A stretch of 64,000 bases of DNA from the IMG/VR virus record IMGVR_UViG_3300044611_001018. One strand, written 5' to 3'. The notes beneath the pieces are model-generated. The model saw nothing but the letters and a program-made list of their open reading frames with translations, was not told the DNA's origin and did no database searches. Below, piece after piece: positions 1 to 64,000 of the stretch (its first letter is position 1; each line of letters opens with the position of its first letter). This DNA comes from a virus (Duplodnaviria; Caudoviricetes). The translations under genes were made by a program, and so were the position numbers.

Positions 1-70
1 CTCTTTTCAAAGTTTGATTTGGGCGGTCGTTGGTGTCATATTCGACACCACGATATACGACTTTAGACAT
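1..70 (-). CDS. DUF4278-family small protein, 5' part (runs off the window)
   Basis: Hand translation MSKVVYRGVEYDTNDRPNQTLKR; YRGV-Y motif; SD-like AAGGAGAA at 76-83; lies downstream of glnA-type RNA. Confidence 0.75.
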   Translation of the reverse strand, partial: MSKVVYRGVEYDTNDRPNQTLKR

Positions 71-100
71 TAGGGTTCTCCTTAATTTTGAGGCTAAAGA

Positions 101-270
101 GCGTTCCTTCAGTCGGCTTTTGCGTCTATTTTACACTCTTTGGGAGAGATTTGTTTAATCTCCCAAATTAAATCATTCTTAATCTGTTTAGGAATGTCTT
201 GTTTATTAACTCTCCCAGCAATTAACTGTGCCTGTAAGCATGAAAGAATGAGTGCTTCCATAGATGAACG
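101..270 (-). ncRNA. Glutamine (glnA-type) riboswitch-like aptamer 2 with a ~140-nt loop
   Basis: Minus strand CGTTCA-TCTAT...ATAGA-CGCAAAAGCCGACTGAAGGAACGC; same 5' and 3' blocks as aptamer 1. Confidence 0.65.
109..261 (-). CDS. 50-aa ORF nested in aptamer 2
   Basis: ATG at 261, TGA at 109-111; MEALILSCLQAQLIAGRVNKQDIPKQIKNDLIWEIKQISPKECKIDAKAD; below ORF-track cutoff. Confidence 0.6.
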   Translation of the reverse strand: MEALILSCLQAQLIAGRVNKQDIPKQIKNDLIWEIKQISPKECKIDAKAD

Positions 271-313
271 TTCCGTTCCGAGTCGGCTTACTTCCGTCCC
301 ATAGGGATGAACG
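269..313 (-). ncRNA. Glutamine (glnA-type) riboswitch-like aptamer 1
   Basis: CGTTCA-TCCC-TAT-GGGA-CGGAAGTAAGCCGACTCGGAACGGAACG; CGUUC/GAACG closing stem and GACGGAAGUA core recalled from the glnA motif. Confidence 0.75.
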
Positions 314-320
314 TAAGGTC

Positions 321-349
321 ATTATAGACCTATTGCATTATATAGGCAA
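321..349 (-). promoter_or_regulatory. sigma70-type promoter of the riboswitch leader
   Basis: TTGCCT(349-344)-17 nt-TATAAT(326-321), ending about 8 nt before aptamer 1. Confidence 0.75.
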
Positions 350-374
350 GTCTTTTTGTAAAATGTAATACATT

Positions 375-701
375 TTAATCTCTTTGTCTCCAATCGTCAG
401 GCTTATCTCTATCTTCCGAAAAGAAATCTACAATATCATCAACACTTTCAAATCTACGAATACCAAAACGTTCGTGACCCAATCCACCAATGTCAAGTTG
501 ATTTAAAAAATCATCCATATCACCCTTCTTCATGTCGGGATTTTCTGCTGTTCTTCTTGCTTGGCGGAGCATTGTACCTGCGGTCCTATTTGCCTTGGCA
601 AGTTTCTCTGCCCAAATCATATCATCTAAAGTGACTTCTTGATGTTTAGCAATTTTGTCGCAGATTGCTTCCAAACGAAGTCGATATTGTGTAGAGAGCA
701 T
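375..701 (-). CDS. Cyanophage-type hypothetical protein
   Basis: 108-aa ORF; CTAAATA late-promoter-like motif at 722-728; N-terminus resembles 37782-37973. Confidence 0.8.
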   Translation of the reverse strand: MLSTQYRLRLEAICDKIAKHQEVTLDDMIWAEKLAKANRTAGTMLRQARRTAENPDMKKGDMDDFLNQLDIGGLGHERFGIRRFESVDDIVDFFSEDRDKPDDWRQRD

Positions 702-736
702 ATGTAGTCTCCATATAGGGTTATTTAGTATTCAAA

Positions 737-940
737 TCAATATGGAAGAGATTTTAATCCATCCAAAACTTCTTGAAATTTTTCTGCGCGAGTCTTGTGA
801 TGTTCAACATTCTTCTCCAGAACATCCACAATGTCATCTAAAATAGTGTCTGCCGAAGCATCAGTATTAAAATACTGTTGAATTGCTTCAGCAAGGTATC
901 TATGCCTATTCCATTCCATACTATAAGGTTTATATGTCAT
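737..940 (-). CDS. Hypothetical protein
   Basis: 67-aa ORF in the minus-strand gene run. Confidence 0.65.
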   Translation of the reverse strand: MTYKPYSMEWNRHRYLAEAIQQYFNTDASADTILDDIVDVLEKNVEHHKTRAEKFQEVLDGLKSLPY

Positions 941-987
941 GATAAGAAAGATATATTTTTCAATTATAGAAGGAAAAATTTATTTTG

Positions 988-1473
988 TCAACCAATAGTA
1001 TCAAAGAAAAAAACTTGGGTGAGTCTACCAGTTTCAACAGAATCTCCAAACCCAGGAATCATACTTCTATGATATAGAGTTCCGCGATATAATATTAATC
1101 TATTATATACGTTACCCATCATTGTCACTAATTTTTTTTCTTCATTATAAATTCCTGTTCCAGAATTTATTGGAGCACCTGGAGTTAAAAATAATACTCC
1201 TGCCCATTCAACATCATCTTTATGAATCCAAGTGGAATCATCTCTTAAACAAAGTTGAAATCTAAAACAATCTCTATCTCTCCTAAATTCAATTTTTTTT
1301 CCTATTACTGGTTCTATTTTTGCACGCACCATTTCCTGGTAGTCATGGTCTGCTGCATCTGTACGACTACCAGGAAATGTTCCAGTATTTTTAAATGGCA
1401 AACAAATAACAGAAGACCTTACCAAATCTGGTTTATCTAAAAAATTATCAATTATAATAGTATCAATTTTCAT
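988..1473 (-). CDS. 2OG-Fe(II) oxygenase-like protein (DUF6445-like)
   Basis: IIDNFL start, WIHKD (HxD), WAGVLFL, NRLILY...HRS. Confidence 0.7.
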   Translation of the reverse strand: MKIDTIIIDNFLDKPDLVRSSVICLPFKNTGTFPGSRTDAADHDYQEMVRAKIEPVIGKKIEFRRDRDCFRFQLCLRDDSTWIHKDDVEWAGVLFLTPGAPINSGTGIYNEEKKLVTMMGNVYNRLILYRGTLYHRSMIPGFGDSVETGRLTQVFFFDTIG

Positions 1474-1601
1474 TTATGATTATACTTATCGGGATTCTTC
1501 TCTGAATCGTAAATAAAAAATGCAAATGGGAACAATAATGAAATTCCCAAAATAGTCCCAACTACAATAGGACCAAATGCATCAACAATTTTAGCAATCA
1601 T
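1470..1601 (-). CDS. Small membrane protein (43 aa)
   Basis: MIAKIVDAFGPIVVGTILGISLLFPFAFFIYDSEKNPDKYNHK; ATGA overlaps with both neighbours. Confidence 0.7.
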   Translation of the reverse strand: MIAKIVDAFGPIVVGTILGISLLFPFAFFIYDSEKNPDKYNHK

Positions 1602-1924
1602 CTTTCTATGTAACTAAGTGTATGATTCGTAGCATATAATTGTTCGATTATCATATCACACCCAATCTTTGGGTTACAATCGCCGCATGTAAATAGATCT
1701 ACTGCAGCCTCTCCCTTTTCTGGCCAAGTATGAATACTAATATGACTTTCAGACAGCAAAGTTAGTACAGTAACTCCTTGAGGATCAAATTTTTTAAAAA
1801 TTGTATTAACTACAGTAGCGCCGCTAATACTAGCTGCTTCTTCTAATAACTTTATTAGGTATTCTTGATCGTCTAACAATACAAAAGAACACCCATACAA
1901 ATTTAATAAGTAATGTTTCCCCAT
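1598..1924 (-). CDS. speD: S-adenosylmethionine decarboxylase proenzyme
   Basis: GKH start, LLSESHISIHTWPE pyruvoyl cleavage motif, DLFTCG. Confidence 0.95.
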   Translation of the reverse strand: MGKHYLLNLYGCSFVLLDDQEYLIKLLEEAASISGATVVNTIFKKFDPQGVTVLTLLSESHISIHTWPEKGEAAVDLFTCGDCNPKIGCDMIIEQLYATNHTLSYIER

Positions 1925-1950
1925 CTCTACTTTAAATATTTGACATTTTT

Positions 1951-2685
1951 TTATTTAGAATTGTTGTACAAGACATAATCTTGACTGTATACATCTATAA
2001 ATTTTTGATGCCTTAAACAATAGTCATTAAAAATCTTACAACATAATTCATAGTTTTTAATTTTTAAATACTCACCATCCATTAAATTTTTTTTCTTTAT
2101 TGGAACTTCGCAACCAATAAAATCAGATATTTTTTGTTCAAAAAACTCATCGATTCTAATAAGATTAATGTCAAAGTTTATTTTTGATGGTTGAAAGCAG
2201 TAATCTATAAATCTAAACTGTGGCAAAGTATGCCCATCAAATATAAATTTTTTGTTTCTTAACTCTAATAATATATCTCTAGAGTTTGGTGTAGAAAGAT
2301 AAACCCCAACCTCGCTAAGAAATTGATTGAATCCAGAAATCCATCTATCCTTTGGATGCCTAGTAACAACTAAAATTTTATATTCTTTTTTATATTCTTC
2401 TGGTATTTCTAAATCAAATTGACTCTGAACATTTGGTACTTGGTACACAGGTTCAAAGTCAATTAAATTCTTTAAAGAAGTTGATGCATTTTTTGATATT
2501 GGTATGTATAGAATTTTATATCTTTTAGATATGTAAAATGCATCAAATTCAACTGTCTCTATACCATCTGGTGTATAATCTAAAAAATATTTTTTAGATA
2601 CACATTTATCTATTTGTTCCCTATACTGGTCCCAATCAAAATTATAACAATCAGATGAGTTCATCCGAATCGCCACCATATTCAT
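1951..2685 (-). CDS. Sulfotransferase family 2-like protein
   Basis: ISKNASTSLK (5'-PSB loop), RHPKDRWISG (3'-PB), HTLPQ; start uncertain. Confidence 0.75.
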   Translation of the reverse strand: MNMVAIRMNSSDCYNFDWDQYREQIDKCVSKKYFLDYTPDGIETVEFDAFYISKRYKILYIPISKNASTSLKNLIDFEPVYQVPNVQSQFDLEIPEEYKKEYKILVVTRHPKDRWISGFNQFLSEVGVYLSTPNSRDILLELRNKKFIFDGHTLPQFRFIDYCFQPSKINFDINLIRIDEFFEQKISDFIGCEVPIKKKNLMDGEYLKIKNYELCCKIFNDYCLRHQKFIDVYSQDYVLYNNSK

Positions 2686-2866
2686 CCAGAAGATTTTTTA
2701 CTACATCTTCTGTACCATCAATAGTTTTTACTTTGTATAAAGAAGATCTCATATATTTTTTAATCTTCTTATATTCTTTTAGAAGTTTATTAACTTCATT
2801 ATCATTAATAACAACTACTGCCTTACCATTTTTAGGTTTATCCGCGCCAAATCCACTAGACATCAC
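2651..2866 (-). CDS. Hypothetical protein
   Basis: 71-aa ORF overlapping neighbours in operon fashion. Confidence 0.65.
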   Translation of the reverse strand: MMSSGFGADKPKNGKAVVVINDNEVNKLLKEYKKIKKYMRSSLYKVKTIDGTEDVVKNLLDEYGGDSDELI

Positions 2867-3147
2867 TCCCCCCTTTTTTTACTCTTAGTTTCTTTTGGAG
2901 TTATATTCCAAAGTTTAGGGTTAACTCTTCCTTCCGATTGTTTATACCACTTTAATCCTTCTCTATACAGATCCCAATAATAATCAAAAATGTCTATCTT
3001 TTTATTTGCGATAACAATATCATAACAAAGTGAATCATCAATACAATAATGCACTAGATATGCATTGTAAGGTAGATTTCTATCATTAGATAATTCAGGA
3101 TCACAATTTTGTTGAAGAATTTTGATATTCAAGAGCGACCTCCCCAT
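2863..3147 (-). CDS. Hypothetical protein
   Basis: 94-aa ORF, operon-like overlap. Confidence 0.7.
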   Translation of the reverse strand: MGRSLLNIKILQQNCDPELSNDRNLPYNAYLVHYCIDDSLCYDIVIANKKIDIFDYYWDLYREGLKWYKQSEGRVNPKLWNITPKETKSKKRGE

Positions 3148-3710
3148 TGAATATCTGGGTATGCCTCAGCAACAATATCTTTAGTAATCTTATATTTTTC
3201 TTGAAGTTTTTTGTCCTTAACAAGAACCATAATCTCAGCTTCTTTTGGATGAAGTCCTTCAAGCATTTGAATAAACATAGTCTCTCTACGGAGACTTGAC
3301 AAAGATGGGTTACCACCTTGAAGATAATTATAAAAGTTCTCCCACTCATTGCGAATGGAAGTTGCCCTGTTACGGATAAATTCATCTGCATTAGAAAGTC
3401 CTTGAACTTTGTTCAATTTTTCTACTGATGCAGATAGAGTATCATTAAATGCAGATTGCTCCTCAACTCTTGAGTAAGGAACATCTCCTTGTGGCAATAG
3501 TGAGATTGCCGTATCATCAAAATTCCAAATAAGAATTGCAGTAAGTCCTTCATTTCTATATTTTTGAAGGACTTCTACTTTTTTTACACTAGATCTTTGC
3601 TTAGAAACTAATTCTAAAATTTCAAATTGAAAAGAATTTGGTTGCAATTCAATAGGAGATTCAGTCTTCGTCTCCTTCTTCGTCTTCGTAATAGTCATTT
3701 GTGTTTTCAA
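3129..3710 (-). CDS. Conserved T4-like cyanophage hypothetical protein
   Basis: 193-aa ORF; RRETMFIQMLEGLHPKEAE motif typical of cyanomyoviruses. Confidence 0.75.
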   Translation of the reverse strand: MKTQMTITKTKKETKTESPIELQPNSFQFEILELVSKQRSSVKKVEVLQKYRNEGLTAILIWNFDDTAISLLPQGDVPYSRVEEQSAFNDTLSASVEKLNKVQGLSNADEFIRNRATSIRNEWENFYNYLQGGNPSLSSLRRETMFIQMLEGLHPKEAEIMVLVKDKKLQEKYKITKDIVAEAYPDIQWGGRS

Positions 3711-3891
3711 ATCGTACAGCTACTATTTCATCGGGAATAATATTCCCATTTTCATCAAACATTTCGGGGTGTGTATAAGCAATTGCAGTTCCTTCATAGA
3801 AGTGTTGCTTTGCGATCCATCCGATTACTCCACCCAAAAATAAAAACATTATTGAGAATAGGGCAGAGAATGTGAGAGTTACTGCTAACAT
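3661..3891 (-). CDS. Small membrane protein
   Basis: N-terminal hydrophobic helix, HPEMFDENGN, acidic tail. Confidence 0.7.
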   Translation of the reverse strand: MLAVTLTFSALFSIMFLFLGGVIGWIAKQHFYEGTAIAYTHPEMFDENGNIIPDEIVAVRFENTNDYYEDEEGDED

Positions 3892-3908
3892 TGGACTTCT
3901 CCCGAGAG

Positions 3909-4160
3909 TTATAGTTTGTTAATAATACCAAGTGAAATTTCAAATCGGAAGTGTATCTCTCGTTTAAGGAGCGAGATTACCTTCCCAAACATTATACCAA
4001 ATGTTCTAGGTTCTGGTGCCTTCTCCCTCCTGCTACGATGTCGCAACATTAACTCAAATCCACGATTAATATCAGAGGATTCAATTTTATTTATTTGACT
4101 TTTTCCTTCTTCCTGGTCGTTTGTCATGACTATATCTCCAGGCATCTTGAAGAATACCAT
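3909..4160 (-). CDS. Hypothetical protein
   Basis: 83-aa ORF; true start probably internal. Confidence 0.55.
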   Translation of the reverse strand: MVFFKMPGDIVMTNDQEEGKSQINKIESSDINRGFELMLRHRSRREKAPEPRTFGIMFGKVISLLKREIHFRFEISLGIINKL

Positions 4161-4482
4161 AAAGATATTCTTTTATTTTCCTTGCTTGTGGTTTTGGTAT
4201 ATGACCATACGCCTCACGAAGAAGTTTATGTTCTGGATCTTGACCTCCTTTTAAATATTCATCTAACTCTAAAATTAGACTGTTAATGCTTTCTGCTGTT
4301 TTGCTGTCAATAAATTGCTCAGCATGACGACGCTTTGCATTATTTGTTTTGAGGTATTGATAGAAATTTAATATAAACTTTCCTTGAAAAGCAAAGTCTA
4401 CTGCCTTCTCCACGTCGTAATGGAGTGTGACAACTTCTTCTTCCATGAAAACGAATGCTCCCATTTGTAAATTATATATCAA
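4087..4482 (-). CDS. Hypothetical protein
   Basis: 131-aa ORF with basic C-terminus; start uncertain. Confidence 0.7.
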   Translation of the reverse strand: MIYNLQMGAFVFMEEEVVTLHYDVEKAVDFAFQGKFILNFYQYLKTNNAKRRHAEQFIDSKTAESINSLILELDEYLKGGQDPEHKLLREAYGHIPKPQARKIKEYLYGILQDAWRYSHDKRPGRRKKSNK

Positions 4483-6098
4483 AAAGTAAAATTAAACAAC
4501 TGTTTCGTTTCGTAAAACCAAAGATAATCGAGAGAAGAAGAATTTAAAGTCCTAAATGCATCTTGTGGGGTTTCGACTAAAGGTTCTCCTGCCAAATTAA
4601 AACTGGTATTTAATAGGATACCATGCCCTGTCAAGTTTTTAAATTCATTTAAAATAGAATGTAAATGCCCAGAATTTACTGTCTGTATTCTACAAGTATT
4701 ATCGACATGTGTAACTCCTGGAATTAAATTTGTCTTGACAGGAAAGCAAACTGTCATGTGTGGATTTGGAATCACATTGTCAAAATAGAGATGCGCGTCC
4801 TCTTCAAGAACTATAGCAGCAAATGGTCGATACCACTCTCTATTTTTAATTTTATTAACAATATCTTTAGCATTTGGATTTAGTGCATTAAACAGTATAG
4901 AACGGTTCCCCAATGCCCTCTGACCCGCTTCTGCAAGATGATTATATACTGCAACAGACTTATTATTATAAAGTAGTCTTGCCACCTCTTTTTCATCAGC
5001 AAATGCACCTTGGTATTGTGATACATCATGGGTTAAACCATGGAAAAAAGTATCTTTAGATGGTAGTATTCTAGAGTCTCCAGACAATTGTCTATAAGAA
5101 TACATAGAAGCTCCTATGCTTAATCCACTGTCATCACACATAGGATCAAAATAAAATTTAACGTCAGGAAATCTAATGGTCAATTCATAATTGGTAATAA
5201 TATTCATACCATAACCACCAGTAATACAAACTTTTTTTATTCCAGTTTTATCTACATGTTTTTTAACCAGATTACAAACTTGTTCTTGACATTGACGTTG
5301 AACTTCGTAACAATAGTTTGAAAAAAATTGATAATTATCTTTTGTTATCTCAACCTTATAGTTTGCATCATCATTAAAATCCAGCATATAATCTAATAAT
5401 TCTGGATAATTCTTAAAATATTTTTTAATTGCTGCATCTGCCGATATTCTTTTACCAAAAAACTTTAATTTTTCTATCGCAACTCCATAGGAAGACAATC
5501 CCATTGCTTTACCACAATCATCAATTGTTTGTCCTATCGCAAGTGCAGCACTATTGTAAAGATTTCCTATATTAATTTCATCAGTATGATGTTTACAAAT
5601 ATGTCTACATCCATTTACAACTTTATCAAATCTTTTTTGTAAGTTTGCAGTCCAATATCTTTTATATAGAGGAGTGAATTTACATGGATATTCTGCAACA
5701 TATACAGAATCACATTCAAAAACTTCTGGGTCAATTGGATATCCACCTGCAGAATCAACACATATAATTAAAGACTTTTCAAATCCACTATTATAAAATG
5801 CACCAGATGCATGAAATAAATGATGGTGATACTTTGGATTTATGAATTTAATTTTAGGATTTGATAATTTAATTAATGAATCTTTTTTATCTTTATCCTC
5901 TTGACTTTCTCCAGATGAAAAAATAATATAATCAATATCGTGCAAAAAATTTTTTGAGATAATATCAAAAATAAATTTGTGCCCACCAGAGTGTTTCTTC
6001 TTATTGTACCTCTCTTCCTTAAAGTAATATTCAATTACACCATCCTTTATGACAGTTGCAGATGCATCATGTCCAGAAAAAATGGTTAGAACTTTCAT
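4479..6098 (-). CDS. Carbamoyltransferase, NodU/CmcH/TobZ family (full length)
   Basis: GHDAS, EERYNKKK, HHLFHA, DDSG, ALGNRSIL, KNREWYRPFA, NTSFNLAGEP. Confidence 0.93.
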   Translation of the reverse strand: MKVLTIFSGHDASATVIKDGVIEYYFKEERYNKKKHSGGHKFIFDIISKNFLHDIDYIIFSSGESQEDKDKKDSLIKLSNPKIKFINPKYHHHLFHASGAFYNSGFEKSLIICVDSAGGYPIDPEVFECDSVYVAEYPCKFTPLYKRYWTANLQKRFDKVVNGCRHICKHHTDEINIGNLYNSAALAIGQTIDDCGKAMGLSSYGVAIEKLKFFGKRISADAAIKKYFKNYPELLDYMLDFNDDANYKVEITKDNYQFFSNYCYEVQRQCQEQVCNLVKKHVDKTGIKKVCITGGYGMNIITNYELTIRFPDVKFYFDPMCDDSGLSIGASMYSYRQLSGDSRILPSKDTFFHGLTHDVSQYQGAFADEKEVARLLYNNKSVAVYNHLAEAGQRALGNRSILFNALNPNAKDIVNKIKNREWYRPFAAIVLEEDAHLYFDNVIPNPHMTVCFPVKTNLIPGVTHVDNTCRIQTVNSGHLHSILNEFKNLTGHGILLNTSFNLAGEPLVETPQDAFRTLNSSSLDYLWFYETKQLFNFTF

Positions 6099-6127
6099 AA
6101 TAAATACAAGATATTAGTGTTGTGATA

Positions 6128-6772
6128 ATGAATGTAAGAGATATATTATTTAAAGTTTATCCTAACCTAATTGAAGTAGATCTTCCCAAGTGGTTAGATA
6201 AAGAAGTAAAAGATAATAACTCAATTATAAAATCTTACGTTTGGAAAACTGATGAATTAAGAAGAATTAGACTCTGCGAATTAAACATAAGGGATAAATT
6301 TATCGCAGAGTCTCTTGTTATGTATCCAGACTTTCAATATATCAATCCAGTTTTTGGCACTGAGTATGTTTCATGTGCCAATAAAAAGTTTTTTGGCACC
6401 ATTGATTTTCATCCATTAAAAATGGACAGTGACTACGAGAACAAGTATATCAAAAAATATCTTGGCGATCAACCAAATAGAACTAAAGAAGATTCAAAAA
6501 TATACGATTTAAATACTTACTTTTCTAAAAAATTATGGTTAAAAACAAATGACCACGATTTTTATGAAGAGTACTTAGACAAATTAGAATTATATTTAAA
6601 CAGATATAATGATTGCACAAAAAAATGTGAGATGGAACTATCCCACATTTATCAAAAAGGTTATGATTATCACTTATCATATACAGACCCAGCTTATGGA
6701 ATCTTAAAGTCGTATTATGATAAATCTTTTGCTAGAAAATATATCAATGAATTTTTATTTGATCTTGCTTAA
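6128..6772 (+). CDS. Ferredoxin-dependent bilin reductase-like protein (PebA/PebS fold)
   Basis: MYP...PVFG, IDFHPL, YFSKKLW, DPAYGILKSYY...YINEFLF match the FDBR pattern. Confidence 0.75.
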   Translation: MNVRDILFKVYPNLIEVDLPKWLDKEVKDNNSIIKSYVWKTDELRRIRLCELNIRDKFIAESLVMYPDFQYINPVFGTEYVSCANKKFFGTIDFHPLKMDSDYENKYIKKYLGDQPNRTKEDSKIYDLNTYFSKKLWLKTNDHDFYEEYLDKLELYLNRYNDCTKKCEMELSHIYQKGYDYHLSYTDPAYGILKSYYDKSFARKYINEFLFDLA

Positions 6773-7008
6773 TTAATAATATTATTTTCTTTTAAATATC
6801 TTGCAGTATCTGTACATCCACCAAGGTGTTTATCATCCATAATTACTTGAGGAAAAGTTGATCCTGAACCAAACTCAGCATAAAATTCCTCACGATTAAA
6901 ATCTCTACCAAGTTTATATACTACATGTTGAAGTTCTGCTACTTTAAGTAGTTGTTCAATTTTGTTGCAGTATGGGCAACCGTCCTTAGAATATACTGTA
7001 AATTTCAT
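6769..7008 (-). CDS. Glutaredoxin
   Basis: CPYC, TFPQV, GGCTD. Confidence 0.93.
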   Translation of the reverse strand: MKFTVYSKDGCPYCNKIEQLLKVAELQHVVYKLGRDFNREEFYAEFGSGSTFPQVIMDDKHLGGCTDTARYLKENNIIN

Positions 7009-7010
7009 TA

Positions 7011-7667
7011 TTACCTATGAGTTGTTTTTCCTAATGCGACAATGTTTACATTCGTTGAAGTAGACTTGACAAAAATAATCTCCCCTGCGCCCAACTTAAT
7101 ATCGTCTTGACAGAAAAAGTGTCCAGGTTCTACTCTTTGATTATACACCAAATAATGATTGGAGCCAATAGTAGTTCCAATACCAACACTTACTTCAACA
7201 TAATCTGGAGAAGTGTTTGTAATATACAGATTAGCGTCAGTTTCTACCATCGATACTGGTAGATTAAACACAGTCTGACCTGCACCTATTTTTAAACTTG
7301 TTGATGGACTGAATGCTGATATAATTCCACAAACAGTGGTTGTTAAACCAACTTCAGATCCACGAAAACTAAATTTTACACCTGGAGAATCTGCACGTAC
7401 CACAACAGATTCACCATTCTTTAAAAATATTCCATCAGATATAAATCTATCACCAGTTGGTATTAAATGATTATATATAATGTAATCTGATATTGCTAGG
7501 TCGTTTATATTAGCGGTTCCCAGAACTGCAACCCTAATTTTTACTGGAACAGAACTCATATTAACAGCGTAAACTTTACCTTCTACAAAATTCGATGAAG
7601 GTGATGTGTAAAGTATATGAGCAAAATTATCTGTGGTTGGGTATGATGCTAGAGATCCAAACGCCAT
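7011..7667 (-). CDS. Hypothetical protein with two similar beta-rich halves, possibly virion-associated
   Basis: Internal duplication: YIIYNHLIPTG..FLKNGESVVV vs YLVYNQRVEPG..KLGAGEIIFV. Confidence 0.6.
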   Translation of the reverse strand: MAFGSLASYPTTDNFAHILYTSPSSNFVEGKVYAVNMSSVPVKIRVAVLGTANINDLAISDYIIYNHLIPTGDRFISDGIFLKNGESVVVRADSPGVKFSFRGSEVGLTTTVCGIISAFSPSTSLKIGAGQTVFNLPVSMVETDANLYITNTSPDYVEVSVGIGTTIGSNHYLVYNQRVEPGHFFCQDDIKLGAGEIIFVKSTSTNVNIVALGKTTHR

Positions 7668-7718
7668 GGATATACTTTTAGACTTTTTTATGTTATTATT
7701 TATTATAATAGGAAAATT

Positions 7719-8531
7719 ATGATCATACTTACTGGTTCGTCAGGATTTATTGGAAGTCATTTTGCAAATAAGTTAAATACTGGTGAAGATATACTTTTAA
7801 TTGATCAAGAAGATTCTTGGCGTCTGTTTAAAGATTTTGATGATTGGAAAAATGTCAGTCTAATCCTTCATCAAGGGGCAATTTCATCAACTACAGAAAA
7901 GGATTTACAAAAACTTTGGCACTATAATGTAGCCTTTTCATGCGCCCTTTTAAACAAAGCAATTGAATATGAGATTCCAGTGAAGTATGCTTCGTCAGCA
8001 TCAGTTTATGGCAATCAAAGTATTCATCAAACAAAAGGATCAATCAATCCTTTAAATCAATATGCCATTTCAAAACTACAGGTTGATTATACAGTCTTAG
8101 ATAACATAGAAAAATTTCCTCTTGTGCAGGGATTTAGGTACTTTAATGTATATGGTGATGGAGAAGACCACAAAGGTAACCAAGCAAGTCCTGTAAGTAA
8201 ATTTACAAAGGAAGTTAAAGAATCTGGTCAATTGAATCTTTTTGAAGGTTCTGATCGCTTCCTGAGAGACTTTGTGTGCGTTGATGACGTTGTTAATATT
8301 GTTCTCCATAACAACGCTGGAAGCGGCATCTACGACCTTGGAACAGGGTCTCCAGTATCATTTAAACATGTTGCAGAGTTAGTTGCAAAAAAAGAGAATG
8401 GCACTATTAATACCATTCCCTTTCCAGATCATTTAAAAGGCAAATACCAAACATATACATGTGCAGATATGAAGTGGATTGGTAATTATAAATTTAAAAG
8501 TATTGAAGAATATATTAATCTCCCAGAATAA
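7719..8531 (+). CDS. hldD: ADP-L-glycero-D-manno-heptose 6-epimerase-like SDR
   Basis: GSSGFIG, HQGAISSTTE, YASSASVYG, YAISK, RYFNVYG, RDFVCVDD. Confidence 0.85.
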   Translation: MIILTGSSGFIGSHFANKLNTGEDILLIDQEDSWRLFKDFDDWKNVSLILHQGAISSTTEKDLQKLWHYNVAFSCALLNKAIEYEIPVKYASSASVYGNQSIHQTKGSINPLNQYAISKLQVDYTVLDNIEKFPLVQGFRYFNVYGDGEDHKGNQASPVSKFTKEVKESGQLNLFEGSDRFLRDFVCVDDVVNIVLHNNAGSGIYDLGTGSPVSFKHVAELVAKKENGTINTIPFPDHLKGKYQTYTCADMKWIGNYKFKSIEEYINLPE

Positions 8532-8868
8532 TCCTGTAACTATCTTCTTCAAAATGCTCCGTAGAAAATTCAAATAATTCAGAATCTTCTAGAGCAATCA
8601 TCTGATGCTTAAGACCCACAGAAACATGAAATGCATCTCCTGGTTCTAATATTTTCATGTTTGCTTTTGCTAAATCATCATCCCATCCATACCACAAATA
8701 TATTTTGCCACTCTGTAAATAAAATGTTTCTTCTTTAATCTTATGATAATGCCAAGAACATCTCTTATTTCTTTCAAAAAATAAAAGTTTACCACAATAC
8801 CTTTCATTATTGACTATCCATTTTTCATATCCCCATCCTTTGGGGACAAACTTATTTAAAGAAGTCAT
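8515..8868 (-). CDS. Cupin, possible sugar-phosphate isomerase
   Basis: KGWGYE, HYHKIKEETF and H-rich second motif (H,H,E,H ligands). Confidence 0.75.
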   Translation of the reverse strand: MTSLNKFVPKGWGYEKWIVNNERYCGKLLFFERNKRCSWHYHKIKEETFYLQSGKIYLWYGWDDDLAKANMKILEPGDAFHVSVGLKHQMIALEDSELFEFSTEHFEEDSYRIILGD

Positions 8869-9184
8869 CTGAATTTATTGCTTTATCATCTATATAGTAG
8901 TCCGCAGATGGCTTACCCATAATAAGATAATGATATTTGCATCCCCAAATTCTTAATTGAAGTTCAGTAAAGTCTTTCCACCTTGCAGAAGCAAGTTTAG
9001 CGTCATCTTGATATGTTCCCATACCTCTTGCAGTAAAATATTTGATTATATGACCTTCATCATATAATTTGTTTATCCTTTCAATATTTTCTATTATAGG
9101 AACAGATGACTCATATTTACAAGTTTTGCATATCCCATTTTGTTTAGCAATTACACCATCAATATCAATACAATATGTTTTCAT
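8852..9184 (-). CDS. Small HAD-superfamily phosphatase
   Basis: MKTYCIDIDGVI (DxD), FTARG, GKP..DYYIDDK; start moved to ATG at 9184. Confidence 0.8.
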   Translation of the reverse strand: MKTYCIDIDGVIAKQNGICKTCKYESSVPIIENIERINKLYDEGHIIKYFTARGMGTYQDDAKLASARWKDFTELQLRIWGCKYHYLIMGKPSADYYIDDKAINSDDFFK

Positions 9185-9203
9185 TTTAATATACCTCCAA
9201 GTA

Positions 9204-10280
9204 TTATATGTTTGAGTGATATGTAAATTGAGCATATCCAAGAGATGTCCCTTCATCTCCACACATTGGTTCTATGTATAATTCAACATCTTTTGGAAGA
9301 ATATTTAGATATTCGTAGTTAGCAACACAATTTAAAGCACACCCACCACTCAAGACTATTTTTTTTATTCCAGTAAACTGATAAGATTTTAAAATTAAAT
9401 TTGACATATATGATTCAAAATCCTTTTGCATTCTATATGCTAAATTTGCTGCTATTTTAAATTTATTTTTATTGTTCATCCATATACTAGCATCATTTGC
9501 ACCAAAGTCAATATAATCATATGGAATTAGATTGGCACCAAATGTAGACTTATAGAATAATTTAGAATTTATTGTGCCATCTAAATTTAAAAAAGATTTA
9601 ATATTGGGATCATATTCACCATATGACGATAATCCCATCAATTTTCCAGAATTTTGAGATCCAAGACCAAGATGAGATGCAACTGCAGGATATGCCATGC
9701 CAATACCCATATCCCACTCACCATGATGCTCGGAATTATTCTTTGATATAGTACTATATTTTAAACTAGTACCACAATGTATTAAATTAAATTTATCTGG
9801 ATACTCTACAATATATACAGATTCAAATTCATGGTCGTCCAAATTACCAAATCCAGTTGTAGTTTCATTTCCAAGACCATCAACTACAATTACTACAGCT
9901 TTATCAAATCCAGAATTATAAAATCCAGTGCAGGCATGTAAAATATGATGCTTATCAGATATAGACATCATATTAGTCAATTGATTTAAATTATTATAAC
10001 CAATTTTGTTGGTCATAACTTTTGTAATAACGTTCCTATAAAATGCCCACATATCGTCAACAATATGTTGATACTTTTTTGAATAGTAGGATAGAGAACA
10101 AAAACAATAATTATCATATTCAAAAAATTTATGGGATAAAAATTCAAATACTTTTGAAGGCCACCCATCTTTTTTTATCCTACTAAGTCTCTCTTCACTT
10201 AAATGTGTATCAATTTTTCCAGTACCATCAACTATAGTAATTGAAGCATCATGACTCAGATTAATTCCAATGTAATTCAT
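9204..10280 (-). CDS. Carbamoyltransferase N-terminal (Kae1-like) domain only
   Basis: SHDAS, EERLSRIK, HHILHA, LSGGCALNC, GDEGTSLG, then stop; no C-terminal domain. Confidence 0.8.
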   Translation of the reverse strand: MNYIGINLSHDASITIVDGTGKIDTHLSEERLSRIKKDGWPSKVFEFLSHKFFEYDNYCFCSLSYYSKKYQHIVDDMWAFYRNVITKVMTNKIGYNNLNQLTNMMSISDKHHILHACTGFYNSGFDKAVVIVVDGLGNETTTGFGNLDDHEFESVYIVEYPDKFNLIHCGTSLKYSTISKNNSEHHGEWDMGIGMAYPAVASHLGLGSQNSGKLMGLSSYGEYDPNIKSFLNLDGTINSKLFYKSTFGANLIPYDYIDFGANDASIWMNNKNKFKIAANLAYRMQKDFESYMSNLILKSYQFTGIKKIVLSGGCALNCVANYEYLNILPKDVELYIEPMCGDEGTSLGYAQFTYHSNI

Positions 10281-11050
10281 AATCCCTCAATATCAGATTC
10301 AGTAAGAACGTAGCATCCATAATTTTGAACTGCTATTGCAGATGCTTTGTTTGCAATAACAATAGCAGAAGTAATATCTTGATATCTCAAATAAGCATAA
10401 GTCAATGCAGATAAAAAAGTATCTCCAGCACCAACTACATCAAATACATTTACTTTTTCCGTAAAATAAAGGTTATCCATATATGATGCTCCATTTTCAC
10501 CAAGAGTGATAATAAGATTTTCTTTATCTGGTTTTTTTAAAAGTCTACTATATTCCTTTTGATTAATTTTAAAAAATACATTTGGATAACTAAACAACGA
10601 GGTTTTTTTAGTATCAATAAAAACTGGTCCAGAAAAATTTTGGCAAAAAACCTCCAGATCATTAGTTGTTAAATACCCCTTATCATAATCAGATATTACA
10701 ACAGCATCATATTGCATGTGAAGAAATGCAGATTTAACTTCAGATACTCTAAGTGGATCAACTTTATCTTCATCATCAATCCTAAGTAATTGTTGATTGC
10801 TATTTTTATCTACTATTCGCCTTTTAATAATACGATTTTTATTTGTAATATGATTTACAAATACTCCAAAAGATTCTAAATTTTTTTTGACATTTGCAGA
10901 CATACCTAAAGAGGTTTCTGTTCTCTCATAACTTAGAACAGGAACAGGAGCTTCTGGACTAATTCTATCTACTGTTCCATAAACATATTCATCCTCACAG
11001 GTTTCCCCGATCAATAATACTTTGAATTGTTTTTGTTGTTGAATATCCAT
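10277..11050 (-). CDS. PfkB-family kinase, HldE heptose-7-phosphate kinase domain
   Basis: RISPEAPVPV, ISDYDKG, DVVGAGDTF. Confidence 0.88.
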   Translation of the reverse strand: MDIQQQKQFKVLLIGETCEDEYVYGTVDRISPEAPVPVLSYERTETSLGMSANVKKNLESFGVFVNHITNKNRIIKRRIVDKNSNQQLLRIDDEDKVDPLRVSEVKSAFLHMQYDAVVISDYDKGYLTTNDLEVFCQNFSGPVFIDTKKTSLFSYPNVFFKINQKEYSRLLKKPDKENLIITLGENGASYMDNLYFTEKVNVFDVVGAGDTFLSALTYAYLRYQDITSAIVIANKASAIAVQNYGCYVLTESDIEGL

Positions 11051-11402
11051 GAATTCTATCGAAAAATTTTAATTGTTTTGCATATTCGCTTCCGATTACT
11101 TTTTTATTTTTATAATCGCTGCCTACAATCATTATATCGGGATTAAATCCTTTTATCAAATTTTCCAACTCTTCATCAGTAGAAAACAATTCAACTTGGT
11201 CAACAGGTTTTAACATCCTTAAAAAGAATCTGCGTTCATCTTGATTATGTATTGGTCTGAATTGACCTTTTTTTTCCTTTACTCTTTCATCAGTGTCTAT
11301 GGCAACGATCAAATAATCACCATAGGACTTTGCAAAGTTTAATAATTGCAAGTGTCCCAGGTGTAAAATATCAAAAGTTCCATTAACAAAGATTTTTTTC
11401 AT
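10995..11402 (-). CDS. Cytidylyltransferase-like, HldE adenylyltransferase domain
   Basis: GTFDILHLGH, KGQFRPI, GSDY, YSTTKTI. Confidence 0.88.
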   Translation of the reverse strand: MKKIFVNGTFDILHLGHLQLLNFAKSYGDYLIVAIDTDERVKEKKGQFRPIHNQDERRFFLRMLKPVDQVELFSTDEELENLIKGFNPDIMIVGSDYKNKKVIGSEYAKQLKFFDRIHGYSTTKTIQSIIDRGNL

Positions 11403-11404
11403 AA

Positions 11405-13210
11405 TCAATCAGTATTTTTTACTACAATTAACCTATTATATTCTGGAAGATATAGGTATTCAATTTTAGAATTTGCAAGTGTGCGAAGAGCATCATCTAA
11501 AGTTTCAACCAAAGGTTCTCCACCTAAATTAAATGATGTATTAAAAATTATTGGGCATCCAGTTTGATTATAAAATTCATTAATTAATCCATAATAATGG
11601 AGATTAACATCTTCAGTAACTGTTTGGATTCTACAAGTACCATCAACATGAATAATTGCAGGTATTTTTTCTTCAATTCCATCCTGACACTTAACAGCAT
11701 ACATCATAAATGGAGTATCTTCCATTCCACGAAGATCAAACCAATCATGAACATGCTCTTTAAGAATTGACCCAGCAAATGGGCGGAAGTATTCTCTTCG
11801 TTTTACAAGATTTACATGGTCTTTACCATTTAGGTCTCTTGGATCATATAGAATAGATCGATTACCCAGTGCTCTAGGTCCCGCTTCCGATTTCCCTTGG
11901 AACAAAGCAACAATATTTTTTTCAGTAATTAATTTTACAACATCACTATACTGAACTCCTTCAATTATTTTAGTAGCACCATATTTGTTACAGGTGTCTT
12001 CAATTTCTTCATCAGAATAATTATATTCTGGACCATAATATAGATTAGTAATTCTATTCATAATATTCATATTACCATTTATTTGATGATGAATTAAAAG
12101 AGCTGCTCCAATTGCAGTTCCAGCATCATTACTGACAGGTTCAACAAAAAGATTTATACCATCTTTTTTAAGTTTATCAAGATACCAGTAATTAGCAACA
12201 CAATTTAATCCATATCCACCAGAAAGAACAACATTTTTATTACCAGAAATCTCAACGGCTTTATAAATCAAATCAAGAACCATTTGTTGAGATTCTACCT
12301 GAATGGCATATGCCAAATCTCTTCTATTTTGAAGTTTAGTTAAATCCTCACAATCTTTGGGGGTGGTTAGAAATTCATATCGACCTTCATTAACAACAGC
12401 ACCATTCGGATAAGTTGGAACTATAACATTTCTATCAGCAGTTTTCCAAGACCCACCACCACCATCAGTATAAATTTTTGGTACATTTTTATTTGGTTTT
12501 CCGTATGGGAATAAACCCATAGTTTTACCAGCTTCAATAGGTGCCCATCCACAATACTGAGTTACTGCTTCATATGCCTTTGTAATTCCAGCACTCTCAT
12601 CAAGAATTAATTCATGAGTACCTTCTTCACCCTCACCGTCGCTGGGAAATTCTTTAATTTTAGCAGACCCCCAAGGACCTCTTCCCGCTTGGTGTTTATA
12701 TAATGTTTTAAAATTTGCAGGATACCCACAAGAAAATATTGACTCCAACTCCCAAGTCATTTCTAATTCATTTTTTCTACCAAAGCTCATCGGGATGAAT
12801 GTTCCAGCACCATCAACAACTAAAGACACAGCACTATCAAATCCAGATCTGTAAAAAGCACAGGCAGCATGTAATTTATGATGGGTTCTACTCAAATCAA
12901 TTACTTGAGGATGATTATATGGATCTTCATTTCTACTAATCAGTCCAAGCTTTCTTGCAAGTCCCGTATAGATATCATCTCCAGTAAAATCAATTCTTCC
13001 AGAATCTCCAAGTGGTTGAGTATGTGCAATTACAAGATAGTCAAGTTTATCAGTATATTCTAATATCTTTACCATAGAGGCAAGAGGTCCACCATCATAC
13101 TTATGCCTGGATAATCTCTCTTCTTCTATAGAAATAACCAGTTCACCATCTTTAAGTAAACAAATGCCAGAGTTATGCCCTCTGGCAACAGCAGCAATCC
13201 ATTGTGTCAT
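11405..13210 (-). CDS. Carbamoyltransferase, NodU/CmcH family (full length)
   Basis: GHNSG, EEERLSRHK, HHKLHA, NDAG, GPRALGNRS, KRREYFRPFA, NTSFNLGGEP. Confidence 0.93.
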   Translation of the reverse strand: MTQWIAAVARGHNSGICLLKDGELVISIEEERLSRHKYDGGPLASMVKILEYTDKLDYLVIAHTQPLGDSGRIDFTGDDIYTGLARKLGLISRNEDPYNHPQVIDLSRTHHKLHAACAFYRSGFDSAVSLVVDGAGTFIPMSFGRKNELEMTWELESIFSCGYPANFKTLYKHQAGRGPWGSAKIKEFPSDGEGEEGTHELILDESAGITKAYEAVTQYCGWAPIEAGKTMGLFPYGKPNKNVPKIYTDGGGGSWKTADRNVIVPTYPNGAVVNEGRYEFLTTPKDCEDLTKLQNRRDLAYAIQVESQQMVLDLIYKAVEISGNKNVVLSGGYGLNCVANYWYLDKLKKDGINLFVEPVSNDAGTAIGAALLIHHQINGNMNIMNRITNLYYGPEYNYSDEEIEDTCNKYGATKIIEGVQYSDVVKLITEKNIVALFQGKSEAGPRALGNRSILYDPRDLNGKDHVNLVKRREYFRPFAGSILKEHVHDWFDLRGMEDTPFMMYAVKCQDGIEEKIPAIIHVDGTCRIQTVTEDVNLHYYGLINEFYNQTGCPIIFNTSFNLGGEPLVETLDDALRTLANSKIEYLYLPEYNRLIVVKNTD

Positions 13211-13220
13211 ATATTATTCC

Positions 13221-14345
13221 TCACTTAAGATTTTTTAGAACGTCAGTTACTTGAGAATTTAAATTTGAATTTGAAGATGTATTTTGAAGTTGATTCAAAA
13301 ATCCTTTAGATTTTTTAATCATAGGTTTATTATTGCCAGAAGGCAAGTTTAATGGGGGAGTTGTTGGTTGAGTGTTTCTGGTATTATTATAATTTGTATA
13401 GGCAACAGATTTGCCCATTCTTTTACGAACAGATTCAATGACAGTTTTTATCTGTTCTTTTGTCATTTCCATTGCCTGATCATTATATCTATCAACTTCC
13501 TCATCCATAGAAATTCTAATTGGGGCATATTTCCTTCTATCAAATCCAATATCAATTATATCAAAATCTTTACTATTTGGATAAGATATATTAATTGGAT
13601 ATGTAGAACCAGTTACAACGGTTGCAGTTTTACCAAATGCCTTTGCAATATGTTGTCCAACACTATCACACCCCAAGAAATGGTCTGCAGCATTTATAAT
13701 TCCAGCCCAAAGTCTAATGTCCGTGATTTGGGGTCTGGCAACTTTATAATTAGAATTTTCTTCATTCTCTTCTAGTGGAAAATGAACTTCACTCATAATA
13801 ACAATACCATAATCCTTCTTAAGTTCATTGATAATATCAACAATACTTGTTAAAGAAAAACTTCTTGAGGATGGATCAGCAATAAAATCACTTCCTACTT
13901 GTTCAATAGATCTACCAAAAGGTTGGACAACTAGTACTTTATCTTTCCCAGTTACTGTTTTAACTTCTTCTATAGTATTAAATCCAGTAATTGCTTCCAT
14001 CTTGCTCAAATGTATAGATGGATCTTTAAGTTCTCTTGGTTCATCAAGATTATTAATGATAATATCAAAAGCTTGAGACAAGCTACATTTTTGATTATAG
14101 TAATTCCACTCTCTATAGGGTTCAGGACTTACACAATCTCTAGGTTTAATATATTCTTCAAAAAGTCCCTTATGCCAATTGTCATAAACTTTATTATGAA
14201 GTACGGGATGTCCCTTAAAAAAATCTGTTCCCCCCTCACAAACAATTATAAAATCATCATGGGTTTCTGCATATTTTTCAAGTGCAGGGATAGAACAAAC
14301 AACTCTGCCAGCTCCACCATTAATAAAAAATGCTTTTGATCTCAT
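13221..14345 (-). CDS. GT9-like (heptosyltransferase-type) glycosyltransferase
   Basis: GGAGRVVCSIPAL start and FLGCDSVGQHIAKAFGKTATVVTGST, resembling the GT9 motif F.G.DSG..HLA.A.G.P.V.L.G.T. Confidence 0.6.
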   Translation of the reverse strand: MRSKAFFINGGAGRVVCSIPALEKYAETHDDFIIVCEGGTDFFKGHPVLHNKVYDNWHKGLFEEYIKPRDCVSPEPYREWNYYNQKCSLSQAFDIIINNLDEPRELKDPSIHLSKMEAITGFNTIEEVKTVTGKDKVLVVQPFGRSIEQVGSDFIADPSSRSFSLTSIVDIINELKKDYGIVIMSEVHFPLEENEENSNYKVARPQITDIRLWAGIINAADHFLGCDSVGQHIAKAFGKTATVVTGSTYPINISYPNSKDFDIIDIGFDRRKYAPIRISMDEEVDRYNDQAMEMTKEQIKTVIESVRKRMGKSVAYTNYNNTRNTQPTTPPLNLPSGNNKPMIKKSKGFLNQLQNTSSNSNLNSQVTDVLKNLK

Positions 14346-14385
14346 TAGATAACCTCAGTTAAAAATTATTAATCCTGTGTATTTA

Positions 14386-14991
14386 TTACATGAACATGAT
14401 CTGGACTAATCGATCATGATTTTTAAACATATTTCTATCCATAATGGCTCCATGAACCATATTTGCATCATACAATACTGCCTTATTATACTCCATTTTT
14501 GAGGCATATTCAATCTTTGTTCTGTCATATTTTTCATCATATGAATAAAATTCAGTACCACCAGCACATTCATTTGGGGTATTTAAATACACAACACAAG
14601 CCCATTTATTATCTGGACCATCAACATGGGCAATATATTCCCTTCCATCTTCTATTATTTCTTTATTGTTTGTGACATTAACCATAAACCTCATTCCAGA
14701 CCAACGATATTCGTGATGTTTTTTTTCAAATTTAATGTGCCATCCAGAATGACTGCACAATTGTTCAAACACATCCTTCATAAAAAAAGATAATCTCAAA
14801 TCATCCTCACATACTCTACGACCTATAGAATATGCTAAGAGATCTTGATTATCTTTTTTTGTATATTTTTTTGATTTTAATGCATACTCACGAACACCAT
14901 CTGGATTAAGATAAAAATTTTTTATCTCAAATAATTGCTTTCCATTAACAACTTTAATTTTTACATTTAAATTTGAATTTAATTCAAACAT
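14386..14991 (-). CDS. 2OG-Fe(II) oxygenase-like protein (DUF6445-like)
   Basis: NFYLNPD, AHVD, WACVVYL, GTEFY, NKAVLY...HG; paralog of 988-1473. Confidence 0.7.
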   Translation of the reverse strand: MFELNSNLNVKIKVVNGKQLFEIKNFYLNPDGVREYALKSKKYTKKDNQDLLAYSIGRRVCEDDLRLSFFMKDVFEQLCSHSGWHIKFEKKHHEYRWSGMRFMVNVTNNKEIIEDGREYIAHVDGPDNKWACVVYLNTPNECAGGTEFYSYDEKYDRTKIEYASKMEYNKAVLYDANMVHGAIMDRNMFKNHDRLVQIMFM

Positions 14992-15527
14992 TACAATAAA
15001 GGAATAGAACCATAATTTTTAGTCGGCATATTAAGTTCATAGCAACTTTCTGGCATTACATCAAATCCAATAGTAATTCGTTTACCAGAATATTTTGATT
15101 TATTAACTACTCTATGGCGTATATTACCACGTCCAAAATATATATTTCCTACTTCATTTTCAATGTTCCAATCTCCAAATTCAGTAGTTGTATCCTGAGG
15201 TTCTATTGAAACATACCCATGATAAGGTGCCGAATGATTGTGCCAATCTAATACTTGATCATAATCATGATAATTTAACCAAGATTGCATCCAAACTTTA
15301 TCTTCTTTTATATTTTCTCTGATTATATCATTTAGTTTTTTAAAAATATTCCAAAAATGAATGGATGGAGAAGATACACTAAAGATATTATACAAATAAT
15401 AATTCCAAGTAGTATCTCCAAATCCATCAGAAAGCAAAGATTGGTGGCAAAAACTTGCCACCTTTATAATCTCTGCTTGATTTTCTTTTATATAATCAAA
15501 TTTGTATAATTTATAATCTTGATTCAT
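14991..15527 (-). CDS. Putative 2OG-Fe(II) oxygenase
   Basis: QSWLN, WHNH, HRV, RITIGFD. Confidence 0.65.
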   Translation of the reverse strand: MNQDYKLYKFDYIKENQAEIIKVASFCHQSLLSDGFGDTTWNYYLYNIFSVSSPSIHFWNIFKKLNDIIRENIKEDKVWMQSWLNYHDYDQVLDWHNHSAPYHGYVSIEPQDTTTEFGDWNIENEVGNIYFGRGNIRHRVVNKSKYSGKRITIGFDVMPESCYELNMPTKNYGSIPLL

Positions 15528-15545
15528 ATTAAAAATAAAGCAAAA

Positions 15546-16256
15546 TCAAATAGTTAATCCACCATTAGTTGGTTCTTTTATTGCGTCTGGATTTTCTGGG
15601 AACATATAGTATGCAATATTAGGAGGAACTCCATTAGATTGCATTATTTCTGGAAAATCTCTTAACTTCTGACGATATTCCTTCCAAGCATCCTTCAATG
15701 TTTGTGGCATATCTTCAGTAACTCTACCATCTGTTCCTTGTAAGTGACCATCTCTGTGGCGTCTAATATCATCCCAAGTTAGATCAGTATCTCTGTCCAA
15801 TAATTTTTGAATTACTGTCCAGGTTTTAATTGTAAGTTCACCATCAACAACTTTTACGGAGTACTTATCATAAATATCACCAGGCATTAATGGTGTTTGA
15901 TAGGTAAATTGAGGAAATCCATCAATTTCTGGAGATTGTTCATGTACAACTTCTCCAGTATATTGCTCTTCTAATTCATTTATTGGTTGTCCTCTTAATT
16001 GACAAATCAAAGGATTTGTTGTGCAGTCAACCTCAAACCATTCTACAACATCCTCTGGCATTGGTCTGCCGTCAAGGATATCATCTTCGATCAATGGACC
16101 ATACTTTTCTGTTCCATCTTCACCAATTTGAAGATAGATTTTATCTGGACCATCATATGCAGATGTTCTAGTGTTTCCTTCGCTAAATGAATGATCTACC
16201 AAAAAATTATTAGGTAATGGTAGTTCATATTCTACGTGAATGATCTCTGTTGCCAT
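15546..16256 (-). CDS. Tail fibre assembly chaperone-like protein
   Basis: IRRHRDGHLQGTD...WKEYRQKLRDFP, typical of phage tail assembly chaperones. Confidence 0.75.
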   Translation of the reverse strand: MATEIIHVEYELPLPNNFLVDHSFSEGNTRTSAYDGPDKIYLQIGEDGTEKYGPLIEDDILDGRPMPEDVVEWFEVDCTTNPLICQLRGQPINELEEQYTGEVVHEQSPEIDGFPQFTYQTPLMPGDIYDKYSVKVVDGELTIKTWTVIQKLLDRDTDLTWDDIRRHRDGHLQGTDGRVTEDMPQTLKDAWKEYRQKLRDFPEIMQSNGVPPNIAYYMFPENPDAIKEPTNGGLTI

Positions 16257-16294
16257 AATAGTTTCTGTTTTGTTCAGGTTTTCTCCCTCGTTAA

Positions 16295-16331
16295 TATTTA
16301 TAATAAAAAAAGGTATGGTTTCCCATACCCC
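16295..16331 (-). promoter_or_regulatory. Intrinsic terminator followed by T4-type late promoter
   Basis: GGTATGG-GAAA-CCATACC-T7 hairpin then TATAAATA (16302-16295). Confidence 0.7.
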
Positions 16332-16366
16332 AATAAAACTTCCTTCACACGGATATATTTATTATA

Positions 16367-17155
16367 CTACACAAAAGTAATTTTAACAAGTCCTGGTCCA
16401 CCAGTTCCACCTTGTCCACAACAAGAAGATCCACAATAATTAGTCATTCCATTCTGTCCACCATGTCCATATGGAACAGTCCAACATCCACAACGCATCC
16501 AGCAAAAGTTATTAACTTGCATTACATTTGTTCCAATAAATGGTGCTGCAGATGGAATGCTATACTTTCCGTGACAATGACATGCCCAACCTTTTGGTCT
16601 CCAATAAATTGATTGGTGATTTCCCATTCCAAAATCACCTCCCATAGCACCAGGAGACATGCAACACCTACCGTTAGTAGAATAACAAGCTAATGACCAA
16701 TTATTTTCAGCAAATCCATACTCTCCGCCAATAGCACAAAAATTACTTAAATTACAACCATTCACAAAGGAAGCACAACCAGCACATGCAGTAGTCTCAA
16801 ATGAACAACATGGATAAACACCACCAGCACAAATTGTATAAGTCCAACCTGGACATACATCAATCGTTTTTGTATTATAGTATCCTCCCTGAGCACCAGC
16901 GTATATGTGACATCTGCTGCAAGAGCAGGCACCTGATCCATTGCCACCAGAACCCCAAAGCTCAAAAGTAACTCTTCTTACGTTAGTGGGAACTGTCCAA
17001 AGACAGCAGCATCCACTAGAAGTAGATCCTGGAGCACCATGAAACCATTTAACGCACCAAGTATCTAATCCAGTTGGATTAAGTGCAGAAGGAGTTATTG
17101 TGTTATCTGGAATTGATGCTCCATCAATTTTTTTGTAACTAGCATAAGTTGCCAT
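16367..17155 (-). CDS. Cys/Gly-rich protein, paralog 3 (26 Cys of 262 aa)
   Basis: MATYASYKK, GCCCLWTVP, FELWG.GG.G, CSC.RC, CWMRCGC, GQGGTGG.GLVKIT; Gly-rich tail-type framework. Confidence 0.8.
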   Translation of the reverse strand: MATYASYKKIDGASIPDNTITPSALNPTGLDTWCVKWFHGAPGSTSSGCCCLWTVPTNVRRVTFELWGSGGNGSGACSCSRCHIYAGAQGGYYNTKTIDVCPGWTYTICAGGVYPCCSFETTACAGCASFVNGCNLSNFCAIGGEYGFAENNWSLACYSTNGRCCMSPGAMGGDFGMGNHQSIYWRPKGWACHCHGKYSIPSAAPFIGTNVMQVNNFCWMRCGCWTVPYGHGGQNGMTNYCGSSCCGQGGTGGPGLVKITFV

Positions 17156-17174
17156 TGTGATTTATTCTCCTTCT

Positions 17175-17969
17175 TTAAAAATAGGTAATTTTAACAAGAC
17201 CTGGACCACCTGTGCCACCTTGCCCACAGTTACCACCACAGTAAGTGCTGTGTCCATTCTGACCCCCATTACCATAAGGAACTGTCCAACAACCACAACG
17301 AATCCAACATTCTCTAAGAGACATTGTTACGTTTGTGCCGATTAGGGCTGCTCCACTCGCATACCAGGCATAATTGTAACAATGGCAGAATCCCCTATCA
17401 TAAACAAACTCTCCTCCACTGAAATTTCCAGATTGCGTGGGCTGATACCAATCTCCTCCATCATCTCCAGGTTGTCTGCAGCAATAATTTTCCGAGTTAC
17501 ATAACGCAGGCCAGTTATCATTTGAATAACCATCATGACCACCAATGGCACAAAAATTACTCAAATTATACCCATTTACATACGATGAACACCCAAAACA
17601 TGCGCGACATTCTATTGAATAACATGGATATACACCACCAGCACAAACAGTATATTGACATCCTGGAGCAGTATTAATGGTTTTTACATTATAATATCCA
17701 CCAGCAGCACCCATTGCGTGTTGGCATCTATTACATGAGCATGAACCTCCACCATTACCACCAGAACCCCACAATTGAATGTGAAGTTTCTTTACTCCAG
17801 AAGGAACTGTCCAAAGGCAACAACATCCACTAGAACATGCCCCTGGATTCCCAAAAAACCATTTAACTCCATATGCAGTGTTGAGTGGCGAGGAAAAGTC
17901 AGCAGCATCCACTGAAGCAGTAGTAAGAGATTCTGAACTAATTTTTTTGTAGCTTGAGTATGTTGCCAT
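17175..17969 (-). CDS. Cys/Gly-rich protein, paralog 2 (24 Cys of 264 aa)
   Basis: Same motif order as neighbours. Confidence 0.8.
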   Translation of the reverse strand: MATYSSYKKISSESLTTASVDAADFSSPLNTAYGVKWFFGNPGACSSGCCCLWTVPSGVKKLHIQLWGSGGNGGGSCSCNRCQHAMGAAGGYYNVKTINTAPGCQYTVCAGGVYPCYSIECRACFGCSSYVNGYNLSNFCAIGGHDGYSNDNWPALCNSENYCCRQPGDDGGDWYQPTQSGNFSGGEFVYDRGFCHCYNYAWYASGAALIGTNVTMSLRECWIRCGCWTVPYGNGGQNGHSTYCGGNCGQGGTGGPGLVKITYF

Positions 17970-17973
17970 TTTT

Positions 17974-18759
17974 TTAACTGTATGTAATTTTTACAAGACC
18001 TGCACCACCAGTTCCACCTTGTCCACAACAAGAAGTTCCACAATAAGTAGTCGTAGCACCTTGTCCCCCAGTGCCATATGGAACTCTCCAACATCCACAA
18101 CGCATCCAGCAGAGAGCCATTGCTTGAGATGTTCCACTACCTCCAGCAAGGAATGGTGCATTAGTTGTACAAGTCCAGTGGTAATTACAATGGCAAAAGA
18201 TAGATCCACCCCAATGACCTCTGTGATTGCCCATTCCAAAATCCCCATCAAAAGTTTGTGGGGCGACACAGCAATGCCAGTCGGAATAGCAACCTTCTTG
18301 CCAGTTAGTCTCTGCTCTTCCAGTATCACCACCAATGGCACAAAAATTACTTAAATTACAACCATTGACATAAGATGAGCATCCATTACATGCGGTACAT
18401 TCAAATGAACAACATGGATAAACACCAGCAGCACAAATGGTATAAGTCCAACCTGGAGTTACGCTAATTGTTTTGCTATTATAAAATCCACCGCCAGCAC
18501 CTTGATAGTGATGACAACGACTACATGAACAAGCACCGTGTCCGTTACCACCAGCACCCCAAAGTTCAAAGGTAACTCTTTTTACTCCAGAAGGAACCGT
18601 CCAGAGACAGCAACATCCAGGAGAACACATATTTGGTTGACCAAATACATGGAAGACATTGTAAGCATATCCAGCACCAGATTGAAGAGCTGATGTTGCA
18701 ACAGTTCCATCAACAATTTGACCAGATACTATTTTTTTGTAACTTCCGTATGATGCCAT
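17974..18759 (-). CDS. Cys/Gly-rich protein, paralog 1 (27 Cys of 261 aa)
   Basis: Same motif order as neighbours. Confidence 0.8.
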   Translation of the reverse strand: MASYGSYKKIVSGQIVDGTVATSALQSGAGYAYNVFHVFGQPNMCSPGCCCLWTVPSGVKRVTFELWGAGGNGHGACSCSRCHHYQGAGGGFYNSKTISVTPGWTYTICAAGVYPCCSFECTACNGCSSYVNGCNLSNFCAIGGDTGRAETNWQEGCYSDWHCCVAPQTFDGDFGMGNHRGHWGGSIFCHCNYHWTCTTNAPFLAGGSGTSQAMALCWMRCGCWRVPYGTGGQGATTTYCGTSCCGQGGTGGAGLVKITYS

Positions 18760-18778
18760 TTTTTAAACCATTTGTTAC

Positions 18779-18815
18779 TATTTATATATTGACAAAGGGG
18801 GGCATAGTGCCCCCC
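18779..18815 (-). promoter_or_regulatory. Terminator-like hairpin and T4 late promoter before the Cys-rich triplet
   Basis: GGGGGGCAC-TAT-GCCCCCC hairpin at 18794-18815; TATAAATA at 18786-18779. Confidence 0.7.
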
Positions 18816-18822
18816 AGAAGCA

Positions 18823-21800
18823 TTAGACGGTGAAGATTCTCCATCCAAAAGTATTTCCAGAGAAGACTAATTCAAATGCAGCTCCTTCTGTAGAAACTGT
18901 CAGGTCTGCAGCATCACCTTGAATTAACTTACCGTTTCTTCCAACAGTAAGATTGTTTGTGTCAAATGTTTTAGCAACATCATAAACTCTAATCTTATCA
19001 CCAACTGCAGGTGATGCTGGGAGAGTAAGAGTAACAGCTCCTCCATTAGTATTTACAAAATACTGTCCCCAAGATACCGCAGTAAGATTACCAGTTACGT
19101 CAGTTGGAGTTACTTCACCTGTAGGAATCCAAGAAGTTCCATTATAATACTCCATAGTCTTCAGAGTACTATTGTATCTGAACTGTCCTTCGATTAGAGA
19201 TACAGGTCTCTCAGCAGTTGTTCCTTTAGGTGGAACCATTGCCTCAACACCCATCTTATCTCTAAGTAAGAATCCACGAACTGCAAATTCAGTTGGACAA
19301 GCGGTATTAGAGTTACCGCTCATAGTTTCGTCAGATGAGAATTCATTAATTGCTTCACCAATCTGACCACCCAGCGAACCCAGTCTCAGTTCTGTCAGAC
19401 CTGACAGGTTGAATGCGTTAGCATCCAGGGTTGCAGCACCAGTTAACTGGTTAACAGAGAAGAATTGACCAACACGGAAGTTACCACCTTGGTCAGTGGA
19501 GACGAAGAATACTCTACCAGGACCAAAGTTATTGGTCTCTCTACCCTGCTGTACGTTTGCTTCATTAACATTTGGATAGTTGGTCTCAGTCTTGTTACCA
19601 ACACCAATTGAGAGGAAGTCGTGACCAGTCAGACGAGCGTTAGAGAATCTTGTTCTAACTTCAGTAAATGATCCACCATCAGTACTAGTAGTACCAACTC
19701 CTGCACGAGTGTCAAATGTCTGAACAGTCTTCTCAGGTGAGAACGTTACAGTTACTCTACCCGAATACGTAACAGGTGGAAGACCAACAGATCCTCTGTG
19801 CTGTACATAAGAAGTTGTAAATCCAGTTACGTTATTAACAATATAGAATCTTGGTAGACCATTAACCAAATCACTACCTACTCCTACTTGAGTAGTAGTA
19901 AATCCAATAGCATCACCAACTATAGGAAGATTACTACCATCAGCAAGATCAAGTTCAACCAGAACACCCTTTTGTCCACCTACAGCATTTGCAGCAGTTG
20001 CAACTCTAATAGCACCAGTTGTTCCAGCACCAATGAAGCTAATCCACTCACCAGGAATAAAACTTGTAGTACCAATACCTGCACTTGGTGAACCATATCC
20101 AGGATAATACTTAAAGTAAATTGCATCAGCAGAGATTTGATCGTTAATAAAGGTTGCGTATGCACCCGAAGTTTCACCTCTCATGGTCATACCAACACCA
20201 ACAGTACCACTGACTGTACCAACAACAGTAGAAAGTTTGTCACCAAATACTCTTAATGTTCTTGCAGTCTCAGCAGTAGAGAATCCAGAAGCAATAACAC
20301 CATAATCACCATAAGAGTTGTTACCACCAACGGAACGAATTCTTGAACCGCCACCAGCATAATAACCCCAACGGCAATAGTAGGTGAAGGAAGAAACGAT
20401 TTCAGAACCCGCATCATTATCAAGAATAAATCCAGCACCATCACTAAGAACGTTAGTGAAGGCATCAAATACCATTGTCTTAAATCCTGATGCATGGACA
20501 TTGCCATCAATGAATACACCAACACCAGCACCACCTGAACCACCATCAGTTGGAGGATTACCGAATGCAGTACAATCCTTAACGTAAGGAGACTTATTCA
20601 GAATTGGTGAGTTGGGGTTGAATGCAAAATAAACACCACAAGCAGTTGAACCAATACCAGTTCTTACGGTTGTTGCGGCCAACTCGTATGGTCTATTTGG
20701 GTCATAATCAAATCCAACTAAACCATCAACGTTTAGACCCTGAACGGTTGTAGCATCAGACAACCTAAACATTGTCTGACGATTATTTGGAGTAAGACCA
20801 TCAGTAGATAATCCAGAAGCAGGACGAATCTTAGAAGATCTAAGGGTAGAACCTACAAGTGAAGTGAATGGTGGAACTGTAATTGGAAGTTGCTCCACAA
20901 ATTCAGATGCTGAAAGCTTAACAACAGCAGGTGAGAGGTTAATTACTTGACCACCACTTACATAATCATGATCAATTGTTGAAATACCAGCGTTAACTGT
21001 GAATGTATTATTGTTAACAACATCGATGACATTATAATATGAGGTAAGAACACTTCTTGGGAATACCGTTGTATCAACACCAACAAAACATGTACCACCA
21101 GATACATAAATGTGATTAATTGTTGATACACCAACGTTCATTGAGAATGAAGTTGGACTGATAACATTAGTAACTACATAGTCATATCCAAGTGCTCTTG
21201 TTCCATCAGGGAAGATTGTAGTAGTAATACCAGAACCACCAGTACAAGTAAATTCAAGATTTCTCAGTCTAATCTTTGTTCCATTCGTAATTCCAGTTGC
21301 ACCAGCACCAATTGTTACTGTACCAACACCAGAAGATGCATCATACTGGAATCCAGTAACGTTATAAGATCTACCACCACTCAAACACTCAAACTGAATA
21401 TCTGCAAGTCTAACAGTAATATTTGGATAGAGAATACCGTGAGATGGTGCAGTAATAGTTGTGAGTCCTGTAATATGATCATAAACAACATTTGTAATAT
21501 TGGTAATAGCACTTGCATTATCACATGCATACTTCAGAGTTCTAAATGACATATCTGGAGTACTGCCATTATAAGTATCAGAACCAAGTTCTGGGTCAAC
21601 ATAGTAAATACGAGTAGAATCGCCAATGGTCATCCAGGTTGGAACTCTATCTGTACCAACACCTAAAGATTGGAAGGTCATACCAATTCCAAGTCTTGCA
21701 GGAGCAGATGCATCTCTAATGAGAACATCACCCTTAGTTGTTAGAAGGGCGTTAGAATCTCCGATTGATAATGCACCCCAAATGGCAGCGTTAGTTCCTG

Positions 21801-22641
21801 GAGTAATATTTCTATATGAAGTGGATCCAATACCAACGTAGGAAGATGATGCATATTCAACAACATCATTTTTGTAATACTCAGTTGCAGTTGAATATGT
21901 ACCAGCGTATCTTAATCCACTATTAAATAGAACCCAAGCAGTTTGTGCAATTCCAACAACTGTAGATCCAATACCAGTCGTTAGACCTTTAGTTGGATGT
22001 ACATTAAATGTAGATGTTGCTGATAATCTATAAGTATCTCCACCAACAGTTACTAATTCTCCTTGATAATATGTTCTTGCAGCCTCATAAGTTGTCAAAC
22101 CAACTGCATTAATACCTTCAGATAATAGTTCCCACTCAGTTAATAGTTTTAGAGATGGTTGTTGTCCTTGAGTGGTAGTTGTAATTGCAACATATGAATT
22201 TCCAGAAAATATAACAACATCACCAGTTTCATATGAAGTTCCAGCATCCCAACTACCTTCTCCAGTAAATCCTGAGACATAAGATACAACGTTTGGATTT
22301 GCTGGACCAGTAGTTCCAATTCCAGCAAACACCAACCCCGCAGTTGTTCCAATACCAGCAGTTACACGGTATTGTGTGTTACCAAAAAGAACAACGTCGT
22401 TCTTTTTATAGAACGTTCCGCCACTATATAAACCTACATTTCTGATTCCCTCAACATGTAAGGACCAGTATGATTCGTCAGTAGCATACCAATTAACTTC
22501 ACTTGCCGTTGAAGTATGATTGGTAGTACAGACGTAGGTATTAGCACCAAATTTTACGATATCATCAATGACGTAAGCGGTGCTAGGAGCCCAATTGCTT
22601 CTCCAATTGAATTTTAGTCTTCCTAATCTAAAATCAGCCAT
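18823..22641 (-). CDS. Large tail fibre-like structural protein
   Basis: 1272 aa; N-terminal W..(G).Y...D.V repeats resembling carbohydrate-binding modules; many GIGT/GVGT motifs; C-terminal T4-fibre-like domain. Confidence 0.75.
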   Translation of the reverse strand: MADFRLGRLKFNWRSNWAPSTAYVIDDIVKFGANTYVCTTNHTSTASEVNWYATDESYWSLHVEGIRNVGLYSGGTFYKKNDVVLFGNTQYRVTAGIGTTAGLVFAGIGTTGPANPNVVSYVSGFTGEGSWDAGTSYETGDVVIFSGNSYVAITTTTQGQQPSLKLLTEWELLSEGINAVGLTTYEAARTYYQGELVTVGGDTYRLSATSTFNVHPTKGLTTGIGSTVVGIAQTAWVLFNSGLRYAGTYSTATEYYKNDVVEYASSSYVGIGSTSYRNITPGTNAAIWGALSIGDSNALLTTKGDVLIRDASAPARLGIGMTFQSLGVGTDRVPTWMTIGDSTRIYYVDPELGSDTYNGSTPDMSFRTLKYACDNASAITNITNVVYDHITGLTTITAPSHGILYPNITVRLADIQFECLSGGRSYNVTGFQYDASSGVGTVTIGAGATGITNGTKIRLRNLEFTCTGGSGITTTIFPDGTRALGYDYVVTNVISPTSFSMNVGVSTINHIYVSGGTCFVGVDTTVFPRSVLTSYYNVIDVVNNNTFTVNAGISTIDHDYVSGGQVINLSPAVVKLSASEFVEQLPITVPPFTSLVGSTLRSSKIRPASGLSTDGLTPNNRQTMFRLSDATTVQGLNVDGLVGFDYDPNRPYELAATTVRTGIGSTACGVYFAFNPNSPILNKSPYVKDCTAFGNPPTDGGSGGAGVGVFIDGNVHASGFKTMVFDAFTNVLSDGAGFILDNDAGSEIVSSFTYYCRWGYYAGGGSRIRSVGGNNSYGDYGVIASGFSTAETARTLRVFGDKLSTVVGTVSGTVGVGMTMRGETSGAYATFINDQISADAIYFKYYPGYGSPSAGIGTTSFIPGEWISFIGAGTTGAIRVATAANAVGGQKGVLVELDLADGSNLPIVGDAIGFTTTQVGVGSDLVNGLPRFYIVNNVTGFTTSYVQHRGSVGLPPVTYSGRVTVTFSPEKTVQTFDTRAGVGTTSTDGGSFTEVRTRFSNARLTGHDFLSIGVGNKTETNYPNVNEANVQQGRETNNFGPGRVFFVSTDQGGNFRVGQFFSVNQLTGAATLDANAFNLSGLTELRLGSLGGQIGEAINEFSSDETMSGNSNTACPTEFAVRGFLLRDKMGVEAMVPPKGTTAERPVSLIEGQFRYNSTLKTMEYYNGTSWIPTGEVTPTDVTGNLTAVSWGQYFVNTNGGAVTLTLPASPAVGDKIRVYDVAKTFDTNNLTVGRNGKLIQGDAADLTVSTEGAAFELVFSGNTFGWRIFTV

Positions 22642-22659
22642 CGTTTTTAAATTCCTTTT

Positions 22660-23046
22660 TTACTTAGGTCCTTGAGTTGCATGATCATAACTGCCATTAA
22701 TTCTGGCAACTAAATATCCATCATCATCAATAAAATAGTTTAGATTTCTAAAATCAAACCTATACTGTTGGTATTTATCATGCGGATGATTCTTATAAGA
22801 TTTCTCTTCTGTAGTTTCATCAACATAATCAACACCATCTAGGAACCCTGGATATTGAGTTCCATCTGTTCTATGAAAATCTCCAATTTCTGTGCTTCCC
22901 GCACCAACCTTAGTATAACGTAACATACCGTCCTCATCTCTACGAAGAGCATGGACAATAAAATCATTTGATTGTGCCACCGATTTGGTGGAATTATCCA
23001 TTCTGCTTAGATTCATGTGAACAGTCTCCAGTAAGTTCCTTCCCAA
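22660..23046 (-). CDS. Hypothetical protein in the structural module
   Basis: 128-aa ORF; start uncertain. Confidence 0.65.
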   Translation of the reverse strand: MGRNLLETVHMNLSRMDNSTKSVAQSNDFIVHALRRDEDGMLRYTKVGAGSTEIGDFHRTDGTQYPGFLDGVDYVDETTEEKSYKNHPHDKYQQYRFDFRNLNYFIDDDGYLVARINGSYDHATQGPK

Positions 23047-23471
23047 ATTAACTCAACATACGCACCAGCCAAATCACAGTTTAAAAATGTATCAATGAAC
23101 CCAGTGCCGTCCTTAATTAAGTCACTGCCTTGAGCATTTACTGTAAGATTATTTAGATTCCAAGTGTATTTGGAGTCTGCTATATGAATAGTATCTCCAA
23201 CAAATCGGAGAGTGGGTAAGTATACCGAAAAAGGACCGCTTGATGTATCAGAAAAATATTTAATATTTGTTCTTAATGTATCTCCATTATTACTAGAATT
23301 AAGAGTTGTTAATCTAGATTTTTGGATTTCAGTGCCAGATAACGTAAGTCCATCATGAACTCTAATTGTACCTTTATCAGTATCGAATGTGACTTCAGCT
23401 AATGCACCAGTAAATGACGAATGTTCAAGCTCTGTCCCTTTACGTAATTGTACCCGTTTGGTATTAGACAT
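23013..23471 (-). CDS. Mtd_N-like domain fused to a fibre-type domain
   Basis: VQLRKGT...FTGALAEVTFDTD..TIRVHDG; C-terminal half resembles the end of 18823-22641; ATAAATA at 23501-23507. Confidence 0.7.
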   Translation of the reverse strand: MSNTKRVQLRKGTELEHSSFTGALAEVTFDTDKGTIRVHDGLTLSGTEIQKSRLTTLNSSNNGDTLRTNIKYFSDTSSGPFSVYLPTLRFVGDTIHIADSKYTWNLNNLTVNAQGSDLIKDGTGFIDTFLNCDLAGAYVELIWEGTYWRLFT

Positions 23472-23511
23472 TAAAGAGATGTTAATAATGCACTTATCTT
23501 TATTTATCAGT

Positions 23512-26500
23512 TTAAATAACTACGATTCTAGTAGGTTGTGGTCTTTCAAATTCAACGTATCTTGACTTAGTATTTGCTGGCAGAATATCAATGAGACCTT
23601 CAGCAATATGAGGTGCAGGAGTAAAGGATTCTGCCTTAGTTCCACTAAACTTAACAACTGGTCCTTGTGGGAATGTTCTGAGGCGGAAGACAGTAATACC
23701 TCTGGAAATATCTCCTGGAATTCCTGGGTTGCTGAGACCAACTCTGATTTGTCCAACACCAACATTGGAACCAATAAATCTGACAATTGGGGTTCCAGTA
23801 ACCGTGAAGAGAGTATACTTGACTTCTGTATTTGATTTGCTTTCGGATGCACCAACAAATCCAAAGATACTGCCAGATCCAGTTTGTGGAACAGTGATAG
23901 AATCTTTGCCTGTTCCGCGAACAGTAAATAGGTTCTGAAGATTTGGTGGAATAACAACTCTGGATTCTGTTGTGCTTGAGAATCCAAAGAGTCCACCAGA
24001 ACCAAGATGTGCGAATGTAGATCTCTCGACCAGAGACCCATTGATATCCAGACCAGGAGTTCCAGATCCAACTTCCGAATTTGTTTCTCTTTCTTGTAAT
24101 TTACCAGTAATTTTGAAGAGAAGTGTTTCGTCTGGTGGATTAACAACTCTAGATTCTGTTGTGCTAGAGAATCCAAAGAGAGATCCTGTTCCAACATGAG
24201 GAGCAGGGGATACTCTTTCAGAAAGTTTTCCAGAGAATTTAAATAGAGTTGTGAATGTCTCAGATACAACTTTTGTCTCGGTAAAGGAGACATATGTAAA
24301 TAGTGATCCTCTTCCAACTTCACTATTAACATCCTTCTCTTTAGCATTACCAGTGAATGTGAATAGAGTTGTTTTATCTGGTGGATTAACAACTCTAGAT
24401 TCTGTTGCACTAGAGAATCCAAAGAGAGATCCACTACCAGTATAATTACCTTTGGTAAGAGACTCTGTTGCATTACCATGAATTTCAACTGGTTGTAATC
24501 CAACAGGATTTCCACTAAGACTAAATCTAACAAGATTCCCATTATCACCATAGAATCTTGCCTGTACAAACTTCTCTTCAGAGAATGTAAGCAATGGAGT
24601 GTCAACTCCACCAACGACATTAAATAGAGTGAAGTTGTCTGGTGGATTTGAACCAACTGCCTCTGCTGCACCAACATAACCAAATAGTGATCCAGACCCA
24701 GCAGGAATCCATGGAGTAAATGATTCTGGTGAAATTCTGACACCAGAAGACCGAATGAATATTTCTCCAGATCCCAAATGTTTTGGAAGAACATATACTG
24801 AAGCATTGCCAAGAATTCTAAGTTGAGATTCATTGGTTGTTTGCCAAGCAAATCTTGCTTTAATATTAGTAGCAGAACCAGAGAAATTAAATAGAACCTT
24901 TTTACTGGATTCAGATACTGCCTTTGTTTCGGTAAAGGAGACGTAACTGAAGAGTGAACCAGATCCAATTTCAGTAGTTGGAGTTGTGGATTCAAATCCT
25001 CTACCAGAAATATTAATCGTACCTTCAGCAATAAAGATACGGGTACGTGATGGGTCAGTCTCGGAGAACTTAAAGAGAGAACCAGAACCATTCCAAGCAG
25101 CAGTAAACTTAAGATCAGATACTTGTTCGTTAATTCCACTAAGAACAAGTCCACCACTAATATTAAATAGAGGATCTACTTTACCTGGAGTAAATGCAGT
25201 TGTCTCGGTAAAGGAGACATAACTGAAGAGTGAACCAGTTCCAATCTCAGTTGCAGGAGTTGTAGACTCTGCTGCATTTCCAGCAAACCTGAATATACCA
25301 ACTGATTCTGATTCAACACCAATAGATTCTGCTGCTCCAGTGAATCCAAATATACGTCCACTACCAACATACACATTGGTACGAGATTCATCAACACCAT
25401 TATGGAACTTAAATTTACCTTGAGGTTCAAGGCAATCATCTGGGTAGAGATTACCATAATCTTCATGGTTGTATTGATAGTATTCACCAATTGCACCATA
25501 ATCTATTAAATCATAAGATATATCAGAAATGAATCCATAATCATCACCATCACATGCACCAAATCCAGAGTCTTCATTATAAGAGAAAGTAATTGATTCT
25601 CCAGCACCATCAAATCCAAATAGTGTGCCACTTCCAACTTCAACAAATGTAGATTTCTCTTCTAACTTACCTGTAATATTAAAGAGTTCGCCAAATCCAT
25701 CTCTAACAAGTCTTGTCTCAGTTGTGCTTGAATAACCAAAGAGAGTTCCAGATGCATCATAGTTACCCTTACCAAATTTCTCAACAAGTTCACCTGCAAA
25801 GGAGAAGATACGTTGTTGAGAATAATCAATTGGTGGTTGAACAAGAGTTGTCTCTGTTGAAGCATCAAATCCAAATAGAGATCCTGTTCCAACTTCAGAA
25901 TTGGTTCTACTATCAGTTGTCGAGGATGTGATATTAATAAGATCACCTTTGGAGGTGAACTTAGGAAGAACATAAATCTTGGCACTACCACGAAGCAGAA
26001 GATGAGTTTCTTCAAGATTACCAATAAAGGTTCTGGATCTTGGGGTGCTAGTAAAGCTATAGAATCTTGCAAGACCAAATGGTGTTCTAGTCTCTCTAGG
26101 ATCAAGAATACCAAAATCTTCAACTTCCCATGGGAATTCTAAATCTTGATTACCAATGAATCCATAATCTTCAGATAGGGTTACAGTATCTGTAATGTAA
26201 CCATAGTCAATTCCTTCAACATTAACAATTGAAGATTCATTATAAGCATATGCCCTTCTATTAATTTCAACGTTGCGGAAGGTGAATACTCTATCAACTT
26301 GATTAAAGATGACGGTGTAAACTGCACCACCTCTAACCAAAATATCATTTTCACTAACTCCAACTTCACTACGACCAGCTTTAAATGTTGTGGTACTATT
26401 AATACTAAAGAGTTTGGCAGTTGCAGATTCACTAACAATTGAAGTTTCTGTAGCACTACTTAATCCAAATAGAGATCCTCCACGGAATCTTGGTGGATAG

Positions 26501-27477
26501 AAGTCCCATCCACCATCCGCCTTATAGTGCATCCTGATTTGGACACGAGGCGTACCTTCAAGACTAATTTTACCAACACCATTAATTTTTGGTGTTGAAT
26601 AATCTTTTGCAGTTCCGAGCAGTCTTGGTTGTTTGTTACCAACCGATCCTTCATAATTTGCGAATATAAATTTCTCTTCTGCACTACCAGCAAATCTAGA
26701 TCTACCATAGACTTTGGTGGTAGTATTCTCTGTAATAAGGCCCCAATCCTCAATATTGGAGTAATCCCATACAGGAATATCCTGAAGATCTGTAATTAAA
26801 CCATAATCTTCACTTCTAAGAACTGGCTCTGTAAGGAATCCCCAATCATCAGAACCAAAGTCTATATCATCACTTTGATCGTATTGGTAAGTTCTCTTCT
26901 CCTCTGCCTCACCAATAAAGTTAAATACTCTATCTTGTGGATTAAATATAACTTGCTCTACACCTTCTCCAGATATTTTTAAATGGAGGGTAGATGCTGG
27001 TGGTGTTGCGGATACAACATCTATTCCCTCCGATTCAACTGTAGATAGATTTCCTCTACCCAACCAGGAAGAGGAAATCTTATTATATGCTTCCCCCTGG
27101 AAGTCAAAGACCCTATTAATTGGACTGAAGAATACTGTTGTTATTGCTCTTCCATACAATGCAAATTCAACACCGCCAACACTTATCCTTGTGGTGCTAT
27201 CATTTGCTGCTAAGTGAATACCAAATTTACCCATTGGTACTCTTGCAGTATCCAATGTAATAGTTCCAAAGTCTTGAATTTGATAGTATTGTTCAATAGT
27301 AGCAGTAATTTCTCCGTAATCTTCTGCTTCTATTACAGCATCAACAATACTACCATAATCAAGTTCTTCATAATTAACAATAGAAAATTGGCTATACGAG
27401 TACACCGCCCTCTGGGAACTCAGTTTATTCCCTAAAGAGCGCAGGCTTCCTATTCCCTCGTATTGGAATAATGCCAT
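23512..27477 (-). CDS. Large repetitive structural protein
   Basis: 1321 aa; recurring G.GSLF..S..TE units and (E)D(Y/F/W)G blocks. Confidence 0.75.
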   Translation of the reverse strand: MALFQYEGIGSLRSLGNKLSSQRAVYSYSQFSIVNYEELDYGSIVDAVIEAEDYGEITATIEQYYQIQDFGTITLDTARVPMGKFGIHLAANDSTTRISVGGVEFALYGRAITTVFFSPINRVFDFQGEAYNKISSSWLGRGNLSTVESEGIDVVSATPPASTLHLKISGEGVEQVIFNPQDRVFNFIGEAEEKRTYQYDQSDDIDFGSDDWGFLTEPVLRSEDYGLITDLQDIPVWDYSNIEDWGLITENTTTKVYGRSRFAGSAEEKFIFANYEGSVGNKQPRLLGTAKDYSTPKINGVGKISLEGTPRVQIRMHYKADGGWDFYPPRFRGGSLFGLSSATETSIVSESATAKLFSINSTTTFKAGRSEVGVSENDILVRGGAVYTVIFNQVDRVFTFRNVEINRRAYAYNESSIVNVEGIDYGYITDTVTLSEDYGFIGNQDLEFPWEVEDFGILDPRETRTPFGLARFYSFTSTPRSRTFIGNLEETHLLLRGSAKIYVLPKFTSKGDLINITSSTTDSRTNSEVGTGSLFGFDASTETTLVQPPIDYSQQRIFSFAGELVEKFGKGNYDASGTLFGYSSTTETRLVRDGFGELFNITGKLEEKSTFVEVGSGTLFGFDGAGESITFSYNEDSGFGACDGDDYGFISDISYDLIDYGAIGEYYQYNHEDYGNLYPDDCLEPQGKFKFHNGVDESRTNVYVGSGRIFGFTGAAESIGVESESVGIFRFAGNAAESTTPATEIGTGSLFSYVSFTETTAFTPGKVDPLFNISGGLVLSGINEQVSDLKFTAAWNGSGSLFKFSETDPSRTRIFIAEGTINISGRGFESTTPTTEIGSGSLFSYVSFTETKAVSESSKKVLFNFSGSATNIKARFAWQTTNESQLRILGNASVYVLPKHLGSGEIFIRSSGVRISPESFTPWIPAGSGSLFGYVGAAEAVGSNPPDNFTLFNVVGGVDTPLLTFSEEKFVQARFYGDNGNLVRFSLSGNPVGLQPVEIHGNATESLTKGNYTGSGSLFGFSSATESRVVNPPDKTTLFTFTGNAKEKDVNSEVGRGSLFTYVSFTETKVVSETFTTLFKFSGKLSERVSPAPHVGTGSLFGFSSTTESRVVNPPDETLLFKITGKLQERETNSEVGSGTPGLDINGSLVERSTFAHLGSGGLFGFSSTTESRVVIPPNLQNLFTVRGTGKDSITVPQTGSGSIFGFVGASESKSNTEVKYTLFTVTGTPIVRFIGSNVGVGQIRVGLSNPGIPGDISRGITVFRLRTFPQGPVVKFSGTKAESFTPAPHIAEGLIDILPANTKSRYVEFERPQPTRIVVI
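23940..25260 (-). repeat. Imperfect intragenic tandem repeats
   Basis: ctctttggattctc..gc.caacagaatc.agagttgtta.tccacc near 23945, 24130 and 24375; ggtaaaggagac.ta...aa.agtga.cc near 24280, 24931 and 25208. Confidence 0.8.
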
Positions 27478-27593
27478 ACTCTTACTTTTATTTTATTTAT
27501 TGTGAAGACTGTATAACAATTCTTATCTCTTAAAAAAATAGGAGGGATCGCCAAAAGCAACCCCCCCATAATAAAGTATAGACCTTGAATAAA

Positions 27594-28979
27594 TCAGTCG
27601 AGGCTGACGTTCAGAGTAACTTTGATTTGGTCACCATTGTTCTGAATGTTGTAAGGACCATTTGTAAATCTCTCAGCAAAGAAGATGCTGCTGTAGAGAG
27701 TTGCACTTCCAATACCAGTCAGAGCAGGTACAGTGCTGAATGTGCTTGTGCTTGGTACTTGGTGAATGGTATAGGTTCCAGAAGTTGTGGTGGTGTTAGC
27801 AGCACCAGCAGCAATGTAAACAATATCACCTTCTACCAATCCATGGGTAGTTCCAGCAGTGCTAACTTGAGCATAGTTGAAGTATACTGTGTTACCAGTT
27901 GCAGACTGAATGTTGTTTAACAGAGTGCTGCTTAGATATACAATTCCAGTTCTCTCATCAATACCAGTAATAGTTGTACCTGCAGGGATAGCAGCAGTCT
28001 CACCAGCAAGGTTGCCGTGAGTAACACCCATACCTACACAGATATTTTCTGTGATTTCTTGGAAGAATGTAGCAACACCAGATACTGCACCAGTATTCTT
28101 TCTATCAAGAACGATTGTGGTGGTATTCATAATACCAACAACTCTTGCTCCATCAGCAATGTTAGTACCAATTACTCTTTGTCTGGTATTAATGCCGACA
28201 TTGCTAGATACAGTTAGAGTAAATTCCGAACCAACACCAGATACAGTTGGAGTGTAGCTAAATGGGAACAAAGTTACATAAGTCTGTCCAATAGTACCAC
28301 TAGTCTGAGACTTAGCAATAGTAGTTGCAGTACTAACATTAACTGCATGAAGAACACCATTCAGGGAGATTGGAAGATTGTTCGATCTTACCAAGTAGTA
28401 TCCGTAAATATTGTTAGCAGCAGAAGTGAATGTAAATGTCTGCTCAGGATATGATGCAGTGGTTGTACCAACACCAAATGTTAATGATTGGTTAGAGAAG
28501 GTAGAGGCGTTCTTAACAGTAAGAACAAGAGTGTTGCCATCAATAGCAGCAACAACTGCATTGGTTCCAACTCCACCACCACTTACATAATGACCAACCG
28601 CAATATTGGAAACAGATGCTACGGTAATTGTATATTCGTTAATATTACCACTTCCAGTTGTAGTGGCAATTGCAGATAGAATGGTTCTTACATTCCACTG
28701 ACTTCCATTTAAAAGAATTCCATACTGTCTGGTATAATCTTCGTCATTTCTTGCGTTGATAACTGGAGGATATCCAGTTGAAGGTGCAGTACCATATCCT
28801 ACCAGTCCAGTAGAATCATATGGTTCAAAATACTTGGTTTGTGATGGAACGTCAGTCTCAACTGGAACTGTATTTGAAGTGTACAGTTTAAGAATTAAGT
28901 TCCTTGGAATATTGCGATTTGAATTAACAAGGTATCTTAGCGACTGAAGTTCACCTGCGTCGGATACTAATAAAGCCAT
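27594..28979 (-). CDS. Structural protein (tail/baseplate-associated)
   Basis: 461 aa, Thr/Gly/Val-rich; late promoter TATAAATA at 29028-29021. Confidence 0.7.
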   Translation of the reverse strand: MALLVSDAGELQSLRYLVNSNRNIPRNLILKLYTSNTVPVETDVPSQTKYFEPYDSTGLVGYGTAPSTGYPPVINARNDEDYTRQYGILLNGSQWNVRTILSAIATTTGSGNINEYTITVASVSNIAVGHYVSGGGVGTNAVVAAIDGNTLVLTVKNASTFSNQSLTFGVGTTTASYPEQTFTFTSAANNIYGYYLVRSNNLPISLNGVLHAVNVSTATTIAKSQTSGTIGQTYVTLFPFSYTPTVSGVGSEFTLTVSSNVGINTRQRVIGTNIADGARVVGIMNTTTIVLDRKNTGAVSGVATFFQEITENICVGMGVTHGNLAGETAAIPAGTTITGIDERTGIVYLSSTLLNNIQSATGNTVYFNYAQVSTAGTTHGLVEGDIVYIAAGAANTTTTSGTYTIHQVPSTSTFSTVPALTGIGSATLYSSIFFAERFTNGPYNIQNNGDQIKVTLNVSLD

Positions 28980-29047
28980 GTGAGCGGACTCCGTTTAATT
29001 GACATTTGCTTCCTATCAGTTATTTATACAAAAGTATACTTTTTATT

Positions 29048-29812
29048 TTAGATGTTTAACCTTAAAAATAAAGAGCATTTTGTAATTCCTGTACATGAAA
29101 TAACTCTAAAATCAAGTATATCTCCAGCAACAACATCAGTTGCCCATGTTGAAAGAGATTCATCTCTATTTTTTGATTGATTAATCAACCTAGGATATTC
29201 ACTTCCAACAATTGAGGTTAAATTGTCTGGATATGTATTGTATTGGTCTTTTCTAATGTCTATAACAATAGACCCTGTTTCTTCAGATACTATTGTCCAC
29301 GACTCAATTCTTCCAGATACATCCAATCCAAGAGATCCTTTTACTCCTGGAGTAATATCAAATGATCCATTATCCAAAACAAAATTAATTGTCCTAGTAA
29401 GATCAGCAACTGTTCTAAGAGCAACTCCCCAAAATTCATTAGACCCACCAACATTTGCTGCTGGAGGATTGGTAAAAATTATGGTGCTTCCAGAAACATT
29501 ATAGTCTATTCCTGGACTTAGAATAGTATCATTTAAAGATATAATTAATTGTTGAGCATTAATTGGGGTATATGATTCACCATTTACAGTTAAATTAAAT
29601 GTATTTCTTGACCCATTAAATTCTGATGATATATCATCTAGAATAAGATTTGTATACTGAACACTTTTTGAAGGTATCTCAAAATTAACCCCAATCCTGT
29701 AATCGGGACTTCCAATACTCGCATCTTGTCCATTATCTAGAGTAATTATATAATCTTCTCTAGCAATACTTATTCCTTGGTCTTCATCTAAAGTAATTGT
29801 ATAATCAGACAT
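29048..29812 (-). CDS. Baseplate/tail-associated protein
   Basis: LDDISSEFNGSRNTFNL, SGSTIIFTNPP, typical of cyanomyovirus wedge-type proteins. Confidence 0.65.
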   Translation of the reverse strand: MSDYTITLDEDQGISIAREDYIITLDNGQDASIGSPDYRIGVNFEIPSKSVQYTNLILDDISSEFNGSRNTFNLTVNGESYTPINAQQLIISLNDTILSPGIDYNVSGSTIIFTNPPAANVGGSNEFWGVALRTVADLTRTINFVLDNGSFDITPGVKGSLGLDVSGRIESWTIVSEETGSIVIDIRKDQYNTYPDNLTSIVGSEYPRLINQSKNRDESLSTWATDVVAGDILDFRVISCTGITKCSLFLRLNI

Positions 29813-30147
29813 TAGAAACTAACTCCTGGATGAACTAATACCATACCAGCAATTACTTTTGTTTTTGTTCCATTAGAAGATTCAATAAACACATCATATA
29901 CGTACCTACCTTCTGGAATAGTTGCAGTTATTGCATCTGACATACCAATGGAAATCTTACCCTGTACTCTATCAACAAAGGTAATACTAAAAGAGTAACT
30001 TCTAGTAGAGGTATGATGTTTTCTCATTTCACTAGAAGCAGTATAACCCAACAAGTTAAGTGGGGTTAAATCTTTATTCCTTACTGTAAAATTTACATTA
30101 AAATCTGCCCCTTGTTCTAGAGTAAGGTTCAAAGGTACTGCTGCCAT
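29812..30147 (-). CDS. Virion structural protein (Ig-like, EQGADF family)
   Basis: NLTLEQGADF...GRYVYDV...G.V.V.PGV. Confidence 0.7.
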   Translation of the reverse strand: MAAVPLNLTLEQGADFNVNFTVRNKDLTPLNLLGYTASSEMRKHHTSTRSYSFSITFVDRVQGKISIGMSDAITATIPEGRYVYDVFIESSNGTKTKVIAGMVLVHPGVSF

Positions 30148-30175
30148 TTATATTACCTTTAGGGTCTCAATATAT

Positions 30176-30340
30176 TTATCTAGCATACTCATCAAGTTTA
30201 TCTAATACCTTATTTAAATAATGATGAGCTAACCACTTTGGGTCGTATCCAGATTTATTCATCCATTCCTTATCTAACTCTAATTTTAATTTAAGAATCT
30301 CACATTTTATAATGTCTTTAGTTACGTTTCCTCTAGGCAT
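30176..30340 (-). CDS. Hypothetical protein
   Basis: MPRGNVTKDIIKCEILK...; start moved to 30340. Confidence 0.65.
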   Translation of the reverse strand: MPRGNVTKDIIKCEILKLKLELDKEWMNKSGYDPKWLAHHYLNKVLDKLDEYAR

Positions 30341-30458
30341 AAGCGTTATTAACTCCCCAATATGCAAATAGTAAAATTAAAGAAAAAATAATAAAAAAAG
30401 AAATCCAAGTTGACTGTGTTGGCATAATCAATTCATTGCTGCTCTCTATTTTATACAT
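30333..30458 (-). CDS. Small membrane protein (41 aa)
   Basis: MYKIESSNELIMPTQSTWISFFIIFSLILLFAYWGVNNAYA; alternative start at 30425. Confidence 0.5.
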   Translation of the reverse strand: MYKIESSNELIMPTQSTWISFFIIFSLILLFAYWGVNNAYA

Positions 30459-30536
30459 TAATGTTCTTTACAACATGATTTGTGTTTTGATTTCAAAATT
30501 AATGTTATAATTATAGAATATATTTAATTATATCCG

Positions 30537-31154
30537 ATGACGCTATTTGTTAAAGACAACATTAAAGCATTTCATGTCCATATTCCAAGGACTGGTGGGA
30601 GATTTATAACTCAAACACTCGTTCACAATAACTATGAAGTCTTGCATTGTAGCGACGATTTACATTTATATGGAATAGAGTGTTTTCATTTACATTATCC
30701 ATTATATGAATACCTAGAGGATGTTGCAGAATCCATTCAGTTTGCAGTAATAAGAAATCCAATAGATAGGTTTAAATCAGAATTTTCTAATGTTGCTATT
30801 AAAAGAGGATATGGTAAAGAAGATTTAGATCAATTAGAAGATTATGATGGGTTTTGTTATTGGATTGAATATGAGCGTATGACTAGTCATTATGCTAAAA
30901 ATTGGTTTAGACCACAACATGAATTCATTGGTCCAAACACTTTAATATGGAGATTTGAAAATGGTCTAACAAAAAATTTTAGATCTTGGTATTATGAATT
31001 AACTAGAGATGTTCTAGAAGATAAAGAATATTCTTATTGGGGAGACGAAGATACAGAATTAAATCCGAAAAGAAAAGAATATTCAATGACAAAAAATATT
31101 GTGAAGAATATAGAAGAATATTACAAAAAAGATTTTGAAGTATTTAGTTATTAG
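30537..31154 (+). CDS. Sulfotransferase family 2-like protein
   Basis: FHVHIPRTGGRFI, RNPIDRFKSEF, WFRPQHEF. Confidence 0.8.
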   Translation: MTLFVKDNIKAFHVHIPRTGGRFITQTLVHNNYEVLHCSDDLHLYGIECFHLHYPLYEYLEDVAESIQFAVIRNPIDRFKSEFSNVAIKRGYGKEDLDQLEDYDGFCYWIEYERMTSHYAKNWFRPQHEFIGPNTLIWRFENGLTKNFRSWYYELTRDVLEDKEYSYWGDEDTELNPKRKEYSMTKNIVKNIEEYYKKDFEVFSY

Positions 31155-31251
31155 TTTTTTTCTTGGGTTCTTTTTTTGATGGTCGATACAATTGGGGCCA
31201 AGTGTCTCTAACAATTTCTGCTAGTTTATAAGGGGTTTCTGAACTAATCAT
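31144..31251 (-). CDS. Small hypothetical protein (35 aa)
   Basis: MISSETPYKLAEIVRDTWPQLYRPSKKEPKKTNN, directly after the gnd stop. Confidence 0.6.
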   Translation of the reverse strand: MISSETPYKLAEIVRDTWPQLYRPSKKEPKKKTNN

Positions 31252-31252
31252 T

Positions 31253-32287
31253 TTATCTAACGTGGTGTCCTCCAAACATGTAACGCATTCCATTTAGGAT
31301 TTTTGCTCCGAACGATCCGAGATTGCGTGAGTTAAATCTTTCAAATAGGGCAGTAGTAATGACAGGAGCGGGAATCCCCAGATCCACAGCGGCAGAAACA
31401 GTCCAACGACCCTCACCGCTGTCGGATACGCCTCCAGAGAACTGTTTAAGGACACCATCCCTGCGTAACACATCAGCAGTAAGGTCAAGTAACCAAGACC
31501 CAACCACGCTACCACGACGCCATAACTCAGCAACCTCAGCAACGTCAATATCATAGCAGTAACTTTCTGGATCCGCCATAGGGGCAACCTCTGCATCTCC
31601 TTCTCTGACATACTGGGCACCTGCATTAGCGTTCTTGATGATGTTAAATCCTTCTGCGTATGCTTGCATAATACCATACTCAATACCATTATGCACCATC
31701 TTTACAAAGTGTCCTGCACCAGGACCACCACAATGCAACCAACCATGTTCTGCAGAGGTTATGTCTGAGTCAAATTGAGTCCTGGGGGCAGCGTCAATTC
31801 CTGGGGAGAGGGCATCAAAAATGCGCGAACAAGTGGCGACTGCAATATTTCCACCCCCAACCATAAGACAGTATCCACGATCCAAACCATAAACACCACC
31901 GCTAGTGCCACAATCAATATATTGGATACCCAGTTTTGCCAGACGTTCTGCTCTCTTCCGACTGTCTTTAAAATTGCTATTGCCATGATCAATAATAATA
32001 TCTCCTTCACCACAATATCGTAGTAACTCATTGATTGTCTCCTCTACGGTTTCTGCGGGCACAACCATCTGAAAAATACCAGGTTGTGTTCCACCAGTTT
32101 TTGTTTGTTTAACTACTTGAACAAGATTTTGAATAGTAGTTGTAACTCCATTAACAAATCCCTTTTCATAAGCTTCCTGAGCCTTTTCATAATTCCTCCT
32201 ATAACCCCAAACTTCTATTCCTGCTTTCATCATACGACGGGACATTCCTTCTCCCATTCTACCCAATCCAATTAATCCAACTTTCAT
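31253..32287 (-). CDS. gnd: 6-phosphogluconate dehydrogenase
   Basis: GLGRMG, DHGNS, DCGTSGG, GHFVKMVHNGIEYG, DSGEGRW. Confidence 0.97.
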   Translation of the reverse strand: MKVGLIGLGRMGEGMSRRMMKAGIEVWGYRRNYEKAQEAYEKGFVNGVTTTIQNLVQVVKQTKTGGTQPGIFQMVVPAETVEETINELLRYCGEGDIIIDHGNSNFKDSRKRAERLAKLGIQYIDCGTSGGVYGLDRGYCLMVGGGNIAVATCSRIFDALSPGIDAAPRTQFDSDITSAEHGWLHCGGPGAGHFVKMVHNGIEYGIMQAYAEGFNIIKNANAGAQYVREGDAEVAPMADPESYCYDIDVAEVAELWRRGSVVGSWLLDLTADVLRRDGVLKQFSGGVSDSGEGRWTVSAAVDLGIPAPVITTALFERFNSRNLGSFGAKILNGMRYMFGGHHVR

Positions 32288-32296
32288 TTTTTACTC

Positions 32297-33628
32297 CTAT
32301 TTTAATTTGAGTGGATAGTCCCACTTAGTAATCAGTTCTGTTTTTTGCCAAGGTCCCCAAACACCTTCATTATAAAGATATGGCATTGTCATAATCCTAC
32401 ATTGATCTCCAGTGCATAAAAGATCATCAACAATTCTCCAAGATTCTAATACCTCATCAGCATGAACAAAGTGCGATTGATCTTCGTTGATTGCATCATA
32501 AAAGAGTTTCACATAACCATCAATTGCTTTCTCTACAGGATAATGATACTGAAGAATTGCGGGTTCTACCATATCATTTAGTCCAGGAGATTTAATATCA
32601 ATACGCATATCCAGATGAGGATCTGGTTGCAGTCTCATTACAATTCTGTCATTACATTCATGTCCCTCAAACAATTGTTGTGGAGGTGACTTGAACTTAA
32701 TCACAACTTCAACGCAATTTACAGGCATCTTCTTACCTGTCATAAAGTAAAAAGGAACACCCTTCCATCTCCAGTTATCAATATACAAATCACCCGCAAC
32801 AAAAGTTGGAGTCTGTGAATCTGGATTTACTCCATCTTCACCTTTGTACCCATCATATTGACCAAGAACTACATTATCACCCAGTCTGGTTGCAGCAAGA
32901 ACTTTGACTTTCTCTCTGCGAATCTCTTTAGCATCATTCCTACAAGGGGGTTCCATTGCAATTAGTGCAAGCACCTGAAGCATATGGTTTTGAAGCATAT
33001 CTCTGACGGCACCAGCAGTATCATAATACTGGGCACGACCTTCGCAACCTATTGTTTCAGTTGCAAAGATTTGAACTTCTTCTACAAAGTTCCTGTTCCA
33101 AAGTGGCTCCAACAATATATTGCTAAAGCGGGTGGCAAGGATATTATTAACAGTATCTTTACCGAGATAATGGTCAATGCGATATACTTGTTTCTCGCGT
33201 AGATATCCAGCCACCACAGATTGTAGATAATTAGCAGATTGAAGATCGGTGCCAAAAGGTTTTTCAATAATGACTCTTGATTTTTCTGCGTCATCTAACT
33301 TACCTGCTTCTTTTAGGTTTGTAATAGCATCAGCATATCTTTCTGGTGGAACAGAAAGAAAATAAGTTGTGTCTTCATAAGATTCCAATAATTTAAGGGA
33401 TTCAGAATCACTCAAATCACAAGGAACATATTCAAGTCTCTTAATAAACTCTTGAGAATAATTTCCCAATACTTCTATCCAACTCTCTTTAGAGTGATTG
33501 GTTCTGGAAGCACCAATAATCTTCAATCCCTTTGGTAAAAGATTTTTCTTATGAAGAGAATAAAGTGCTGGTATAAGTTTCCTTTTACAAAGGTCTCCAG
33601 TTGCTCCAAATATAACTATTGATTTCAT
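32297..33628 (-). CDS. zwf: Glucose-6-phosphate dehydrogenase
   Basis: GATGDLCKRK, IEKPFG, RIDHYLGK, RDMLQNH. Confidence 0.97.
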   Translation of the reverse strand: MKSIVIFGATGDLCKRKLIPALYSLHKKNLLPKGLKIIGASRTNHSKESWIEVLGNYSQEFIKRLEYVPCDLSDSESLKLLESYEDTTYFLSVPPERYADAITNLKEAGKLDDAEKSRVIIEKPFGTDLQSANYLQSVVAGYLREKQVYRIDHYLGKDTVNNILATRFSNILLEPLWNRNFVEEVQIFATETIGCEGRAQYYDTAGAVRDMLQNHMLQVLALIAMEPPCRNDAKEIRREKVKVLAATRLGDNVVLGQYDGYKGEDGVNPDSQTPTFVAGDLYIDNWRWKGVPFYFMTGKKMPVNCVEVVIKFKSPPQQLFEGHECNDRIVMRLQPDPHLDMRIDIKSPGLNDMVEPAILQYHYPVEKAIDGYVKLFYDAINEDQSHFVHADEVLESWRIVDDLLCTGDQCRIMTMPYLYNEGVWGPWQKTELITKWDYPLKLK

Positions 33629-34125
33629 ACCATCTCCATTGCTCTTGAGAGTTCAATATAATGATTAATTTCATCGACTGCAATTTCAGCAATCTTTGTA
33701 TCTTCCTGATGATCCCAGAGATAGTTTAGATATGTCTCTGTGGCGTGAAACTCAATGCCTGCATTCAAGTGATAAGCAGAGACAGGAGCAATAAAATAAT
33801 AACCCACCAGAATCCAATAATAGATGAGAACCAGGTGATAAGCAATAAAACGATCATACCAACGGTCGGCACCACCACGCCTTTCCATTTCGATGAGGTG
33901 TTCGGTTTCATTGAGTGTCTGAGCAAAGTGTTCTTTCATCAAATAGTAGTGTGATAAATCTCTGAGTCCTAATGATTCTTTAAGATGCAGCACACTCACG
34001 AAAGCAAAGTATGGTGCTCTGGCAATTGTTTCCAAAACCCAGAACCTTTGTATGGGTAGGTCACGATACAAAAAATCAATGATTGATATTGTGACTAATA
34101 GAATTGTATCGTTAAACTTTTTCAT
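33625..34125 (-). CDS. ptox: Plastoquinol terminal oxidase
   Basis: LETIARAPYF, NETEHL, EFHATETY, DEINH diiron ligands. Confidence 0.92.
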   Translation of the reverse strand: MKKFNDTILLVTISIIDFLYRDLPIQRFWVLETIARAPYFAFVSVLHLKESLGLRDLSHYYLMKEHFAQTLNETEHLIEMERRGGADRWYDRFIAYHLVLIYYWILVGYYFIAPVSAYHLNAGIEFHATETYLNYLWDHQEDTKIAEIAVDEINHYIELSRAMEMV

Positions 34126-34783
34126 CGTTCACACTTTTGAGAACTTCTTCCCAATCTTTTTGGAACAAATCAAGACCTTTTTCAGTCATAATGTTCTTAT
34201 ACATTGCCCAAAATACTACTGGAGGGATTGTAACCACATCTGCACCATTAAGAGCAGATTGTTCTACCTGTCTTACATCACGAAGAGATGCTGCAAGAAT
34301 TTGTGTAGATGTTCCTGAGTAATCAAATGCCTTACGGATATTTTTGATAAGTTCAATCCCATCAATTGAGTTATCCATCCAACGTCCAACAAATGGTGAG
34401 ATGAATGTTGCTCCTGCTTTAGATGCAAGGATTGCTTGAGCGACGGAGAATACCAGGGTTACATTAACTTGAATTCCTTTATCAGTCAGAAACTTACAAG
34501 TCTTAAGTCCTTCTACGGTACAAGGAACTTTAATTGTAACTGCTGGTGCAATTGTATAAAATTTTTGTGCTTGTGAAAGCATTTCTTCTGAAGTATCTGC
34601 AACAACCTCTGCAGAAATACTTTCTAAGTTTTTAAACTCTGTTGCAATCTCTTGAATAACATTCAAAAGTTGTCTTCCACTTTTTAAAATAAGTGACGGA
34701 TTTGTAGTGACTCCATCCAATAATCCAGTCTCATATGCTGGACTAATCATTGAAACATCTGCAGTATCTAGAAAGATCTTCAT
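34112..34783 (-). CDS. talC: Transaldolase (TalC type)
   Basis: MKIFLDTAD, GVTTNPSL, IKVP, SPFVGR, LAAS. Confidence 0.96.
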   Translation of the reverse strand: MKIFLDTADVSMISPAYETGLLDGVTTNPSLILKSGRQLLNVIQEIATEFKNLESISAEVVADTSEEMLSQAQKFYTIAPAVTIKVPCTVEGLKTCKFLTDKGIQVNVTLVFSVAQAILASKAGATFISPFVGRWMDNSIDGIELIKNIRKAFDYSGTSTQILAASLRDVRQVEQSALNGADVVTIPPVVFWAMYKNIMTEKGLDLFQKDWEEVLKSVNDEKV

Positions 34784-34861
34784 AAAAAAGTAAGAACTCA
34801 TAAGTAATTATACGGAGTTCTTTCTAAGGTGTTAGTTTTTGTTATGAATTAAAGACATAAT

Positions 34862-34883
34862 AAAAAAGACCCCGAAGGGTCTT
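34862..34883 (-). terminator. Intrinsic terminator after psbD
   Basis: AAGACCC-TTCG-GGGTCTT followed by a T run. Confidence 0.9.
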
Positions 34884-34889
34884 ATAAAA

Positions 34890-35951
34890 TCAAAGAGCAT
34901 TTCCTCGCGGTAGAACTTCCTCTGGGAACACAAAGTTCTCATGGGGTTGATCTACTGGAGCCATCCACGCTCTAAGTCCCTCATTAAGGAGGATATTCTT
35001 CGTATAGAACGTTTCAAACTCTGGGTCCTCTGCCGCTCTAATCTCCTGAGATACAAAGTCGTATGCACGTAGATTGAGAGCAAGACCGATGATGCCAATA
35101 GAAGAAGTCCAGAGACCCATAACTGGCACAAAAAGCATAAAGAAGTGCAACCAACGCTTATTACTAAAAGCAATACCGAAGATCTGAGACCAGAATCGGT
35201 TCGCAGTAACCATAGAATACGTCTCTTCCTCTTGAGTTGGTTCAAATGCTTTGAAAGTATTCGACTGTTCACTATCTTCATAGAGTGTGTTTTCTACAGT
35301 TGCTCCATGAATCGCACAGAGCAGTGCTCCTCCCAGTATACCAGCAACTCCCATCATATGGAAGGGGTTAAGGGTCCAGTTGTGGAAACCTTGTAGGAAC
35401 AGAAGGAACCTGAAGATTGCAGCAACACCAAATGAAGGTGCAAAGAACCAACTGGATTGTCCCAGTGGATACATCAAGAATACAGAAACAAATACTGCAA
35501 TAGGACCAGAGAATGCGATTGCGTTATATGGACGGATACCTACCAGACGAGCAATCTCAAACTGACGAAGCATGAATCCAATCAAACTAAAGGCGCCGTG
35601 GAGTGCCACAAAAGTCCAGAGTCCCCCAAGTTGGAACCACCTGACGATATCCCCTTGAGCCTCAGGACCCCAAAGTAGAAGAAGAGAATGACCCATAGAA
35701 TCTGCAGGCGTTGACACAGCCGCTGTAAGGAAATTAGCACCCTCAAGATAACTAGACGCCAACCCGTGGGTGTACCAGCTTGTAACAAACGTCGTGCCAG
35801 TAAGCCAACCACCAAGGGCAAGATAAGCAGTGGGAAAAAGTAATAGTCCAGACCAACCCACAAATACAAAGCGATCTCGTTTAAGCCAGTCATCCAGGAC
35901 ATCGAACCATCCTCTTTGTGAAATTGGTTGTGAAAGTGTTGAAGAAGTCAT
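34890..35951 (-). CDS. psbD: Photosystem II D2 protein
   Basis: [14 protein letters not shown]...[10 protein letters not shown]; uninterrupted. Confidence 0.99.
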
Positions 35952-35971
35952 AACCTCCTATGTATTTCTCA

Positions 35972-36005
35972 TATTTATCTTAACATTCCTTAACAAAGAG
36001 GTCAA
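35972..36005 (-). promoter_or_regulatory. psbD promoter region: sigma70-like plus late motif plus direct repeats
   Basis: TTGACC-17-TAAGAT, overlapping ATAAATA; plus-strand TTAACATT-CC-TTAACAAA at 35980-35997. Confidence 0.6.
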
Positions 36006-36018
36006 TGAGTATTAGTGC

Positions 36019-36222
36019 TTATCCAATTACAACGAGAGAATCAAATGAGCAATCATATGTTCCTTTACGATTGGTGTCTAAGTATCTAACTTTCATTGCA
36101 ATTGGAGGAAAATATTCATCATCTTTATCATACATAAAACCTAGAATTTCAAATTCTCTTCCGTGCCGTCTTTGAATTGGATTATTAATCCTACAAATAT
36201 CACCTACTTTAAAAATAAACAT
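36019..36222 (-). CDS. Hypothetical protein (SH3/KOW-like pattern)
   Basis: FKVGDICRI start; 67 aa. Confidence 0.6.
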   Translation of the reverse strand: MFIFKVGDICRINNPIQRRHGREFEILGFMYDKDDEYFPPIAMKVRYLDTNRKGTYDCSFDSLVVIG

Positions 36223-36228
36223 AAATTT

Positions 36229-36351
36229 CTATCCCCAATAAATTACCCCAAGAGTGAATAAAACAAATACAAGAACTGTGAATACCATCATACCTACACC
36301 TGCCCAGATTACCCAATTAGGTACAGGTTCGTGTTGAGTATTATGAGACAT
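36229..36351 (-). CDS. Small membrane protein (40 aa)
   Basis: MSHNTQHEPVPNWVIWAGVGMMVFTVLVFVLFTLGVIYWG. Confidence 0.65.
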   Translation of the reverse strand: MSHNTQHEPVPNWVIWAGVGMMVFTVLVFVLFTLGVIYWG

Positions 36352-36378
36352 AAAAAAAGAGGGTTGTTATACCCTCTT
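36352..36378 (-). terminator. Intrinsic terminator after psbA
   Basis: AAGAGGGT-ATAACA-ACCCTCTT plus T run. Confidence 0.85.
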
Positions 36379-36403
36379 AATTATATCAGTTATTCAGTTT
36401 TTA

Positions 36404-37486
36404 TCAACCGATTGCAGGTGCGGTGAGAGCAATAGGAGTGCTTTCAGCAGCAGCAAGGTCAAGTGGGAAGTTGTGAGCATTACGTTCATGCATCACTTCC
36501 ATACCCAGACCAGCACGGTTCAGAACATCTGCCCAAGTATTGAGCACACGACCTTGACTATCAACGATGGACTGGTTGAAGTTGAAACCGTTGAGGTTGA
36601 ATGCCATGGTGCTAACACCAAGAGCAGTGAACCAGATGCCAACTACAGGCCATGCAGCGAGGAAGAAGTGCAGCGAACGTGAGTTATTAAAGGAAGCATA
36701 TTGGAAGATAAGGCGACCAAAGTAACCGTGGGCAGCAACGATGTTATAAGTTTCTTCTTCTTGACCAAACTTGTAACCATAATTCTGGGACTCGTTTTCG
36801 GTAGTTTCACGAACCAGCGAGGAAGTAACCAGAGAACCGTGCATAGCACTGAACAGAGAACCACCAAACACACCAGCAACACCAAGCATATGGAAGGGGT
36901 GCATCAGGATGTTGTGCTCTGCCTGGAACACAAGCATATAGTTGAACGTACCAGAGATACCCAGAGGCATCGCATCAGAGAAAGAACCTTGACCAAAAGG
37001 ATAAACCAGGAACACTGCACTCGCAGCAGCGACAGGTGCGCTGTAAGCAACACAGATCCAAGGACGCATACCCAGACGATAAGAGAGTTCCCACTCACGA
37101 CCCATGTAGGCGTAGATACCAATCAGGAAGTGGAACACAACCAGTTGGAACGGACCACCGTTGTAAAGCCACTCATCTAGGGAAGCAGCTTCCCAGATGG
37201 GATAAAAGTGCAGTCCAATAGCATTGGACGAAGGAATGACAGCACCAGAGATGATGTTGTTTCCGTACATGAGTGAACCAGCAACGGGTTCACGGATACC
37301 ATCAATGTCCACAGGAGGAGCACCGATGAATGCGATGATGAAACAAGTTGTAGCAGCAAGCAGGGTGGGAATCATCAGAACACCGAACCAACCAACATAA
37401 AGACGGTTATCGGTTGAAGTAACCCAGTTGCAGAACTGTTCCCAAGTATTCGATTGTTGTTGACGTGAAGCGATTGAAGCAGTCAT
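36404..37486 (-). CDS. psbA: Photosystem II D1 protein
   Basis: NRLYVGWFG...HNFPLDLA; 360 aa, no intron. Confidence 0.99.
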
Positions 37487-37489
37487 TTG

Positions 37490-37595
37490 TTTAAAAAAAG
37501 TAGTAAGACCATCAGGGAAATGGTGGTGATACTATGCTCCCCGCACCCTCAGCGGGGATATGAGAGACGTTTTTATACTCCCCATAGGTCTCGGT
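37490..37595 (-). ncRNA. PhotoRC-II-like psbA leader RNA
   Basis: ACGTCTCTCAT-ATCCCCGC-TGAGGGT-GCGGGGA...CACCACCATTTCCCTGATGGTCTTAC; position and hairpins match the cyanophage psbA leader as recalled. Confidence 0.65.
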
Positions 37596-37603
37596 TAGTG
37601 GGA

Positions 37604-37680
37604 GTTACAAACATTAAAGATTTGTTACGTTCCTTAACGTTTGATGTATTTATATTAACATATCCTCATACTGGTGTCAA
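37604..37680 (-). promoter_or_regulatory. psbA promoter region: sigma70, late motif and 10-bp-period repeats
   Basis: TTGACA(37680-37675)-17-TAATAT, ATAAATA, and plus-strand GTTACAAA/TTAAAGAT/GTTACGTT/TTAACGTT at 37604-37641. Confidence 0.7.
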
Positions 37681-37781
37681 GGTCATTTGACGGTTAATTT
37701 ATTTGGAGACCTTATGGAAAACCGAATACTAATAAAAGAATCTTACTAAATAAATAAAAAGAGATTTCTCAAGAAGGACAG

Positions 37782-37973
37782 ATGTTAAACGCACCTACAA
37801 GAGCTAGACTTCTAGCAATTTGCAACGACGTAAAAAATAAAAAAACAGTTTCTGAAATGAATCTCGTATGGGCGCAAAAAAATGCTATCCATGATGAAGA
37901 AGCAACAGAACTATTAAAGGCAGCAGGACAATATATTGAAGCTGCCGATCAAGAAGATACTACAGAAGTCTGA
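37782..37973 (+). CDS. Hypothetical protein, paralog of 375-701
   Basis: ML...R.RL.AIC...V...WA.K.A pattern; SD AGGA; upstream ATAAATA. Confidence 0.7.
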   Translation: MLNAPTRARLLAICNDVKNKKTVSEMNLVWAQKNAIHDEEATELLKAAGQYIEAADQEDTTEV

Positions 37974-37986
37974 TAAATTAAAGACA

Positions 37987-38017
37987 TAAAAATAGGGGGC
38001 ATATGCCCCCCTTTTTT
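37987..38017. terminator. Bidirectional terminator
   Basis: AAAAT-AGGGGGC-ATAT-GCCCCCT-T run between convergent genes. Confidence 0.85.
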
Positions 38018-38515
38018 TTATTTCGTATTCAGATATTTAATTACTTCTTCTGGAGTAGAATTTACATAAGGATCGTCTTCTGCATTAGAACGCTGTCCAG
38101 GTTCTACAGACATCCATTCAATTACACCATCATTAATTACTGCAGCATAACGCCAAGAACGATTGCCAAATCCAAGATTGTTTTTCGATACAAGCATTCC
38201 CATCTCACGAGTAAACTCAGCATTGCCATCAGGAATTAACTTAACCTTTTCAATTCCTTGGTCTTTTGCCCAGGCATTCATTACAAATCCATCATTAACA
38301 GAAATGCAATAAATCTCATCAATTCCCTTCTCTCGGATTACATCATAGTTATCTTCAAATCCAGGAAGTTGATAAGCACTGCAGGTAGGAGTAAATGCTC
38401 CAGGGAGTGAGAAAATTACAACTCTCTTATTAGAAAAAATTTCAGTAGAAGAACGGGTCACAAATTCTCCATTCTCACGAAATACAAAATTAATAGCAGG
38501 AACTTGATTATCCAT
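38018..38515 (-). CDS. Peroxiredoxin, Prx5/type II
   Basis: FSLPGAFTPTCS, SVNDGFVM.AW, RSWRYA. Confidence 0.93.
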   Translation of the reverse strand: MDNQVPAINFVFRENGEFVTRSSTEIFSNKRVVIFSLPGAFTPTCSAYQLPGFEDNYDVIREKGIDEIYCISVNDGFVMNAWAKDQGIEKVKLIPDGNAEFTREMGMLVSKNNLGFGNRSWRYAAVINDGVIEWMSVEPGQRSNAEDDPYVNSTPEEVIKYLNTK

Positions 38516-38527
38516 ATAAATTAAAAA

Positions 38528-38647
38528 TCAAAAAATACCAGGAATAATTTGTCCAGTTGTGATGTAAGTGCCAACAGCAATTACAAATCCAAGCATAGCG
38601 AGACGAGCATTAAGAATCTCAGCCTCAGGGGTCCATCCAAATTTCAT
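38528..38647 (-). CDS. hli: High-light inducible protein (39 aa)
   Basis: [21 protein letters not shown]; ExxNxRxAM chlorophyll-binding motif. Confidence 0.92.
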   Translation of the reverse strand: MKFGWTPEAEILNARLAMLGFVIAVGTYITTGQIIPGIF

Positions 38648-38955
38648 TTTGTTTCTCCTTTGTAAGAATGTTGTTGTTTAAGTTCAGTATTGGGTTGAGA
38701 AGGAACTACAGGGTTCCTTGATTTATTTTTAATAACAATGAAAGCATCGTTCTGATATGTTACGGTTCCAAATGGTTTTGCCCATTTTGGATTTGCATCT
38801 GGATGAGTTGCAGTTCCTGTAACTGCAACGCCACCAATTTCTACAGAGAGTTCATCGTTGGCATCCCATCCAAGTTTTTCAAGGGCAATTGCAAATTGCC
38901 CGAGCATACCACCAGTACCCATAACACTTTCTTCTGGTTCAAGATTTCCAATCAC
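38644..38955 (-). CDS. Cyanophage-type hypothetical protein
   Basis: 103-aa ORF overlapping petF and hli. Confidence 0.75.
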
Positions 38956-39242
38956 AAGTTCTCTTCCTGCTCAGTCAGAATAACACAGTCACTAGTAGGA
39001 TAGGCAACACAGGTAAGCACCCAACCATCTGCTAGTTGTTCATCATCAAGGAACGATTGCTCCTCATTATCCACAGTGCCGCTGATTAGTTTACCAGCGC
39101 AAGCAGAGCAAGCACCAGCACGGCAAGATGAAGGAAGATCAACTCCTGCCTCTTCAGCAGCTTCTAGAATGTATTGGTCTTCGGCACACTGGATAGTGGT
39201 TTCGCCATCAGGGGTTTGAAGTGTAACGCTATAAACGGTCAT
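38952..39242 (-). CDS. petF: Plant-type [2Fe-2S] ferredoxin
   Basis: [13 protein letters not shown]...[10 protein letters not shown]. Confidence 0.97.
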
Positions 39243-39328
39243 CAGTAAGTCTCACAAAGTTTTTCTACGGATGCTGCCAGAAGAACGAAAAAGGCAACAC
39301 TAGTAATTGTAAAGATAGTTGAAGTCAT
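39242..39328 (-). CDS. Small membrane peptide (28 aa)
   Basis: [28 protein letters not shown]; TGATG overlap with petF. Confidence 0.6.
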
Positions 39329-39341
39329 TGTCAATCAATTG

Positions 39342-39536
39342 TCAGAAGATGCCGAAGAAGAGTTTGCCAGTGCCAACATAAGAAATGAGACCAGCAATAA
39401 TACCGACCATTGCCCAGCGCCCATTGTACTTCTCCTTTACTTGGTTGGGAGTATCCATCCCATAGTTTTCGTAGTACATAGTGGGTTCTTTTGCCCACAT
39501 GTTTTGCTGACCACGATCATTAGTTGTTACAGTCAT
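39342..39536 (-). CDS. hli: High-light inducible protein (64 aa)
   Basis: NMWAKEP, EKYNGRWAMVG, TGKLFFGIF. Confidence 0.93.
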   Translation of the reverse strand: MTVTTNDRGQQNMWAKEPTMYYENYGMDTPNQVKEKYNGRWAMVGIIAGLISYVGTGKLFFGIF

Positions 39537-39545
39537 TGTACATTC

Positions 39546-39600
39546 GTTAAGAATTGTTACACAATTATATAGCAAAAATAAAGGGGTGTCAAGCACCCCC
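39546..39600 (-). promoter_or_regulatory. Consensus sigma70 hli promoter overlapping the porin terminator, with direct repeat
   Basis: TTGACA(39592-39587)-17-TATAAT(39569-39564); GGGGTG hairpin; plus-strand GTTAAGAA-TT-GTTACACA at 39546-39563. Confidence 0.8.
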
Positions 39601-39631
39601 TGTATCATATGATACTTATTTTGTCAGATGA

Positions 39632-41110
39632 TCAGAACCTGAAGGTCGTTTGAATCACACCACCATAGTTAGAAGATGCGTTCTTAAATGCCTGATTGTT
39701 AGAGACATAGAAGATTGCAGGAGTTACGCTAATATTATCGCTAACTTTGTAACGATAAAACGCTTCCCACATCAGAGCGTCTTTGGTCAGAGTAGTCGCG
39801 TTGCCAGGTTGACCGATGGCAAAACCAGAGGCATTGCCCTTAGCAAACACATCGCTCCACTGAACGCCTGCCATCCAAGTCTGAGAGTTGGTTGCAGCAT
39901 TAGGAGTTGCAGGACCACTCACATAGTTCCAACCATAAGCGGCAGAGACCGAAGGAATGATGCCAGACTTCTTGGGTTGCCAGTAAGCATTCAGAGCATA
40001 ACCATTAGAGGTTTGATTAGCGGCAAGAGTACCACCATTACCAGCAACACCGTTAAAGGTACGAATACGAGTGCCTTCAGTACCATTACGATAACCGAAT
40101 GCAATACCATACTGGGGAGCACGATAACCAATCTGTGCCAGAGTGTTCAGAGCACCAGAGGCATCAAATTCACCTTTGGTAGAATCAGAACCGTTCTGAG
40201 CAACATAGTTCAGGTTAGCAACAAAACCTTTCTTACCAGGTTGTGCCCACTGAGCACCGAAACCAGAACCCGTTGCCTTGTTGTAGACACCAGGAGCACC
40301 AGCAACAGCAAAGAAGTCAAGAACATCCGACTTATATGCAGTGGGAATCCATGCCATCTCAGTGTTACGAACCAGAGCACCAGCAGTCAGGGTCACACCC
40401 TTAGCAAGTGCGGGGAAGCTGTAGTACAGACGGTCAAGATTGACTTGGTTCGCATAAGATTCTGCCTTGTCCAGTTTGAACAGAGAAGAGGAAGAACCGA
40501 AGGGTTGACTGGAGAAGTTACCAGAACGCAGACGAGTACGAAGCAGGTCCTTACCAGTGAACGAAGTGTCAAAGTTCAGACGAAGATCGTAGTTGAATGC
40601 AGTATTACCAACATTAGTATTATTAGCAAGACGAGCACCTTCTACACCACCAAGAACAAAAGTTGCTTCACCTTTCAGTTTGGTAGTTGTGGAGAACTGA
40701 GTTGCTTGGAGTTGACCAACTTGGGTTTCCAGTTTGGCAACACGACCACGAATAACAAGAAGTTCGTCAGCAAACTCTTTTGAGAGGCGAGAAAGTTCAT
40801 CAGTAACTTCAGTCACACGGTCAAGGCAAGCATTCAGAAGTGCTGCTGCCTCAAAACGGGTCATTGACTTACCACCAAGATAAGTTCCGTTTTCATAACC
40901 AGCAACGCAACCATAACGCTCAACGAGATTATTGAGTGCCTGATATGCCCAATCAGTGGGTTTTACATCAGACAGTTGAGTAATGCTTGTGACTTGTTCC
41001 GAAGTGGAATATTGGTTGACTGCTGCCATATTAAGGTCTGCGGCATTCGCAGCAACAGGAGCAACCATTCCCATAGCAACAGGTGCAAGCATCAGTTGTT
41101 TGAGTTTCAT
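39632..41110 (-). CDS. Cyanobacterial SLH-domain outer-membrane porin (Som/OprB-like)
   Basis: Signal peptide, SDVKPTDWAYQAL..LVERYGC SLH, coiled coil, FSTTTKLKG, terminal TTFRF. Confidence 0.93.
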   Translation of the reverse strand: MKLKQLMLAPVAMGMVAPVAANAADLNMAAVNQYSTSEQVTSITQLSDVKPTDWAYQALNNLVERYGCVAGYENGTYLGGKSMTRFEAAALLNACLDRVTEVTDELSRLSKEFADELLVIRGRVAKLETQVGQLQATQFSTTTKLKGEATFVLGGVEGARLANNTNVGNTAFNYDLRLNFDTSFTGKDLLRTRLRSGNFSSQPFGSSSSLFKLDKAESYANQVNLDRLYYSFPALAKGVTLTAGALVRNTEMAWIPTAYKSDVLDFFAVAGAPGVYNKATGSGFGAQWAQPGKKGFVANLNYVAQNGSDSTKGEFDASGALNTLAQIGYRAPQYGIAFGYRNGTEGTRIRTFNGVAGNGGTLAANQTSNGYALNAYWQPKKSGIIPSVSAAYGWNYVSGPATPNAATNSQTWMAGVQWSDVFAKGNASGFAIGQPGNATTLTKDALMWEAFYRYKVSDNISVTPAIFYVSNNQAFKNASSNYGGVIQTTFRF

Positions 41111-41164
41111 AAATTTGTTTTGATATTTTAGAACTAAAAAACGCCCTGTTTCCAGGACGCAAGC

Positions 41165-41209
41165 ATCATATAACACTTTCTTAAGATTGTCAATTAAATT
41201 TAGGTTAAG
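41165..41209 (-). promoter_or_regulatory. Porin promoter with candidate Pho box
   Basis: TTGACA-17-TATGAT; CTTAACCT-AAA-TTTAATTG overlapping the -35. Confidence 0.5.
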
Positions 41210-42023
41210 ACTTTAATCCGCTAGGGTCGCTTACCTTACCAAGGTAAGGATCATAATCAGTCAAATCTTTCACATCCATAGACGCACCCATTTGCTGCCA
41301 CCAGGTCATAATTCCATCATGACTTTGACGATGAAATACATCAACATGCTCTGGATGAATGGATGACCCTAATTGTAGTCGATAAAGAAGTAGAGGAATG
41401 GAATAGGTGTTACCAGAATTGTAAATGAGGTCATCAGCAACTGGTCTTGGTTTTACCCCATTATCCAGACGGTACTTATCAACACCTTTGACGTGGTGAT
41501 AAATCAGTTTTGATGCATGATGTCTAGTAATCATATAACAAGCCGTGGAGAAATCATTTACAAATCTCCTATGCAACTTAACATGAATGTCTCCTGTTTG
41601 AATAATTGCTAGTTGCACTACATCCCAATCATAGGGAAGCATAGATGCAAAATCATTCCAAGAAAAATTCCAGTATTGTACTACATCAAGATTACAATCA
41701 TCTTCCATGATAATTGCATAAGGACTGGTTGAATTATCATACCAATGTTTAATTGCTTTTAAATGTGATGTAATACACCCAACCTCTCCCGAAGACATTG
41801 ATTCTGGATATCTACCTTTAATAATATCACTTAAATCATCATCTCTACCATCATATGCAGAAATTCTGGTATAATCTTCTATTTCCCAATATTTAAATTG
41901 GTCCTCTATATGTTGACGACGATCAGTATCTTCGTCCATATTCAAGTAATAAATGGGTCCAAACCCATTTAACTTATATGCAGATTTATTTTTATCTAAT
42001 AAAGTACTATGCATGACGTTCAA
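41205..42023 (-). CDS. Glycosyltransferase family 25
   Basis: YYLNMD...DRR, RISAYDG, GEVGCITSHL, IMEDD. Confidence 0.85.
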   Translation of the reverse strand: MNVMHSTLLDKNKSAYKLNGFGPIYYLNMDEDTDRRQHIEDQFKYWEIEDYTRISAYDGRDDDLSDIIKGRYPESMSSGEVGCITSHLKAIKHWYDNSTSPYAIIMEDDCNLDVVQYWNFSWNDFASMLPYDWDVVQLAIIQTGDIHVKLHRRFVNDFSTACYMITRHHASKLIYHHVKGVDKYRLDNGVKPRPVADDLIYNSGNTYSIPLLLYRLQLGSSIHPEHVDVFHRQSHDGIMTWWQQMGASMDVKDLTDYDPYLGKVSDPSGLKS

Positions 42024-42957
42024 TTACTTTTTCTACACTAGGGATGTAATACTTTTTAAGAACTTCTTTCCAGTCAAACTGTTTTGAATATTCTACAATC
42101 TCATTTCTATGAGCAATAGAATATTCTCTGTTTTTAATTATAGCATTCTCAACATAATCAATATCGGTAATCTTTTCTTCTGGAATTACTGTAATAAATT
42201 CTTTATCAGTATCAAGATTTGCTTTACCCCATTCACAAACAACTACTCCAAGTCCAGCAGCAAGTGCTTCCATACAAACAAGAGGATGTGCCTCTCCATC
42301 TGAAAGAAGAACAAGATTACCATAATCAGTCAATTGATTATAAAGAGTCTCTTTTGACCACTCTCCCAAATAGTTTTTACTAGTATTAAATCTGCTATCA
42401 GCGAGATTACCAGCAAACCAAAGACTATCAATTGATTGGAATAAATGTTGTCTTTTTCTATAATCAATCTTTGCAAGATATAAACTTCTATCGGGATATT
42501 CTGGAGTATCTTTAAATGTAAACTTATCAGTATTGACCCCATTAGGTGTTATGTAAGTATTCTCTTTTGGAATATCAAACATAACATTATATACTTTCTC
42601 AATTCCTGGTGAGAGACAAAATACATTTGGTTTAATCCTCATGAATTCATTGGCAACATTAATGTAACCATTGAACATTTCTTTACGTTCTAGATATCCA
42701 AAATGACTTGTAATTGCATTTGGATATTGAATGTAAGGAACAATAGGAATAAATTCATCATAATGCACATGAACAAAGTCTGGTACAAATGCATTAATCC
42801 CATTGATAATTTGACGATTATCTTTGGTATTAATAATTTGTACTTCATGACCCAGTTCTTCTAGGGCACATTTAGTATCCCAAACAAGAATCTCAACCGC
42901 ACCCCAACCAGTTGGAGGGATCGGCATAATTCCAGGACCTATGAGAGTGATTTTCAT
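42007..42957 (-). CDS. GT-B glycosyltransferase (GT4-like)
   Basis: PIPPTGWGAVE, TPNGV, LSDGEAHPLVCMEALAAG. Confidence 0.85.
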   Translation of the reverse strand: MKITLIGPGIMPIPPTGWGAVEILVWDTKCALEELGHEVQIINTKDNRQIINGINAFVPDFVHVHYDEFIPIVPYIQYPNAITSHFGYLERKEMFNGYINVANEFMRIKPNVFCLSPGIEKVYNVMFDIPKENTYITPNGVNTDKFTFKDTPEYPDRSLYLAKIDYRKRQHLFQSIDSLWFAGNLADSRFNTSKNYLGEWSKETLYNQLTDYGNLVLLSDGEAHPLVCMEALAAGLGVVVCEWGKANLDTDKEFITVIPEEKITDIDYVENAIIKNREYSIAHRNEIVEYSKQFDWKEVLKKYYIPSVEKVIERHA

Positions 42958-43412
42958 TTTAATTTTTCGGGGTAATCTGTACAAATACCATAACAATTAG
43001 TAACTCTTAGGGTATCCCAAATCATATTATTCCATTCTGGCATAACAATAACAGTATTAGATGTATATGATTTACCAGGATACGCCCAGATATATTTTTT
43101 ACTGGTGAGAGTATAATCATCCTCTTGATGCCAAAAATAATTGTATCCAGAGGTATTAACTGACATTTCATGAAGAGTATCTAAGTCTTTACAATGAATC
43201 CAAAGACTATCAATTCTTGTTGCTAACCACCACCGAGTTACCAGATATTGAGGTTCATCATGACCTAACCATAAAGTATTAGTTGCTTTATGGTATCTTA
43301 GATCTATTTCAACATCATAACCCTGTTCTATACATTTGTCAATTTGTTCTGGACTATTTTCAATTGATGGATTTGGTCCATCAATATTAGCACGATGGGC
43401 AATTAGTTTCAT
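42954..43412 (-). CDS. Glycerophosphodiester phosphodiesterase-like protein
   Basis: IAHRAN, ENS, DVEIDL, LGHD, GICTDYP. Confidence 0.8.
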   Translation of the reverse strand: MKLIAHRANIDGPNPSIENSPEQIDKCIEQGYDVEIDLRYHKATNTLWLGHDEPQYLVTRWWLATRIDSLWIHCKDLDTLHEMSVNTSGYNYFWHQEDDYTLTSKKYIWAYPGKSYTSNTVIVMPEWNNMIWDTLRVTNCYGICTDYPEKLK

Positions 43413-43413
43413 A

Positions 43414-44160
43414 TCAACCTCTAATACAAGCAGCATCCATAGGACAAGGAGCAAGATCAGAGTGCTCAAACCATTTTAAAAATGATCCCATTTTAAATGC
43501 TTCTGGAGATGGTTCCCAAATGTCTTCATAAACATCTTCAATATCATCAAATGCATTGAGTGCCCAAGTAAGATACTTAGGTCCAAAAAATTGAATTGTA
43601 TCTGGAAATCTAGGATGATGTCCTGGTAGATAGAATTTGTATTTGTCGCAGGTATTAAGATCTGGGAAGTTAAGAAGAACAGTATCATATCTTGCAAGGA
43701 CAATAAAATCATAGCTGGTATTTGTTTCCTCAGCGTATGATTTGACAATATTTGCAACAGATTTAATGGAATACATTTGGGACATTACATTACTGTAATT
43801 TTTAGGATTCCAGTGATTACCACTCTCCCCATACAACTCTCTTGCTGGGTGTTTATTAGTAAACTTTTCATCAATGAATTCTTTTGCTTTTGAGGGTAAC
43901 TCAAAAGTTTTTGGACTTTCAATACCCAAAATCAATGGTTGATAATTATCAGCAATAATTTTAGGTGCATCTTTAGAAACAGGACACTTGTTTATTTTGG
44001 ACCATGAGGAATAGTCATACTCTTCAGCATCTTCCTCCCACCACATATGCCCAAATACATCAGTATCATATCGGTCAAGAATTACTTCTTTGTAAGTATC
44101 AATAATTTGTTGGTTGTCAACAAATCTAGGTTGCCCAAAAAATGCAAGTGCTACTTTCAT
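43414..44160 (-). CDS. Putative glycosyltransferase-like protein
   Basis: KVALAFFGQPR, SQMYS, YDFIVLARYD. Confidence 0.6.
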   Translation of the reverse strand: MKVALAFFGQPRFVDNQQIIDTYKEVILDRYDTDVFGHMWWEEDAEEYDYSSWSKINKCPVSKDAPKIIADNYQPLILGIESPKTFELPSKAKEFIDEKFTNKHPARELYGESGNHWNPKNYSNVMSQMYSIKSVANIVKSYAEETNTSYDFIVLARYDTVLLNFPDLNTCDKYKFYLPGHHPRFPDTIQFFGPKYLTWALNAFDDIEDVYEDIWEPSPEAFKMGSFLKWFEHSDLAPCPMDAACIRG

Positions 44161-45533
44161 CAGACTTCTCCTTTATAATGTTCAAGGAAGTAGTTCAGGT
44201 CTTCTGGAGTACCAATACCCCACATACCAGACTTATCGATTTCTTTGATGCGGATTTTTTTACCATCACCAATCGCTTCATTAAATACTGGACAAACATA
44301 ATATTCATTATTAACACGAATATCTTTGGCAATCATTTGTTCTGCATACTTCACATAGTCAGAACCTTTCTTCCAATAGTAGATACCAACAGTGGCATGT
44401 TCAGAAATTGGTTTCTTCTCAGCAACCTCCTCAACATAACCCTCTTCACCAAGTTTAGCATAAGACCACTTAGGATGAGTCGCTGGGAATGTAACAATTC
44501 CACCATCAACTTCACCGTTCTGGAATGCATAAAGGGTTTCGTTGCTATCCCATTCCACAAACTGGTCCGAATTTGCCATTACAAGAGGTTCATCATTATT
44601 GATAAACTCCTTTGCAAGAAGAGTGGTGCAGCAAGCACCTTCAGTTAGACCATCAACTTGAACAATATTGCATCCAGGAGCAATCAAAGGAAGTAGATAG
44701 TTCAGATTATACTTTTCATAATGTTCCTTTTGAACAATAAAAGTATAATTTGCTTTGATGTTCAGGTTCTCAACAACCACTTGGATCATTGGTTTACCTT
44801 TAACTTCAATCAAAGGTTTAGGGAAGGTGTAACCCTGACTAGCAAACCTGCTACCAGCACCTGCCATAGGAATAAGAACATTCATTGTTTTACTCTCCCA
44901 TGCAACTTTTTGTTTTGTACCATTCAGAATTTTTTTAATTCTATCAATCTTTACCTGATTGAGATCTTTACGATCTTCTACAGGAACTAAATGTGCCTTA
45001 CTGTCAAGAGCACCTTGACGACCAATATGACTATCTTCGACAATCACGGTATCTGCAGGAAGTGCTCCAAGAGCAGTCATACACTTCCAATACATTGCTG
45101 GGAATGGTTTGTTGCGAACAACGTCTTCATTAGAGACGTACATATCCACAAATTCCAGAAGTCCAAGACGCAATAGAATAATCTTCACAGTATTCCTAAT
45201 ACTATTAGATGCAACAGCAATCTTATATCCTGCATCTACAAGTTGTTGGAAGTACCCCATCAACTCATAATCCTTTGCAACGCAGTCGTTAAAAATCTTA
45301 AGTGTTGCTTCTTGCTTATCTCTCCAAATTGTATCATAAAGATCTACAGGAAGACCTTTATTCTTGGTTAAAAGTTCTAGTTTTGCTTTGGTAGGAAGAC
45401 CATCATAAATGCTAACATGCTCTTCTCTGCTGATAGCATACTCATCTCCAAGTGCTTGGTTTAATGCTTCATAATGATAATCTTTACTGTCGATTAAGAC
45501 TCCATCCAAATCAAAGATAACAAGTTTGGTCAT
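44160..45533 (-). CDS. HAD phosphatase fused to a sugar nucleotidyltransferase-like domain
   Basis: FDLDGVL, KP.P, VEDS, then IPMAGAGSRF...PKPLI. Confidence 0.88.
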   Translation of the reverse strand: MTKLVIFDLDGVLIDSKDYHYEALNQALGDEYAISREEHVSIYDGLPTKAKLELLTKNKGLPVDLYDTIWRDKQEATLKIFNDCVAKDYELMGYFQQLVDAGYKIAVASNSIRNTVKIILLRLGLLEFVDMYVSNEDVVRNKPFPAMYWKCMTALGALPADTVIVEDSHIGRQGALDSKAHLVPVEDRKDLNQVKIDRIKKILNGTKQKVAWESKTMNVLIPMAGAGSRFASQGYTFPKPLIEVKGKPMIQVVVENLNIKANYTFIVQKEHYEKYNLNYLLPLIAPGCNIVQVDGLTEGACCTTLLAKEFINNDEPLVMANSDQFVEWDSNETLYAFQNGEVDGGIVTFPATHPKWSYAKLGEEGYVEEVAEKKPISEHATVGIYYWKKGSDYVKYAEQMIAKDIRVNNEYYVCPVFNEAIGDGKKIRIKEIDKSGMWGIGTPEDLNYFLEHYKGEV

Positions 45534-46237
45534 TATTTTTTATCTCTCCAAAGTACATAGTGCCAGGGGTTTTTAGTGATGGGAAGATTATGCCTCTTTT
45601 GTGCATTAAATCCAATCAAACATTCAGGGTTGATTTCTGCACCCATCTCACATATTTCAACAAAGTTGTCATATACGTCAAAATATTTATCCATTAACTC
45701 GGAAGACCCAAACGCAAAATGGTCGTTAATACCATGTTCCACATGTGCCCATTCGTTAAGAACATTCACAGTATTCAAATCATAGTTTGAAATGGGACCA
45801 ATAGGAGTATAGAAGTATTCGTCAGTTCTCAAACGGACAACACAATCATACTTGAAATCATTTTCTTCCTCATATTTTTTCTTAAGATTATTTGCTTCAC
45901 TCAGACTATAAAACATTGAGATAATATTATTGACTGGGTGAGGAAATCTAGGGTCTGGATGAATATCTTCTGCTTCAAATTCCTTTGGTTCTTCAAAGAC
46001 AAGACCTTTAGGTTGCCATTTATCAACCATAAAGTCTTTTAGGTCTGATTCCCAACGACCACGGTCCTTGTATTGATCCCAAAAATAAGTTCCAACCCAT
46101 GCCTCATCATACCAAATATGAGCAAATACATCAATCTCACAATCTGGGTTTGCTTCCCAAAAAGTTTGACGATGATTTTCATAACACTCCTTCAAATGCC
46201 TCGGTTGACCCGAGTAAATCATAGCAATTTTAGACAT
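45533..46237 (-). CDS. Putative glycosyltransferase-like protein, paralog of 43414-44160
   Basis: KIAMIYSGQPR, SMFYS, YDCVVRLRTD, NDHFAFG. Confidence 0.6.
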   Translation of the reverse strand: MSKIAMIYSGQPRHLKECYENHRQTFWEANPDCEIDVFAHIWYDEAWVGTYFWDQYKDRGRWESDLKDFMVDKWQPKGLVFEEPKEFEAEDIHPDPRFPHPVNNIISMFYSLSEANNLKKKYEEENDFKYDCVVRLRTDEYFYTPIGPISNYDLNTVNVLNEWAHVEHGINDHFAFGSSELMDKYFDVYDNFVEICEMGAEINPECLIGFNAQKRHNLPITKNPWHYVLWRDKK

Positions 46238-46949
46238 GATATTTACTATTATCTTTTGCTAGGTGTACAATTTTTGGTTCAAAGGTACATGCTTTGGCAA
46301 ATACCTCTGGATAAGCAAGACTTGGAGATGCTACAAATACGTCTTCACGATTTTGAATATAAAATTTGTTTAGATGACTCTCATCATGCCAAGTTGCAAT
46401 AATATTATTTTTATAATCATCATCAATTCTCTGGTCAAGTTCTTTGATCATATCCATAACATATGGCAATTTACCTCCCCAAAGACATCCCTGAACATAA
46501 ACAGACAAGTCATCAGATTCTGTAACACAAGCTTTGGATAAAGGCGTTACGTCAAATGCACCAGGAAGTTCATCATGAGGTTGCATTTTTAAATAATGAC
46601 ATGGATGATGAACACCAATGTATTTCTTGGTATCATCAAGTAAATCCTCAATGTTGACAGTATCAACAACTCTCATATCTGCATCCAAGAAAATTAACCA
46701 ATCACAATCTTGAATATCATCAAAACATTTTTGAATCATTTTGAATCTATACAAAGTAATAAATGGCCATTCTAGATGTTCTTGATGATATACAATGGCA
46801 TTATCTGGAGATTCTGGAATCTCTCCATCCGTAAAAATTATATACTTTTTGTCTACATTTGGCAACAAAAACTTTTCACATCCTTCATACCACGCAGGCA
46901 AAAAGTTTAAATATTTTTCTGTTCCAATAAAAATAACAGCGACTTTCAT
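46230..46949 (-). CDS. Glycosyltransferase family 6 (ABO/alpha-1,3-type)
   Basis: IFIGTEKY, WPFITLYRF, FLDAD, WHDESHLNK. Confidence 0.88.
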   Translation of the reverse strand: MKVAVIFIGTEKYLNFLPAWYEGCEKFLLPNVDKKYIIFTDGEIPESPDNAIVYHQEHLEWPFITLYRFKMIQKCFDDIQDCDWLIFLDADMRVVDTVNIEDLLDDTKKYIGVHHPCHYLKMQPHDELPGAFDVTPLSKACVTESDDLSVYVQGCLWGGKLPYVMDMIKELDQRIDDDYKNNIIATWHDESHLNKFYIQNREDVFVASPSLAYPEVFAKACTFEPKIVHLAKDNSKYHV

Positions 46950-47752
46950 TAAATTACAATCCAATCAGGGCAATAAAGATCTTTTGTATCTAGGTGTTGA
47001 TTATCTGGACCAAACCAGTTTTTAGGTGCAATAACTTTTTGACTTTTTGCCAACCAAGCACCCCACCAAGAGAATGAGGAATTGGCAATGATGTGTGACT
47101 TACACATAGTCATAAGACACAAATCGATGTAACTAATATTTCCTTCTGCAACTAAAAATCTATCGTCCTCAAACAATTTTTGTTCCTTACACCATTTAGG
47201 ATCATCAGAGAATATAATTACAGTTCGATCATTATCAAAATGACTTAGTGCCTCTTCATAATAATCCAAACCAAGATTATTATGGTTATGTGCAAGTTGC
47301 AAATAATCTGTTCTGCGTATATGCAAAGATACTGGTTCTTCAACACTATTCATCATAGATCTTGAAGGTCGAAGATACTGGGGGTTGAATGTAAAATCTT
47401 CTCTGATCTGATCTTCAATATTTTTAAAGTATTTTTCGCTTTGAAAGTATCCTTCCAAATTAACCCATTTGGGACAGTTATTAAAAAGTTCTTCATCAAA
47501 AGCAAAGGTGCTTTCTTTTAATGTAGGTCTTGCTCCACAAATATGCTGAACATTTAAATTTTGCAAATTTTCAAGCACAAATGGATAAAGTAATTGATGG
47601 TCACTCCACTCATCATATCCAGATGGGTCATCAGATGGTGGTGGAATCATCCAGTTATATCCATTGTTTGCAGCAATTCCTCTCAAAGAGGCATACTGAA
47701 ACATTTGATTTCCAAGTCTTCCTAGTTTTCCTAGATTATTAAATCCGATCAT
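46949..47752 (-). CDS. Glycosyltransferase family 11 (alpha-1,2-fucosyltransferase)
   Basis: GRLGNQMFQYA, EGYFQSEKYF, HIRRTDY, ANSSFSWWGAWL. Confidence 0.92.
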   Translation of the reverse strand: MIGFNNLGKLGRLGNQMFQYASLRGIAANNGYNWMIPPPSDDPSGYDEWSDHQLLYPFVLENLQNLNVQHICGARPTLKESTFAFDEELFNNCPKWVNLEGYFQSEKYFKNIEDQIREDFTFNPQYLRPSRSMMNSVEEPVSLHIRRTDYLQLAHNHNNLGLDYYEEALSHFDNDRTVIIFSDDPKWCKEQKLFEDDRFLVAEGNISYIDLCLMTMCKSHIIANSSFSWWGAWLAKSQKVIAPKNWFGPDNQHLDTKDLYCPDWIVI

Positions 47753-48674
47753 AGTTCTCTTTAAACCATTCATACGTTTGATAAATTCCCTGACGGATTC
47801 CAACTTTAGGACTCCAACCAAGAGACTTAAGTTTGTCAACATTCATTACCTTTCTTGGAGTACCATTTGGTTTACTAATATCCCAAACAATTTCTCCACG
47901 ATAATCAATTACTTTAGCAATAATTTCTGTTAATTCTTTAATTGTAATATCAGATCCAGTACCAATATTGATAATTTCTGAATCATCATATTCATTCATA
48001 CAAATATAACATGCTTCTGCCATATCATCAATATAAAGAAATTCACGAAGAGGAGAACCATCTCCCCAACAAACAAATTGAGAATCTCCATTTAACTTTG
48101 CCTCATGCATTCTACGCATGATACCAGGAATTACATGACTAGATTCTGGATTAAAATTATCATTTACTCCATATAGATTAGTTGGTTGTAAAGAAATTGC
48201 ATCAAATCCATATTGTTGACGATATGATTGACACATTTTAATTCCAGCAATCTTAGCAATTGCATATGCATCATTAGTTGGTTCTAAAGGACCAGTCATC
48301 AACTGGTCTTCAGTAATTGGAATGTTTGGGTGCTTTGGATAAATGCAAGAGGACCCAAGAAATACCAACTTTTTAATACCATAATTATACGCCGCATTTA
48401 TGATATTTGATTGGATCATCAAATTATCATAGATGAATTCTGCTGGGCGAGTTTTGTTTGCCATAATGCCACCAACTTTAGCAGCAGCAAGGAATACATA
48501 TTCTGGTTCTTCTGAACAAAAATACCTTTCAGTATCATCCTGATTAGTAAAATCTATATCATCACGAGTCCCTTCAATAATGTTAGTATATCCTTTGCTT
48601 CTTAGATTTCTAACAATTGCTGACCCCACTAGACCACGAGCACCAGCAACTAAAATTTTAGAATCACTGTCCAT
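47739..48674 (-). CDS. fcl: GDP-L-fucose synthase
   Basis: [41 protein letters not shown]. Confidence 0.95.
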
Positions 48675-49671
48675 AAATGCACATATCCTCAACTAATTCA
48701 TTAAAAGTAATTTTTGGTTCCCACCCAAGATTTTCCTTTGCTTTTGTGGGATCTCCCAACAAAGATTCAACTTCAGCAGGTCTAAAATATTTAGGGTCAA
48801 CTTTAACAACTACTCTATTAGTATTCTTATCAATACCAACTTCATCTAGACCACTACCTTCCCATTTAATCTTCATTCCAAAGTAAGGTGCTGCAGTCTC
48901 AACAAATGCCCTAACTGAATATTGTTCACCAGTAGCAATCACATAATCATCGGGTTCATCTTGTTGAAGCATCATCCACATTGCTTCGACAAAATCTTTG
49001 GCATGTCCCCAATCTCTTTTAGCATTTAAATTGCCAAGATATAAAACATCCTGCAATCCAGCACTAATTTTAGAAAGACCTCTTGTTATTTTACGGGTAA
49101 CAAATGTCTCACCACGACGAGGAGATTCATGGTTAAAAAGTATTCCTGTGCAAGCATACATTCCATAGGATTCTCGATAATTCTTTGTAATCCAATATCC
49201 ATATAATTTTGCTACCCCATAAGGAGAACGTGGATAAAAGGGAGTAGTTTCTTTTTGAGGAACCTCTTGCACTAATCCATAAAGTTCACTTGTAGATGCT
49301 TGATAAACTCTACAAGTTTTTTCCATTCCCAAAATTCTTACCGCTTCAAGAATTCTAAGAGTTCCCAATCCATCAACATTACCAGTATACTCAGGCATCT
49401 CAAACGATACTTTTACATGACTTTGTGCCGCGAGATTATAAATCTCATCAGGTTTAGTTTGTTGGAGAATGTGAATAATATTTGCAGAATCGGTCAAATC
49501 CCCATAATGTAACTTGAGATGTGGGTGATTAAAAATATGATCAATCCTATGTGTATTAATAAGGGATGCTCTACGAATTATTCCATGAACCATGTATCCC
49601 TTTTCAATCAATAATTCAGCAAGATAAGAACCATCTTGCCCCGTGATTCCTGTAATTAAAGCAGTCTTCAT
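48664..49671 (-). CDS. gmd: GDP-mannose 4,6-dehydratase
   Basis: [39 protein letters not shown]. Confidence 0.97.
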
Positions 49672-49754
49672 AGTAAGTGTATATTCACCAAAAATTATAG
49701 CACCTCCAAACAAAAACATCAATAATAAATACTCTTACTGGACTCATTATCTTA

Positions 49755-50393
49755 ATGGAAAAAACCGCTCAAATAAAAAAGCACGAAGGGAATTATTTCT
49801 ACAAAGCATATAATTTTATGCCAGAAGAATCTCTTCCAGAACTATATTCCTCTGCGGTAAAATGGTTAGAGAATACTCGAAAGAGTACACTTGAAGAAGT
49901 ATTTCCCCCAGAAGCATCTCAGAATTTATTGGGTAACGCGATACAAGAATCTTTCCTATCTGAGCAAGTTTGGGTAAATTTTTATTCGGAAGCAAAAAAA
50001 CATATTGCACAATATTGCAAAGTAACAGGAATCAATATACAAAATATTCGTTTACATTCTTCTTGGATTACTAGACTGCACAATTTAGATTTTCCAAGTG
50101 TACACTCAAAAAATGAGTTGGAAAAAAGATTAGGGTTGCATAATACATTTGGAAATATGCATTCCCATAAAACCAATCCTATAGGAATGGTTTATTATTT
50201 AAAAAACCCAGACCCAAAATATGGAACTATAGTAAAAATAACAAATAAAAAAATATTTAATAATAACGGAGAAGAAAATACTATTATGATTTTTGACCCT
50301 AGACTATATCATACAGCATTATATCCACCAATTAAAGAAACTGAAGTTTATCCTAGAATTACCATTGTAGTTGATTGTGAGTATATTGATTAA
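49755..50393 (+). CDS. Putative 2OG-Fe(II) oxygenase-like protein
   Basis: SSWIT, MHSH, VYYL, YHTA, RITIVVD. Confidence 0.55.
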   Translation: MEKTAQIKKHEGNYFYKAYNFMPEESLPELYSSAVKWLENTRKSTLEEVFPPEASQNLLGNAIQESFLSEQVWVNFYSEAKKHIAQYCKVTGINIQNIRLHSSWITRLHNLDFPSVHSKNELEKRLGLHNTFGNMHSHKTNPIGMVYYLKNPDPKYGTIVKITNKKIFNNNGEENTIMIFDPRLYHTALYPPIKETEVYPRITIVVDCEYID

Positions 50394-51043
50394 GGTAAAA
50401 CCCAATCAGGAACTCCAAAGGGAATATTAATATACCAATCAAATACAATATTATATTTTATAAAATCACTATTAATTAAAAATTTATTTGAACATGGATA
50501 TGAACCACCATTAAAAATAACCAACGAATTCTGTTCTCCAGGAATAGATTTAATTTTATTTCCTATTTTTATATCCGTTCCCATATGTACATTATCATTT
50601 CTTAGATAATATACAGTTCTTATCATATGTTTTTTAAGCCAGTCGTCATCAACGAGTCCAAAATCATCCTGAAAAATTGAAGATTCAAAATTAATTACAC
50701 TAAATATGCTATTTGGTTTTGTTGCTGATCTTTCTCCCCAACAAGAATGGGGAACAATTAAAGATTCATCAACACCAACAACTTTAAAATATTCCAGTAC
50801 ATGATGTTTTACTCTAAGACAAAATATATTCCAACATCTCTCATCATAGGGAAAATAAGAACTTGATGATAATGCCAATCCATGGCAGTCAATAATACAT
50901 TTTGTTACTTCTATTGCATCTGCATGTAGTAAATTATATTTAAAATGTTTATCAGAACTTACTTTTAATTCATTCTGCAAATCATCAGAAAAAACATTTT
51001 TAACTACATGTACATAATCAGATTTAATAATATTTTTTTCCAT
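50390..51043 (-). CDS. Hypothetical protein, possibly degenerate 2OG oxygenase fold
   Basis: HVVKNVFS, VYYL, GT.I, NSLVIF; HxD not evident. Confidence 0.45.
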   Translation of the reverse strand: MEKNIIKSDYVHVVKNVFSDDLQNELKVSSDKHFKYNLLHADAIEVTKCIIDCHGLALSSSSYFPYDERCWNIFCLRVKHHVLEYFKVVGVDESLIVPHSCWGERSATKPNSIFSVINFESSIFQDDFGLVDDDWLKKHMIRTVYYLRNDNVHMGTDIKIGNKIKSIPGEQNSLVIFNGGSYPCSNKFLINSDFIKYNIVFDWYINIPFGVPDWVLP

Positions 51044-51839
51044 AATTTGGAGAATGTAATGGTGTCTTTTTCGTAAATTTATTTGCCTTTTTAGGGCACA
51101 TTGTACAAACTGGTTCCGCAGTTCTTGTGAAAAATTCTAGAATATCTATCTCAGAACTAGTTGGTAACAATGGGTTATACTTTAAATAAGGATCCCATTT
51201 TGATGATAGATTATTCCCAAATTTTTTCTTTTGTAGTGGTAAGTAAGCAAGCGCCGCACATTTATATATTTTACCATCCAATAATTGAAAGTTTTCTTGT
51301 CCTCCTGGACAATTATTCCAACTCTCAATATAATCATCACTGCAAATTGGTTCAATAGAACACCCATATCCAGTATATGTTCTTAACCAATAAGTAGATG
51401 CATCATGTATTTTATAATTTACTCCAGATGACTTAATTTTTTGAATCGCAATATCAAATAATCTGATGTAATTATGGTCCTGCGAATGTTTAGTTATAGT
51501 CAAAATACAATTTGTATCAATCAGTGCTTTTGATAGTCCATCAATTCTATCAAATAGCAATCCATTCGATACTAATTCAAATTCTTGGTCATCTTGTATA
51601 TTCCAAATCTCTTTTGTCATGTAAATAATATCAACGATCTCCTTATTGAGAAGAGGTTCTCCACCTAACATTGACAATTCTTTTGGATAAATTTTTTTAT
51701 TCCAACACAAATACCACTCTTTTAGAGTGGTAAGTGAAATATTTTCTTTGTACCCATCATTAGTATAATGACCACATCCCTCACAAGTAAAATTGCAAGA
51801 ATGGGTAACATGCCACTCTAAGTGGGGGATTTTAATCAT
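51024..51839 (-). CDS. Radical SAM protein
   Basis: CNFTCEGC (CxxxCxxC), GGEPLL, SNG, additional C-terminal Cys (NC, KC, CTMC). Confidence 0.9.
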   Translation of the reverse strand: MIKIPHLEWHVTHSCNFTCEGCGHYTNDGYKENISLTTLKEWYLCWNKKIYPKELSMLGGEPLLNKEIVDIIYMTKEIWNIQDDQEFELVSNGLLFDRIDGLSKALIDTNCILTITKHSQDHNYIRLFDIAIQKIKSSGVNYKIHDASTYWLRTYTGYGCSIEPICSDDYIESWNNCPGGQENFQLLDGKIYKCAALAYLPLQKKKFGNNLSSKWDPYLKYNPLLPTSSEIDILEFFTRTAEPVCTMCPKKANKFTKKTPLHSPNYGKKYY

Positions 51840-52450
51840 TGGGCATCAATACTAGATACATCTCTTTCAGGAGAGAAAGTTCTCATTCCAATATTACCAG
51901 CATACCACCCAGTTGCAATATACTTATTAACTGGTGTGGGATTACCCCTATGCAGATGAGTAAAAGATCCAGGCCAAATTGCAACTCTACCTAATTTTGG
52001 CTTTACTTTTACCCCCTGATATAAAAATTCAGTTTCTCCACCATCTTCAATATCATTAAAGTACACTGTCCAAGCAAGAGTTCTTTCTTTTGTTATCCAT
52101 GTTGTATTTTCTGCATGGAAAGAATGATAACCACCACGCCTTGGTTCCGTTTTTTGAAGAAGAACTGTACAACTATGGTAACTAAATTGTTTTAAATAAG
52201 GGTATGAATCAATATATTGATTCATACAGAAGTCAATTCCTCCCATCAAATAGTTTGCCTCAGATGGAGAAAATGCACTAAGGCATACTTGCTTATCTGT
52301 AACAAAACTATAATTTCTAGAATTAATGAATGAAGTATTATCAATATAATTAATAATAAAATCACAGAATTCTTGATCAAATACATTATCCCAAACACCA
52401 ATAAAGTTATCTAAAACTGAATTAGTTGGTGTAGATTTTTTGTTTTCCAT
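51836..52450 (-). CDS. 2OG-Fe(II) oxygenase (prolyl hydroxylase-like)
   Basis: FHAE, YFND...GGETEF, THLHRG, KY. Confidence 0.88.
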   Translation of the reverse strand: MENKKSTPTNSVLDNFIGVWDNVFDQEFCDFIINYIDNTSFINSRNYSFVTDKQVCLSAFSPSEANYLMGGIDFCMNQYIDSYPYLKQFSYHSCTVLLQKTEPRRGGYHSFHAENTTWITKERTLAWTVYFNDIEDGGETEFLYQGVKVKPKLGRVAIWPGSFTHLHRGNPTPVNKYIATGWYAGNIGMRTFSPERDVSSIDAQ

Positions 52451-52462
52451 AAAAACCAAAGA

Positions 52463-52580
52463 AGGACGCGCCACCTAGTTTTGACTGAACTAGGAAACAG
52501 GCGGGAGAGATTCCCATCCGCACCAGTCGGCATATTTAAAGTCCATCCGACGAGGACATAAGGGGTCAGATTGACTCCAC
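52463..52580 (-). ncRNA. wcaG RNA motif-like cis-regulatory element
   Basis: Two UGGYG blocks (TGGTG 52525-52521, TGGCG 52473-52469) flanking hairpins GCGGATGGGA..TCCCGC and CCTAGTT..AACTAGG; directly before an ORF. Confidence 0.6.
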
Positions 52581-52589
52581 CACTTAGTT

Positions 52590-52817
52590 TTAAGAAACTA
52601 AGAAAAGTTGGGTTAACTTTGATATTTCGGAGATACCAAAGAATGCACATAAAAACAGCACATCCCAAAGTTTAAGTTTGATAGCAAAAGGAATTGTGAG
52701 AAGACCTCCAATAACTTTAATCATCAAACCATATTTAAATTCTCCCCATAACATAGTTTGATAACCAATTATAAGAAGAATGTTTCCAATCCACCGAAGT
52801 AAATCAGATTTAGACAT
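52590..52817 (-). CDS. Small membrane protein
   Basis: 75 aa, several hydrophobic segments. Confidence 0.65.
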   Translation of the reverse strand: MSKSDLLRWIGNILLIIGYQTMLWGEFKYGLMIKVIGGLLTIPFAIKLKLWDVLFLCAFFGISEISKLTQLFLVS

Positions 52818-52862
52818 AAGGGGTTGCTCCCGACCAGGGCACTTTTATAGTCATTCCGAGAC
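52815..52862 (-). ncRNA. Short intergenic element, possibly abiF-RNA-like
   Basis: TCTCGGAATGACTATAAAAGTGCCCTGGTCGGGAGCAACCCC; GCCCTGGT core recalled from memory only. Confidence 0.3.
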
Positions 52863-53077
52863 TAGGCAACTTCAATTTGCTCAAGATCTTGAACCAGACA
52901 ATCAATGAGAATATCATAATCATCTAGAGGATCTCCAGAAAAGACTACACCTTCATTTTCATAATAACGACGGACTTTTTTAAAGAGTTTTGGGTTTTTT
53001 ACATCTAGGTAAAAATCACCGTTTGCAGCACCACGAAGAGTTTGCACATCTTTTTTAAATTTTTCTGTGAGAGTCAT
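52862..53077 (-). CDS. Cyanophage-type hypothetical protein
   Basis: MTLTEKFKKD...VKNPKL; sigma70 promoter TTGACA-17-TATACT at about 53100-53128. Confidence 0.75.
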   Translation of the reverse strand: MTLTEKFKKDVQTLRGAANGDFYLDVKNPKLFKKVRRYYENEGVVFSGDPLDDYDILIDCLVQDLEQIEVA

Positions 53078-53129
53078 TGCTTTGAATGTTGACCTTAATA
53101 GTATAAGGGTTTGACAGTTATCTGTCAAG

Positions 53130-53202
53130 TGCTCCTTGCGTGGATCGAACACGCCTCAGGCGAATTATGAGTTCGCTGCATTCACCAGATTGCTAAAGGA
53201 GC
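53130..53202 (-). tRNA. tRNA with CAT anticodon (elongator Met or Ile2)
   Basis: GCTCCTT/AAGGAGC acceptor, GCGAA-CTCATAA-TTCGC, GTTCGA; G1-C72 pair so not initiator-type. Confidence 0.9.
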
Positions 53203-53335
53203 AAGTGGGGATAGTCGAACTTCACCCAATTTGGGCAAAGTCCTCGGACCCTGCCCAACCATCCCCATACGACGCTACGGAAGATATCCGTAGTAGAAGT
53301 TGGCGTCTACTTAGTTAATCGCTAAGGACTACCAA
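53203..53335 (-). ncRNA. Unnamed structured RNA between two tRNAs
   Basis: Several hairpins, 7-bp TGGGGAT/ATCCCCA stem and GTTCGA motif. Confidence 0.5.
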
Positions 53336-53407
53336 TAGGACTGCTGAGAATTGAACTCAGTTCACACCGTTATAAGCAGTGGGCCTTAACCAATAGGCGA
53401 CAGTCCC
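53336..53407 (-). tRNA. tRNA-Ile(TAT)
   Basis: GGGACTG/CAGTCCT, CACTG-CTTATAA-CGGTG, GTTCAA. Confidence 0.9.
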
Positions 53408-53411
53408 TCGA

Positions 53412-53936
53412 TTAAAAATAGTTAACTATTACAATAGATCTAAAAAAAGAATCCGTGCAAGTTGTACTACAATGATTTTTACTTGGATCAAAGAATAGTG
53501 CTCTATTCTCTATTGATTCTACTTTAGTTCCATCTTCCAAAATAGTAAATCCATTATTAGTATTCAAATAAACTATCAATCCAAAATGTTCATATGGATA
53601 ATCTATATGCATCCCATGCTGGACAATTTTATTTGTTTTTGGATAGACATTTGCTCTTGCTCTAATAATTGCTTTTGGATTTATTTTTTCAAAGATTGGG
53701 TTTAAAGATCCAAAGTATTGACTAGAAATATTGTAGTCTGTATAAAACGTGTGGGTAAAATAAATTCCTTCATCATTGTAAGTATTCTTTGTTGATATTC
53801 CATGATTTAAAAACCAAGGAATTGTATTATTTCCCACAATTGTTTTTTTAAAATGTTCAAAAATTGATGGTTCAATAAAGTTATCAATAATTTTTGTTGA
53901 CTGGTCCATAGTAACAGATGGTCTTATGGTTGTCAA
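53412..53936 (-). CDS. 2OG-Fe(II) oxygenase-like protein
   Basis: IIDNFI, MHID, VYLNTNNGFT, NRALFF...HCS..R. Confidence 0.75.
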   Translation of the reverse strand: MTTIRPSVTMDQSTKIIDNFIEPSIFEHFKKTIVGNNTIPWFLNHGISTKNTYNDEGIYFTHTFYTDYNISSQYFGSLNPIFEKINPKAIIRARANVYPKTNKIVQHGMHIDYPYEHFGLIVYLNTNNGFTILEDGTKVESIENRALFFDPSKNHCSTTCTDSFFRSIVIVNYF

Positions 53937-54130
53937 GGTGCTTCGTTGTGGTCAGTGTATATTCGTATCAATTCTTCATCTGCTGGCATGAGCACTGCTT
54001 CACCATACTCACTAGTGATGATAAAAGACTTCATTTCCTTTTCAACCAAATTCATTAAGTTATCAAAATCTGCTTGAAACTCTTCCACAGTATACCTCTT
54101 TAAACTACCAAGTTCCTTTTCGATACTCAT
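53933..54130 (-). CDS. Phd/YefM antitoxin-like small protein
   Basis: YTVEEFQADFDNLMNLVE...FIIT...GEAVLMP. Confidence 0.5.
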   Translation of the reverse strand: MSIEKELGSLKRYTVEEFQADFDNLMNLVEKEMKSFIITSEYGEAVLMPADEELIRIYTDHNEAP

Positions 54131-54812
54131 CATCAACCTCCGCAGGACAAAGATATTGTACTTTATTATTTTTATATGGGATATAATCCCAATTTTCTGG
54201 TCTCCAATGAAAGTACATGTTCCTATAATAATCTCCTTGAAATGGAGTATATCTAGAGTGAACACATAGACTCTCATATAATAACATGTCACCAGGTTCA
54301 AAAACAACCTTGTGTCTAACACCATCATGATCCCAAAAATCTAAAGGCCAATTTGTATTTTTGGGTTGCTCGTCAATAAAAATTATACAACTAATAATAT
54401 GAGTTTTTATTTCATCTCGGTGTAAACATAATATTGAGTCTTTTGGATAACTTCTTATTCCATAACCCGTGCTATATTTTAATTTTTGATGAGACCATTC
54501 TTCCAATATTGGTTGAAGAATATCCGCCCATTCTTTTAATTTTTCTGTGGGAATATGGTTTATATGGGTATAAGGATTTTTAATTCTTTTAGGGTCACCT
54601 AAAGGATTTCTAAATGCTATCGAACCAGCCGTAATGTGTTCTCCGTATTTAGGATCATAATGAGAATTGGTAGAATCTTCTTTTTGTGAGAAGTCGCAAG
54701 TATTATAAAAATTCAATATTTCAGAATATAAATTCTCTGGAACCCTGACCAGTTTAAACGGATTATCTGCAAAACTTGGCCACTTCATTTTAATTTGGGA
54801 CCATACATCCAA
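54105..54812 (-). CDS. 2OG-Fe(II) oxygenase-like protein
   Basis: LHRD, WPLDF, PGDMLLYE, HSR. Confidence 0.75.
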   Translation of the reverse strand: MDVWSQIKMKWPSFADNPFKLVRVPENLYSEILNFYNTCDFSQKEDSTNSHYDPKYGEHITAGSIAFRNPLGDPKRIKNPYTHINHIPTEKLKEWADILQPILEEWSHQKLKYSTGYGIRSYPKDSILCLHRDEIKTHIISCIIFIDEQPKNTNWPLDFWDHDGVRHKVVFEPGDMLLYESLCVHSRYTPFQGDYYRNMYFHWRPENWDYIPYKNNKVQYLCPAEVDDEYRKGTW

Positions 54813-55396
54813 GTAACCAAAGATACTCTTCTTCCTCTTGTTACTGGAGTAACTCTATGAGGAATTCTTGAATCAAATACAATAACAGATCCTTTTTCTT
54901 TTGGTGCCTGTATAATATTGCCATGATAGTCTATGAATTCTAAGTCACCACCATCATATTCAGAAGGGTCACTAACTAAAACACTTGCACTAAGTTTTCT
55001 AGTCCACTTCCCATTTTTTGAAGTTCCATAATCACTATGCCAACCATAGTGTCCATTTTCAAGATATACTGAGATTTGTATACTTTCAAGTAAATTCAAA
55101 TCATATTCCCAATACTTTCTATTAGATAAACCAATATAATAAGAAATTACACTACATGCCCAATGGTCTTCAAACCACCAATTGATTTTAGAATTTCTAA
55201 TTTTTGGGTCTATCCGACCATTATCCTCACCACCAACACCAGCATCTTCAAATGGAACTTTAAATTCTTCCATCTCTTTCAATTCTTTGACCATAAGATC
55301 TACCAAATCTTCTGGAAGAACTTCTCTATGATAAACTAATGGAGAATCTGCAAGAACATGTGGTTCTTGACCGTTTATTTTAATACTTTTATCCAT
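54785..55396 (-). CDS. 2OG-Fe(II) oxygenase (PKHD/P4H-like)
   Basis: WHSD, RKLS, YDGGDL, FDSRIPHRVTPVTRGRRVSLV.W. Confidence 0.9.
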   Translation of the reverse strand: MDKSIKINGQEPHVLADSPLVYHREVLPEDLVDLMVKELKEMEEFKVPFEDAGVGGEDNGRIDPKIRNSKINWWFEDHWACSVISYYIGLSNRKYWEYDLNLLESIQISVYLENGHYGWHSDYGTSKNGKWTRKLSASVLVSDPSEYDGGDLEFIDYHGNIIQAPKEKGSVIVFDSRIPHRVTPVTRGRRVSLVTWMYGPKLK

Positions 55397-55423
55397 GAAT
55401 TAAAAGAACAAATATTGTCCAAG

Positions 55424-55498
55424 TCGGGGTGAAAGGATTTGAACCTTCGGCCCCTGCTTCCCAAAAGCAGTGCTCTATCCAAACTGAGCTACACCCCG
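55424..55498 (-). tRNA. tRNA-Pro(TGG)
   Basis: CGGGGTG/CACCCCG, CTGCT-TTTGGGA-AGCAG. Confidence 0.95.
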
Positions 55499-55516
55499 TT
55501 GACTTGGTATGAGGAT

Positions 55517-55545
55517 ATTATACATCCTCATAATTTTGTTGTCAA
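55517..55545 (-). promoter_or_regulatory. Consensus sigma70 promoter of tRNA-Pro
   Basis: TTGACA-17-TATAAT. Confidence 0.85.
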
Positions 55546-56138
55546 GCGTTTAAGACTTCCTCTCTTATATATGAAGCAATCAATACCCCTCGACGAGTAT
55601 CTGACTTATTATAAGCATAATGTTCTGATAATTTTTCATCAAATAAATTTAAGTCTCCATTTTTAAGAAGACGTTCTTCTCCATTAACAACCAATGCTGA
55701 AGGTCCATCGCTTGGAATATCTAAACTAAAATGATACTTTATTACACTTGAATGTAAAAAGTTATCATCAATTCTTTCATCTCCATCAGAATGGGGACTA
55801 ATTTCAACTCCTGGTTCAAGAATAGAAAATACAGCAAGAACTGGTTTAATTGATTGACTAAGTAATATTCTTACTGTCTCAGACTGTTGTACTTGAAGAG
55901 GTGTCCTTAAAATTTGCTGTCTATTAAAAATTAATGGACACACTTTCCAGGGAAAATTTGGAGTGTATGTTGGAACAAACCCCAAAAAATTATTATCTAA
56001 TGAAGTTAAATTGTATGTATGAGAATAATCTATAAAATAATTACAATCCCTAAATTCAATATAATCACTTTTAATTTGAGAGTAATTAGATGTAAAAATA
56101 GAAGTTTGTATTTTACTCAATTTTGGTTCAATAAACAT
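55542..56138 (-). CDS. Aspartyl/asparaginyl beta-hydroxylase-like oxygenase
   Basis: FSILEPG..ISPHSD, YHFSL, FDE...HYAYN...R.VLI. Confidence 0.8.
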   Translation of the reverse strand: MFIEPKLSKIQTSIFTSNYSQIKSDYIEFRDCNYFIDYSHTYNLTSLDNNFLGFVPTYTPNFPWKVCPLIFNRQQILRTPLQVQQSETVRILLSQSIKPVLAVFSILEPGVEISPHSDGDERIDDNFLHSSVIKYHFSLDIPSDGPSALVVNGEERLLKNGDLNLFDEKLSEHYAYNKSDTRRGVLIASYIREEVLNA

Positions 56139-56171
56139 TATTTAATATAATAATTTTTATTATTTATGGGG

Positions 56172-56288
56172 TTATAACCCACTACCATTCCTAAACCCAT
56201 ACACGTATCCCACAATAAGACCACACATAAACACAATAAAAATCAAAACTTGTTTACCAAGAAACTCAATAAGTTCCTGCCATTCCAT
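56172..56288 (-). CDS. Small membrane protein (38 aa)
   Basis: MEWQELIEFLGKQVLIFIVFMCGLIVGYVYGFRNGSGL. Confidence 0.55.
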   Translation of the reverse strand: MEWQELIEFLGKQVLIFIVFMCGLIVGYVYGFRNGSGL

Positions 56289-56397
56289 AGTCATCATCGT
56301 CCTCATAAGTTGATGGTTCTTCAAACAACTCAGACATCTTTTGTTGTTTAACTAGTTCTTGCAATTCCTTTAAATCTTCTTCTGTAAGCGATATCAT
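56266..56397 (-). CDS. Small acidic protein (43 aa)
   Basis: MISLTEEDLKELQELVKQQKMSELFEEPSTYEDDDDYGMAGTY. Confidence 0.6.
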   Translation of the reverse strand: MISLTEEDLKELQELVKQQKMSELFEEPSTYEDDDDYGMAGTY

Positions 56398-56573
56398 TTG
56401 TCCTTGAGTAATTCTTCTATTCTTTTACGCATATTTGTGCTATCTTGTTTCAAATAGTCCCGAAGAGAATATCCTCGGTGACCCTTCATAATACAAGTGC
56501 CCTGATAAAACATCGTGGCAGCAAATACTAACAGAAAAACTATTCCAATTATTTCAAGGTGATATTGAGCCAT
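56394..56573 (-). CDS. Small membrane protein (59 aa)
   Basis: MAQYHLEIIGIVFLLVFAATMFYQG...; ATGA overlap with the next gene. Confidence 0.6.
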   Translation of the reverse strand: MAQYHLEIIGIVFLLVFAATMFYQGTCIMKGHRGYSLRDYLKQDSTNMRKRIEELLKDK

Positions 56574-56767
56574 GGTAGTAGAGGTGGTATTACTCCAATA
56601 AGTCGAAGAAGACCTTCAGCAAAAAGTGAAAGAACAACCCAACCAACACACATTGAAATAACCGAAGCATTACGATTATGTCTTCGTATGGCATCATCAA
56701 TCATCTCCTGACACTGCTTCTGTGTCACATAATGTTCTGAATTTATTTTAGTCATTCTGTGGACCAC
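56549..56767 (-). CDS. Small membrane protein
   Basis: EMIDDAIRRHNRNA plus hydrophobic helix. Confidence 0.7.
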   Translation of the reverse strand: MVHRMTKINSEHYVTQKQCQEMIDDAIRRHNRNASVISMCVGWVVLSLFAEGLLRLIGVIPPLLPWLNITLK

Positions 56768-57008
56768 GGAACTCGTCTTGCTCTAATTGGGTCAATCTCC
56801 TTTCCCATGTTATCCCACTTGTTGAACCTTTGCATGGATTTATGCAGGTTTCATCACCAAAGTTATTACATACAAGACCTGCAAGATCATGTGGGTCACC
56901 TTCTTTCCCAGTACCAGACCAATAATGCTGCCCATTCAACCAAATGGCACCACACTTAGGACATTCCTTCCTATCAATAGACAGGTCGGACAGTTCTTTA
57001 TTATTCAT
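56748..57008 (-). CDS. Small Cys-containing (Zn-ribbon-like) protein
   Basis: CPKC...C...C...C. Confidence 0.7.
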   Translation of the reverse strand: MNNKELSDLSIDRKECPKCGAIWLNGQHYWSGTGKEGDPHDLAGLVCNNFGDETCINPCKGSTSGITWERRLTQLEQDEFRGPQND

Positions 57009-57240
57009 TAGGATAATCCTTTAGAAATTTTTCGTAGCTCTTTGTGTCTTTAATTAGCTGACGCTTTAATTTCCATCCTAAAACTTTCATTTGCATCCGA
57101 ATAAAAAAGTGACGCAATTCAAGATCCAGATATGTAAAAACTCTCATGGTCCCTTCAAGTCCTGCATAGGCAACCATAAGTCCAAGGATTATTATTGTTA
57201 TATAAAATCCTAGTAAAGGAGTTGTTGTAGATGGGTCCAT
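57001..57240 (-). CDS. Small membrane protein
   Basis: N-terminal hydrophobic helix, 79 aa. Confidence 0.65.
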   Translation of the reverse strand: MDPSTTTPLLGFYITIIILGLMVAYAGLEGTMRVFTYLDLELRHFFIRMQMKVLGWKLKRQLIKDTKSYEKFLKDYPNE

Positions 57241-57356
57241 TAAGGCACAGTGCTACGTGTACTTACAAATTGTATATAGGTAATACAATAATGTCAACGT
57301 CTCATTAGTATCTCCTGATACTAAGTTTAATAACAATCAAAAGAAATAGTTAAAAA

Positions 57357-57442
57357 CGGAAGCGGTAGGATTTGAACCCACGAACGCTGTTAACGTTGGT
57401 TGTTTTCAAGACAACTGCCATAAACCACTCGGCCACGCTTCC
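57357..57442 (-). tRNA. tRNA-Ser(TGA)
   Basis: GGAAGCG/CGCTTCC, CTTGAAA loop, long variable arm; TTGACA-17-TATACT upstream. Confidence 0.95.
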
Positions 57443-57490
57443 AGTATTTGATTTCTTATAGTATAATATATCTATATTATTTTGTCAAAC

Positions 57491-58090
57491 ATGAACATAG
57501 ATGAATATCTTTTAAGTCTAGGATATGACGATAAAGAGACCTTATACGAACCTGGTAAGAAGTTATCTATAAAAATTCCATTTGATTTTAATGGTAAAAG
57601 AATTAATATCTGCCCATACATTGTTCCATATTATAGCAAAAAAAGTTACATAGCAGCAGAATATAATTACTCAGTTTACTACGACAATCCAGAAGTAACC
57701 AAACAAAAAATTCTAAATTTAATCAAATACATTAAATATCCAGAACCAGGTAGAGTTGGTGATATTGGATGGGAAGCAGAATATCTTGTAGACCCCAGAG
57801 AATTTACTGCTGAAGAAAGAGCACGTATTGTTGTATCTAGTTTTAAAAAATTTAGAACCTTAATTTTAAAAGGTGAATGGTTGGACGGAATCAGAGCACA
57901 ACCAGGTGATATTGTAGCATCTAAACCAATAGGAATTAAATTTGATATGGGATTTAATGAAGAATCGGAAAAAGAAGGAACTCTCCAAAGAAGCATACTT
58001 TCAAAAAAAGTATTCAGGTTTGGAGAGTTAAAAGAAGATGGAATGCAATATTCAATTATTGGAGAAGATTTAGATATGCATCCTATCTAA
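57491..58090 (+). CDS. Hypothetical protein
   Basis: About 199-aa ORF opposite to the tRNA array; ATG at 57491. Confidence 0.65.
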   Translation: MNIDEYLLSLGYDDKETLYEPGKKLSIKIPFDFNGKRINICPYIVPYYSKKSYIAAEYNYSVYYDNPEVTKQKILNLIKYIKYPEPGRVGDIGWEAEYLVDPREFTAEERARIVVSSFKKFRTLILKGEWLDGIRAQPGDIVASKPIGIKFDMGFNEESEKEGTLQRSILSKKVFRFGELKEDGMQYSIIGEDLDMHPI

Positions 58091-58334
58091 CTTCAAAGTC
58101 CAACTTACGGACTTTCCTTTGCCTTCTACTTTCTTGCCAAGAAATATCATCAGAAGATAAGACTCCAATATTTTTATTTGGGGTCTTAGTACTTTCAATA
58201 ATAATGACTTGACTAAGGTCATTTGCAAAAATAGTATCATTCTTAATAGATGTCATATTAGGACATCCACAAGAAATAGTTTTTGCAACATGAGCTTGCA
58301 GTTCTTTATTGCAAGATTTACAACGTATTAACAT
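58083..58334 (-). CDS. Small Cys-containing hypothetical protein
   Basis: RCKSC...CGCPN. Confidence 0.7.
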   Translation of the reverse strand: MLIRCKSCNKELQAHVAKTISCGCPNMTSIKNDTIFANDLSQVIIIESTKTPNKNIGVLSSDDISWQESRRQRKVRKLDFEVR

Positions 58335-58361
58335 TTTATCAAACCATATATTAAATATGTA

Positions 58362-58433
58362 TGGGCGAAGAGGGGATCGAACCCCCGACCGACTGGGTGT
58401 AAACCAGTAGCTCTACCGCTGAGCTATTCGCCC
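58362..58433 (-). tRNA. tRNA-Val(TAC)
   Basis: GGGCGAA/TTCGCCC, TTTACAC loop. Confidence 0.95.
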
Positions 58434-58614
58434 TTAATGAGTAGTGAGTGCCCACCACTCGCGGAAGACACTTTCCGCAAAAGCTTCACTTTCGTGAAGA
58501 GTCAATAGACACGCTATTGACATGTTTTTTGTTACTGGCGGGGGTGATCAAGTCCCCGACCTAAGCGAACTTAGGATTTAGTAAGGAAGACCCAGACATT
58601 TCTAGACCTTCCAA
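58434..58614 (-). ncRNA. manA RNA motif-like multi-hairpin element
   Basis: Fills the Asn-Val spacer: GGAAGGTCTAGA..TCTGGGTCTTCC, CCTAAG..CTTAGG, GTCAATAG..CTATTGAC, CTTCAC-GAAA-GTGAAG; manA RNAs are known beside cyanophage tRNAs. Confidence 0.55.
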
Positions 58615-58686
58615 CTGCCCAGCCTGGGATCGAACCAGGGACCAATCGATTAACAGTCGATAGCTCTACCGCTGAGCTACTAGGCA
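58615..58686 (-). tRNA. tRNA-Asn(GTT)
   Basis: TGCCTAG/CTGGGCA, ATCGA-CTGTTAA-TCGAT. Confidence 0.95.
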
Positions 58687-58757
58687 TTATATTTTTTTAT
58701 TTAATCACCTATAAATGTTATCACACTTATTTTAAATTGTCAAGTAGGTTTTTTTAT

Positions 58758-59456
58758 TTAGAGTAAATCATCAATCTTAACTTTTTGATCAAAGCATAAA
58801 CAATACCTTGGGGTTGACAAAGTATTATAAACCATATGAGTAGTATTTCCCCAAAAAAACATAAATTTATTATTTTCAAAATATTCACTAAATACTCCCT
58901 TTTGAGTATTCAATGCCAAAAATGCATACTCATCTTTAGATGATTGAACGTCTAATCCCCACAAACCCCTAATAGTGATGTAATCATCATCAGAAGGATC
59001 ATTATCTACATGCCAGTCAATTGCTTTACCTGGATAAACAACACTAATACCAACCCTTTGTCTTAAACCAGACTGATAAGAAACATTAGTTAAAGTTGGT
59101 AGATATTCTGCATTATCGCTGTAAATAATATCTCTTTCATAATCTATATGAGCCTTGGTTTTGTAAACATGCTCATAGTAATGTCTATTCTGTTCAATAT
59201 AATTATTATATTCAAGATATAATGCAGCAACTTGCCACCCATCATATGGGTTTGATTTTACAGACGTGTAATAATTATTACCTGCCCAATTTGTCCAAAT
59301 AAGTTTATCCTTATTTTGATTAAACTCTTCAACAATTGATTGATAATTGTCAGAGAGGAGTTTAAGTTCAGGATTTATTTCTTCTAAAGAATAAAATCTT
59401 CCCATAATAGTATGAAATATCAGTAATGGATCTGGTGATATATGTAACATACTCAA
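58758..59456 (-). CDS. Aspartyl/asparaginyl beta-hydroxylase-like oxygenase
   Basis: GWQVAAL, VVYPG..IDWHVD, HMVYN...R; start probably near MGRFYS. Confidence 0.7.
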   Translation of the reverse strand: MSMLHISPDPLLIFHTIMGRFYSLEEINPELKLLSDNYQSIVEEFNQNKDKLIWTNWAGNNYYTSVKSNPYDGWQVAALYLEYNNYIEQNRHYYEHVYKTKAHIDYERDIIYSDNAEYLPTLTNVSYQSGLRQRVGISVVYPGKAIDWHVDNDPSDDDYITIRGLWGLDVQSSKDEYAFLALNTQKGVFSEYFENNKFMFFWGNTTHMVYNTLSTPRYCLCFDQKVKIDDLL

Positions 59457-59466
59457 TTATTAGTTA

Positions 59467-59539
59467 TGGAGAATAGCGGACTCGAACCGCTGACATCCTG
59501 CTTGCAAAGCAGGCGCTCTACCAACTGAGCTAATTCCCC
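59467..59539 (-). tRNA. tRNA-Ala(TGC)
   Basis: GGGGAAT/ATTCTCC with G3-U70, CCTGC-TTTGCAA-GCAGG. Confidence 0.95.
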
Positions 59540-59616
<77 letters not shown>

Positions 59617-59624
59617 ATAAGACA

Positions 59625-59653
59625 ATTATACCAGTGATGGATTTAATTGTCAA
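59625..59653 (-). promoter_or_regulatory. Consensus sigma70 promoter of tRNA-Arg/Ala
   Basis: TTGACA-17-TATAAT. Confidence 0.85.
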
Positions 59654-59655
59654 GG

Positions 59656-59737
59656 TGGGCAGGGAGGGATTTGAACCCCCGTAGGCAGAGCCAGCGGATT
59701 TACAGTCCGCCTCCATTAACCACTCGGACACCTACCC
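59656..59737 (-). tRNA. tRNA-Tyr(GTA)
   Basis: GGGTAGG/CCTGCCC, GCGGA-CTGTAAA-TCCGC, long variable arm. Confidence 0.95.
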
Positions 59738-59825
59738 ATGTGGACACTGACCTGATGGTTACTCTTTCTGCGGAGGGAGGCGTCAGTTTTTTATATCCAA
59801 GCAAGCACCTTGCTGGAGTCCATGT
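59738..59825. ncRNA. Unnamed three-way-junction-like structured element
   Basis: TGGAC/GTCCA closing stem, CTGATG/CGTCAG, CTCTTTC-TGCG-GAGGGAG, TCCAAGCAAG/CTTGCTGGA. Confidence 0.45.
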
Positions 59826-59835
59826 GGTAATGATA

Positions 59836-60246
59836 TCACTGTTTGGGGCAGTCGTCAACCCAGGGAGCACACAATCTCATTTCACCTCCAAGAACTGATT
59901 GGGCATAAGACCCATCTGGTGGTTTCTCTGAGTATCGTGGTTTAGGCATTCTAACCTTTCCATCGTCCCCTGTCAAGCGTTCATACTCTGCAATTGCTGC
60001 ATCAACATCACGCTTAATTCTTCTTTCAAGTTTCTTATCATCCTTAATCACAAACTCATTAAGTATTGTGCCTGGAAAATATTTTCTTTGAATTTCGTCC
60101 AGTAAGTCCCAAAGACCAGTCTCAGAAACTCCTGTGCATTGTGAAAGTGCTGCAATAATAGAAGATAATACTATACCGATTATTGCGTATTGTTTTATGT
60201 CTGGTTTTTTCTTACCAAGATTAAAATTAACCCTCATTACATTCAA
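59836..60246 (-). CDS. Cyanophage-type hypothetical membrane-anchored protein
   Basis: Basic N-terminus plus hydrophobic helix, DEIQRKYFP. Confidence 0.7.
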   Translation of the reverse strand: MNVMRVNFNLGKKKPDIKQYAIIGIVLSSIIAALSQCTGVSETGLWDLLDEIQRKYFPGTILNEFVIKDDKKLERRIKRDVDAAIAEYERLTGDDGKVRMPKPRYSEKPPDGSYAQSVLGGEMRLCAPWVDDCPKQ

Positions 60247-60412
60247 GATATTTTTGTATCACTTCATTATTTTTCTTTTGAACTTTCAAAAGTTCATCAT
60301 AATCCATACCCAAGTAAGAGGCAAAACCTTTTAGATCTTCATGCCCAAAAGTATTTAAATTGGAAGTTATAGATTTGTCTTGTGTCATAACTTTTATTTA
60401 AATTAAATTACT

Positions 60413-60442
60413 AAAAAAGGGAGTTCTGTAGAACTCCCCAAT
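60413..60442 (-). terminator. Intrinsic terminator after the endolysin
   Basis: GGGAGTTCT-AC-AGAACTCCC followed by T6. Confidence 0.85.
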
Positions 60443-60456
60443 ATTTATTCAGTTTG

Positions 60457-61104
60457 TTAAACTTCTACCGTGATCAGTTTAGAAGCATAATCATGAGCAT
60501 ACGAAGTGCGAGCACCATGATGCCCCCAACCAATCCAACTATACGCATAGTCCATGTAACGATTGATGGACTTACCAGGAGTTTTCATCCTGTCCTCAAT
60601 TCGTTGCCATTGAACCTCAGTCGTTAGATAACGAAGTTGCGTGTGAAGTGCTGATGGAGAACCACCATACCTCTTAGCAAAATCACCCAATCCATAATAA
60701 CGATCGGCAGATGTCCATTGAATCAGTCCGTAACCGCGTCCGCAGTTACTCCAACTGGTTCTACTACCACCTTCGCAAATGTTAGGAATAAAAGTTGATT
60801 CCTGACGAATATTGCCCATGATGGTAGCAAGGGCGTTTCTGTCTTTAATACCACGCTCCTGGAAAAATACCAGGGTAGCATTCTCATGTTCATTACACCC
60901 TTTACAAATAAGCCTTTTCTCTTTTGGCTTTGGTAGTGCAACCTCGCGGATTGCTGTCTTCTTTTCATCTACAAGATTCATTTTAATTGTCTCTTCCACT
61001 GGAGGTGGGGGACCTTGCATCTTGTAGTTGACGAATGGCAGTGATGCCGTACTGGTTGTAACCGATGCCAGAAGGGGCAGGGCTACTGTAAAGAAATTTT
61101 GCAT
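60457..61104 (-). CDS. Endolysin-like protein (phage tail lysozyme fold) with N-terminal signal/anchor
   Basis: ATIMGNIRQES, GYGLIQWT, QLRYL; hydrophobic N-terminus. Confidence 0.8.
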   Translation of the reverse strand: MQNFFTVALPLLASVTTSTASLPFVNYKMQGPPPPVEETIKMNLVDEKKTAIREVALPKPKEKRLICKGCNEHENATLVFFQERGIKDRNALATIMGNIRQESTFIPNICEGGSRTSWSNCGRGYGLIQWTSADRYYGLGDFAKRYGGSPSALHTQLRYLTTEVQWQRIEDRMKTPGKSINRYMDYAYSWIGWGHHGARTSYAHDYASKLITVEV

Positions 61105-61264
61105 TTAAATTGATAGAACTCTACATCCGTATAGAAAGGGGGTACACCCTCTTTTCAAAGGGCACTTTCCACGGCTCTAAATGTCACTTCAAGGACTCAT
61201 TATGACAAAACCCACCTTTTGAGTGGGTTCCCTGCATAATAAGTTATTATTTAGATTTTGTCAA
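61105..61264 (-). promoter_or_regulatory. Endolysin promoters and structured 5' leader
   Basis: TTGACA(61264-61259)-17-TATTAT, CTAAATA(61254-61248), hairpin AACCCAC/GTGGGTT and nested stems at 61114-61179. Confidence 0.55.
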
Positions 61265-61322
61265 GAATTCAATTTAAAACAAATACCACCTAAATAACAG
61301 TAGTGTTTACTACTTAAGAAAA

Positions 61323-61784
61323 ATGAAAAGACTTCTTCTAGTTTTTTCGTTATTCTTCATTACTCCTGCAAGTGCTGCTGAAATTACATCAAGAATTACT
61401 GATTCTGTTCAACTAAATGTTCAGGGTGCTGCGGTACAATCAACTCGAATTGGAGCATCTTATTCTGCTTCAGGTACAAATATTCAATCAACCTCCTTTG
61501 GTGGAGTGAATGGTGCTGGAACTTATGATATCAATACAGCAGGTCAAGCATTCAGTTTCTCAGAATCTTTCAATGCTGCTGATACGCCAGTCACCACTCA
61601 GTCGGTCAGTGGTGGAGTTATTGCTTCTCCCAACCTTTATGGGGATTCTGTTACTCAGTTAGCAGGAGACAAAGGTTCTCTCGCTGGTACATTATCACCT
61701 ACTGGTGTTCCTACAGTCACTGCTGGTGGTCCTGGAACCACCGCAACTGCACAACGTAGTATTGAGTTAAGCGTATTCAAATGA
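61323..61784 (+). CDS. Signal-peptide protein, Ser/Thr/Gly-rich
   Basis: MKRLLLVFSLFFITPASA-; late motif CTAAATA at 61290-61296. Confidence 0.75.
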   Translation: MKRLLLVFSLFFITPASAAEITSRITDSVQLNVQGAAVQSTRIGASYSASGTNIQSTSFGGVNGAGTYDINTAGQAFSFSESFNAADTPVTTQSVSGGVIASPNLYGDSVTQLAGDKGSLAGTLSPTGVPTVTAGGPGTTATAQRSIELSVFK

Positions 61785-62146
61785 GACATCTAACTCCCGT
61801 CTTGCTTTTAGCAGCGGGAGTCATTTGTACTCCTGCTATGGCTAATACTGTTGTGCCTAATTTTACTAGAGGTACAATCAACGCAACAACTGAATCAACT
61901 ACAAAAGTTATAGAAACAATTCGCCAAGTTGAATATGCAACTGGCACATCTTATACTGTGACTGGAACTAATATTAACATTCCTGGCACTCCTCAACAAG
62001 GAGCAAACTACAGTATTATGAATCAAGGTGCTCCCTTCCAGTTTAGTGAGACTTATCTCGGTCCTGGAGTGGCAAAGGAAACATGGATAGATCGCACCAC
62101 AGAAACCCAATCAACAACTACATCAATATCAGTCTTTACGCAGTAG
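61781..62146 (+). CDS. Signal-peptide protein, Thr-rich
   Basis: MRHLTPVLLLAAGVICTPAMA-NTVVPNF. Confidence 0.75.
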   Translation: MRHLTPVLLLAAGVICTPAMANTVVPNFTRGTINATTESTTKVIETIRQVEYATGTSYTVTGTNINIPGTPQQGANYSIMNQGAPFQFSETYLGPGVAKETWIDRTTETQSTTTSISVFTQ

Positions 62147-62670
62147 CAACCATTTTAGTATTAACACTTGCAGGTTCTACCAGAAGTAAAGCACAACAAG
62201 CACCTTCTAATACAAATATTGCAGGACCTTCAGCATCTGCTACTGGTAATGTTACAAACCAGGCCGTGCAGGTGTTACAAGGTCCTTATGCAGTCAACAC
62301 TTATGGTGGAGGTGTAAGTTGTCAAGGACCAACCATGAGTTTTTCCCCATTTGTATTGGGAAGTATGAATGGTAGTCAAGACCCATCAACATTCCAATCC
62401 CATAATGGTAACGCTGGTGTCAGTATGGGATTTAACTTCCCTTTGGATGGGGGACTAACAGAACTTTGTAAAGAAAGAGCAAGGTCAGAAATCAAAAGAC
62501 AAAATGCTGAATCAGATAAAGCAAGACTTGATTTTGAATTAGTAAGACTTTTAAAGTGTGGTGAGGCAATCAAGTCTGGTATTACATTTCATCCAGAAAG
62601 TCCCTACCATAAAATCTGTGCCGACGTAGTTGTGAGGTATCCAAATGGATCTCATACCACCAATAAGTAA
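62083..62670 (+). CDS. Exported protein with 4 Cys and amphipathic beta-strands
   Basis: Hydrophobic leader, GVSCQGP, GVSMGFNFPLDG, coiled coil; start overlaps the previous gene by 64 nt. Confidence 0.7.
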   Translation: MDRSHHRNPINNYINISLYAVATILVLTLAGSTRSKAQQAPSNTNIAGPSASATGNVTNQAVQVLQGPYAVNTYGGGVSCQGPTMSFSPFVLGSMNGSQDPSTFQSHNGNAGVSMGFNFPLDGGLTELCKERARSEIKRQNAESDKARLDFELVRLLKCGEAIKSGITFHPESPYHKICADVVVRYPNGSHTTNK

Positions 62671-63514
62671 TGCAAATGGAATTGCCAATATAAAAACTAA
62701 TACCAACGAAGTACCAAAAGTTGGTATTAATGGTCCTAGTGTTATTTCAACAATAGAACCACCAGTTCTTCGTAGTGTAGAAGTTCCTGTTGTTCGTGGA
62801 ATGGCACTTCCAGTATTTGAAATGCCAAATACTTCTATTAAATATCCAATTATTAATGTACCTACACAAGAAGAGTTTGATGCTGCTGTAAGGGCGGATA
62901 AAGAAAAGCAGGCACAAGAAGATGCAGCAAAAAATAGAGGACTTCCAGACTCTACCCCCCCACCTCAACTGCCTCAAGTTACTCAAACCCCTCCCACACA
63001 AACACCTATTGCTGAGATACCAGCGGATAAACCAAAAACAACACCATCTTTTAGTGTTTATGGAGTCGATATTAATTTACCTGACCCTTCTCTTGTTGCT
63101 ACGGCTGGTGCTGTCGCAGTAGTAACCACTGCTGCTACAATGGCATCAACAACAGTTTTAAATGTAGTTAAAAACGCTGCTGAACCATTGATTAGAGAAG
63201 CAACAAAAAACAAATTTAAAATTAAAATTAAACAAGTTAAACCTGTTCTACATTATGTCATGTCAGACGGTGGACATGTTGATATATTTGAATACTCTGC
63301 AGATGGCACCCGCTTAGTAGCGCAGACAGATAACGTAGAGCAGTATATCCGCGACCAAGTAGAGACCAATGCTTACTATGAAATGGACAATAAAATTATT
63401 ATTGATGATGTAATGAAAGATAAATTCACAAAAGAGGGGCAAGAGAGATTTAAAGGTCTCTATGCCCCACCTAAAAAGATTGCTAAGAAGTTATCAGCTC
63501 GACTTTCTTTTTGA
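62645..63514 (+). CDS. Pro-rich membrane-associated protein
   Basis: Pro/Thr-rich linker then LVATAGAVAVVTTAATMAST helix. Confidence 0.7.
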   Translation: MDLIPPISNANGIANIKTNTNEVPKVGINGPSVISTIEPPVLRSVEVPVVRGMALPVFEMPNTSIKYPIINVPTQEEFDAAVRADKEKQAQEDAAKNRGLPDSTPPPQLPQVTQTPPTQTPIAEIPADKPKTTPSFSVYGVDINLPDPSLVATAGAVAVVTTAATMASTTVLNVVKNAAEPLIREATKNKFKIKIKQVKPVLHYVMSDGGHVDIFEYSADGTRLVAQTDNVEQYIRDQVETNAYYEMDNKIIIDDVMKDKFTKEGQERFKGLYAPPKKIAKKLSARLSF

Positions 63515-63910
63515 TAGAAGTAGGTCGAAATCTTTCTTCTTTGTTCCACCATCATATTCCCAAGCATAACCTTCAGTAATCATTTGATTGTTGATGGAAA
63601 TCTCTTCACCATTGACATATAGATGACCAATGATACGACCATACTTTTCGGTACTATCAGGTAGTTCTGTTTTGATTAAAATATCTTTAGCAAATTTTAG
63701 TCTTTCTTTGAGCCAATCTTTAACTTCGAGACCAAGTTTCTTTTCATACGCATCAGTTGTCCTGCTCTCTGGGGTATCGATACCAGCAAGACGAATTCGC
63801 TTAGTAAGGGAGATATCAAAACCCAAATCAATGTCAGCGTCAATAGTGTCGCCATCTACTACCTTGTGAACTGAACGTATTCTATAGACGTAAGGATCTT
63901 TGTCAGCCAT
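63494..63910 (-). CDS. Thermonuclease (SNase-like)
   Basis: VVDGDT, RIRLAGIDTPE, KYGRIIG, NNQMITEGYA. Confidence 0.9.
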   Translation of the reverse strand: MADKDPYVYRIRSVHKVVDGDTIDADIDLGFDISLTKRIRLAGIDTPESRTTDAYEKKLGLEVKDWLKERLKFAKDILIKTELPDSTEKYGRIIGHLYVNGEEISINNQMITEGYAWEYDGGTKKKDFDLLLSKRKSS

Positions 63911-64000
63911 TAGAATGGTAATTTAAACTTCTCAGTATTTAGTTTGGGAATAGGTAGTTTTTCAAATGCCTTATTAACCTGCTTCTCTACAACGGCACCA
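63910..64000 (-). CDS. Partial hypothetical protein (3' end only)
   Basis: ...VEKQVNKAFEKLPIPKLNTEKFKLPF-stop, TAATG overlap with the nuclease start. Confidence 0.55.
   Translation of the reverse strand, partial: GAVVEKQVNKAFEKLPIPKLNTEKFKLPF

Follow-up and report, generated by a model that had tools for sequence, protein, structure and literature searches.

Can the same nucleotides serve a cyanophage both as the aptamer of a riboswitch and as the start and end of a gene? The question is raised by a locus at the end of a 64,000-nt stretch of lake cyanophage DNA (the window, by which we mean the whole stretch that was analysed), where all features lie on the minus strand, to which the coordinates below refer, in the order promoter, compact aptamer 1, aptamer 2 split around an open reading frame (ORF), SD and DUF4278-like gene. 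Much of this setting is familiar. Tandem glutamine riboswitches (glnA RNA, RF01739) precede DUF4278 or gifB genes (Weinberg 2010, PMC2864571; Klahn 2018, PMC6212724), type 1 glutamine riboswitches turn gifB (DUF4278) translation on (Klahn 2018, PMC6212724), and S-CREM1 provides a compact phage example, its tandem having been annotated as a glnA riboswitch (PMC9964418). Glutamine riboswitches, their tandem form, the DUF4278 link and their occurrence in cyanophages are therefore already known, and it is the gene within the second aptamer that calls for an explanation.

Promoter, first aptamer and downstream gene

The layout proposed in a sequence-only reading of this DNA, comprising a promoter, tandem aptamers, a nested ORF, an SD and a DUF4278 gene, was borne out in that every element is present where it had been placed. 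The sigma70-like promoter (349..321, minus strand) has a -35 element TTGCCT (349..344), a 17-nt spacer and a -10 element TATAAT (326..321), with 10/12 matches, and transcription is predicted to start a few nucleotides upstream of aptamer 1. Of 68 related loci, 36 have a similar promoter 4-12 nt 5' of their first aptamer. Lake metatranscriptome contigs, which derive from RNA libraries, span the nested ORF, and the depth of a lake RNA contig climbs just past the predicted promoter; this depth mixes relatives and may include DNA carry-over, and it is not taken here as proof of expression or of the start site. In marine RNA runs, 33-62% of the words of a P-SSM4-like locus are present.

Aptamer 1 (315..270, minus strand) was matched to RF01739 by cmscan at 33.2 bits (E 2.7e-5), just below the curated cut-off of 35 bits, and the same match was obtained in the genome search; the compact glnA-type aptamer recognized earlier is thus upheld as to its kind, with its boundaries moved from the 269-313 first given. 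Its P1 is formed by CGUUC (313..309) and GAACG (278..274) and its P2 by UCCC (307..304) and GGGA (300..297), after which come the junction CGGAAGUA and the mini-hairpin AGCCGACU. Measured against the features expected of a glnA RNA (the junction ACGGAAGUA, a P3 mini-hairpin and GAAGGAACG), aptamer 1 has CGGAAGUA but carries CGGAACG where GAAGGAACG is expected.

The two aptamers are separated by a 3-nt linker, GAA (271..273, minus strand), and most related tandems have linkers of 3-5 nt. The linker is also the loop of an alternative hairpin, GAACG-GAA-CGUUC, built from the 3' side of P1 in aptamer 1 and the 5' side of P1 in aptamer 2, a hairpin that excludes both P1 helices. In the minimum free energy (MFE) fold of the whole leader this hairpin is formed and the SD is masked, a prediction that fits a ligand-free off state in which the two P1 helices would form jointly or not at all. 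The predicted SD-masking hairpin (78..101, minus strand) pairs CUCUUUAG (101..94) with UUAAGGAG (85..78), the SD itself (AAGGAG, 83..78) lying within the latter. It is retained in most freshwater-clade loci and missing in some, and no covariation was seen in it among the related loci.

The gene that follows (70..1, minus strand) begins MSKVVYRGVEYD and is cut off by the end of the window. Its complete form in the genome record L130 encodes a protein of 55 aa with two YRG motifs that matches phrog_5049 (E 1.4e-9) and, below the cut-off of 25.3 bits, Pfam DUF4278 (20.3 bits, E 7e-4). The gene shares an ATGA overlap with a basic ORF of 33 aa, after which there is a terminator (L130 1746-2040). 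The locus thus has the position expected of a glnA RNA, as the leader of a DUF4278/IF17-like gene, and may be described as a short, early-type phage operon that a tandem glutamine (glnA-type) riboswitch would lead, with a small gene enclosed by the second aptamer. The gene after the tandem varies, being DUF4278 in most loci and another gene in Syn9 and in loci L070 and L086. In the related loci the initiation signals of the two genes also differ, in that the downstream gene has AGGAG or AAGGAG whereas the nested ORF has nothing beyond a GGA within the GGAACGGA of the preceding aptamer.

The second aptamer is split around an open reading frame

The 5' half of aptamer 2 (270..260, minus strand) is made up of the P1 5' strand CGUUC (270..266), A 265 and the P2 5' strand UCUAU (264..260), and the first two letters of the nested start codon, A and U, fall within it. 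The 3' half (129..102) consists of the P2 3' strand AUAGA (129..125), the junction CGCAAAA (124..118), the mini-hairpin GCCGACU (117..111) and GAAGGAACG (110..102), inside which lies the P1 3' strand (106..102); it codes for the ORF tail DAKAD and the stop. The nested ORF (261..109, minus strand; 50 aa, MEALILSC...CKIDAKAD) runs from an ATG in P2 (261..259) to a TGA in the aptamer core (111..109), and is the very frame that the sequence-only reading had traced from the stem ATG to the TGA in the 3' block. A 5-bp P2 (UCUAU/AUAGA) joins the two halves. The short stem that had been noted around a long loop is real, and it encloses 130 nt; the figure of about 140 nt given for the loop is what one obtains by measuring from where P2 begins up to the junction.

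In its parts aptamer 2 resembles the second members of glnA tandems. The P1 helix CGUUC/GAACG of the three-helix junction is present in both aptamers, and for aptamer 2 it also appears in the unconstrained fold; as its sequence is invariant, there is no covariation to be read from it. P2 lies immediately after CGUUCA and immediately before the ACG junction, as in a glnA RNA, with its strands 130 nt apart, and P3 is represented by GCCGACU, with GAAGGAACG after it. The junction CGCAAAA is two nt shorter than the consensus (CGGAAGUA). Shared with the glnA tandems are P1, P2, the junction and the P3 core, the order of a CGGAAGUA-type followed by a CGCAAA-type aptamer with a 3-5 nt linker between them, and the strong SD and YRG-motif DUF4278-like gene downstream, and S-CREM1 even has the 3' core and downstream leader of the window. 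The P2 loop of those tandems measures 3-12 nt, whereas here the second aptamer has as its P2 a long-range helix that encloses a 50-aa gene, so that the expanded aptamer reaches beyond the span of the Rfam model, and in other phages the first aptamer is expanded too.

The intact aptamer 2 (~170 nt), being longer than the 53-position Rfam model, gave no match to RF01739. As a stand-in for a loop-deleted version we used its natural twins, which share its 5' block and 3' core, often its downstream leader too, and have a short P2 hairpin in place of the insert. These compact twins scored 33.5 (S-CREM1), 33.9, 34.6 (locus L072, whose flanks are those of the window), 36.9 and 37.2 bits, from which it follows that aptamer 2 without its loop fits RF01739 as well as or better than aptamer 1. 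The family match that had been anticipated once the loop was removed thus finds support in natural loop-less elements, whose scores lie on either side of the cut-off (34.6-37.2 bits against 35). The variant junction CGCAAAA is likewise found in compact second aptamers above the Rfam cut-off, for which glutamine binding is predicted. In lake metatranscriptome contigs a compact allele is swapped in precisely at the P2 boundaries, corresponding to 1552 to 1691 of L130. We consider it probable, as part of the best explanation of the locus as a whole, that aptamer 2 is a true glnA-type aptamer, predicted to bind glutamine, whose P2 hairpin has turned into a long-range helix around a translated small gene.

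The insert encodes a conserved two-cysteine protein

To place the window among its relatives, IMG/VR was scanned with the exact 3' core pattern, which returned at least 119 stretches; since these were chosen by the core, its conservation cannot be read from the set, while P2, the 5' side and the ORF lay outside the search pattern. Together with phage records and the window they make up a set of about 120 loci, each with CGUUC and a complementary P2 strand upstream. The expanded form is present in 71 of these (CGUUC 138-195 nt upstream) and the compact form in 49 (11-43 nt), and the expanded layout also occurs in many cultured marine cyanophages. Counted from CGUUC, 69 of the 71 expanded loci have their ATG at +9 to +11, in P2 or within 1-2 nt of it. 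The frame runs on to the core UGA, giving proteins of 49-66 aa, apart from two of the 71 loci whose stop codon, UAA or UAG, already lies in the 3' strand of P2.

An unusually well-folded insert could, on its face, be a structured RNA domain of 130 nt in which the open frame is accidental, a reading that is contradicted by the coding evidence and to which we assign hardly any credence. Frame 0 is stop-free in 66 of the 68 unique inserts, as against 1/68 and 0/68 for the other frames and 2.7% of shuffled inserts. Length changes among the inserts preserve the reading frame, within ORFs of 49-66 aa, and the frame is kept in 69/71 expanded loci, which specify 68 different peptides. Between the window and its nearest relatives dN/dS is 0.03-0.15 (pN 0.05-0.16, pS 0.42-0.87), values to be read with the synonymous sites being near saturation. 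The 68 distinct peptides have a hydrophobic N-terminus and two invariant cysteines, with a mean column identity of 37% across the 63 sequences aligned, and the interior RNA helices are not conserved. The codon-level conservation by which the sequence-only reading had proposed to judge the ORF is thus present (dN/dS as above, frame 0 open in 66/68), and the pattern of substitution indicates that the nested gene is under purifying selection at the protein level.

The nested protein matches the profile phrog_504 over its whole length (window, E 2.8e-4; DSL-LC03, E 1.1e-5; P-RSM6, E 3.1e-17), PHROG 504 being a family of small cyanophage proteins, and its family comprises 869 clusters in a large protein database. 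No Pfam match was found for the peptide. Its AlphaFold2 model, a two-helix hairpin with a pLDDT of 86, is a further point against an accidental frame; in searches for structural neighbours of the model, the PDB fold search gave nothing below E 7 and the protein atlas no usable match. In DSL-LC02, S-SRM01 and P-RSM6 the gene is listed as hypothetical.

Each of the best 120 homologues has DAKAD, or a sequence differing from it at one residue, as its C-terminus, and this tail is the translated aptamer core. Among these same 120 no free-standing copy of the nested gene was found, and a single read-through fusion still contains the aptamer-encoded tail.

A reading of the window peptide as a secreted protein or lipoprotein was considered and dropped because its N-terminus is too short: as judged by eye, the first Cys is preceded by just seven residues, MEALILS, and a basic n-region is missing. 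The residues preceding the Cys in most members of the family, also by eye, do not suit a lipobox.

P2 covariation, folding of the insert and expansion of the first aptamer

The alignment produced by MAFFT anchors on the ATG and not on the P2 register, and P2 pairs were for this reason counted by script in that register. Among 69 unique expanded elements P2 occurs in 14 sequence versions (e.g., UCUAU/AUAGA, UCCCA/UGGGA, UCCUU/AAGGA, and UCCUC/GAGGA), and 99.7% of its cells are paired, compared with 76% when partners are shuffled between loci (maximum 85% in 1000 shuffles) and 36-55% when the 3' strand is slid by 1-2 nt. Even very diverged phages have retained the combination of both aptamer halves, the P2 pairing and the reading frame, and the layout is not due to chance.

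Folded without constraints, the 169 nt of the window from 270 to 102 (minus strand) form P1, P2, a 6-bp extension of P2 and P3 (z -2.6). In this MFE fold the extension pairs GCACUC (250..255), within ORF codons 3-4, with GAGUGU (133..138), within the Glu-Cys codons near the ORF end. Compensatory versions of it occur in DSL-LC03 and S-SRM01, and other clades have different extension helices. Relative to codon-shuffled versions of themselves, the 68 inserts have a mean folding z of -3.3, with 84% of the inserts below -1.64, and the 5' and 3' ends of an ORF pair with one another at -6.7 kcal/mol as against -4.9 kcal/mol with the ends of unrelated members (p 6e-5). The extension is clade-specific and its advantage over foreign pairings only moderate. 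RNAalifold detected no conserved interior structure in 28 freshwater-clade inserts, for which it mis-drew P2, and the interior helices vary between clades. The coding insert itself has been selected for compact folding, which brings the aptamer halves together.

The same arrangement is found in the first aptamer of other phages. Of 98 unique aptamers of the CGGAAGUA/CGCAAGUA type, 36 are expanded, with a P2 span of 190-225 nt, all five P2 pairs formed in 32/36 and the ATG at +10 to +12, and these keep the CGCAAGUA / CGGAAGUA junction of the compact first aptamers. Each holds a two-Cys ORF of 61-69 aa, often ending ...GRK at the core UAA. These aptamer-1 ORFs fall within phrog_6471, and they are remotely homologous to those of aptamer 2 (hhalign 94%, E 9e-8, with the alignment running from Cys to Cys), and the aptamer-2 ORF of locus L091 is, by eye, closely like the aptamer-1 ORFs of other loci. 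Both nested genes stand in tandem in Syn9 (gp196 and gp197), P-SSM4 (PSSM4_169.2 and 169.3, which are T4-GC 429 and 430) and P-HM2 (PHM2_179 and 180). Freshwater aptamer-1 ORFs (MTKALLLLAWVPLLS...) resemble signal peptides when inspected by eye. Among 185,579 prokaryote species genomes scanned with the exact core pattern, the 3' core occurs in five contigs only; one is a Prochlorococcus single-cell contig and the others, of 3.8-12 kb, come from metagenome bins and are possibly phage DNA that was binned along.

These comparisons bear on whether aptamer 2 still senses anything. It is conceivable that it lost glutamine binding after the gene had entered, the long-range helix now being a ligand-independent translational brake or an RNA-stabilising clamp, with the 5' half persisting as the start region for nested translation and the 3' half within the expression platform of the DUF4278 gene. 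Such a history would account for the deviation of the junction CGCAAAA from the consensus CGGAAGUA and for the formation of P2 and its extension in the thermodynamic fold without ligand. We nevertheless think it improbable, as the variant junction is shared with compact second aptamers at the Rfam cut-off (37.2 and 36.9 bits), P1, P3 and GAAGGAACG are all preserved, the CGCAAGUA / CGGAAGUA junction of compact first aptamers is retained in the expanded ones, and the conserved CGUUCA with a P2 of exactly 5 bp, kept in register with the core, suits the requirements of an aptamer and goes beyond those of a clamp.

Translation and aptamer folding

The region in which the nested gene starts is formed by the 5' strands of P1 and P2, and its last codons and stop are part of the core, from which it follows that translation and aptamer folding should be mutually exclusive. 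The competition between translation of the nested ORF and folding of aptamer 2 that had been suggested from the sequence would therefore be a physical consequence of the overlap of start codon with P2 and of stop codon with core. The structural side of that reading is upheld and proves to be general; a regulatory use of the competition, the direction of any regulation and an action of either small protein on glutamine synthetase would be conjectural. A 30S subunit on the nested start would require the 5' strands of P1 and P2 to be single-stranded, an elongating ribosome would melt the P2 extension, and a terminating ribosome would cover the core and the 3' strand of P1; conversely, the folded aptamer would conceal the nested start codon. 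As the 5' half is transcribed ~140 nt ahead of the 3' half, ribosomes could load before the aptamer forms. Folding stabilised by glutamine may then shut the nested gene and, if the analogy to gifB holds, open the downstream DUF4278 (IF17-like) gene, such that one sensor would have two opposite outputs, both also dependent on ribosome traffic.

That the architecture is functional as a unit we regard as very likely. The best explanation of the locus as a whole, which we favor as the probable one, is a tandem glutamine riboswitch with aptamer 2 built around a translated gene, in which glutamine-dependent folding would turn that gene off and the DUF4278-like gene on. The more specific proposal of a reciprocal, ribosome-aware riboswitch, in which the glutamine-bound fold hides the start of the inner gene while opening the gene behind it, is put forward tentatively. 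The logic could also be the opposite, a ribosome terminating at the core UGA opening the SD hairpin and so coupling both genes positively.

The gene might instead be no more than lodged in the aptamer, the P2 loop tolerating insertions and a phage gene having settled there under pressure for genome compactness, with an overlap that has no regulatory meaning. The aptamer would in that case still sense glutamine for the DUF4278 gene on ribosome-free transcripts, and the nested gene would be constitutive or follow rules of its own. Loci that are otherwise almost identical do exchange compact for expanded alleles at one and the same site, from which it follows that the switch works without the nested gene; the stop codons used (UGA and UAA) are already present in compact aptamer cores, a few ORFs end ahead of the core, and the downstream genes differ between loci. 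Set against this, the insert is never a non-coding spacer, its ATG being 1-2 nt from P2 in 69/71 loci and its ORF always reaching P2 or the core; the nested gene lacks a separate SD; the aptamer-encoded DAKAD-like tail is common to all of the best 120 homologues; the same arrangement occurs in both aptamers; and the coding sequence is shaped to fold. We consider simple lodging possible but rather unlikely.

Should the reciprocal logic hold, the nested two-Cys peptide would be made when glutamine is low and the IF17-like protein when it is high, sensing would be blocked by any ribosomes on the nested gene, and in Syn9, P-SSM4 and P-HM2 one metabolite would order the production of three small proteins.

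Discussion

Several known systems share part of this design. Group I and group II introns carry endonuclease or maturase ORFs in peripheral loops, and the locus is like them in having a protein gene in the loop of an RNA fold, a closing helix that joins the ends, and coexisting forms with and without the ORF. Those introns are ribozymes with ORFs of mobile elements, however, whereas here the RNA is a metabolite sensor and the ORF overlaps its conserved core. In trp-type attenuators and riboswitch-associated uORFs, where a ribosome stands on a short ORF determines which fold the RNA can adopt and thereby affects the downstream gene; that ORF is located next to or behind the sensing fold, and it seldom encodes a conserved functional protein. 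At the present locus, in contrast, the ORF is inside the predicted ligand-binding domain and encodes a conserved two-Cys family with hundreds of members. A translated uORF is reported in a mycobacterial B12 riboswitch leader (bioRxiv 10.1101/2023.04.25.538288). Eukaryotic TPP riboswitches use long-distance base pairing and act on alternative splicing of pre-mRNA (Li and Breaker, 2013, PMC3597705). They resemble the present case in that long-distance pairing is part of a natural riboswitch and differ in that translation is the competing process here; they are not known to us to enclose a translated gene.

The expanded form has in fact been within earlier data. In the glnA alignment of Weinberg 2010 (PMC2864571) the aligned part of at least four expanded GOS scaffolds is confined to aptamer 1, their aptamer 2 5' half, ORF and 3' half being left as unaligned flank, and phage annotations have listed the nested genes as hypothetical proteins from 2010 at the latest, without note of a link to a riboswitch. 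Our search of the literature found no description of a gene inside a glutamine aptamer, although a passing mention in Ames and Breaker (2011) is possible. The riboswitch class itself is known, and it is the gene-in-aptamer layout that appears to be new.

Riboswitch aptamers are treated as non-coding units ahead of the genes they control, and here a conserved gene shares its nucleotides with the helices and core of one. Covariance-model searches detect only half of these switches, and the second aptamer has been missed in phage genomes annotated for 15 years. The locus is a natural case of one sequence under selection both for a protein and for an RNA fold, and it allows a direct test of whether one helix can link ribosome traffic to metabolite sensing. 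The layout is common in lake and ocean cyanophages, for which cultured phage-host pairs exist. Because it is so widespread, and because it heads an early-type operon with a homologue of a glutamine synthetase inactivator domain, it may bear on how these phages read and reset the nitrogen status of their hosts.

Nested genes and a possible coupling of the two aptamers

The first aptamer of the tandem was likewise found with a nested gene, of 61-69 residues with two cysteines (phrog_6471), in IMG/VR loci (L006-L122; e.g., L019, 5149-5349, and L053, 3378-3581) and in the cultured phages Syn9 (L131, 689-889), P-SSM4 (L132, 701-901) and P-HM2 (L133, 701-904). This ORF often terminates in ...GRK, its stop codon being the UAA within the core sequence CGCAAGUAAG, and in freshwater representatives the N-terminus is MTKALLLLAWVPLLS..., which as a sequence looks like that of a signal peptide. 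In many phages both aptamers are expanded.

The linker between the aptamers is 3-5 nt in most tandems, compact and expanded alike. A perfect hairpin, GAACG-GAA-CGUUC (window 266-278, minus strand), is formed by the 3' strand of aptamer-1 P1 and the 5' strand of aptamer-2 P1, and occurs in related tandems too. With this hairpin, the two P1 helices would form jointly or not at all.

A natural variant was also observed, the 108-residue protein P0110 (on six contigs), in which the core UGA that ends the aptamer-2 nested ORF is UGG. The nested ORF continues in frame across the aptamer 3' half and the Shine-Dalgarno sequence into the DUF4278 protein, and the two are therefore a single fused protein.

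Neighboring RNA elements and downstream genes

The window also encodes, all on the minus strand, a PhotoRC-II RNA (37524-37617, 77 bits), a wcaG RNA (52460-52559, 61 bits) and eight clustered tRNA genes (53336-59737), a set typical of T4-like cyanomyoviruses. In the marine relatives P-RSM6 and P-SSM4 a manA RNA adjoins the riboswitch operon, lying downstream of it in P-RSM6 (L004, 1969-2154) and upstream in P-SSM4, as seen from the flank in the manA alignment.

Just outside the start of the window, in its genome record (L130), a lysine-rich ORF of 33 residues (1910-2011) shares an ATGA overlap with the DUF4278-like gene, and a strong terminator lies behind the ORF at 2015-2040; no family was matched by this ORF. 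The gene behind the double nested riboswitch begins MNTLTL... in Syn9 (L131, 1159-1323), L070 and L086, whereas in other loci the downstream gene begins with the YRG of the DUF4278 type. Judging from these differing gene starts, the riboswitch may therefore be bound to no one output gene.
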